Shown: positions 1-42,917 of the stretch, one piece after another | Layout of the letters: each line of letters begins with the position of its first letter | Numbering within the stretch: the stretch's first letter is position 1 | NCBI RefSeq assembly: GCF_006345805.1 | Contig: NW_021835016.1 | Coordinates: 1-42,917, forward strand | DNA: 42,917 nt | Source of the DNA: Octopus sinensis | Taxonomy: Eukaryota | Reading direction: 5' to 3' | Notes under the pieces: generated by a model | Told to the model about the DNA's origin: nothing | Databases searched by the model: none | What the model saw: only the letters and a program-made list of their open reading frames with translations | Made by a program: the position numbers and the translations under genes

Positions 1-74
1 AAACACACATACACCCCCCACACACTCATGCACATGTATATATGTATGTATGTATGTATATATTTGTGCGTGCG

Positions 75-270
75 TCTTTGTTCCCCCATCACCACTTGAC
101 AACCGGTGTTGGTGTGTTTATGTCGCCGCAAATTAGCGGTTTCGGCAAAAAGAGACCGATGGAATAAGAACTAAGCTTAAAAAGTGAGTCCTGGAGTCGA
201 TTTGTTCGACTAAAGCCATTCAAGGCGGTGCTCCAGCATGGCTGCAGTCAAATGACTGAAACAAGTAAAA
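75..270 (+). mobile_element. tRNA-derived SINE family A, 3' half
   Basis: Contains cttgacaaccggtgttggtgtgttta...ggcggtgctccagcatggctgcagtcaaatgactgaaacaagtaaaa. The same sequence is at 21160-21370 and, reverse-complemented, at 8118, 21779 and 35761. Confidence 0.85.
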
Positions 271-412
271 CTATGAATGGATATATATATATATATATAT
301 ATATAATATTGTTGTATTTGGGGTTTATTGGCAGTTTAGCCAATAAAAACACACGCACTATATATTTGGTGTTCACTTGCTACAGCTTTATTTTATATTA
401 ATTGTATTTCGT

Positions 413-452
413 CCAGAATTCTTTCGTCACACTTCTGTGACCTCATCAGTGG
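413..452 (-). ncRNA. Minimal type I hammerhead ribozyme motif (Penelope-like/retrozyme terminus)
   Basis: Minus strand reads CCA-CTGATGA-G-GTCACA(gaag)TGTGAC-GAAA-GAAT-TC-TGG. Canonical CUGAUGA and GAAA core, 6-bp helix II, 3-bp helix I, vestigial helix III, UUC triplet. Confidence 0.8.
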
Positions 453-1022
453 TCCTTTGCTTTCTTCTTTCTTTTTTGTGTGTCTCTCTTTACTAAGGAT
501 CTGCCATTTTGTATTCCTATTGTATGTATCTTTATTTGCGCATGCGTATATATCCCAGTGTGTGTCTATGTTTAGTAGGTGTGTGTGTGTGTGTGGGGGG
601 ATTGTGCCTGCATTATCAGTATCCCCTGTTTATACTTGTTCGTTTAATTTACTTTTACTTATTTCATTCATTTGGTTATATCTAATTACCTTTTCTTTTC
701 TTCTTATTTTTTGTATTTAATTTAATATAATTTATTTTGTTAATGTATATAGTTATTTGATTCCATTCATTTATCTGTATATTGTATTATATTCATATTA
801 TTATCAGTTCATGGGGATCTTATTCTTTCATAAGTTGTGGTGTGTTGGGTGTGTGTGCTAATGTTCCCCCCACCCATTCACTACCACTCATAGCAGTCCA
901 ATAAACACATTCTGCCAGTAAAGAACATGAATCTATTAACTCCTACAGAATTCAAACCAAGACAGACGCACAGGATGGCCTTGAAGTCGAATATTTCAAA
1001 TTAACGGAGACAACACTTGAAT

Positions 1023-1127
1023 ATCACCTGAGGAAGCACAACTGGATCTCGTTATGCAAACAAACAGTTGCATAATCAAATACCTGTAATTTTGGAGACC
1101 ACGCTGGGTGAAAACAATTGTAGTGAT
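1023..1127 (+). ncRNA. Type I hammerhead ribozyme motif with long helix II insert (degenerate)
   Basis: ATCAC-CTGAGGA-A-[imperfect long stem with inner hairpin TTATGCAA/TTGCATAA]-GAAA-ACAATTGT-A-GTGAT. Helix I is ATCAC/GTGAT, helix III is the palindrome ACAATTGT, triplet GUA. There is one extra A in the GAAA box. Confidence 0.65.
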
Positions 1128-1191
1128 TAAAAAATAACTGTCCAACCGTACTCCTTCTTGCTGACTCCAATTTCTTCAATATATATATATG

Positions 1192-1231
<40 letters not shown>

Positions 1232-1329
1232 AAGTTAATCCAAACAAGAAAACAAAAACAAAAAAAAACGCAAGGACGTGGAACAAATAAAATATTATTG
1301 GACGCTCAGGAAAGAAGAGAAGAAGGAGG

Positions 1330-1364
1330 GTTTGACGTTTCGAGTGAAGCTCTTCGTCGGAAAC
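1330..1364 (-). ncRNA. Minimal type I hammerhead ribozyme motif, U4C variant
   Basis: Minus strand reads GTTT-CCGACGA-A-GAG(cttca)CTC-GAAACGT-C-AAAC. Helix I is GTTT/AAAC, helix III is the palindrome ACGT, triplet GUC. It lies in a repeat at about 1231-1440 that abuts (TA)n. Confidence 0.7.
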
Positions 1365-1852
1365 ATAGGGGAAGGAAAGATCCCGAGAAGGGAAGACAGG
1401 GGGAAAAAATCGTTAGTGATACAGACGAGGTCACTAACGATTATATAAAATAAGTCGATTATTAACATATTATTAACATAAGTTTTATTAAGACTTATTA
1501 TAAGACTTATTAAGATAAGTCGATTATATATATATATATACATGTTTACAAATATTAACTTAATTGCAGCTCTTGGTGGTCCAAATCGGATATGCAATCT
1601 GTGTGGGTATCTTTTCAATACATTGTCTGGTTAAAAAAGCCACATCAGACGCCATGATGGATCTAATGTGTAGGTAAAGGAGGCGGTCAGATGCTAGGGT
1701 GACATATGTACGTCATTGGATTTATGCAACAAGCGTTTGCACAACATTTTTGCTACTTTCTCGGTCGTCATTAGTAGGTTCCAGTGACAAGTATCACAAG
1801 GTGACTGGTACTAGTTTGAGTGTAAGTTTTATGCCAGAATATCTTTCCTTCG

Positions 1853-1997
1853 TTTCGAATTTTGGCACAAGGCCAGTAAGTTTGGAGGAGGAGTAAGTCG
1901 ATTACATTGATCCCTCCCTAGTACTCAACCGGTACTTATTCATCATCGACCTCGAATATCAAGGGCAAAGTTGACTACAGTGGAAGTTGAACACAGA
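1853..1997 (-). mobile_element. SINE family B, degenerate 3' part
   Basis: ttttggcacaaggccag...aagtcgattacattga...ggtacttatt...atcgacc...ggcaaagttgac matches the reverse complement of the copy at 37940-38152. Confidence 0.7.
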
Positions 1998-2038
1998 CAT
2001 ATATATATATATATATACATATATATATAATATATATA

Positions 2039-2101
<63 letters not shown>

Positions 2102-2227
2102 ATATATATATCTTTGCTTGTTACATATGAAAATTATTGAACATTAAAGCGAAGGATCACGCAAGACTTGTTAGTAGAGTTCTAATAATTATTAACCTTC
2201 TAGGCTTACTGTTGTTAAATATATATT

Positions 2228-2420
2228 TATATATATTATATAAAATCCGTTCTGTCTGTTTGTGTGTGTGTCTTCTAGGATCTCGGGCATCCTCCATCCA
2301 ATTGAACTCAAATTTGATATGTAGATAACGACGGTATCAGGCGTGTATAAGTCTTGAAAAAAATTACAAAAATCGATTCCAGGTGAGAATGCGATCGATA
2401 AAGCCGTGGGAACGTGCATT
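2228..2420 (+). mobile_element. Possible non-autonomous Helitron-like 5' fragment
   Basis: tatatattatataaaatcc...tgtctgtttgtgtgtgtgtc...ccatccaattgaactcaaatttgatatgtagata resembles recalled Helitron/HINE 5' ends. No 3' CTAG hairpin was found. Confidence 0.4.
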
Positions 2421-2621
2421 TGTACGAGCAAGTACATCAGCTGTTTGAGTGGCAATTCTAACATTGCCCAACCCTTTGTAAATTTAGCCTGTAAGCACAT
2501 ACGTAGAAACAAAATTTTAGAAAATTTTTTAAATAGAAAACAATTGCAGCGTGGAAGGTGTTTAAAAGTCATTTAAGAAACACACAAAAACTTTTAGATT
2601 CACCTCAACATTTAAATTTAA

Positions 2622-2672
2622 TTTGTCAAAATATTTTCGTCACTTTGAGACCGCGACCTGTTCACTGACAAA
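2622..2672 (-). ncRNA. Type I hammerhead ribozyme motif with G3-C8 swapped core (left copy)
   Basis: Minus strand reads TTTGTCA-GTGAACA-G-GTCGC(ggtctcaaa)GTGAC-GAAAATATT-T-TGACAAA. 7-bp helix I, 5-bp helix II with G10.1-C11.1, palindromic helix III AATATT. Confidence 0.7.
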
Positions 2673-2695
2673 ACTTCAGAGATGCAGCACGAAGT

Positions 2696-2746
2696 TTTGT
2701 CAGTGAACAGGTCGCGGTCTCAAAGCGATGAAAATATTTTGACAAA
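2696..2746 (+). ncRNA. Type I hammerhead ribozyme motif with G3-C8 swapped core (right copy)
   Basis: TTTGTCA-GTGAACA-G-GTCGC(ggtctcaaa)GCGAT-GAAAATATT-T-TGACAAA. Same fold as the left copy, but helix II closes with a G-U wobble. Confidence 0.65.
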
Positions 2747-3253
2747 TTAAATTTAAATGTTGAGGTGAATCTAAAGGTCTTTGTATGTTTCTTAAATGGC
2801 TTGTAAACACCTTCCACGCTGCAATTGTTTTCGTTCCAGCACACGATCTCAGATCGGGTTTTTTGCTATGCAAGAAATAACCCTAAAATTAGTTGTACAG
2901 ATAATATTGCCTCACCATTACCTAAGATTAACAAGACGAAATTAATTCCTGCACATACACAACATTCTCGCATGATTTCTTCACCTCAGTGCAATTGCCT
3001 CTTTTGCCCGAATACAGGTATGCCTTCTAGACTTATAACAGTAAATGCCCTTGAAAAAGTGCTGTATTATACATTAAGATTTTCACAACCACACGTAGTC
3101 CTACCCAATCTAGCAGTCATATTCACTAACAAGTGTCGGCTAAATTATACATACATACACGCATACATACTGATCAGATGAAAATTGGTGCTTTCAACGT
3201 GTGTGCGTGTGTGCATTTTTGGGTGTGCATTGTGTCTCTATGTGTAAGTATAT

Positions 3254-3514
3254 CATCGTGACCGACCAGGCTATCAGATGTTGATGCACATCGCTGGTTA
3301 CAATGCGCTTCGCATTGTTTTAGCCTTCAAACGACGCCACATCGTTGGCTAAGCGAGCAGGCCAACGGAAGAAAGAGTAAGAGAAAGTTGTGGCGATCGC
3401 CACCACCCCCTGCCGGAGCCTCGTGGAGCTGTAGGTGTTTTCGCTCAATAAACACTCACAACGAATCGAATCCGCGAGTCCGCTGCTCTAACCACTGAGC
3501 CATTGCACCTCCAC
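3254..3514 (-). mobile_element. tRNA-derived SINE family C
   Basis: Minus strand starts GTGGAGGTGCAATGGCTCAGTGGTTAGAGCAGCGGACTCGCGG: an A box and tRNA-like head with a partly deleted B-box region (TTCGATTCG), followed by a SINE body. Confidence 0.75.
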
Positions 3515-3578
3515 TTGTGTGTGTATATATATATGTATATGTATATTATATATATACGTATATATAATATATATCTAC

Positions 3579-3645
<67 letters not shown>

Positions 3646-3648
3646 GTA

Positions 3649-3681
<33 letters not shown>

Positions 3682-4157
3682 TATATGTGCAAACACACAC
3701 ACTCACACACACACACGTGGATGTATGCGACGCGACTTATATTTCTCATATACAAACACGTTTTAATGGTTTTCTACTTTTAATTTAAATGAATTTCTAT
3801 TCACAACCAGAATAGATTCTATTCTTTAAATAAATCCATGGTTTACATTCTTTTTTTCATTCCTAACTCAAAACTTGAATAATTTTCCAATTATTCATTC
3901 TTTTCTGCTGCAGATGTTCTATTCAAGTTCTCTTTGAATTATGATTATGAGATTTTAAATATCAACTATTCATGCCAATAATGCTGTTGTTATTACCTTA
4001 AATATTTTATATCAAATCTTGGACAATGTTATGTCACGATATCTCGCCGTTGAATAAAATAATTTTAACGCTGTAACTGGTATGAAAAGGACAATTGTAT
4101 TACTCTTACTGATATCAACTTTGTGACTTAGATGGATAAATGGTTACACGCTGAAGA

Positions 4158-4383
4158 CGTCGAGCTGCCAGAAACGTTAGCACGCTGGGCGAAATACTTT
4201 TCGTCTGCTGTTACGTTCTGAGTTCAAATTCCACCGAGGTCGACTTTGCCTTTCATCCTTTCGGGGGTCGATGAATTAAGTACCAGTTACGCACTGGGGT
4301 CGATATAAGCGACTTAATCCATCCATCTGTCTGTCCTTGTTTGTCTCCTCTGTGTTTAGCCCCTTGCAGGTAGTAAAGAAATA
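4158..4383 (+). mobile_element. SINE family B, near full length, with 16-bp target-site duplication
   Basis: gagctgccagaaacgttagcacg...gagttcaaattcc (B box)...gaggtcgactttgcctttcatcctttcggggg. Flanked by GGTTACACGCTGAAGA at 4142-4157 and 4384-4399. Confidence 0.9.
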
Positions 4384-4467
4384 GGTTACACGCTGAAGAA
4401 TATTTTCACCGGTCAAAACTACGCACTTTGGTGTCTATTTGTGGTAAATATCCACGTATTTATGTGC

Positions 4468-4578
<111 letters not shown>

Positions 4579-4585
4579 ATTATAT

Positions 4586-4617
<32 letters not shown>

Positions 4618-4779
4618 GTATATATATATATATATATGTATGTATTATGTATGTTGTATGTATGTATGTATGATTAGGAGTTCGTGCTGCAAATTTCCTG
4701 GCTTTGGTTAAAAGTAATGTAGGAGAATCAGTTAATTATGATTTTATTCAACATATTTTCCCCGCTCATATTCACACAC

Positions 4780-5075
4780 GAATGACCATTAGATTGCACC
4801 TAAAAAGTTTCCCGCCGAAGCTTGTTTGTGGAAGACGAGCAGTTGCCCAGGCATAACAGCGTCCCCTTCCTAACGCCACCGATGTTGTCCAGGGGAATGG
4901 CAAAGAGGCCGATACAGCTTGGCACCAGTGACGCTGCAACTCATTTCTACAGCTGTGTGAACTGGAGCAACGTCAAATAAAGTATCTTACTCAAGAAGAC
5001 ACAACCCGGTTCGGGAATCGAACTAGCATCCTCACAATTGTACACCTGACGCTCTAACCACTGAGCAATGAGCTT
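4780..5075 (-). mobile_element. tRNA-derived SINE family D with CORE-like central domain
   Basis: Minus strand has A box TGCTCAGTGG and B box GTTCGATTCC, then tgtgtcttcttgagtaagatacttta...cagctgtagaaatgagt, which resembles recalled CORE-type domains. Confidence 0.7.
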
Positions 5076-5123
5076 ATATATATATATATATAGTATATAT
5101 ATATATTATATATATATTATAAT

Positions 5124-5157
<34 letters not shown>

Positions 5158-5267
5158 ATATATGTATATATGTATGTATATATATATAGGTATATATATG
5201 TATGTATGTATATATACATAATATATATATTTATATATATATATATGTATATGTATTATATATATGT

Positions 5268-5298
<31 letters not shown>

Positions 5299-5959
5299 AT
5301 ACATACATGCATACATACATACATATTTATGCGTATGTCTACGTGAACGTGAAATAAGCATAAGAAAAGAGGGATAAAGCAGGAGAGATTAGAGGATATT
5401 TTCTTTTCTGTTCAACTTGTCTTTGCAAAAGTTAACTGAACGGGAGTCGCGGAGGCTAGCAAGTTCTTTGCCCCACGGCTCAAAGTCTGTTCGGTTTCAC
5501 ATGGAACTCACTCACAGACTTGCAACCGCCACATATGTTTGCTGCCTATAGACACCTCATTAGTGTCTTGTTAACTCAACAACATCGTTCCTAATTGGAC
5601 TTTCTTTGATCTCTGGCCGAGCAGTCATCTCAACTCTGGTGACTTGTAGCAGAGGTCAATAATGAAAAAAATAAATCCACCCTACTAAGCAAATATTCCT
5701 GGCCAAAATAATTTTGGTTTTCATGTTATTTGGAATCACTTTTCTTTCGCCCTTTCTCTCTTTCACCCTTTCTCTTTTTAACTCCTCTTCTCTTTCTCAC
5801 ATTAACTCCTCTCTTATTTCTCTTTATTCCTCTTACCTCTACTCTCTTGTAATCCATATCCGACTTTTACTCTGTGGAAACAGATTTACATATTATATAT
5901 ACAAAAAAAATCCATTTGTATAAACATATATACATACTCATATTCATCCTCCCTAAACA

Positions 5960-6602
5960 AAAACGCACACACACACACATACATACATAAATACATACAT
6001 ACATACATACATACATACATACATGTATACATATATATCAATATTTATAGTTATATCTATCTATATTTCCCCCCTCTCTCCCTTCTCTCTGTCCTTTCTC
6101 TCTCTCCCTATCTCTCTCTATATATATGTGTGTGTGTGTGTGTGTATGCATTTTATGTATAAGAAATTTATGATACATGCACACACACACACACATATAT
6201 ATATACACACATACATATATCTATATATATACACATGCGCATATGTGTGTAGGTATGTATACACGTATAATAATGTACGTGTGAATGTGTGTATATTATA
6301 TGAATGTATGATTGTAGGCATATATGTATGTACATTTTTACTAGTTTCGGACATTTTACAAGTTTCAGACACTGTGCCCATGCTGGAGTACTGTGTTCAT
6401 GTGTTTAGTAGAAAACATGTAGTCCATTATTTACATTCTGTGTACCCTTACATAACTTATCAATCACCATCGGTCAAACACAGATATCAAAACACATTAC
6501 ACACTGTTGCATATATATATGTGTGTGTGTATGTGTGTATGTGTGTAACACACAGCTAAATGTATATGCATACGCGCATATGTCATATGTAATGTGTGCG
6601 TG

Positions 6603-6641
<39 letters not shown>

Positions 6642-6749
6642 ATTATATATATATATATATTTATATATATATGTATATATATACGTATTATATATATAAT
6701 ACATATAATACGTATATATACATATATATATAGATATATTATGTATATA

Positions 6750-6796
<47 letters not shown>

Positions 6797-7224
6797 TATA
6801 TGTATATGTACACACACATATACATATACATACATATATATGTATATATATATGTGCATGTATATGTATAAATATATGCATATATTTATGTATGAATATC
6901 TATATCTATTTATCTATCTATCTATATATATGTAAATATTTATTAAAATATATAAAGTATAGATTTTAACTGGCTTCATTAATATCCACATTCATTTCAA
7001 TATGCGTATATTGTCACATTTGGGCTTGCATAATACTTCACATAGCACACGCACACACACACACAAATATACACACACGTACATACACATATACATATAT
7101 ACATTTATATGTAGGTATGTATGTATATGTGTACAACATATCTGCATGTATTTATTCGCATATATGTAAATATACATATACGCATATATATATATTATAT
7201 ATATATATTATATACGCATATATA

Positions 7225-7301
<77 letters not shown>

Positions 7302-7484
7302 TATATATATTATGTATGTATCTATGTATGTATGAATGCATGTTATTGTAATATATAACTTATTCATGTGTGTATCTACATACTTCTGCTGTATGATGAT
7401 TTCTTTTCGAATATTTTCATCTGTTCCTGTTCAACTAATTTCTGTAGAATATTATTTCTTGTCTACAATTTTGAAACACCTCTA

Positions 7485-7532
<48 letters not shown>

Positions 7533-7640
7533 CTCCTCTCGCTCCTCCTTCTCTCTCTCTCTCTCTCTCGCACCCCTTCTGTTTCCTTTTTCTCCTTTCT
7601 GTCTGTTTCTTCTCCTTTCTAAAATCATCTGTAGTGGTAT

Positions 7641-7717
<77 letters not shown>

Positions 7718-7732
7718 GGTGTGTGTGTGTGT

Positions 7733-7767
<35 letters not shown>

Positions 7768-7900
7768 TTATATAAATATGTATATATGTTTATATATTAT
7801 ATATATTATATATCTATATATATAGATATAGGCACGCATTCGTATAAGAGCATATAAATATATCATCATATAAACACATGTACATACATACACACACGCA
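5960..7900. repeat. Compound microsatellite field (TA, CA, TACA, CT)
   Basis: Directly visible. It produces the many Y/I-rich pseudo-ORFs in this interval. Confidence 0.95.
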
Positions 7901-8117
7901 CACATGCCTACACAGACACTACTTATACATAAATTATTCAAATATGTGCAAATTGTATTTATGTTTGTACAAGACGAAAACACCGTTGATACAAAGAAAC
8001 AAGCAGTTTTACGTGAAAACGTGTGAGCAACGTTCTTTTGATAACTTCTCTTTATCCAAATGCTACTTGACTATCTATCTTCCACTGAATTCGTCTTGTT
8101 ATTGTTGTTACTCTCTC

Positions 8118-8306
8118 TTTGACTGCGGCCATGCTGGAGCACCGCCTTTAATCGAGCAACTCGACCCCGGGACTTATTCTATTTGTAAGCCCAGTACTTA
8201 TTCTATCGGTCTCTTTTGCCGAACCGCTAGGTAACGGGACATAAACACACCCCAGCATCGGTTGTCATGCAATGCTAGGGGGACAAACACAGACACACAA
8301 CCACAC

Positions 8307-8344
<38 letters not shown>

Positions 8345-8517
8345 TATACATATATAACGGGCTTCTTTCAGTTTCCCTCTACCAAATCCACTCACAAGGC
8401 TTTGGTCGGCCCGAGGCTATAGTAGAAGACACTTGCCCAAGGTACCACGCAGTGGGACTGAACCCGGAACCATATGGTTGGTAAGCAAGCTACTTACCAC
8501 ACAGCCACTCCTGCGCC
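8118..8517 (-). mobile_element. SINE family A, near full length, with internal (TA)/(TG) microsatellite
   Basis: Minus strand starts GGCGCAGGAGTGGCTGTGTGGTAAG (A box)...GGGTTCAGTCCC (B box)...accttgggcaagtg (CORE-like). The 3' half matches 75-270. Confidence 0.9.
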
Positions 8518-8578
8518 TGTTGTTGATATTATTATCATTTTTGCTGTTGTTGTTGTTTTTGTTGTTATTTTTATTGTT

Positions 8579-8783
8579 AGCTGGCAGAATTGTTAGTATG
8601 CCGGGCAAAATGCATTGCAGTATTCCGTCCTTCTTTACGTTCTGAGTTCACATTCTGCCGGGGTCAACTTTGCCTTTCATCCTTCCGAGCTCGATAAAAT
8701 AAGTACCAGTTGAATACTGGGGGCGATGTAATCGACTTATCCCCTCCCACAAAAATTGAGGCCTTGTGCCTATAGTAGAAAGG
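8579..8783 (+). mobile_element. SINE family B
   Basis: agctggcagaattgttag...gagttcacattc...ctttgcctttcatcctt...gtagaaagg, followed by an ATT tail. Confidence 0.85.
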
Positions 8784-8798
8784 ATTATTATCCTTATT

Positions 8799-9328
8799 GA
8801 GTTAGAGAGTAGTGCATGCCATCAAAATGATTCTGTGGTAAAATATACGAAGCCCAGTATAGTATACCCATCATGACTACCCGTCTGGTAAGGGTACACC
8901 AGACACATGTATCATACCCATATGTGCGCGACATGGTGATCTCATATCAAGATAAACAGCACACCAGCTTGCAGGTAGGGCCCAGTTAGAATTCTCTTGA
9001 GGTCGAGCAGCCCATCCAACGCAAAAGGTCCCTGAATAAGGAATATTTTCAGAGGTGAATTATCCAAACCCCAAAGAATTCCTCTCAATAAATAGCTATC
9101 ATCCTCCCCCACTACTTCTGCTTGTGATCAGAGATGCACATGTCATCAGCCACTAAGGGACATGCTCAACTGGTTAAGGTCAAACAACTGACAGGCAAAT
9201 ATAGTATTGAGCAGAATATTTGCCGTAGCCCATCTTTTATACCAAGACAAAACAATCTACATGATAACACTTCCAATCAGTTAAGATCAGAAGCCACGAG
9301 AGCCACTGCTTGGTACTGCATCTGGGCA
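8799..9328. mobile_element. About 555-bp dispersed element in ATT/TAA repeats, copy 1
   Basis: Colinear with 37282-37826 and 38497-39051, with one internal deletion. Same termini (gagt.agagag...catc.gggca). Confidence 0.85.
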
Positions 9329-9353
9329 CTTATCATTATTATTATTATTATTA

Positions 9354-9455
9354 TGTTTTTTCCTTCTTTCTTCAAATTTTTTGAAATTTTCTTCCGTTTC
9401 TCGCCGAGTGTTTTCCATACACCTAGGGCAGAGAAGCTCATTGTATGGATTCACA
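9354..9455 (-). mobile_element. 3' UTR fragment of an R4/Dong-like LINE
   Basis: The reverse complement, atgagcttctctgccctaggtgtatggaaaacactcggcgagaaacggaag...taataataat, matches the 3' UTR at about 26920-27000. Confidence 0.7.
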
Positions 9456-9529
9456 GATTACACGCGCAAATTCACAGATAAAATATGTATTTAACAATTA
9501 ATAAATAAATAAATTCATGGATGTCATTG

Positions 9530-9694
9530 TATTAATTATTATTATTATATTATTATTATTTTATTATTATTATTATTTTATCATTAGTATATTATTATTA
9601 TTATTATCATTATTATTATATTATTATTAGTATGATTATTTATATATTATTATTATTACTATTATATTGTTGTTGTCGTTGTTGTTATTATTAC

Positions 9695-9728
<34 letters not shown>

Positions 9729-9788
9729 TATTATTATTATTATTGGTAATGTTGTTATTCTTCTTCTTATTCTACTGCTTATTATTAT

Positions 9789-9825
<37 letters not shown>

Positions 9826-9865
9826 ATTATTATCATCATCATCATCATTATTATTATTATTATTA
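9530..9865. repeat. (TTA)n/(TTG)n/(TCA)n trinucleotide array
   Basis: Directly visible. Confidence 0.95.
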
Positions 9866-10024
9866 AGGCAATGAACTGGTAAAATCACTTTTTCGGCATT
9901 TCATCCGTCTTTAAATTTTGTGCTTTAAGTTTTGTGCTCAACCGAGGTCGACATTACCTTTCATCCTTTTGGGGTCGATAAAATAAGTTCCAGTTGAGTA
10001 CTGGGATCGACGTAATTGAATAGC
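9866..10024 (+). mobile_element. SINE family B, degenerate
   Basis: ccgaggtcgacattacctttcatccttttggggtcgataaaataagttccagttgagtactggg. Confidence 0.75.
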
Positions 10025-10029
10025 TCCCA

Positions 10030-11170
10030 GGATCGTCAGCCACTCTCTCTAGAAGTTGACTAAGAAAATGTGAGCGCTGAAAGGTCGAGCGGAAAAGGTT
10101 ATGCTTCATCCTCGCCTTGCTGGTGTACAACCGACTAATTGTCGTATCTTGTACCAGCAGACACTTTGCCTGACAGCAGCGCATGCGCTCCCACTTCTTA
10201 TGGAAGGGTTAAGTTATGCTGACCAGGAATTCCATCAGTTGCCTTCACTCACTCCGCGATGGTCTCTGGATGCTGTCACTGATGATACAAAGGCAAGTAC
10301 TGAGGCTGGCATACCTACGGAAATATCTTCATCATTGCAGTGGTGACGACCGCAACTACGAAAACGAAGGCGAATTGGAAGAGACGACTTTCATGTAACG
10401 CGTCTCTTTTGATGCTTGTTTCTTTGACCGAGCTCCAATTATTGGTCAAGTGTAGAATGAAGTTTGGCGCTTGGCCTCTAAAATGCTGCCAAGTACTCAC
10501 AGTACTAACTGGCCAGACAAAGACCGTCAGCGGGAAAATATCTTTCACATTCTGTAGAAGGTTACACGTTCTGTAGAAGATATGAAAGACAAAGACCTGA
10601 GAATGACCCTGAGCAGCGATGAGCATAGTCTGAGCAGTCTCAATTGGAGGCTTTAGAAGTCGAGGACTGTAGACAGCTCTTAAAAAGTCCTTGGCATAGC
10701 AGTACAGCAGGGAAGCAGAATAGGGACGGAGGCATTACCTGTTAAAGAAAAGTACTAAAGGCACAAAAGTATTAACAGTCGAACTTGTCTGAAATGCGCG
10801 TGGGATGATGAAATTGTCCAACACACTATCGTTCAATGCCCGAGCATTAGCGATTTATGATCTTGTATTGAACTGTTGCGTTCACGTGTAGTACGGATCT
10901 GGTGATCAGCTTACGCGATAGTGAAGATAGACGCACCACTTCCTTTGGCATAGGAAATGTTGACAATTTTCCTTTACCTGGTAACTACGATAGATTTGAA
11001 GACATGCATTTTACTTTCTGTCCAGAATGTCATCGAATTCTTCAAATTGTATTTAAAGGGGGAAGGTGAGGGTCGAGAGGGAAGTGTTTCCTTCTAGTGT
11101 GTTTTTAACGGAAGTTGGAGTCAGGGGCAAGACTAGTAAAGTTGAACGGACCTACTTCGAGTGTGTTTTT
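10030..11170 (+). pseudogene. Decayed L1/Tx1-clade LINE ORF2, C-terminal half
   Basis: Manual translation across stops and frameshifts gives KGRAE, HFLWKG, LRDGLWM..LRLAYL, ALPVKEK, a CCHC finger (CLKC..DEIVQHTIVQC) and NVIEFFKLYLKG/KVRVEREV. Similar to the fragment at 36785-37000. Confidence 0.8.
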
Positions 11171-11201
11171 CTAAGTAGAAGGAAAGAAGTTAAGAGGGAG
11201 G

Positions 11202-11232
<31 letters not shown>

Positions 11233-11490
11233 AGAGGGGGAGAGAGAGGGATGGAGGGAGAGAGAGAGGGAGGGAGAGAGAGAGAGAGCGCACTTTTGAT
11301 GTCTTGGGGCTGACAGGATAATCTGCATCTTTGTGTGGGTTTTACTTCCAATAAACAATTAGGGATTCCCCTCTCCTACTGAGGAACATGGATTTCTTTT
11401 GTCAACTTCTTTTCAGCTGACGTAACCCCTCTTTGTGTGTTTCTGTTTCGTCTTTCTATTGTTTTTCAATATCCTGGGCCTTTATTTGCT

Positions 11491-11684
11491 GGTTTCAAAT
11501 TTTGGCACAAGGCCAGCAATTTTAGAGGTGGGGTACGTCAATTACATCGACCCTAGTGTTCAACAGGTGCTTATTTTATCAACTCCGAAAGGATGAAAGG
11601 CAAAGTCGACCTCGGCAGAATTTGAACTCAGAGCGTAAAGACGGACGAAATGCCGTTTAGCATTTTGTCCGGCGTACTAACGGT
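11491..11684 (-). mobile_element. SINE family B
   Basis: aggatgaaaggcaaagtcgacctcggcagaatttgaactcaga is the reverse complement of the family B core. Confidence 0.85.
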
Positions 11685-12234
11685 TTTACCACTAAAATTC
11701 CTCCTCCTCCTCCTCCCTATTATCACTGTACAAATAGAAGTAGTAAAAGTAAATGTATAGTTGTTGTTGTTACTGTCGTTGCTGTTGTTACTGGCAATCT
11801 GTTATTCATGGCGTAAGGAATCCCTCCGTGACAAACCAATAAAAATACAAGCTATATCAACAGATTACTTGGCGTGTAACACGCATGTTTATTGTTGCCA
11901 TAGCAATCTACACCTCCCCCATCTTACGGTCATTATATAAATGGGCGTGTGTGTATTCATATATACCTACATACATGCACACACACATATACGTATATGT
12001 ATCTATATATACGTACATATATACACAAACACATGCACAGGTACACACATCCACATACGCACATACATACATTCATACTTGTGTATATATTCACACGCAT
12101 ACACATGCATTCGTACACACATATACACACCTGCATAGACTTACAGACGCTCGCACACAAGGTTCTGATTACCATCAGTTATCTATCACCTGCCCCCGAC
12201 AAAATGGTTCCGACGGAAAGCGTTGCCACTAATC

Positions 12235-12454
12235 ATCATCCACCACCACCACCACCACCACCACCACCGCCATCACCACGACCACCACATCGACTGTCAG
12301 TCGACATTACAATGACGACGACAGCGACCACCGCCACCACCACCACCACCACCTTCCATCACCACCACCACCGCCATTACCACGACCACCACATCGACTG
12401 TCAGTCGACATTACAATGACGACGACGACGACGACAGCGACCACCGCCACCACC

Positions 12455-12486
<32 letters not shown>

Positions 12487-12505
12487 CAACAACAGCAACA
12501 GCAAC
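12235..12505. repeat. (CAC)/(GAC)/(AAC) array containing a tandem duplication of about 104 bp
   Basis: The unit cacgaccaccacatcgactgtcagtcgacattacaatgacgacg...agcgaccaccgccaccacc occurs twice. Confidence 0.85.
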
Positions 12506-12944
12506 AAGCTCCACTGCTTAATAACATCATTATCCCTTCCCTACAGTTTTCACAGAGAAATTATTACTGCTAAATTACCGACATCAAAGAAACACCTGTA
12601 TTTCACCGCCTTCCTCGGATTACCAGCGTCAAGTTGGCAGCCAGAAGATTCAATGTCCGGTTGTGAAACACACAGCTTCCTTTCAACATGGCTGCTTATT
12701 GGTTTCAACCACACATCTAAATAGGCCGCATAATTACTAGTCTCACAACCTACCTGGAAGCTAGACACGTTTCAAATGCACTTGACCTCGCTTTTCAATC
12801 GTCATGTAAGTGTGACAAGCACACTATTAACACTACATAAATCACGATATTCCTATATTACTCGTGTGACGTGTGCACGCACCATTTTTTTGATTGCGGA
12901 GAAATTACACATTAAATTTCCCTGAACTTATGTAGAGAGCAAGC

Positions 12945-13645
12945 ATTGTATACGTATGTATGTATGTATCTATGTATGTAATGTATGTATGTAGTATGTA
13001 TGTATGTATGTATGTATGTATGCATGCATTTATGTATGTATGTATGTATGTATGTATGTATGTACGTATGTATGTACGTAGTATGTATATAATGTATGTA
13101 TGTATGTATGTTAGTGTGTATATGTAGTTATGTATGTATGTATTACGTACGAATGTGTGTATGTATGTACGTATGTTTGTATGTTGTGTGTATATGTATG
13201 TATGTTTTGTTATGTATGTATGTATATATGTAGTATGTATGTATGTATGTATGTATGTATTATGTATGTATTGTATGTATGTATGTATAATATGCATGCA
13301 TGTATGTATGTATGTATGTATGTATGTATGTCTGTATGTATGTACGTATGTATGTATGTACGTATGTATGTACGTATGTATGTATGTATATATGTATGTA
13401 TGTATGTATGTGAGTGTGTATGTATGTATGTATGTACGTACGAATGTATGTATGTATGTATGTATGTATGTACGTATGTGTGTATGTGTGTGTGTATTTA
13501 TGTATGTATGTATGTATGTATGTATGTATGTATGTATGTATGTATGTATGTATGTACGTACGTATGTATGTATGTATGTATGTATGTATGTATGTATGCA
13601 TGTATGTGTGTGTGTATGCATGTATGTGTGTGTGTGTGTATGTGT
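12945..13645. repeat. About 700-bp (TATG)n microsatellite
   Basis: Directly visible. It is the source of the 191-282 aa MYVC/HTYI pseudo-ORFs. Confidence 0.95.
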
Positions 13646-14215
13646 CATTATTCGGTTTTATTCAAGATTTCTAGTCAATACAGAAAGAGTTGGTTGCTCA
13701 CCTAAATACAAGGCTTCTTCATTGGAATTTCGACATCAACAGGGTATTTTTACATTTATGTGTGTATATGTGCGGTATTTGGAGTCAGTGCCTGTGCAAA
13801 TTGTATGTTTTGTTTTACTTATCTATTCTCATGCACACAGTTGCATGCCTAGACGTGCACATATATACTTAAATGATAAACTTCTGCAAAGGTTTATAAA
13901 GTTTTATAGTTCCTGTGATGGAGTGAATCTGTATTCTTCGAATCATCCCTTTCCTTTCTATATAGGTATGATTTTTCTTTGAGCTTAATTTTTCCTTCTT
14001 GGGAGAGTTCAAGCCGATTGCTAAGAAAGCAACAAGACTTTGAGTTAAGAAAGTCCCCGTCGTTTGTAAATATGTGGTTGACTTGGTATGTTGGTTGAAC
14101 TGTCGATGCATATACCCAAGTGTGTGTATCTATGTAATATGTATATATTTATATATTTATCTATCTGTCTTTATCTACACACACACACACCCACATACAC
14201 ACACACACACACACG

Positions 14216-14251
<36 letters not shown>

Positions 14252-14359
14252 CAATATATACATAGATTAAATTTTGAATTTGAAGCGGCTCTAATATTGT
14301 CACATTGGTAGCGCAAGCTTCACCAATGTCACATATTTAATATATGTGTTTTGTTTATG

Positions 14360-14858
14360 CGTTTATTGACTGCGCGATTCGCCCAGGGAATGCCACAGTC
14401 AATAAACCCTTAAGATATCGAGTTTTACCAAAAAGCACCGAATACCTCAAATGAGACGAAACGAATCGCCCCGCAGGTGAAAGAGAACGGTTGAATATCG
14501 AAACTTTGCTGCTGTTTCAGCTAGTCGGCACCGTATACTCGAGTCACCTAACGAATTCGATTCGCTGGTCTGAGGTCTACATGCAGATTGCGTAAAATCT
14601 ATCTGCAGACGTGCAACGGTGCTGCACCAGAAGTCTAATAACTTAAACATTAACGATGGCACACAACCGGTATCACACAATGAATGTGTTTTATTTATTC
14701 GCATGCGGTGCCGACGAGCTGCAATAGTATTGATATTCATCGTTCTCGTTCATTTCCGGGGCGATTCATTTCGTCTGATTTCAGGAATTCCATGTGTTTT
14801 TAACACACGACGTCTTTAAGAAACTTTTCCTCGGACGAATCCCGCAGTTAATAAGCCT
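14360..14858. mobile_element. MITE-like element with long degenerate terminal inverted repeats
   Basis: ttattgactgcgcgattcgcccagggaa pairs with ttcctcggacgaatcccgcagttaataa; agacgaaacgaatcgccccg with cggggcgattcatttcgtct; agctagtcggcaccgtat with atgcggtgccgacgagct. Confidence 0.75.
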
Positions 14859-15252
14859 TGAGCAATATAAATATAATTACTTATTATCTTTCAAACATTG
14901 ACCAAAATCTTATTATTGTCTTTAAACTTTGTTAGTTAAATTAACAAAAATCCTTTGACAAGATGAACGTTCAAAACAAATTAACATATGTCATCTGTGT
15001 TATTTCAATTATTAATAATACAAGTTCACACATGCAATTACTCACCCACCCAAACACACATTCACACGCACACTGTACACGTACATACATACACATACAT
15101 ACATACATACATACTCATACATACATACATACATACATACATGCATGCATACATACATACATACATGCATACATACATACATACATACATACATATACAT
15201 ACATACATACATATACATACATACATACATACATACATGCATGCATATATAC

Positions 15253-15341
15253 ACGACGGGATTCAATAGTTTCCCGTCTACTAAATTCCATTTGCAAGAC
15301 ATTGATTGATCCGCGGCTGTCGTGAAAGAAACTTGCCCAAG
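15253..15341 (-). mobile_element. SINE family A fragment, degenerate
   Basis: acgacggg...gtttcccgtctactaaattcca...acttgcccaagg. Confidence 0.6.
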
Positions 15342-15519
15342 GCTCTCTGAGAGCTTCGACTCAGTTATTTGACAAACACGTATTCGTATAAGAGCTTGCT
15401 GGGTTTCGAAAAGACATCTATAATACAAATTTAGTCGACGTAAAACGAAGAAGCAAGAACATCTTCGCTAATTAAAAATCCAAACTTGGAAGGAACTATA
15501 TTGGCACTGACTGTAGTTT

Positions 15520-16040
15520 ACCCGTTCTCTTGTGATGGGAAGCAGAAGGCTGAACGGAATGCTAGAATTGCAGGTGCGGGCACAGCAATGCGGCAGTTCC
15601 AGTATTCTAAGCATTCTAACCCTAGAAGAGAAATGGTGGGTAAAAAAAGCCAAACTTGCTATCTTCAGTTCGGATTTTGTACTTAATTTTACCTATGTTC
15701 ATGAATGCTCTATCATGGATAAAAGCGGCCGAAATGAGTTCCTCCGAAATGGAATGTTAACCTTGGAGATCAGGGTTGCTATTTCATTGCATTGAACGGT
15801 TACAACTCTGGTATTACAGACTTGAGATTAGAATGGTGCAGGGAGGAATCGCAAGACAGCGTCTTCAAGCCAACCAAATGGCACGAGACCTGGCGTTAGA
15901 CCAAGAATGAGATGTTTGGATAATATCCATAGTTTTAGTTGGTCACGTTTGAGAATCTATCCGAAAGGCTACAGACCGTTACTTCTGGTAGGACTCTAGG
16001 GAGGAGGTACCTGAGGACACTACCACCACGATCTTCATAG
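15520..16040 (+). pseudogene. Decayed RTE-clade LINE, reverse transcriptase C-terminus
   Basis: Fragments FSCDGKQKAERNARIAGAGTAMRQ, KKAKLAIFSS..FTYVHEC, IKAAEMS, IERLQLWY and GTRPGVRPRMRCLDNI resemble the RTE C-terminal motifs KAKL..Y...TYG.E, QAAEM, R.RGRPR.RW.D. Confidence 0.75.
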
Positions 16041-16079
16041 GATTACTGGGCGAAGATAATGGATGGGTAGATGTATGGA

Positions 16080-16500
16080 TGAACACACCGATCGTATAAC
16101 ACATTTAAAGGAATTTTGTGACATTGTTCGACTGGAATATAAAAAGCTCTTACAAACGGTAATGCCAGAATATTCTCGATGCTTCCAGCAATTAAAAAAG
16201 AATTCTCTGCATTTTATTGGCTTGGAACCTGGTTTTTATTTACGAAAACATTGCTAAAGATTGATAAAACCAGTGCATGAACTGCTCCGTATTACCTTGT
16301 CCACAACACAATTCTGGACAGAGAACAAAATTAATAGCAGCGCTGTAGAGATCGGGCTAGAAATGTAAAACCGGATTACAAACATAGATGAAAGAAAAAC
16401 TTATGAATTTGTATATCAAAAATGCAAAAGCCTTGCTGAAAATACTTGAAGAAAATGAAGGCATTGAAATAGCGAGTTAAGAATTTTAAAAACTTTTATG
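16080..16500 (+). pseudogene. Decayed hAT-like transposase fragment
   Basis: HTDRITHLKEFCDIVRLEYKKLLQ, then after a frameshift NGNARIFSMLPAIK/RIL. This resembles the hAT region LKEFC....EY.KLL....TRWLSL.PAI.RIL. Confidence 0.55.
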
Positions 16501-16764
16501 AAAGCTGTTTCTAATTGAACCCGGCATCAACTCTGAAAATTCTGGCTCGCGCGCGAGTTTTGGACAAAATAATGGAAACATCTTGTTAAATGTAAGTTTT
16601 CTTATTTAATTTGGAGTTGATCCACCTGGAATTGATGCGTACAGATTCTGAGCAGTCGCTAGGTGAATTTTGAGCCAAACCTATTTTAACTCTTACAGCA
16701 GGAAATTGCTTTTTCCTTACTGTTCCAAAATATACCATAAATGTTCAGTTATATGGAGATCCAG

Positions 16765-17437
16765 TTACCAATTCTGACTAACTTTAGCTGTATGAATCAG
16801 CGCATTATCGTCCTGGAAGATAGCGCTACCATGAGAGAACGGTGTTGTCTCATAGGACGGTCATGATCAGCCAAAATACTCAGATAATTATTGACTTTAA
16901 TTCTCCAATGTAAAACAACTAAAAAAACTAAAAGTATTTCGTGATAGGGCTGTCCAAATCTCTCTTAGCCACCGCCATGGTTCACGTTTATGGCCAGCCA
17001 GGGTTGAAAGCTTATTAGGGCTATCTCCAGCAAAAAACTGAAGTGGAAAAAAGAGTAAATAATGATTTATCAGAGAATCTGACTTCATTCCATTGAACCA
17101 TTGACCACTTCTGATAATCTCACATAATTTTTAAGCAGAGGTTTAGCTATTGCAGCCTTCCCAGGATTTACAGCTTTTCGGAACTCATGACAAAAGGTTT
17201 TGGCAAATTAGCAGTCTAACACTGATGTCACTTTTGCTGTGGTAGTTCGATAGATTTTTAGATTCAATGTTTCAGCTTTGTTCTCCATCTAGAATTATGC
17301 TTACCAGAGCTGGTCCAAATTCGGTTTTCGAATGTACCTCTCAAAATATTAAACAGCTCAGCACTTCTAGTGACTGAAGCACCACTTACCCGAACTCCAA
17401 CAACTTGTCTTCTTTGGAAATTAGATAGGCTGAACAT
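16765..17437 (-). pseudogene. Decayed Tc1-family transposase
   Basis: ATG at 17437: MFSLSNFQRRQVVGVRVSGASVTRSAELF...GKAAIAKPLL...WNEVRFSD...NVNHGGG...NYLSILADH...AIFQDDNALIHTAKV. These are the Tc1 motifs FSDE, KHGGG and FQDDNAP.H, with stops and deletions. Confidence 0.9.
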
Positions 17438-17639
17438 TTTAATTTATTTAGATATAAATATTTGCAAAATGAAAAAGAAAAAAAAAGAAGAAAAACAGAT
17501 ATTTATACCACGGAGTACAGGGCATACAAAAACATAAAAACACATACACAGGTTAGAAACAGTTTTGAATTTGTCATATTACCAATTGAAATAACAGTTA
17601 AATTAAAATAGTGTTCCTGTTATTTTGTTTATCCCATGC

Positions 17640-18123
17640 GAGCACGTGAGTGTGTGTCAGTGTACGTGTGTGTGCGTGTGCGTGCGTGTTTGTGTGTGTG
17701 TGTGTTTGTGTATACAAGATATGAATATGTATAAAATGTATGTATGCATTTATACAAACATATATTATATTCATATACATATGTGTATATATATATATGT
17801 AGATGTATATGTATATATATATGTATATATATAATATATAATATATATATATATAATTTATATATACGTATATTTATATATAATATATATAGATATATAT
17901 ATATATATATATGTATGTATATATATATATATATAATATTATATAAATATATTTCTCTATATATATGTATATACGTATGTATATATATATATATGCATAT
18001 ATGTATATATATATTTATATAAATATATATACATGAGTATATATCATATATACAGGTAATACAGTCTTATATACACATGTGATTACACAAACACACAGAC
18101 ACACAGATAAACACACACACATA

Positions 18124-18159
<36 letters not shown>

Positions 18160-18180
18160 ACACACAGATAAACATACATT
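17640..18180. repeat. (TG)n/(TA)n/(CA)n microsatellite field
   Basis: Directly visible. Confidence 0.95.
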
Positions 18181-18374
18181 CGCACACTTCCCTTCGCCAG
18201 CTCTCAATTTAATTTCCCGATAAAATATAACAAGTTAGAAATTAGAAAGAAATTATAATTCTAACTGAAGTCTAAGTAGGCCAAGAAGCAAACAAAAACT
18301 ACCCCCGTTCAGTTCCGAAAGGCAATTTACTGCAATGTCTGTTTATTTTTAGTGGGGTCGTTTCAACTTCACTC

Positions 18375-18413
18375 TAATTGGCCCCAATTTACTATAATTG
18401 GAACTATAATTGG
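18375..18413. promoter_or_regulatory. Cluster of three TAATTGG homeodomain-type motifs
   Basis: TAATTGG occurs at 18375, 18395 and 18407 in non-repetitive sequence. Function is inferred only. Confidence 0.3.
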
Positions 18414-18956
18414 CCCAAAAGTAGTTTTGTCTTCTTTTTTTTTTTCTCTCTTTCGTAATTAATATTCGTAATTATCATTTCCTTTATTTTATTTTCGACA
18501 TCCTCACCCCTCACACCACACGCGCACTGATGCCACCATCACAACCACCTGTCTATTTGCATGTCTGTCACTACCATCATCTTAGCACTTACAATCTCAC
18601 ACCTGCCGCTGCACCTCCTCTTCTTCCTCCTCCTCCTCCTCCTCCTCCTCCTCTTCCTACCGCTGCTGCTACTGCTGCTGTTGCTGCTGTCACAATCACC
18701 CTCAATGGATTTGCAACGAAAGTTATCACCACCGCTTTCACCACCACCACCACCACCACCACCATCCTCCTCTATCACTATACTCCTCCACCCTCATCTC
18801 ATTATCATCTCAAATATCACCATCCTTACCATCGCTGACATCTCCCACCACCACCACCACCAACACCACCACTATCACCGTCACCTCAACCACCATCGCC
18901 GCCACCTCTGCCACCATCATCACCGCCAGAAGCTGTCTTAAACCTTTAGTATGTTA

Positions 18957-19180
18957 GTTTCAAATTGTGGTACAAGGATAGTAATTTCGGAGGGGAGGGG
19001 GAGAAAATCGATTACATCGACCCCCTCCTCTTCCCAGTGCTCAACTGCGCTCAGCTTATTTTATCGAGCCGAAAGGATGAAAGGTAAAGTCGTGCTCAGC
19101 AGACTTTGAGCTCAGAACATAAAGGCGGGTAAAACGCCGCTTAGCTCTTTGTCCAGCGTGCTAACGATTCTGCCAGCTCT
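18957..19180 (-). mobile_element. SINE family B
   Basis: atcgattacatcgacccc...gaaaggatgaaaggtaaagtcg...cgtgctaacgattctgccagctc. Confidence 0.8.
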
Positions 19181-19448
19181 CCAAATTAAACTTCCAATAG
19201 ATCGAAATAAAGAAGAAGCGAAAAATCTCAGCTAATGAAGGAACAATCTAGTAACCAGTCTGTAAATGGTGGAAAACCCATTTTTTAAATCCATAAATTT
19301 AGTCGAACAATCAAACATTTTTCTTCTTTACTTCTTGATCTTGACTTCTTAATCTTATATTATCACTCACTCTCAGAAAATGTATGCATATAAATCCAGT
19401 TTTATCTATACGTGTATGTAGACATACGTGTATGTAGGCGTGTATATA

Positions 19449-19507
<59 letters not shown>

Positions 19508-19819
19508 TTGTAATTATACACACACATACATATTTGCGTGGATGTGCGTGTGTGCATGTGTTTACATATTTGAACAAACACATTTACACAATAACGTTGT
19601 AATACAATGGACCACGTTGTGCTCGCAGAGTCAGAAATGGGCGGAGAGAGGGGACGAAAACAGCTCCATATTGCTTTTTTTTTTTCTCAAACTTTATGAT
19701 TTAGTTTCTGAATGTGATGGATTTTCACACTTCCGTATGGACATTATTTCTCATCTGCTCATCGAAAGAATATTTATTAGTTTTATTGCATTGTTTGGAA
19801 AAAAAAAAAAATTGGATTA

Positions 19820-20946
19820 TAATGAAAAATGCGAGCGCATTTCATGCTAATATTCTTAAGTTATAATATCTGGAAAAGTTCAGAACAAGATTTCTACAGT
19901 AGAATTTGCCTTATTTGTCACCTCCAAAGGAAACTAAAAATTACTTAAAATTAAAATTCTACTGTACTTAAAATATTGCAGCCGAGAATAACATTTTTAA
20001 AATTAAAAAAACATTATATCAGATAAATTTGCGATAATTTATTTTATTTATTAAGAGAATCTACAAAACAAATAAATCTTTAAAAGTATGGTACAAAAAT
20101 AATCAAAAATAAATTTAAACAAAAACTATTTTTTAAAATTATGTCTTTTGAAATATACGATTAAAATAGCCATTTTATTTAGTTGTATCAAGTACAAACA
20201 ATAAAATATGAAGCTATAAGTAATATTGCACAAGATTTTTTTCACTTCAGTTGAAATCCCATTACAAGAAAACAAACAAACAAAACAACAACATTGATTG
20301 TAGTAGAATGTTCATTAAATGGTTTCAAGTCAACCGTATGTTGAGTCAATTCTTCCACATTAAAATCTGGCAAATAAATCCTAAGTAAAATTTATTAGTT
20401 AGCATTAATAGAGTACCGAGTTAGCCTAATTCGTCTTTGGCTAATTCGTTTCTTCACCTAATTCGTCACTTCCAATTTTCTCCTAGGCATGACTAATTAG
20501 GCGAATTCTAGTGTAATTTAAAAAAAAATAATTTTATCTTATTTCATTTTTAAAATAGTAATTTTTCCAAAAATAATCCTATGGGCTTAAATACAGACTT
20601 AAATAATTTTGCTTAAACGTTTTGTTTTCTGAAAATTATAAAAATTACTGGGACTATTATACATGAAAAGAGTTTCTGAATATAAACCCATAGGCTTAAA
20701 ATCAGAAAATTGGAAAAACCCAGAAATGTTTTTATAATTTTCGTTTTAATAAAATATAGTAAATTTTAGAAATGTTATTCTCGGCAGCAATATTTTAAGT
20801 ACAGTAGAATTTTAATTTTAAGTACTTTTTAGTTTCCTTTAGAGGTGGCGAATTAGGCAAATTCTACTGTTGAAATCTTGTTCTGTACTTTTCCAGATAT
20901 TATAACTTAAGAATATTAGCATGTATGCGCCCCCAACTTTTCATTG
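19820..20946. mobile_element. Non-autonomous Tc1/mariner-type element (about 1.13 kb) with TIRs of about 185 bp and TA target-site duplication
   Basis: The left arm (19820-20004) is the reverse complement of the right arm (20762-20946), e.g. catgctaatattcttaagttataatatctggaaaagt / acttttccagatattataacttaagaatattagcatg. TA is present at 19818-19819 and 20947-20948. No ORF. Confidence 0.85.
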
Positions 20947-20998
<52 letters not shown>

Positions 20999-21063
20999 AT
21001 GAGGAGTTTTCGTCAGGATAACTTATTAAACTAATGGGTATGCGTTCTGAGAGCTCACTACTT

Positions 21064-21118
<55 letters not shown>

Positions 21119-21159
21119 CACACACATATATATATATGTGTGTGTGTGTATGTGTGTGT

Positions 21160-21370
21160 GTGTGTGTGTCTGTGTTTGTCCCCACCACCATCGCTTGACA
21201 ACTGATGTTGGTGTGTTTACGTCCCCGTAACTAGCGGTTCGGCCTAAGAGACCGATAGAATGAGTACTAGGCTTACAAAGAATAAGTCCTGGAGTCGAGT
21301 AGATCGATTAGAGGCGGTGCTCCAGCATGGCCGCAATCAAATGACTGAAACAATTAAAAGAATAAAAGAA
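21160..21370 (+). mobile_element. SINE family A, 3' half
   Basis: Matches 75-270. Confidence 0.85.
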
Positions 21371-21581
21371 TATACATACACACACATATATATGTGATAT
21401 AAATATATATATATGTGCGTGTGCGTGTGTGTGTGTGCATGTGTGTGTGTGCGTGTTTTTGTGTGCGTATGTATGCGTATATGAATATATATATATATGC
21501 TTGTCTGTGTGATTGTGTGTGAGAGAGAGAGAGTGTATGTGTGAGTAAGCAAATTTTTAGACTTATGAATATGCAGGTGCA

Positions 21582-21719
21582 GGCGCGCGTAGCCGTGTGG
21601 CAAGAAATTTTTTCCACACCCAATAGTCCGGGTTCAGTTCCACTGAGTGTTTCATTAGAGCTTCGGGCTGATAAAAGCCTTGTGTAGATATAAGAATGGA
21701 ATCTGAAAGAAACCCGTCG
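21582..21719 (+). mobile_element. SINE family A, 5' half (degenerate)
   Basis: ggcgcgcgtagccgtgtggcaag...ccgggttcagttccactg...ctgaaagaaacccgtcg. Confidence 0.7.
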
Positions 21720-21748
21720 TATATATATATACATATACATATATATGT

Positions 21749-21778
<30 letters not shown>

Positions 21779-21779
<1 letters not shown>

Positions 21780-22145
21780 CTCTTTTACTCTTTTACTTGT
21801 TTCAGTCATTTGACTGCGGCCATGCTGGAGCACCGCCTTTAGTCGAGCAAATCGACCCCGGGACTTATCTCTTTGTAAGCCCAGTCACTTATTCTATCTG
21901 TCTCTTTTGCGAACCGCTAAGTGACGGGGACGTAAACACACCAGCATCGGTTGTCAAGCATGCTAGAGGGAAACACAGACACACAAACATACATACACAT
22001 ACATACATATATATATATATACATATATACGACAGGCTTCTTTCAGTTTCCGTCTACCAAATCCACTCACAAGGCATTGGTCGCCCGAGGCTATAGTAGA
22101 AGACACTTGCCCAAGATGCCACGCAGGTACTGAACCCAGAACCAT
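21779..22145 (-). mobile_element. SINE family A, 5'-truncated
   Basis: Colinear with 8118-8475. Confidence 0.9.
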
Positions 22146-22203
22146 ATATATATTACACGAATCAAATCTACTCCTCAGAGTTTATATGGTATATTGTCAT
22201 TGT

Positions 22204-22234
<31 letters not shown>

Positions 22235-22984
22235 AGCCGTTTAAGAATTTGGACCTGGAGATCTCCATTTCCAGCGACTTCCAGTGGTATCGGGCGTCAC
22301 GAAGAGCCCTCGACTACAACAAGACGACCAAAGTTTTTTTTTTGGGTTTTCAAGGTCTGGGGGTCTCCCGCCCCTGAGCCCCAGACCATCACCTAATCAC
22401 CCTTACCCGTCTTGTTGCTTAACAACAACCACAACAACAACAACAACAGCAGCAGCAGCAGCAGCAGCAACAACAACAACAACCGCAAAACTCTTAAGGT
22501 CGAGGATGCTGTTGGGACCCTTGGTAATAACCATAACTCAGACAAGTGTTTTTTTTTTTTGCATCACAATTTGGACCTTCATCATAGACTCGAACCTAAC
22601 CCACTGGTCTAACAATGTCACAAGTTCAATAATCACACCCAACAGCTCAGCTGATTAATTATTATTATTATTGTTGTTTTCTTTTGTTTTTCGTTGACAA
22701 GCTTTATTCACAATTCCAATAACCGTTGTTTCGTAATTGCTTTGGATTTTGTCATAAAATGTCTCCAAGAGAATCTGTAGCAATGACTATGAGAATTTGT
22801 AGTCAACATCTACACAGTCTTGGAAAACAGTTGCTAAGTGTCAATAGTCGACCTCTCACTCTCTTTCAGTATATTTTTACTAGCATTTTTTTTGGTTTCT
22901 GTCTTTGAGAATTTCTTCAACGTTCTTTGGAATTTCAATGTGCAGCTGTTTTCTTTTGTTATGTGAACAAAAAATAGTAGGTGT

Positions 22985-24075
22985 GAGTGTTGGGGGAGAG
23001 TAAGGAGAGAGAGAGAGAGAGAGAGAGAGAGTGTGTGTGTGTGTGTGAGAGAGTGTGTGTGAAGAATATAGTGATAGAGAATAAAGAGAGAGAGAGAGAT
23101 TAAAGTAGTGAGCTCTCAGAACGCATATTTGAGGGAGAGTAAGGAGAGAGAATGTGTGTGTAAAGGAGAGAGAATATTTGATGGCGAGAGAGAATGTTTG
23201 AGGGAGAGAGAGAGAGAGAGTAAGAGAGTGAAAGAGAAAGAAAATGAGAGAGAGAGAGAGTAAGAGAGTAAGAGAGAGAATGAAAGAATGAGGAAGAGAC
23301 TGAAAGGGCGAGGTGATGTGGGAGAGAATTAGTGAGTGAGAAAGAGAATGAAGGAGGAGAGGAAGGGAGAGTGAATGAGGGCTGAGAATGAGAGAGTGAA
23401 GAGAGAGTGACAATGAGGGGTGGGGAGAGGGAAAGAGAAGTAATGTAAGGAAGTGAAAAAGTATTCGAGAAATGAGAGGAGAAAAAAGGTTCAGAGAATA
23501 CAATACACACACATACACATAATCGCACACGCACATGCAACTATACACGTACACACACTCACACACGCAATCACACACGCAATCACACACTGACAGTGAC
23601 ATACTCCAACACACACATACACCCAATCACTTCCACACATACACACGCATACTAACACCTATACCCGCATACACAGACACACACAGTGACACCAACACAT
23701 ACATACTAAGTGGCATAGAGACCGAGTGAAACACACATACTGACATACACACACACACACACTGACATACACACGCAGACAGACACAATCACACACGCGA
23801 ACACACACACTGGCATACAGACACACACACACACACACACACACATACAAATACACAAACACAAACACACACTGACATACACACACACATACACACATAC
23901 AAATACACACACACACTGACATACACACACACACATACAAACACACACACACACACACACATACAAACACACACACACTGACATACACACACACATACAC
24001 ACACTGATATACACAAACACACACACACACACACATACAAATACACACACACACACAAATACACAAACACACACA
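22985..24075. repeat. GA-rich tract followed by a CA-rich minisatellite-like tract (recurring cacactgacatacac)
   Basis: Directly visible. Confidence 0.9.
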
Positions 24076-24634
24076 AGCCAGATGGAATGAGGAAGAAATA
24101 ATATAAATAAATGGAGTAATTAAAGTGAAGAAAGTTGAAAAATAGGAGAGAAATAAAAAAACGAAGGAAAATGTGAAGGAGAGAAAGAAGGATAAGAAAG
24201 ATTAAATGTGAAGAAAATCAGGTGAGAGGAAAGAAAGAAAGAAAGAAAGGAAAAAGAAAGAAAAGGTAAAGGAAGAAGAATAAATAAATGAAGTGTTTAT
24301 CAATTGCTGTGATTTCTGGTGATTGATTTACAGTGGTGGTGGCAGTGGGAGGTGGTCATATAGTGGGGGGAAAGCGGTGGTGGTGGTGGTGGTGGTGCTG
24401 GTAGGTGGTGGTGGTGGTAGTTGTGTAGCGGGCTTTGGAAGGGACGACCATGAAAATAACAAGATTGGTACCGGTGTTTGTAGAACAACAGTAAAAACAA
24501 ACACACACACACACACACACAAAACTAATAGTGGTAGGTGGTGGTGGTGGTGGAAGTAGTAGTGGTAGTAGTCGTGGCAGTGGTAGTAGTGGTAGTGGTG
24601 GTAGTGGTGGTGACGGTAATGGTGGTATATACTA

Positions 24635-24885
24635 TATTTCTTTTATAGGCCACAAGGCGACAATAACAAAACAAGCGACAAGTGGGGGCTTAGCACAAAA
24701 ACGATGACAGCAACAAAATTTAAGCAATAAGATTCCCCCTAAGATGTAGGGTGTTCCACTCAGGGCCAACCAAGGAACCGACACATCCTGGTCATCCTGA
24801 CCGCCAAGGGCACTCCAGGCAGGGCACCTCTCTCCTTCTCATCTTCACCGGTTTTCAGGTGTATGCTCAGGGTAGACCCATTCAC
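24635..24885 (-). mobile_element. 3' end of an L1/Tx1-like LINE
   Basis: Minus strand gtgaatgggtctaccctgagcatacacctg (VNGSTLSIHL) resembles gtgagtgggccctgccctgagcacacgcctg at about 36983-37013. It ends in tgtggcctataaaagaaata. Confidence 0.65.
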
Positions 24886-25084
24886 AACGCCAATAATAAT
24901 TATCATAATAAAAATCCCAATAAAAACTGTTTGATATTATTGTGACTGTTCTTATTACTGTTGTTTTTATTGTTATTGTTGTAGTTGTTGTTTTTGTTGC
25001 TATTGTTATTTTATTGTCCTGCTGATGTTGCATTTTTAAGCATACTGCTTTTTTTGTTTTGTTTTCTTTTTTTTTTTTTGTAAA

Positions 25085-25303
25085 AGCGGCAAGATGGCAG
25101 AATTGTAAGCGCGCCGGACAAAATGCTTAGCAGCAACGCGTCCGTTTTCTTTTTTTTACGTTCTAGATTCAAAAGTCGCTGGGATCGACTTTGCCTTTCC
25201 TCCTTTTGGGGGTCGATAACATAAGTACCATTTGAGCACTGGTATCGATGCAATCGACTTAGCCCCAACCCTGAGGTTGTTGGCTTTGTGCCAAAATTTG
25301 AAA
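25085..25303 (+). mobile_element. SINE family B
   Basis: tggcagaattgtaagcgcgccggacaaaatgcttagc...tcgactttgcctttcctccttttgggggtcgataa. Confidence 0.8.
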
Positions 25304-25411
25304 GCAGTATTTCTATCTGGAAAGTCCATCTTCTCTCAAGTCCCTCCATGTTGTTTCACGTTCAGTTTGAATACTTTTAATATCATACTTCATGAAGAAT
25401 TGGATGAAAAA

Positions 25412-25872
25412 AAAAAAATGAAGGCTCCCAATTTGTTACTAAGCAGCTTGTCCTCTGTAAGTATTTCTTCTAAGAGCGTAAGTTCTTCGGAGGGCCGCTC
25501 GTCATCCTGAGCGGGATGAGTTTGGATATTTTCTATTCTTTTCTGAACAATCTTTACTTACCGAAGCGACCTCCTGACATTTCGTAGAACTCGAGGAACA
25601 GTTAAACTAAGAAACAAACCGTCAACAGACTAGACTTTTTTCAAGATGAACGCATGCTCCAAGTTTTTTACTCTCAAGGCCTACTCTAAGTGTTTACTTG
25701 GTGTTGGAACACCAAGTGTCTACTCCAACTTTTTTTCCAGAATATCTTTAATGTTCCAAACAGATGTAAATAAAACTTTTCTCCGTACTCAAAGACAATT
25801 GAAGAAGGGCTCCATTAGTTGTTTATGTTATAGGTCGCGTTATTGAGGCGCCGTTTGGAGCCGGGTGCCATG
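25412..25872 (-). pseudogene. Possible decayed retroelement ORF fragment
   Basis: One minus frame reads RRKVLFTSVWNIKDILEKKLE*TLG...KIVQKRIENIQTHPAQDDERPSEELTLLEEILTEDKLLSNKL with scattered stops. It looks protein-like but the family is not recognised. Confidence 0.3.
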
Positions 25873-25903
25873 AAACTCTAAATAACTCAAAGTATTACTG
25901 ATC

Positions 25904-26062
25904 AAGCTTGCTTCCCAACCACATAGCTCCGAGTTCAGTCTCAATGCGTGACACCTTGGGTAAGTGTATTCTACTATAGCTTCGAACAGACCAAAACCTT
26001 GTGAGTGGATATGGGAGACGGAAAATGGAAAAATCCCGTCGTATATATGTATATATATGTAA

Positions 26063-26112
<50 letters not shown>

Positions 26113-26315
26113 GTTTGTGTCTGTCCACTTGAAAACCGGTGTTAGTGTGTTTACGTCTTCGTAACCTGGCAATTAGGTAAAAAAGCACGATAAAACAAGA
26201 ACCGATCTTAAAAGTAATAAGCACTGGGGCCAATTCATTCGACTAAAAATTCTTCGAAGCAGTGCCCCAGCATGGCCGCAGTCTAAGTGACTGAAGCAAC
26301 TAAAGGGTAAAAGAA
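25904..26315 (+). mobile_element. SINE family A, near full length (diverged)
   Basis: aagcttgcttcccaaccacatagctccgagttcagtc...accttgggtaagtg...ccagcatggccgcagtc. Confidence 0.85.
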
Positions 26316-26330
26316 TATCTATAGATATAA

Positions 26331-26458
<128 letters not shown>

Positions 26459-26479
26459 TAATAATAATTATAATGATAA

Positions 26480-26997
26480 TTCCAGTACATACAGACCGAA
26501 CCATCAAGGCAATAAACCAGATATTGTTGTGAAAGACCAAAACAATAAAGTTTGCTTATTGATCGACATGAGCATCCCCTGTGATCATAATATCTCAGCG
26601 AAAGAGTTTGACAAGCTCAGAAAATATAAAGACCTACTCATTGAAATTGAGAAAATGTGGCATCTCAAGGCGGTTACAATACCAGTGATCGTAGGAGCAC
26701 TAGGAATGATCAAGAAGGGAACCGAAAATTATATGAGAATGATCCCTGGCTTACCATCCCTGCAAGAAGTGCAAAAGATTGTCTTAACTGGTACATCACA
26801 CGTATTGAGAAGAGCATTGTCGATGTGAGAACTGTTGCTGCTCATGTATTTTAATTTAACTTTAAAAAAAAAAAAAATGCACGAACTACTGAGTTTGGTT
26901 TAATGGCCTACCAATATACACTATGAGTTTCTTTGCCCTAGGAGTCGGGAAGACACTCGGCAAGAAATGGAAGCAAATTTGAAAGAAGAAAAAAAAG
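26480..26997 (+). mobile_element. 5'-truncated R4/Dong-clade LINE: restriction-like endonuclease domain and 3' UTR, inserted in (TAA)n
   Basis: PVHTDRTIKA/NKPDIVVKDQNNKVCLLIDMSIP...KEFDKLRKYKDL...IPVIVGALG...VQKIVLTGTSHVLRRALSM* (stop at 26826-26828). It has the PD..D..K..KY endonuclease motif and TAA repeats on both sides. Confidence 0.9.
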
Positions 26998-27081
26998 TAA
27001 TAATAATAATGATAATAATGATAATAATAATAATTATTATAATAATGATTATGTGCGTCTGCGTTCGCGCGTGTATGTAGC

Positions 27082-27358
27082 AAAATACGAAGGCTGTGGT
27101 CAATCAAGAGAACAGACGTGATACCAATGGGAATTGGTGAACTTGGAAGTATCAGCACTCAGCTACCAACATGACTGGAAAAGATCGGTGCAAGTGTGAA
27201 GGTGGAAAACCTACAAAAACCAGCATTGCTGGGAACTACAAGAATTCTTTGCAGGGTTCTTGAAGCATGACCAGTAAATATGTGTCACCTTAGTCCGCTG
27301 CTTGTGGACAGCTGACGCTTTCCATCATACCCAGCAAAATAAGCAGTGAGTTTTCATA
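27082..27358 (+). mobile_element. Second R4/Dong-clade 3' end (different subfamily)
   Basis: KIRRLWSIKRTDVIPMGIGELGSISTQLPT*LEKIG...LQKPALLGTTRILCRVLEA*, then a short UTR and TAA repeats. Confidence 0.8.
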
Positions 27359-27452
27359 TAATAATAATGATATATAATAATAATAATAATATAATAATAA
27401 TAATATATATATTATATATATATATATGTTTGGATTAACTATATAAATATAT

Positions 27453-27510
<58 letters not shown>

Positions 27511-27544
27511 CACATACATATACATACATACATACATACATACA

Positions 27545-27592
<48 letters not shown>

Positions 27593-27593
<1 letters not shown>

Positions 27594-27718
27594 TGGTAAA
27601 AACGGTAAGACAACAAAAGAAAGAAAGAGATCTCGATATTATGTAAATAGAGGAATTTATCTTTCGGTAGCCATGATAAAACTCGGAGTTTTATCATGGC
27701 TACAGAATAATTGTCATA
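27593..27718. mobile_element. Penelope-like terminus fragment with internal inversion (18-bp perfect palindrome)
   Basis: 27605-27662 matches 31147-31203 (aagacaac.aaagaaagaaagaga.ctcgatattatgtaaatagaggaatttatct). The palindrome gtagccatgataaaactc-g-gagttttatcatggctac spans 27667-27703. Confidence 0.7.
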
Positions 27719-27935
27719 TATATATTTATGTGTATGTATGTATGTATGCATGCTTGTATGTATGTATTTATATATGTATGTACAATCGGTATATTCGACG
27801 GCATAATTAAAGATTTGGTTTGAGTGAGTTTATTACAATATCATGAATCATTTAATCCTACATGTGTTTTAATGACGAAAATTTGTACGTAATACGACAT
27901 TCGTTACATAAACGGTTACATAATAGAATTGCAAT

Positions 27936-28044
27936 GCCAGATCTTCAGGGGAATATTGTAATTTAATTCAGTACTGTCAACCGACCTATATATATGATTG
28001 AATTACAATATTCCACTGAGGATCTGGCCTGTGAAACGCACGTA
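27936..28044. repeat. 28-bp inverted repeat carrying two divergent CTGA(A/G)GA boxes (degenerate hammerhead pair)
   Basis: gccagatcttcaggggaatattgtaatt (27936-27963) pairs with aattacaatattccactgaggatctggc (28001-28028), 2 mismatches. The right copy is followed by GAAACGCACGTA. Confidence 0.55.
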
Positions 28045-28336
28045 AGATTAAGTAAATCACTTATACCAATTCTTCTGTTTTACTCAATGTTCGGAGATTC
28101 AGTCGGTAAATCATTCATATGTATATTATATCAAGTAAAACACACGCGATAAAATAAGGCTTAATACTTCATTGAAATTTGGATAGACATGGATTTACAC
28201 CTTCTAAACAATGAATAACTACTGTGCTGTCTCAGTCGAGATAGCACTACTTGATTACACGCGCACTCAAATTTACAGGTATGTTTATGTATAAATACAC
28301 AGGCATGTGTATTTGTGCATGCGTGTGTGTAGGTGT

Positions 28337-28372
<36 letters not shown>

Positions 28373-28605
28373 CGTGCGTGCGTGTGTGCCTCCTCGCGTG
28401 TATGTAGCATAAGTATGTTCGAAAAAGATCAAATTTATACCGTGATTCTACACACGTAATAGGGTGGGTATTATCGGCTGAAGAGGAGCGGAAAACAACC
28501 AAGAAACGAAATTTTAAGCAGTTAACCATGAATATATGAAGTAATGTGAATTATATAATTAGATCGATCGATCGATAGATTGATATATAGATTTACATAA
28601 ACATA

Positions 28606-28643
<38 letters not shown>

Positions 28644-29154
28644 TACACACATATGTATATATATATATGTATATGTACGTATATATACACAAACACACAC
28701 ATACATACACATAAACACACACACACATGCACGTACACACACACACACCTATAACTATTGTACACGCTGACAAACACTGTATATATCTTACAAATGTAAC
28801 ACAGTGAGATCTTTCGATTAGCAAACGCCCTCTATCCAGTTAGTAAACAAAAATTCCCTCTTTAGATATTTAAGTTAGGAAAGTAACAATTATATGCAAC
28901 TATAGAAAATGTTGTCCTTACTGTATTTTCAATTTATTTGTTTTATTAGAGTTACCTCCCCTTCAAAAAAGATGTAAATGTACTACGAGAGTGCTTTGGT
29001 TTAGTTTATTGCATGGATCGTCTGAGTTAATCGAAGGTTTATAATCCAGTGTGTTACATTTAGAACAGCCTACTGGTTTATTGTGTTTAATATGTCGGAA
29101 AGCTTCGTCGACATTAGCCTCGGTCGTATTATTGATATACAGAACAAAGCCTAC

Positions 29155-29389
29155 CTCATCTGCTGATCCATTTGTGCCTTTTCGATCCGTTTGTCTTTCG
29201 CTCTTCGGTTCTGGAACCAGATCTTGATCTGGGTTTCTGTCAAGTTCAACATCTCAGCCAATTCGAATCGCCGAGGTCGTGTGATATATTCAGTTCGGTT
29301 ATACTCCAGTTCTAACTTCAGTGTCTGCTCACTGGTGAATGTCGTACGCTGACGTCGGGGACGGTTCTCTTTCCTTTTCCGTCTTTGAA
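29155..29389 (-). CDS. ro: Homeobox exon of a rough (Ro)-family ANTP-class transcription factor
   Basis: [90 protein letters not shown] and [13 protein letters not shown] are characteristic of rough. Polypyrimidine tract and AG acceptor at 29391-29390 (phase 1); AG|GTAGGC donor at 29154 (phase 2). Confidence 0.9.
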
Positions 29390-30381
29390 CTGGAAAAAGA
29401 AAAAGAAAAGAAACGTACAAAAGGTGAAAATATTCAAGTATAAATATTGATTTCTAACATTGAAATAAAATCACATTTTAAGAAAGAGTAGCGATGATAA
29501 AATCTATCTATTCCTTGCTTTCCGCACAAGATGTGAGACATTACAAAGAGGGTAGGTATATAGACAAAGAGGTGAAATATATGTGCTAATTGATAAGCTT
29601 TTTTTTACAGGAAATAAATAATATGTTTATCATATTCCTTTAATGTAACTCATTAATACAACTAAATTACTATTTACTAACTAACTATAAATCTCTATTA
29701 ATAATACTCTGATATATATAATTTTTTATAAATATGAAATGATTTCTATACTCCCCATCCCTATAAAAGATCCTAAAATGCATTAGAATCCTTTAAAAAT
29801 AACTATCTAAAAGATATCTATTTAATATCACAAGCAGGCTTATGGTTGTTAAATGGTTAAGGAGCATTAGAAGTCTCTATTCTCCCTACCCCACTAGCTT
29901 CAGCCTACTTACTTTTGCTAGAATACAGCCAAATGTACAAAAGTTAAATTCCTCATAACATGGTTGGATTTTTAGCTCTACCATTTAAACTGCCCCTTCC
30001 TCTATCTATAAATAGAAAAACAATTCTTGATTGTCTCCACCGAACGTAATAGAAAACCCCTTCCCCATTGGTAAATCAAAATAACAAAGTGAACTCAGTG
30101 ATAAAAAATCTGCCCATGAGCAAAGGTCTTCTACTACCATGGTTTTATTGATGAATGTCACCTCTCTGTCTATATACCTACCCTCTTTGTAATGTTGGCA
30201 AATAGAATAAGTGTAAAAATGAACATTGTTAATTTAATTTTTAAAATTCCATATGTGGCTGAAGAGTGCTCTACATTTTAAAACTGATGTAATACTTACA
30301 TGTTTAATTAAATGAAGCAGCATGAAACGATTGTACTACACTACCTTTGGATATCCTTGTTGCTTATTTTGATTAATTATA

Positions 30382-30417
<36 letters not shown>

Positions 30418-30441
30418 TATATATATATACACATACACACA

Positions 30442-30487
<46 letters not shown>

Positions 30488-30694
30488 ACACACACATGTT
30501 AGATTAATTCGGTCTGTGCAACTTAAAGTTTCGTAGATTCGTCAAACGAACAATAAATTCGTCAGGTTCGTAGAACCAATTGAGGAGGAGATCAAGCTGG
30601 CTTCCGGCTATAGAACTGCCGTTGGTCAACGCAGATCATATGATGTTATCAATTTAGGAGCGACATCAGTTACTGCATAGAATTGCTTGGCAGC

Positions 30695-30880
30695 GTGTTA
30701 GGACAGATGTAGGTGGCGGTGTTCTTCTGTCATGGGAGAGAGGCTCGGTTCGCTAGCAACAACTGTTAGCTAGAGTATACATAACGCACGCGCGCGCACA
30801 AAATCTGATGGTTATCGCTAGCGAGCCGATCCCCTGTGTCTCTAGACAAAATGTCTGTCACCAACATTCTGTCCGAACAT
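30695..30880. mobile_element. Small MITE-like hairpin with imperfect arms of about 75 bp
   Basis: tgttaggacaga.tgtaggtg...tcggttcgctagcaacaactgttag pairs with ctgatggttatcgctagcgagccga...caccaacattctgtccgaaca. Confidence 0.65.
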
Positions 30881-30930
30881 GAAGTCCTAAAAATTCTCTT
30901 CGATCAGTGTAGTTTATGTCGATTTGTATA

Positions 30931-31092
30931 GGCGCAGGTGTGGCTGTGTGGTAAGAAGTTTGCTTCCCAACCACATGCTACCTGGTTCAGTCCCACTGCA
31001 TGGCACCTTGGGCAAGTGTCTTTTACTATGGCCTCGGTCCGACCTAAGTCTTGTGAGTCGATTGGGTAGACGGAAACTGAAACAAAGCTGTC

Positions 31093-31093
<1 letters not shown>
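30931..31093 (+). mobile_element. SINE family A, 5' half (tRNA-like head and CORE-like domain)
   Basis: GGCGCAGGTGTGGCTGTGTGGTAAG...GGTTCAGTCCCACTGCATGGCACCTTGGGCAAGTG. Confidence 0.9.
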
Positions 31094-31134
<41 letters not shown>

Positions 31135-31232
31135 ATAAATATATGGCAAGACAACGAAAGAAAGAAAGAGACCTCGATATTATGTAAATAGAGGAATTTA
31201 TCTGAAATATGTGACAATTATTCAGTAACCAT

Positions 31233-31293
31233 GATAAAACTCCGAGTTTCGGATGCCGAGATGGAAAACAACGCCACCATCTCTTCAGTTATC
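31233..31293 (-). ncRNA. Type I hammerhead ribozyme motif (Penelope-like terminus)
   Basis: Minus strand reads GATAA-CTGAAGA-GATG...CATCC-GAAACTCGGAGT-T-TTATC. 5-bp helix I, canonical core, near-palindromic helix III ACTC-G-GAGT, triplet GUU. Confidence 0.75.
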
Positions 31294-31993
31294 CGGCCAT
31301 CGGAAAAATGCTATGAAAAATGATCGTTAAACAAAGGGAAATTACTGTGTGATTGACCGTTATTAAGACAAAAGAGCTATTCCAATGACCACTAAGTAAG
31401 GGGGTAAAAGTTCATAGTATTCGCGTAAGCGCCGCCTGTTCATACCTACACATGTGCGCCCGCACACCTACATGTGTTTGTTCGTTGCTCATTGAATTGA
31501 ACACTGTCAGGATGTGCGTTGGTGGCCGTCTTGAATCGAAGAACCGTTGAAGAGCCGCGACTGCAAGGTAGGCACTTGTTTTTTTAGGGAATCGGTGGGG
31601 AATTTGTTGTATGACCTTATTTTACCTTTTTTCATATAAGAAGTCCTCACTGGGTCCTGGACATTTGTCTGCTGCAGTCGCACTGAGTAACTCTCTCAGC
31701 AGTGACAATTATTTTGTTTTGCTGGGCGTGTCCCGCTACCAAACTTTGAAAAATTTATGAAAAATTCGACCCATTCGACCTGCTACGGTGAACTGGAATA
31801 TGTGTGTGAAGCAATATTCTTGTAAATTATCTGTGGACCGGGATTACCTGAGTAGCGGAAGTGTGTTGCCGTGCCTGTCTTCCTTCATTTTTTTCCTCTG
31901 CTGTCTTTCTGTTTTTTCTTTGTGTTTCTTTGGACATTTTATTTGAACATTTAAAATTTTGTGTTGAACTTTTTTCCTGTGTTTTTTGCAAGC

Positions 31994-33211
31994 ATGGCAA
32001 AAAATAAAAATACTGCCTTGGAGTGGGAAATTGTGCCCCCCAAGCAGTGGGTAAAGGACTTTAATGAGAGAACGGTGGTGTTGAGGACATATTCCAAGTC
32101 CCCCGACACCATCACTGTGTTCTCTCAAGTGGACATTGAGAAAGATTTGGCAGAATACCTCCCAACTATCAAGTTTATTGCAAGGGGTGTCAAATATACA
32201 ACAGTGTGGTTGCTATTTGACACCCCTGAGGAGGCTCGCATTTTTGCGAGTCAGCCCCTGGAAGGGGGAAAAATCCTGTTTCATCCCACATATCGAGGGA
32301 GGAAATTGACAAGAGCTTGGGTGTGTGGGCTGCCACCCGGAATAGAGCCCGAGTGGATAGAGGTCACTATCCGCCGGGGTCTGGTTGGAAACGGAGCCAA
32401 GCTCTTAAATGTTAAAATGTTGCCTGCGGTGAGTGGGTGGGGTCAAAAGCAGTTTTGACCCTGTGGACCCAATCAGCCGATGATCTGGAGTTTCCAGATT
32501 TTTTAGGATGGCCGGGTACAGGTATCCAGTGATTCTTGAGGGACGCCCCCAAGTGTCATCAGTGCATGGAGCCTGGCCACATTAAGAAGAACTGTCCCTA
32601 GGACCAGAGCAGTGTCCTGAAGCAGTTAGTTGCGGAAGAACCCCCCTCCTCCTCCAGAAGGAGAGATGGAGGAAGAGGGAGTGACCTCCCCCGGAAAAAA
32701 TGGAGAAAAGGAAGAAGGGGAGCAACAATGGTTGCTCTCCGAGGGATCCCAAGGTTGCGGGAGGAGGCGATGTTCCTGCGGTTATGGTGAAGGAGCCAAC
32801 TCCTCCCGCACCAAAAATAAAAAGGAAAAGGAAAATAAGAATGGGACAGTGCCGGAGGTGTGCAATGTACTGCCGGCATGACCCGAGGCCTCTTCGGTGG
32901 GAATCGTGCCACCGACGGAGGAAGATGAGGATCTTCCCTGTGAAAGTAAAGAATATGTGGTATCCTGTCTTAAGGGAGGAGTTGTTGACAACTTTGTAAT
33001 GAATTGTCTTGTAAGTCAGGACCTCATGGAATCGGCCTGTACTGAAAATCAGTACTGGCCGCCGCAGATGGCGGCGCTGGTGGTGAAAGAAAGATTTCTT
33101 TCGAATAGTGGAGTCCTGTTCGAAGAAATATTACAATTATCTCTTTTGGAGACTCGAATTGCAGCTGCGGGATTACCTGCAGGCGGCAAGAGATTGACAG
33201 GGGATGCTTGA
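31994..33211 (+). pseudogene. Disrupted L1/Tx1-type ORF1 (RRM-like region, CCHC zinc knuckle, low-complexity tail)
   Basis: ATG at 31994: MAKNKNTALEW...TVWLLFDTPEEARIF...TRAWVCGLPPGI. After frameshifts, YPVILEGR/PK, then CHQCMEPGHIKKNC (CX2CX4HX4C, 32554-32595). The putative 5' UTR begins near 31485. Confidence 0.8.
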
Positions 33212-33521
33212 AGAGACTTGCTGTCACAGTTTGGTAAGAGGTTTATTGGGATCTTTCAATTCTGAAGCCAGGACCACAGATCTTTCTACTTAACTAAATA
33301 TTCTGAAACTTCGTATGCTGATAGAGTCTAGCAAAACAAGACACAGGTTGAACTAGTTATTTGAGAAAAATCTATTTATGACTTTAATCGTAGATTAAAA
33401 CTGCGAATCTTAACCAATCAGATTGTTTGTTTTCATGTGTAAAACTTGACTGCATTCTATTAGTGTGACGTAGAAAGCGCTTTTGTGACGTACTAACGTT
33501 CGGAAAACTGTAAACAAACAC

Positions 33522-33574
33522 AGAACGTAACGGCAGACGCATTTCGCCCGGCGTGCTAACGTTTCTGCCAGCTC
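33522..33574 (-). mobile_element. SINE family B head fragment
   Basis: cagaacgtaacggcagacg..catttcgcccggcgtgctaacgtttctgccagctc. Confidence 0.7.
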
Positions 33575-34197
33575 TTTGCTTTTTTAATATTAAATTTCTT
33601 GCCTTTTGCACAAATAAATACAATAAGTGAAATGAAACGCATTAGCTTAGAAACGAAATCTTGTTAGAAGCCTCGTCACTGAGATGCCACTTCTTAATAG
33701 CAAACGAAAGCAAGTACTAACAGAATGGAAACATTTTCAATTTAATACATGTGGCTTATTAACTAGTTTTAAATATTGTTATTAGAAGGTGGCTGACTAT
33801 AGGATCCTGGAAACATGAGTACGTTTAATAATTAGAAGGAGATTTCACGGAGACATGCGGCTTGTTACAGTTAAGATGTTTAATACGTCACCAAATTGGT
33901 GGTCGAGACGGAGTAAATAAATAAAGCCGAATGACGGAATATCATTGGTTAAAATTCTAATTATTAACAACGTTAAACTTAGAAGTTACAATTCCGTTTT
34001 CATTCTGGTTTACAATTAAGTTTACTTTTGACACATTCTACCAGTATACGAAGTTTCAAATTGTTTGGTTCAGTAGGAAAAATTTGAAAAAACTGGCTTC
34101 AGAATTGAAAAGATCCGTTTATTGCCTCATTTTTGTGTGTTCTTTTTGTGTGTGAGTGTTCTTTGTTCTTGTGTGTATGTATGTGCGGCGTTTGTTC

Positions 34198-34232
<35 letters not shown>

Positions 34233-34633
34233 TGCGTGCGTGCGTGCGAGGGTGTTCTCGTATACCCACAGATCTTGTTTAATTTAGCTTTAAAATTAAA
34301 AGAAATCAATGTCATATTTCTTTCTTTCGCATTTCCTTTAATCAGTAATGTTAATTTCCATTTTTCTTTCTTTTCTCATGCGTGTTACAAATATTTCGGC
34401 TCTTTGATACATGTTGCAATATTTCGGCGCTCTTTGGTTGTGTAAAAAAAATAAAACCACATGGACTGTTATAACTAATATGGTTTTTTTTCGACATTGA
34501 TCTAGTTTTTCTTCTTGGAAATCTACGGATTTTACATACACAAAATGCTAGGATTTTCTCAAGTTTAAAATGCGACATTGTTTTTGTTATATCTACATTC
34601 CACACGCATAATATATAAAACAGAATAGACTCG

Positions 34634-34672
<39 letters not shown>

Positions 34673-34885
34673 ACACCCACACACCAATACAAACACACAC
34701 GTACACACACACACACGTACTCCCAGTAGTCTCCTCCACACACATAAATACATTAACACAGAACACGCTCGCGCCCCCTACTCTCACACACAAACACACA
34801 CACGTACACCCATTAGCTTCCTCCACACACATAAACACACAGACAACACGCTCGCGCTCACACATACGCACACTCATACACACAC

Positions 34886-34927
<42 letters not shown>

Positions 34928-35191
34928 CACGTACATCCATTAGCTTCCTCTTTCCACTTCGACACGTCAAACAGAATAAGCACACAACGAAGAAAGCTCC
35001 ATGACAAACTATCGCTCATTGGCTGATGATGATTGAAAATTGACCAATAAAATGCAATCTCCACGCAAACGGCTACGGGCTCCTCAGCCTCTTATTCGCA
35101 AGCTCGGTGTATATTGTCGGACACGCAGGAGACTCGACTACAACACTGATGTCGGTCACTGCGTGCCTGACAGATATATGTATATTTGTAC

Positions 35192-35247
<56 letters not shown>

Positions 35248-35249
<2 letters not shown>

Positions 35250-35345
35250 TTACAATAATTTCATTATTTATTTTGGAAACTTCTGTACACACACACACAC
35301 ACATTTACAATAATTTCATTATTTATTTTGGAAACTTCTGTACAC
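35248..35345. repeat. Direct tandem duplication of about 45 bp of unique sequence inside (CA)n
   Basis: catttacaataatttcattatttattttggaaacttctgtacac occurs twice. Confidence 0.9.
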
Positions 35346-35444
<99 letters not shown>

Positions 35445-35760
35445 ATAAGCACTCATATGTACAGACAAACAAAATTTACACGCACGCTTATTATTTCACA
35501 TTCCTCCTATTAATCAATGTTAACGTAGATCTTAACAATGTCTTCTTCGGAGTTTTAACAAATATTTAACAAGATTTTCAAGTATAATTATGAGACGACA
35601 ACGTGTTAGATATGCAAATAATTGCAAACGATTAGATATGGCAATAACAACAGCAGCAGCAGCAGTAGTAGTAGTAGTAGTAGTAGTAGAGGTAAATCAA
35701 AAAAATCTCTCTCATCTCTCTCCCCCTCACCTCCTCACCGACAACCGCCATATATATATG

Positions 35761-36033
35761 TACTCTTTTACTCTTTTAGTTGTTTCAGTCATTTGACAGT
35801 GGCCATGCGGGAGCACCGCCTTTAGTCGATCGAGCAAATCGATCCCAGGACTTATTCTTTGTAAGCCTAGTACTTATTCTATCGGTCTCTTTTGCCGAAC
35901 CGTTACGGGGACGTAAACACACTAGCATCGGTTGTCAAGCGATGTTGGGGAACAAAAACAGACACACACACATATACACACACATACATACATATATACA
36001 TACAAACACACACACACACATATATAACATACC

Positions 36034-36097
<64 letters not shown>

Positions 36098-36237
36098 TAT
36101 TTATATATATACATATATACGACGGGCTTCTTTCAGTTTTCGTCTACCAAATCCACTCACAAGGCTTTGGTCGGCCCGAGGCTATAGCAGAAGACACTTG
36201 CCCAAGGTGCCACACAGTGGGACTGAACCCGGAACCA
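35761..36237 (-). mobile_element. SINE family A, 5'-truncated
   Basis: Colinear with 8118-8475 and 21779-22145. Confidence 0.9.
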
Positions 36238-36241
36238 GTTA

Positions 36242-36785
36242 GAAACCCGACGCTGAAGAAAGTAGGTCTTGGAGTAACATATGAGATAATTGAAGAAATT
36301 ATTCGAAAGATGCTGCATAGTTGAAGGAATTAAGATTGGGAAAAGAAAATGAAGTGAAGAATATAAGGATAACAATTGAAACGTTACACATTTGTAGAAT
36401 GTGTAACATTAGAAAAAAAATGAAACAGTGTGAGTGAATGTAACAAATTGGCTCAAAAGGAATCCAAAAGGAAGCATGATAACGTAACTAGATAGGTTCA
36501 TAGGAGATTGTGTGAGAAGTACAGTCTTGAGAGGACATTGAAATAATACGAGCAAAAACCAGGCGTGGATAATGAGTATAAGATCTTGTTTGACTTTACA
36601 ATCCAGTATAATTCAGTGACTGATGCTCGGAGACCAGGTATGTTGTAGTTGATAATTGATGAAGGAAATCAAGATCACAGGTATTGTCATATCTGGAGAT
36701 GTACGAGTGGATCATAAAGAACTAGAAAATATTGAGATGTACAAGCCACTAAAAGATGAGATTGCACGGATGAGGGCAATGAAGG
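36242..36785 (+). pseudogene. Decayed R4/Dong-clade LINE with the reverse transcriptase deleted
   Basis: KPDAEESRSWSNI (pre-RT region) is followed closely by CRMC..ETV..SECNKLAQKESKRKHDNV..VH..LCEKY...KILFDFTIQ....DARRPG...KELENIEMYKPLKDEIARM. Confidence 0.75.
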
Positions 36786-37150
36786 CATTTTCTATTTGCC
36801 TGGTAGTCATGGCGAAAGATATATGATGGGCGAGATTGAAGAGACTGAAAATAAATACTTTCCTCTTTGGCCAATACCTCATCAACGTCTTTAAGTTTTA
36901 CTCGAAGTGGAAATATAGGATGAGTGAAAAGTGTTGCCTTCAAGCTATGTTGTTGAAAAGGGGCTGGGAGATCACGATGCTAGTGAGTGGGCCCTGCCCT
37001 GAGCACACGCCTGTAAATCGGAGATAAGGAACTGAGAAAAGGCAACTGCCCTAGAAATCAGGTCAGTCGTTGTTTTATGGGGTTTTCCCATGAGCGGCCG
37101 TCGAAGTCTGCTCCTATTGGTAAAATGTTATTACCTTTTTTGTTACACTT
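36785..37150 (+). mobile_element. 3' end of L1/Tx1-like ORF2 and UTR
   Basis: AFSICLVVMAKDI*WARLKRLKINTFLFGQYLINVFKFY is similar to the 10965-11100 translation. Confidence 0.7.
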
Positions 37151-37281
37151 GTTTACACGCAAAACCCTTGCAATAACATAACACAAACATTCAATGCTTT
37201 GTTCCCTACGATCCCTGATGTTTTTCTTAATGTAAACTTTGTGTGGTTCAAAAAGAAATCATCAGCATCATCATTATTATT

Positions 37282-37826
37282 GGATGAGAGAGCATTGTAT
37301 GCCATCAAAGTGACACTGGGGTAAAATATACGAAGTCCAGTATACCCATCATGACTACCCGTCTGATTAGGGTACACCAGGCTCATGCATCACAACCATA
37401 TGTACGCGACATGGTGATCTAATATCAAGATAAACAGCACATGACCTTGCAGGTGGGGCCCAGTTAGAATTTTCTTCTGGTCGAGTAACCAATCACGCTC
37501 AAAAGGTCCCTGAATAAGGGTTGTTTAATGATGTTAAACGAACACCCATGTTTCCAGAGGTGAATTATTCAAAGCCCAAAGAATCCCTCACAACACATGG
37601 CTATGATGCTCCCCACTACTTCTGATTAGAGATTCACATATCGTCAACCACTAAGGGACATTCTCAACTGGTTAAGGTCAACACTGACAAGCAAATCTGT
37701 GGTATTGAGCAGAATATTTGCTGTAGCCCATCTTTTATACCAAGACAAAACAATGTACATGATAACACTTCCAATCAGTAAGATCAGAAGCCATTAGAGC
37801 CACTGCCTGGTACTACCATCAGGGCA
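37282..37826. mobile_element. About 555-bp dispersed element, copy 2
   Basis: Colinear with 38497-39051 and flanked by ATT repeats. Confidence 0.9.
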
Positions 37827-37838
37827 CTTATTATTATA

Positions 37839-37885
<47 letters not shown>

Positions 37886-37939
37886 TATTATTATTATTAT
37901 TATTATTATATTATTATTATTATTATTATTATTATATTA

Positions 37940-38152
37940 AGGCGGCGAGTTGGCAGAATCGTTATCACGCTGGACGAAATGCTTAGCGGTATTTCGTCCG
38001 TCGCTACGTGCTGAGTTCAAATTCCGCCGAGGTCGACTTTACCTTTCATCCTTTCGGGGTCGATAAAATACGTACCAGTTAAACAGTGGGGTCGATGTAA
38101 TCGACTCATTCCCTCCCCAAAACTGCTGGTTTTGTGGCAAAATTTGAAACCA
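37940..38152 (+). mobile_element. SINE family B, full length, with (ATT)n tail
   Basis: GGCGGCGAGTTGGCAGAATCG (A box-like)...GAGTTCAAATTCC (B box)...gaggtcgactttacctttcatcctttcggggtcgataaaat. Confidence 0.9.
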
Positions 38153-38161
38153 TTATTATTA

Positions 38162-38199
<38 letters not shown>

Positions 38200-38227
38200 T
38201 ATTATTAATAATAATAATAATAATATA

Positions 38228-38270
<43 letters not shown>

Positions 38271-38271
38271 A

Positions 38272-38482
38272 AGGCGAGCAGGTAGAATCGTTAGCACGTC
38301 GGACAAAATGCTTAGCGACACTTCGTCACTCCTTACGTTCTGAGGTCATATTCCGGTCGAGGTTGACTTTGCCTTTCATCCTTTCAGCGTCGATAAAATG
38401 AGTATCAGTTACTCACAGGAGTCAATGTAATCGACTAGCCCTCGCACCCAAATTTCAGCCCTTGTACTTCCAGTAGAAAGGA
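38272..38482 (+). mobile_element. SINE family B with (ATT)n tail
   Basis: Colinear with 8579-8783. Confidence 0.85.
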
Positions 38483-38496
38483 TTATTATTATTATT

Positions 38497-39051
38497 GAGT
38501 GAGAGAGCAGTTCATGCCATCAAAGTGACACTGGGGTAAAATATACGAAGCCCAATATACCCATCATGACTACCCGTCTGATAAAGGTACACCAGGCACA
38601 TGCATCACAACCATATGTGCGCGACATGGTGATCTCATATCAAGATAACAGCACATGACCTTGCAGGTGGGGCCCAGTTAGAATTTTCTTCAGGTTGAGT
38701 AGCCCATCCCGCTCAAACGGTCCCTGAATAAGGGTTGCTTAAGGATGTTGAAAGAACCACCCATGTTTCCAGAGGTGAACTATTCAAACCCCAAAGAATC
38801 CCTCTCAACACATGGCTATGATGCTCCCCACTACTACTCTGCTCGTGATCAGAGATGCACATATCGTCAGCCACTAAGGGACATGCTCAACTGGTTAAGG
38901 TCAAACAACTGACAAGCAAATCTGTGGTATTGAGCAGAATATTTGCTGTAGCCCATCTTTTATACCAAGACAAAACAATGTACATGATAACACTTCCAAT
39001 CAGTTAAGATCAGAAGCCATGAGAGCCACTGCCTGGTACTGCATCAGGGCA
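38497..39051. mobile_element. 555-bp dispersed element, copy 3
   Basis: Bounded precisely by (ATT)n on both sides. Confidence 0.9.
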
Positions 39052-39077
39052 TTATTATTATTATTATTATTATTATA

Positions 39078-39123
<46 letters not shown>

Positions 39124-39152
39124 CTATTATTATTATTATTTCTAGATTTTTA

Positions 39153-39278
39153 CAGACTAGCAATTTTGATAGAAGGAGGCAAGTCGATTACGTTCAACCC
39201 AGTACTTGACTGGTACTTTATTTTATCGAACCCGAAAGAATGAAAGATACACTGAACCTCATCAGGATTTGAACTCAG
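39153..39278 (-). mobile_element. SINE family B fragment
   Basis: aagtcgattacgttcaacccagtacttgactggtactttattttatcgaacccgaaagaatgaaag. Confidence 0.65.
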
Positions 39279-39282
39279 TAGA

Positions 39283-39372
39283 TAACAACAACAGCAACAA
39301 GAACAACAGTAATAAAATAATAATAATAATAATAATAATAATAATTATAATAATAATAATAATAATAATAAT

Positions 39373-39407
<35 letters not shown>

Positions 39408-39464
39408 AATATAATAATAATAATAATAATGATAATATAATATAATAATAATAATGAAATAATG

Positions 39465-39499
<35 letters not shown>

Positions 39500-39532
39500 A
39501 TAATAATAATAACAATAATAATGATAATGATA

Positions 39533-39564
<32 letters not shown>

Positions 39565-39713
39565 TAATGATAATGATAATGATAATAATAATTAATAAAA
39601 TAATAATAATGATGATGATAATAATAATAATAATAATAATGATGATAATAATAATAATAATAATAATGATAAGATAATGATAATAATAATATAATAATAC
39701 TAATAATATATAA

Positions 39714-39745
<32 letters not shown>

Positions 39746-39880
39746 TAATAATAATAATAGTAACAGCAACAACAATAATGATAATGTTAATGATGAAAAC
39801 GAAAATGTGAACAATAAAAGATGAAGAAAAAAACGCCAACGACAACAACAGCAACAATAATAATAATTGTAATAATATTC
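39283..39880. repeat. About 600-bp (TAA/TGA/CAA)n array
   Basis: Directly visible. It gives the poly-L/I/Y pseudo-ORFs. Confidence 0.95.
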
Positions 39881-40238
39881 GTAATAAATAACAGACGTAC
39901 AGGAAGTTTTTCTGTCTGCCTGAGGAAGGAAAGAGATCAGATGTTGTATGTCAAATAAATAAATAAATAAAAAAAATATAGATGGATAAATAAATAAAAA
40001 TAAATAAATTAGTACGTAAACAAGGCACTATTGTATTTTGAATGTAGCCGCTTCAGGCAAGTTTAATAGAAACAAATTGGTACCGTATTGGGGAATTATA
40101 GCCTCTGAAGTTCTTTTGCTCTCATTGCAAGTATATATATTATGTTTCTCTCTATAAAACTATCCTCACTATTAATGTATGCACACACACACACATCTAC
40201 ATATAATCCTATACATACCCATACACATCCACATATAC

Positions 40239-40300
<62 letters not shown>

Positions 40301-40448
40301 CATAAATTATATATGCATAGATAGCTCATTCTATGTACATGTGTGTATTTTGTTTTATAAACTTTATCATCGTTTTTACTGATATCTTTTTCTTGGCCTT
40401 TTACATTAACGTTATATCATCATTGTTATTATTATTATCATTTTGCTG

Positions 40449-40492
<44 letters not shown>

Positions 40493-40522
40493 GCTATTAT
40501 AATAATAATAATAATAATAATA

Positions 40523-40555
<33 letters not shown>

Positions 40556-40622
40556 GTTGTTATTATTATTATTAAATATTTGCAAACAGTAGCATTAGCA
40601 GCAGCAATAGTAGCAGTAGCAA

Positions 40623-40661
<39 letters not shown>

Positions 40662-40980
40662 AGGTGGTGTTCTTATCATCATTAATCGTCACGACCAACC
40701 TACTTTTCTCAATACCGAGATAAGCCCCTCCCCGAGTCTTCAACATCCCTAACTACGACTACCACCGCTTTCCCCATCCTCATCTTTCACGGCCACCATT
40801 CCTACCACTATCACTAACCATCGTCATCGCCAATCCCCCCCACCACCACCGACAACACTGTATCCCAGATATAGTTTGATGCTTTGCCAGAGAAATCTAA
40901 TAAGATGTTTTTGTCTTGTTCCATGATTTGTGTATATATAGGTATAAAACATTTCACTTGAGTATGTGCGTTGGTGTGTG

Positions 40981-41014
<34 letters not shown>

Positions 41015-41338
41015 ATATACCACTAATATCGAACGATGAAAATGAGTGCTCAACACCGCTTGGTGGATAGAATTTCCTTATTTGTGAATTAAGGCTATCG
41101 TTGGTTTCATGTTAAGAAAAATAGAAAAATACCCTAATATCTTAAACATTTCAAGCCAAGTACATAGAGGAATGGTGTTCGTTTCCATTTTTATCCAAAA
41201 TGGAGACGAAAATCGTTCCTCCGTGTGATCGGCTTGAAAAATTGTTATGATATTAATTTATTTTCCTAATTTTATTAACATGAAACCAATGGTAACCTTA
41301 ATTCAAACGCACACACACACACACATATATATATCTAA

Positions 41339-41414
<76 letters not shown>

Positions 41415-41653
41415 GAGAAAAATGGAGAAACTGAAATAGACATCAGTTTATTCAAAGATATTCAAATCAATATAACATGAAATCCTTATCCCTACAGCTG
41501 TTTCCATAGCCAATTAATTCAATCAGAGAAATTAAATTAATATCCATTAATCCAAAACTAGAGTATTTAGTTTTTCACTGGTAAAAACCGGAGAACTAAG
41601 ATGCAAACATCCCTTAAAAGATTATAGGTCCTTTGGCATAATTACAAATGTGT

Positions 41654-41701
<48 letters not shown>

Positions 41702-42917
41702 TATCTTTTTAGTATAAGTGTTTATATTTCTTCATTAGTCCTTATGTTTTGTTTGGAACAATATTTTTCCTATATTCATTAACGTGTCAGGAACTTTTCG
41801 GCATTGTCTCAGTGGAATAATAAAAATGGTGTAATGTTACTGTGTTGCGTCTGGGCAGCAAAGGATCAGAAGACTAAAGCTTTGATAAGAATAATTGTCG
41901 CTAGATTTGAAGTTGTTTCATAGTTAACTCCTAATGTTATTCATAGCTTTTCTCACATTCGCTGCGTCTATATGTTCATGTTTTGGTTATAATTTGCTAG
42001 TAATAATATAATGATAGTAATAATATAATAATATATAATAATCTGGATGCAGGCCTAGCTGTTGGGGCTGCTTGTCTCCCATTCGTAAACATAAGGACAC
42101 AGAAAATGTGTCAAAGCCGACAGGAGGCGTCGATGCTTCCTAGGGCTAAATAGCGGTGTTGTGATTCCCTTTACGGGACTGTCACGTTAAGCTGACAGTA
42201 TACAACCGCTCTATCGTTCCACCACCGCCCATATCTCACTGAGATATTTAGAAATTTAATATTTCTAATAATATAAGTATTTTTGTGAAATTCTACAAGA
42301 ACTTATATTGGTATCACTGTGTGTGTGGTGTGTGTGTGGTGTGTGTGTGTGTGGTGTGTGTGTGTGGTGTGTGTGTGTGTGTGTATGAGAGAGAGAGGTC
42401 ACTTGCGAGATCTATACATGTGTGGTATTGGTAACACGGAATCCAGTATAACCTGTTGCATGGTCGAGTATTCGGCGACTAAACCAGCACTCCCAGTAGG
42501 CTGTCTGGTGAGAAGTGTTGCTCGAAACCCACCAGGATTAAAAGCAATACCTATCAAAGGATCGATGAACCTAGTGTAGGTTCATCGACTATCTAGCCAT
42601 AGCATGGCCCTCGAAAATTCCGAGTTGGTGTCCGGCGTGCTGGAAGATCACTGGGAGTGAGGCACACCTTAGCTTTTGTCCTATACTCATACAGCATTTC
42701 GAATTTCAGATAAGAATCTTTAATTATATTACTTAAAGGTAATATGAGAAGATTATACTTTTTGTTATAATCTTAATCCACGTAACTACAGAGATTCCAT
42801 CAGCCATTCTAGAAAGTAATTTATTTTACAAATGTCAAATATCAATACAACTTCCATTTTGAATAAGACTTTGCTTTAGATAAGACCAATTATCTCAGCC
42901 CTTCCCAACTGTTTATT

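What the first reader, a model, noticed from the sequence alone, without database searches (positions are those of the whole stretch)
2622..2746. Hammerhead ribozyme pair with a natural G3-C8 compensatory swap in the catalytic core
Seen: both arms of the palindrome fold as type I hammerheads, with a 7-bp helix I, 5-bp helix II, GAAA box, palindromic helix III AAUAUU and a UUU triplet. The CUGANGA box reads GUGAACA. Known: positions 3 and 8 form a tertiary Watson-Crick pair in active hammerheads, and engineered G3/C8 double mutants regain some activity. Inference: both partners are changed, in both copies, and the one helix II substitution in each copy still pairs (G-U). This suggests a functional variant family that CUGANGA-based searches would miss. 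The extra purine after A9 matches the other hammerheads in this window.
Basis: partly seen in the sequence, partly recalled or inferred. Interest (0 to 1): 0.85.

Follow-up and report, generated by a model that had tools for sequence, protein, structure and literature searches.

The report
Swapped-core ribozyme of octopus retroelement
This palindrome is two inverted end-pieces of an abundant Penelope-type jumping gene whose hammerhead-shaped RNA motif has two paired core letters swapped (G3-C8 instead of C3-G8) in thousands of copies; two related jumping-gene families carry the other two known pairings, so the pair is likely kept by selection, but cutting is untested and this copy is likely inert.

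Summary
Both arms fit a minimal type I hammerhead with a GUGAACA core (0 hits in 20 shuffles). [quoted passage not shown] G3-C8 is the family's normal state: 1,557 of 1,725 pattern matches, with 0 C3-G8, and 98 of 100 listed copies of a younger subfamily. The best support for function lies outside the locus: sister PLE families carry U3-A8 and C3-G8 at the same place, with compensated helix II. The arms share one template, the G-U pairs are CpG decay, and a read-through RNA would be a 142-bp hairpin. Against a strict need for cutting: G3-G8 copies recur, a sister subfamily fixed A9C, and 31 of 44 copies start upstream of the core. My paper searches found no natural G3-C8, but a key paper (Lünse 2016/17) was not held. 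The scan noted G3-C8 before, in phages and protist PLEs (unchecked). Verdict: new variant of a known kind; activity untested.

The parts
2696..2746 (+). Minimal type I hammerhead motif, G3-C8 core (G3 2703, C8 2708, extra G 2710, predicted cut after U2739)
2622..2672 (-). Second copy of the same motif in the inverted arm (G3 2665, predicted cut after 2629)
2679..2874 (+). Short PLE insertion: defined 5' end (GAG|ATG at 2679-2684), hammerhead, 5' UTR and the first ~26 codons of the ORF ('tail'); stops about 12 nt before the family's usual 3' end
2536..2677 (-). Inverted, truncated duplicate of the same element (142 bp, 7 differences from the + arm)
2796..2874 (+). Start of the PLE ORF (homologous to MAYKHLPRCNCF... 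in L119), truncated here
2726..2729 (+). Helix II sites where the two arms differ; the family has C at both (CpG C-to-T changes giving G-U)

Best explanation
The locus is an inverted pair of short end-fragments of an autonomous Penelope-like retroelement family whose pseudo-LTR carries a minimal hammerhead motif with a fixed G3-C8 pair; the motif is likely a slow, dimer- or protein-assisted ribozyme kept by selection in the active master elements, while this genomic copy is likely an inert insertion by-product. Shown: the motif sits 55-56 nt upstream of the ORF start and again after the ORF; short copies end inside the ORF start, often have target-site duplications and often have an inverted partner. 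Inferred by analogy with the Anolis PLE (PMC11167929): the element's protein starts reverse transcription in the tail downstream of the motif, copies back through the mostly uncut RNA, and inversion during insertion makes the palindrome. Inferred: in tandem master transcripts two motifs pair through AAUAUU and cut after U17 at a low rate, which would trim or release unit RNAs. The G3-C8 swap keeps the Watson-Crick geometry at 3-8, as U3-A8 and C3-G8 do in the two sister families.
For: L119: motif at 2064, ORF from 2157 (RT motif YVDD, CX3CX2C linker, C-terminal GIY-YIG; one frame break), second motif at 6425; weak Pfam GIY-YIG hit, E 0.0012, below the cut-off. Counts: 1,557 of 1,725 G3-C8 and 0 C3-G8; second subfamily with a different loop II, 1,627 matches, 98 of the first 100 G3-C8; 8,098 tail matches. 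No other letter at >=3% at 2703 or 2708 in contigs of 4 runs from 4 other organism labels. Sister family C: 2,977 matches, 20 of 30 loci U3-A8 with intact UGA, helix II GTTGC/GCAAC. Sister family B: 3,409 matches, 25 of 30 CUGA-U-G, helix II GTCAC/GTGAC. U4, G5, A6, the extra G, G10.1-C11.1, GAAA and U16.1 are shared by the three families, whose ORF N-termini are only about 31-38% identical. ORF tree (A,(B,C)), SH-aLRT 92/97. Non-CpG core changes 29 versus 45 expected from the tail. A C3G/G8C double mutant partly rescues a PLE hammerhead (PMC11167929).
Against: No cleavage data exist. C8-to-G is in excess (45 versus 7 for the mirror change G3-to-C, p 7e-8) and is scattered over the copy tree, so broken G3-G8 templates seem to have been mobile. 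Family B's commonest core is CTGATGC (A9C, 21 of 30), an uncompensated change. No pile-up of copy ends at the cut site: 2 of 44, both at inversion joints explained by helix I microhomology. The triplet is UUU and the helix III duplex is weak (-0.2 kcal/mol); the cofold of two monomers did not give the double-hammerhead form. Family C has only a 3-bp helix I and one row in the tree. Cross-family homology of the motif rests on position and architecture, not on aligned flanks.
Confidence: 0.6

Rival explanations
1. Catalytically dead relic or non-catalytic structure: the fold is kept as a protein-binding or RT-guiding element, or simply inherited, and G3-C8 was fixed in a successful master without a need for cleavage.
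For: Recurrent G3-G8 copies, some with long ORFs (L124/L171); A9C common in family B; 31 of 44 copies come from RNA uncut at the motif; hammerhead mutants did not impair PAc insertion in vitro and no RNA ends were seen at the PAc cut site (PMC11167929); Naiad PLEs thrive without canonical hammerheads (PMC8557442 passages).
Against: Two separate double changes at 3/8 both ended in Watson-Crick pairs (about 1 in 9 if free; inference) while the other catalytic letters stayed fixed in families A and C. That pair is known only as part of the active-site fold.
Confidence: 0.3
2. One reading: the two arms at this locus are a functional ribozyme pair, each kept by selection.
For: Both arms keep a complete core and all helices, which only 34 of 90 sampled copies do for core plus helix II.
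Against: Opposite strands; the perfect hairpin is 77 kcal/mol more stable; inverted partners are routine (PMC8557442, PMC4209133); the arms differ at only 7 of 142 sites, so the insertion is simply young; the G-U pairs are CpG decay.
Confidence: 0.05
3. G3 was fixed for another reason, as the last base of a splice-acceptor-like TTTTGTCAG, and C8 followed as a compensation.
For: The sequence shows TTTTGTCAG ending at G3; the D. virilis PLE intron ends at helix I (PMC4209133).
Against: No copy among 44 starts at U4; the conserved acceptor-like signal lies 21 nt further upstream (195 copies).
Confidence: 0.05

Closest known systems
Minimal type I hammerheads (min-HHR) in PLE pseudo-LTRs (Cervera & De la Peña 2014, PMC4209133; read: main text parts 1-2 of 4, supplement parts 1-2 of 3)
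   Same: Type I layout, extra nucleotide between A9 and G10.1, G10.1-C11.1, palindromic short helix III, U17 common, location in pLTRs, opposite-strand pairs 100-700 bp apart, natural U3-A8 variant in S. mansoni.
   Different: G3-C8 core: none of the representative motifs in the extracted text of their Fig. S3 (56 stated) begins with GUGA; no cephalopod is listed; helix I here is longer (7 bp).
PAc (Poseidon, Anolis carolinensis) hammerhead and tail (Frangieh et al. 2024, PMC11167929; read: parts 1-2 of 4 and passages)
   Same: Hammerhead close to the ORF start; genomic copies ending about 100 nt into the ORF; AT-rich targets.
   Different: PAc is naturally C3-G8, and G3/C8 there is an engineered partial rescue. 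The ORF here starts 56 nt after the cut site rather than inside the motif, and the protein has a CX3CX2C linker (Neptune/Nematis type).
Natural hammerhead core variants (Perreault et al. 2011, PMC3088659; read: passages)
   Same: Covariation at 3-8 occurs in nature (U3-A8).
   Different: The passages seen report U3-A8 only; their final alignments discarded core mutants.
Short-stem-III hammerheads of PLEs (Lünse, Weinberg & Breaker 2016/17; not held, known only through the review PMC6765202 passages)
   Same: Short palindromic stem III, dimer cleavage, PLE association.
   Different: Could not check whether G3-C8 is among their variants.
Non-LTR retrozymes (bioRxiv 10.64898/2026.07.22.740005; read: part 1 of 5)
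   Same: Non-autonomous, PLE-derived, type I hammerhead.
   Different: Retrozymes are head-to-tail tandem units; these copies are dispersed single or inverted fragments of an autonomous PLE.

Membership tests
PLE minimal type I hammerhead | Three-way type I layout with helix I and helix II | tested here: met
   (the monomer MFE forms both helices)
PLE minimal type I hammerhead | Literal CUGANGA box (C3, G8) | tested here: not met
   GUGAACA; 0 of 1,725 family matches are C3-G8
PLE minimal type I hammerhead | Watson-Crick pair possible between positions 3 and 8; U4 G5 A6 A9, GAAA, U16.1, H17 present | tested here: met
PLE minimal type I hammerhead | Extra nucleotide after A9, G10.1-C11.1, palindromic 15.2-16.2 region | tested here: met
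   Family sequence G/GTCGC..GCGAC/AATATT; the + arm itself has G10.1-U11.1
PLE minimal type I hammerhead | Lies in the repeats flanking a PLE ORF | tested here: met
   L119, and 3' copies in L103, L105, L106, L107, L121
Hammerhead ribozyme (Rfam) | Match to a curated hammerhead covariance model | tested here: not met
   no hammerhead family among 139 matches at E<=1
Hammerhead ribozyme | Site-specific self-cleavage after N17 | not testable with these tools
   only contigs were available; genomic proxy inconclusive
EN+ Penelope-like element | Single ORF with RT and C-terminal GIY-YIG | tested here: met
   YVDD and ..TVYQIKC..YIGETSRS..H motifs read in L110/L121; Pfam hits weak: GIY-YIG E 0.0012, RVT_1 E 0.004 on homolog P0001, none on L121; no PDB match
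EN+ Penelope-like element | Partial tandems, 5' truncation, inverted 5' copies, tail | tested here: met
EN+ Penelope-like element | Spliceosomal intron upstream of the ORF | tested here: inconclusive
   CTAAC..TTTCTCAG|ATG in 195 copies and GAG|ATG ends in 17 of 62; could equally be a start site plus cap-derived G
Neptune/Nematis clades | CX2-5CxxC linker between RT and EN | tested here: met
   CQSNCAVC; feature from PMC8557442 passages
Neptune/Nematis clades | Placement with named reference elements in an RT tree | not tested
   no named reference PLE proteins were in hand
Non-LTR retrozyme | Head-to-tail tandem units each with a hammerhead, no ORF | tested here: not met

The most novel reading that the evidence does not exclude
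Three sister Penelope-like lineages in octopus genomes have each fixed a different Watson-Crick pair (C-G, U-A, G-C) at the hammerhead active site. The G3-C8 family, with thousands of copies in several species, is an active natural ribozyme whose deliberately low rate lets most RNA stay uncut for tail-primed reverse transcription. It would be the first high-copy animal example of a pair known in print only as an engineered mutant.
Probability: 0.35. Interest if true: 0.65.

Novelty: new variant of a known kind. Interest (0 to 1): 0.45.

Why it matters
Standard descriptors and Rfam miss this motif, so hammerhead counts in animal genomes, and claims that some PLE families lack hammerheads, may be too low. 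The three sister families form a natural experiment on the 3-8 tertiary pair, and the recurring G3-G8 and A9C forms give ready natural controls for an open question: whether PLE hammerheads need to cut at all. The locus itself is an ordinary insertion.

Tried and rejected
Rfam: no hammerhead; the mir-128 match over the hairpin (E 0.037, 26 bits versus a cut-off of 49) is spurious. Miniature DNA transposon, suggested by the short GAGATG/CATCTC end match: rejected, since duplications vary in length (9-13 bp in 10 of 30 loci, one an AT run) and the sequence is the start of an RT ORF. G-U pairs as evidence of selection: rejected. A single origin of G3-G8: not shown; 11 changes for 12 rows, like shuffles, but the tree is poorly resolved and one origin is not excluded. 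Genomic footprint of cleavage: no pile-up (44 ends from 36 regions, a part of the first 100 listed matches). Relatives in JGI metagenomes: none, so hammerheads beside the non-octopus homologs P0002 onward were not seen. RNA ends: all runs found were contigs, so none could be read. Paper searches for a natural G3-C8 found only engineered uses (PMC11167929; PMC8495972 and PMC3884650, passages); passages of PMC10085705 and PMC6155905 added nothing. Lünse 2016/17, Przybilski & Hammann 2007 and Martick & Scott 2006 were not held; supplements of Perreault 2011 and all bioRxiv supplements were not seen and may bear on novelty.

Full report
Observation. Both arms match a minimal type I hammerhead exactly as described. 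On the + strand: helix I 2696-2702/2740-2746, GTGAACA 2703-2709, extra G, helix II 2711-2715/2725-2729, GAAA, AATATT, U17 at 2739. On the - strand G3 is at 2665 and U17 at 2629. A descriptor leaving positions 3 and 8 free found only these 2 hits, and none in 20 shuffles. The inverted repeat is 142 bp per arm with 7 differences. Rfam has no hammerhead match here. One other hammerhead, CTGATGA G at -449, shares the extra purine.

What the sequence belongs to. The host genome is 2.7 Gb and microsatellite-rich; the closest named homolog of the element's protein is an Octopus vulgaris protein that falls inside sister family B, so I infer an octopus. The + arm is a ~200-bp repeat. It has a defined 5' end near ATGCAGCAC and a defined 3' end, 9-13-bp target duplications in 10 of 30 loci, and an inverted piece just upstream in 19 of 30 loci, 8 of which are one amplified event. 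Longer copies extend upstream through an acceptor-like signal (195 copies) and a microsatellite-rich stretch into a GIY-YIG coding region. L119 shows the whole unit: motif, ORF starting 56 nt after the cut site, RT, cysteine linker, endonuclease, second motif. The short copies are therefore the pseudo-LTR end plus the first ~100 nt of the ORF. This is the 'tail' that, in the Anolis element PAc, marks internal RT start sites (PMC11167929). Inverted 5' copies are a known PLE trait (PMC8557442; PMC4209133).

How fixed the swap is. With positions 3, 7 and 8 free, the 28-nt family pattern has 1,725 matches, control 0. Of these, 95 have G3 with another base at 8 (45 G, 40 T, 10 A) and 73 have another base at 3 (41 A, 25 T, 7 C; none compensated). 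That leaves 1,557 G3-C8 and no C3-G8. A subfamily with a different loop II and near-intact ORFs has 1,627 matches, and 98 of the first 100 are G3-C8. The tail pattern has 8,098 matches. The element is held by runs of 6 lettered organism labels; in the 4 runs laid (labels B-E) no other letter reached 3% at 2703 or 2708.

Evidence for selection. Copies decay almost neutrally. In 90 copies chosen by the upstream motif (90 of 195), CpG sites changed at 16% in helix II and 18% in the tail, changed helix II pairs still paired in 51 of 102 cases, and 34 of 90 kept core and helix II whole. Non-CpG core changes were 29 against 45 expected (p 0.0065), but the tail includes subfamily-specific sites, so this points to constraint on masters rather than on copies. 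The stronger signal is between families. Searching with the ORF start found two sister PLE families at 31-38% N-terminal identity. Family C (2,977 matches) has U3-A8 with an intact UGA in 20 of 30 loci. Family B (3,409 matches) has CUGA-U-G in 25 of 30. Helix II reads GTCGC/GCGAC, GTTGC/GCAAC and GTCAC/GTGAC in A, C and B, each difference compensated; U4, G5, A6, the extra G, GAAA and U16.1 are shared. A quick tree of 34 rows gives (A,(B,C)) with SH-aLRT 92 and 97; family C is a single row, and rows with under 250 aligned residues were dropped. The swap cannot be polarised from this.

Evidence against a strict need for cutting. C8-to-G is in six-fold excess over its mirror change (45 versus 7), and such copies lie on several backgrounds. 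Family B mostly has C at position 9 (21 of 30). Of 44 mapped 5' ends, 31 lie upstream of G3 and 2 lie at the cut site, both at inversion joints with 7 bp of helix I microhomology. PLE hammerheads cut poorly in vitro (PMC4209133). In PAc the C3G/G8C double mutant only partly restores cleavage, cleavage needs the protein, and dead mutants still insert. The triplet here is UUU, and the predicted dimer helix is weak.

The locus itself. The arms diverge on opposite strands. A read-through RNA folds into the long hairpin at -220.7 kcal/mol, against -143.6 with one hammerhead forced. The two G-U pairs are C-to-T changes from the family's GCGAC. Nothing suggests a role for this pair.

Mechanism, committed to. 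Shown: structure, location, copy numbers and covariation. Inferred: masters are transcribed from a tandem pseudo-LTR; the G3-C8 motif cuts slowly after U17 as a dimer or with protein help; reverse transcription starts in the tail and usually copies uncut RNA, giving ~200-bp insertions, often with an inverted duplicate (0.6). Main rival: a fold that no longer needs to cut (0.3).

Comparison and novelty. It works like, and sits where, a PLE minimal hammerhead does, but it fails the literal C3/G8 consensus and is untested for cleavage. Natural U3-A8 is published (PMC3088659 passages; PMC4209133). G3-C8 appeared in my searches only as an engineered mutant and is absent from the extracted text of Cervera's Fig. 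S3. Lünse et al., the paper most likely to hold it, could not be read. Earlier scan notes report G3-C8 motifs in phages and protist PLEs (unchecked), and none for this genome or sequence. Verdict: new variant of a known kind, interest 0.45.

Noticed in passing
window 300-520 (- strand, core at 449): Fragment of sister PLE family B with a canonical CTGATGA hammerhead core, extra G and palindromic helix III AGAATT-type sequence.
   Followed up: partly
L221-L250 (family B, 3,409 pattern matches): The commonest family B core is CTGATGC (A9C), 21 of 30; the A9 form goes with loop AGAAGT. An uncompensated change at a normally invariant core base, amplified to high copy.
   Followed up: partly
L191-L220 (family C, 2,977 pattern matches): High-copy U3-A8 hammerhead family with only about 3 bp of helix I, also often in inverted pairs.
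   Followed up: partly
e.g. L124/L171, L134, L141, L036: Unexplained six-fold excess of C8-to-G on several subfamily backgrounds; recurrent RT misalignment, mobile G3-G8 masters or an old polymorphism are possible.
   Followed up: partly
window 2679-2684 and L061-L090: Many copies begin GAG|ATG (17 of 62) where the genomic master reads CAG|ATG after a CTAAC/pyrimidine signal with TATATA about 30 nt upstream: either a tiny spliced exon or a start site with a cap-derived G.
   Followed up: partly
L079, L258, L276, L308, L309: Five near-identical copies share a 3-nt deletion in the hammerhead core, suggesting an amplified core-less variant or a duplication.
   Followed up: no
L031, L033, L034, L051, L053, L057, L058, L060: An inverted pair of this element is carried inside a larger repeat of 1-2 kb or more that was itself amplified.
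   Followed up: no
L111:5696-5724: Another inverted pair of a different C3-G8 hammerhead-like motif (CTGACGA core) inserted in the 3' region of a family A element.
   Followed up: no
family A copies, helix I position matching window 2742: A-to-G in 29 of 87 copies turns a U-A pair of helix I into U-G, a subfamily change that keeps pairing.
   Followed up: partly
window 30259 (+); L104:9682: Degenerate CTGAAGA...GAAACGATTGTA motif resembling yet another hammerhead-bearing repeat.
   Followed up: no
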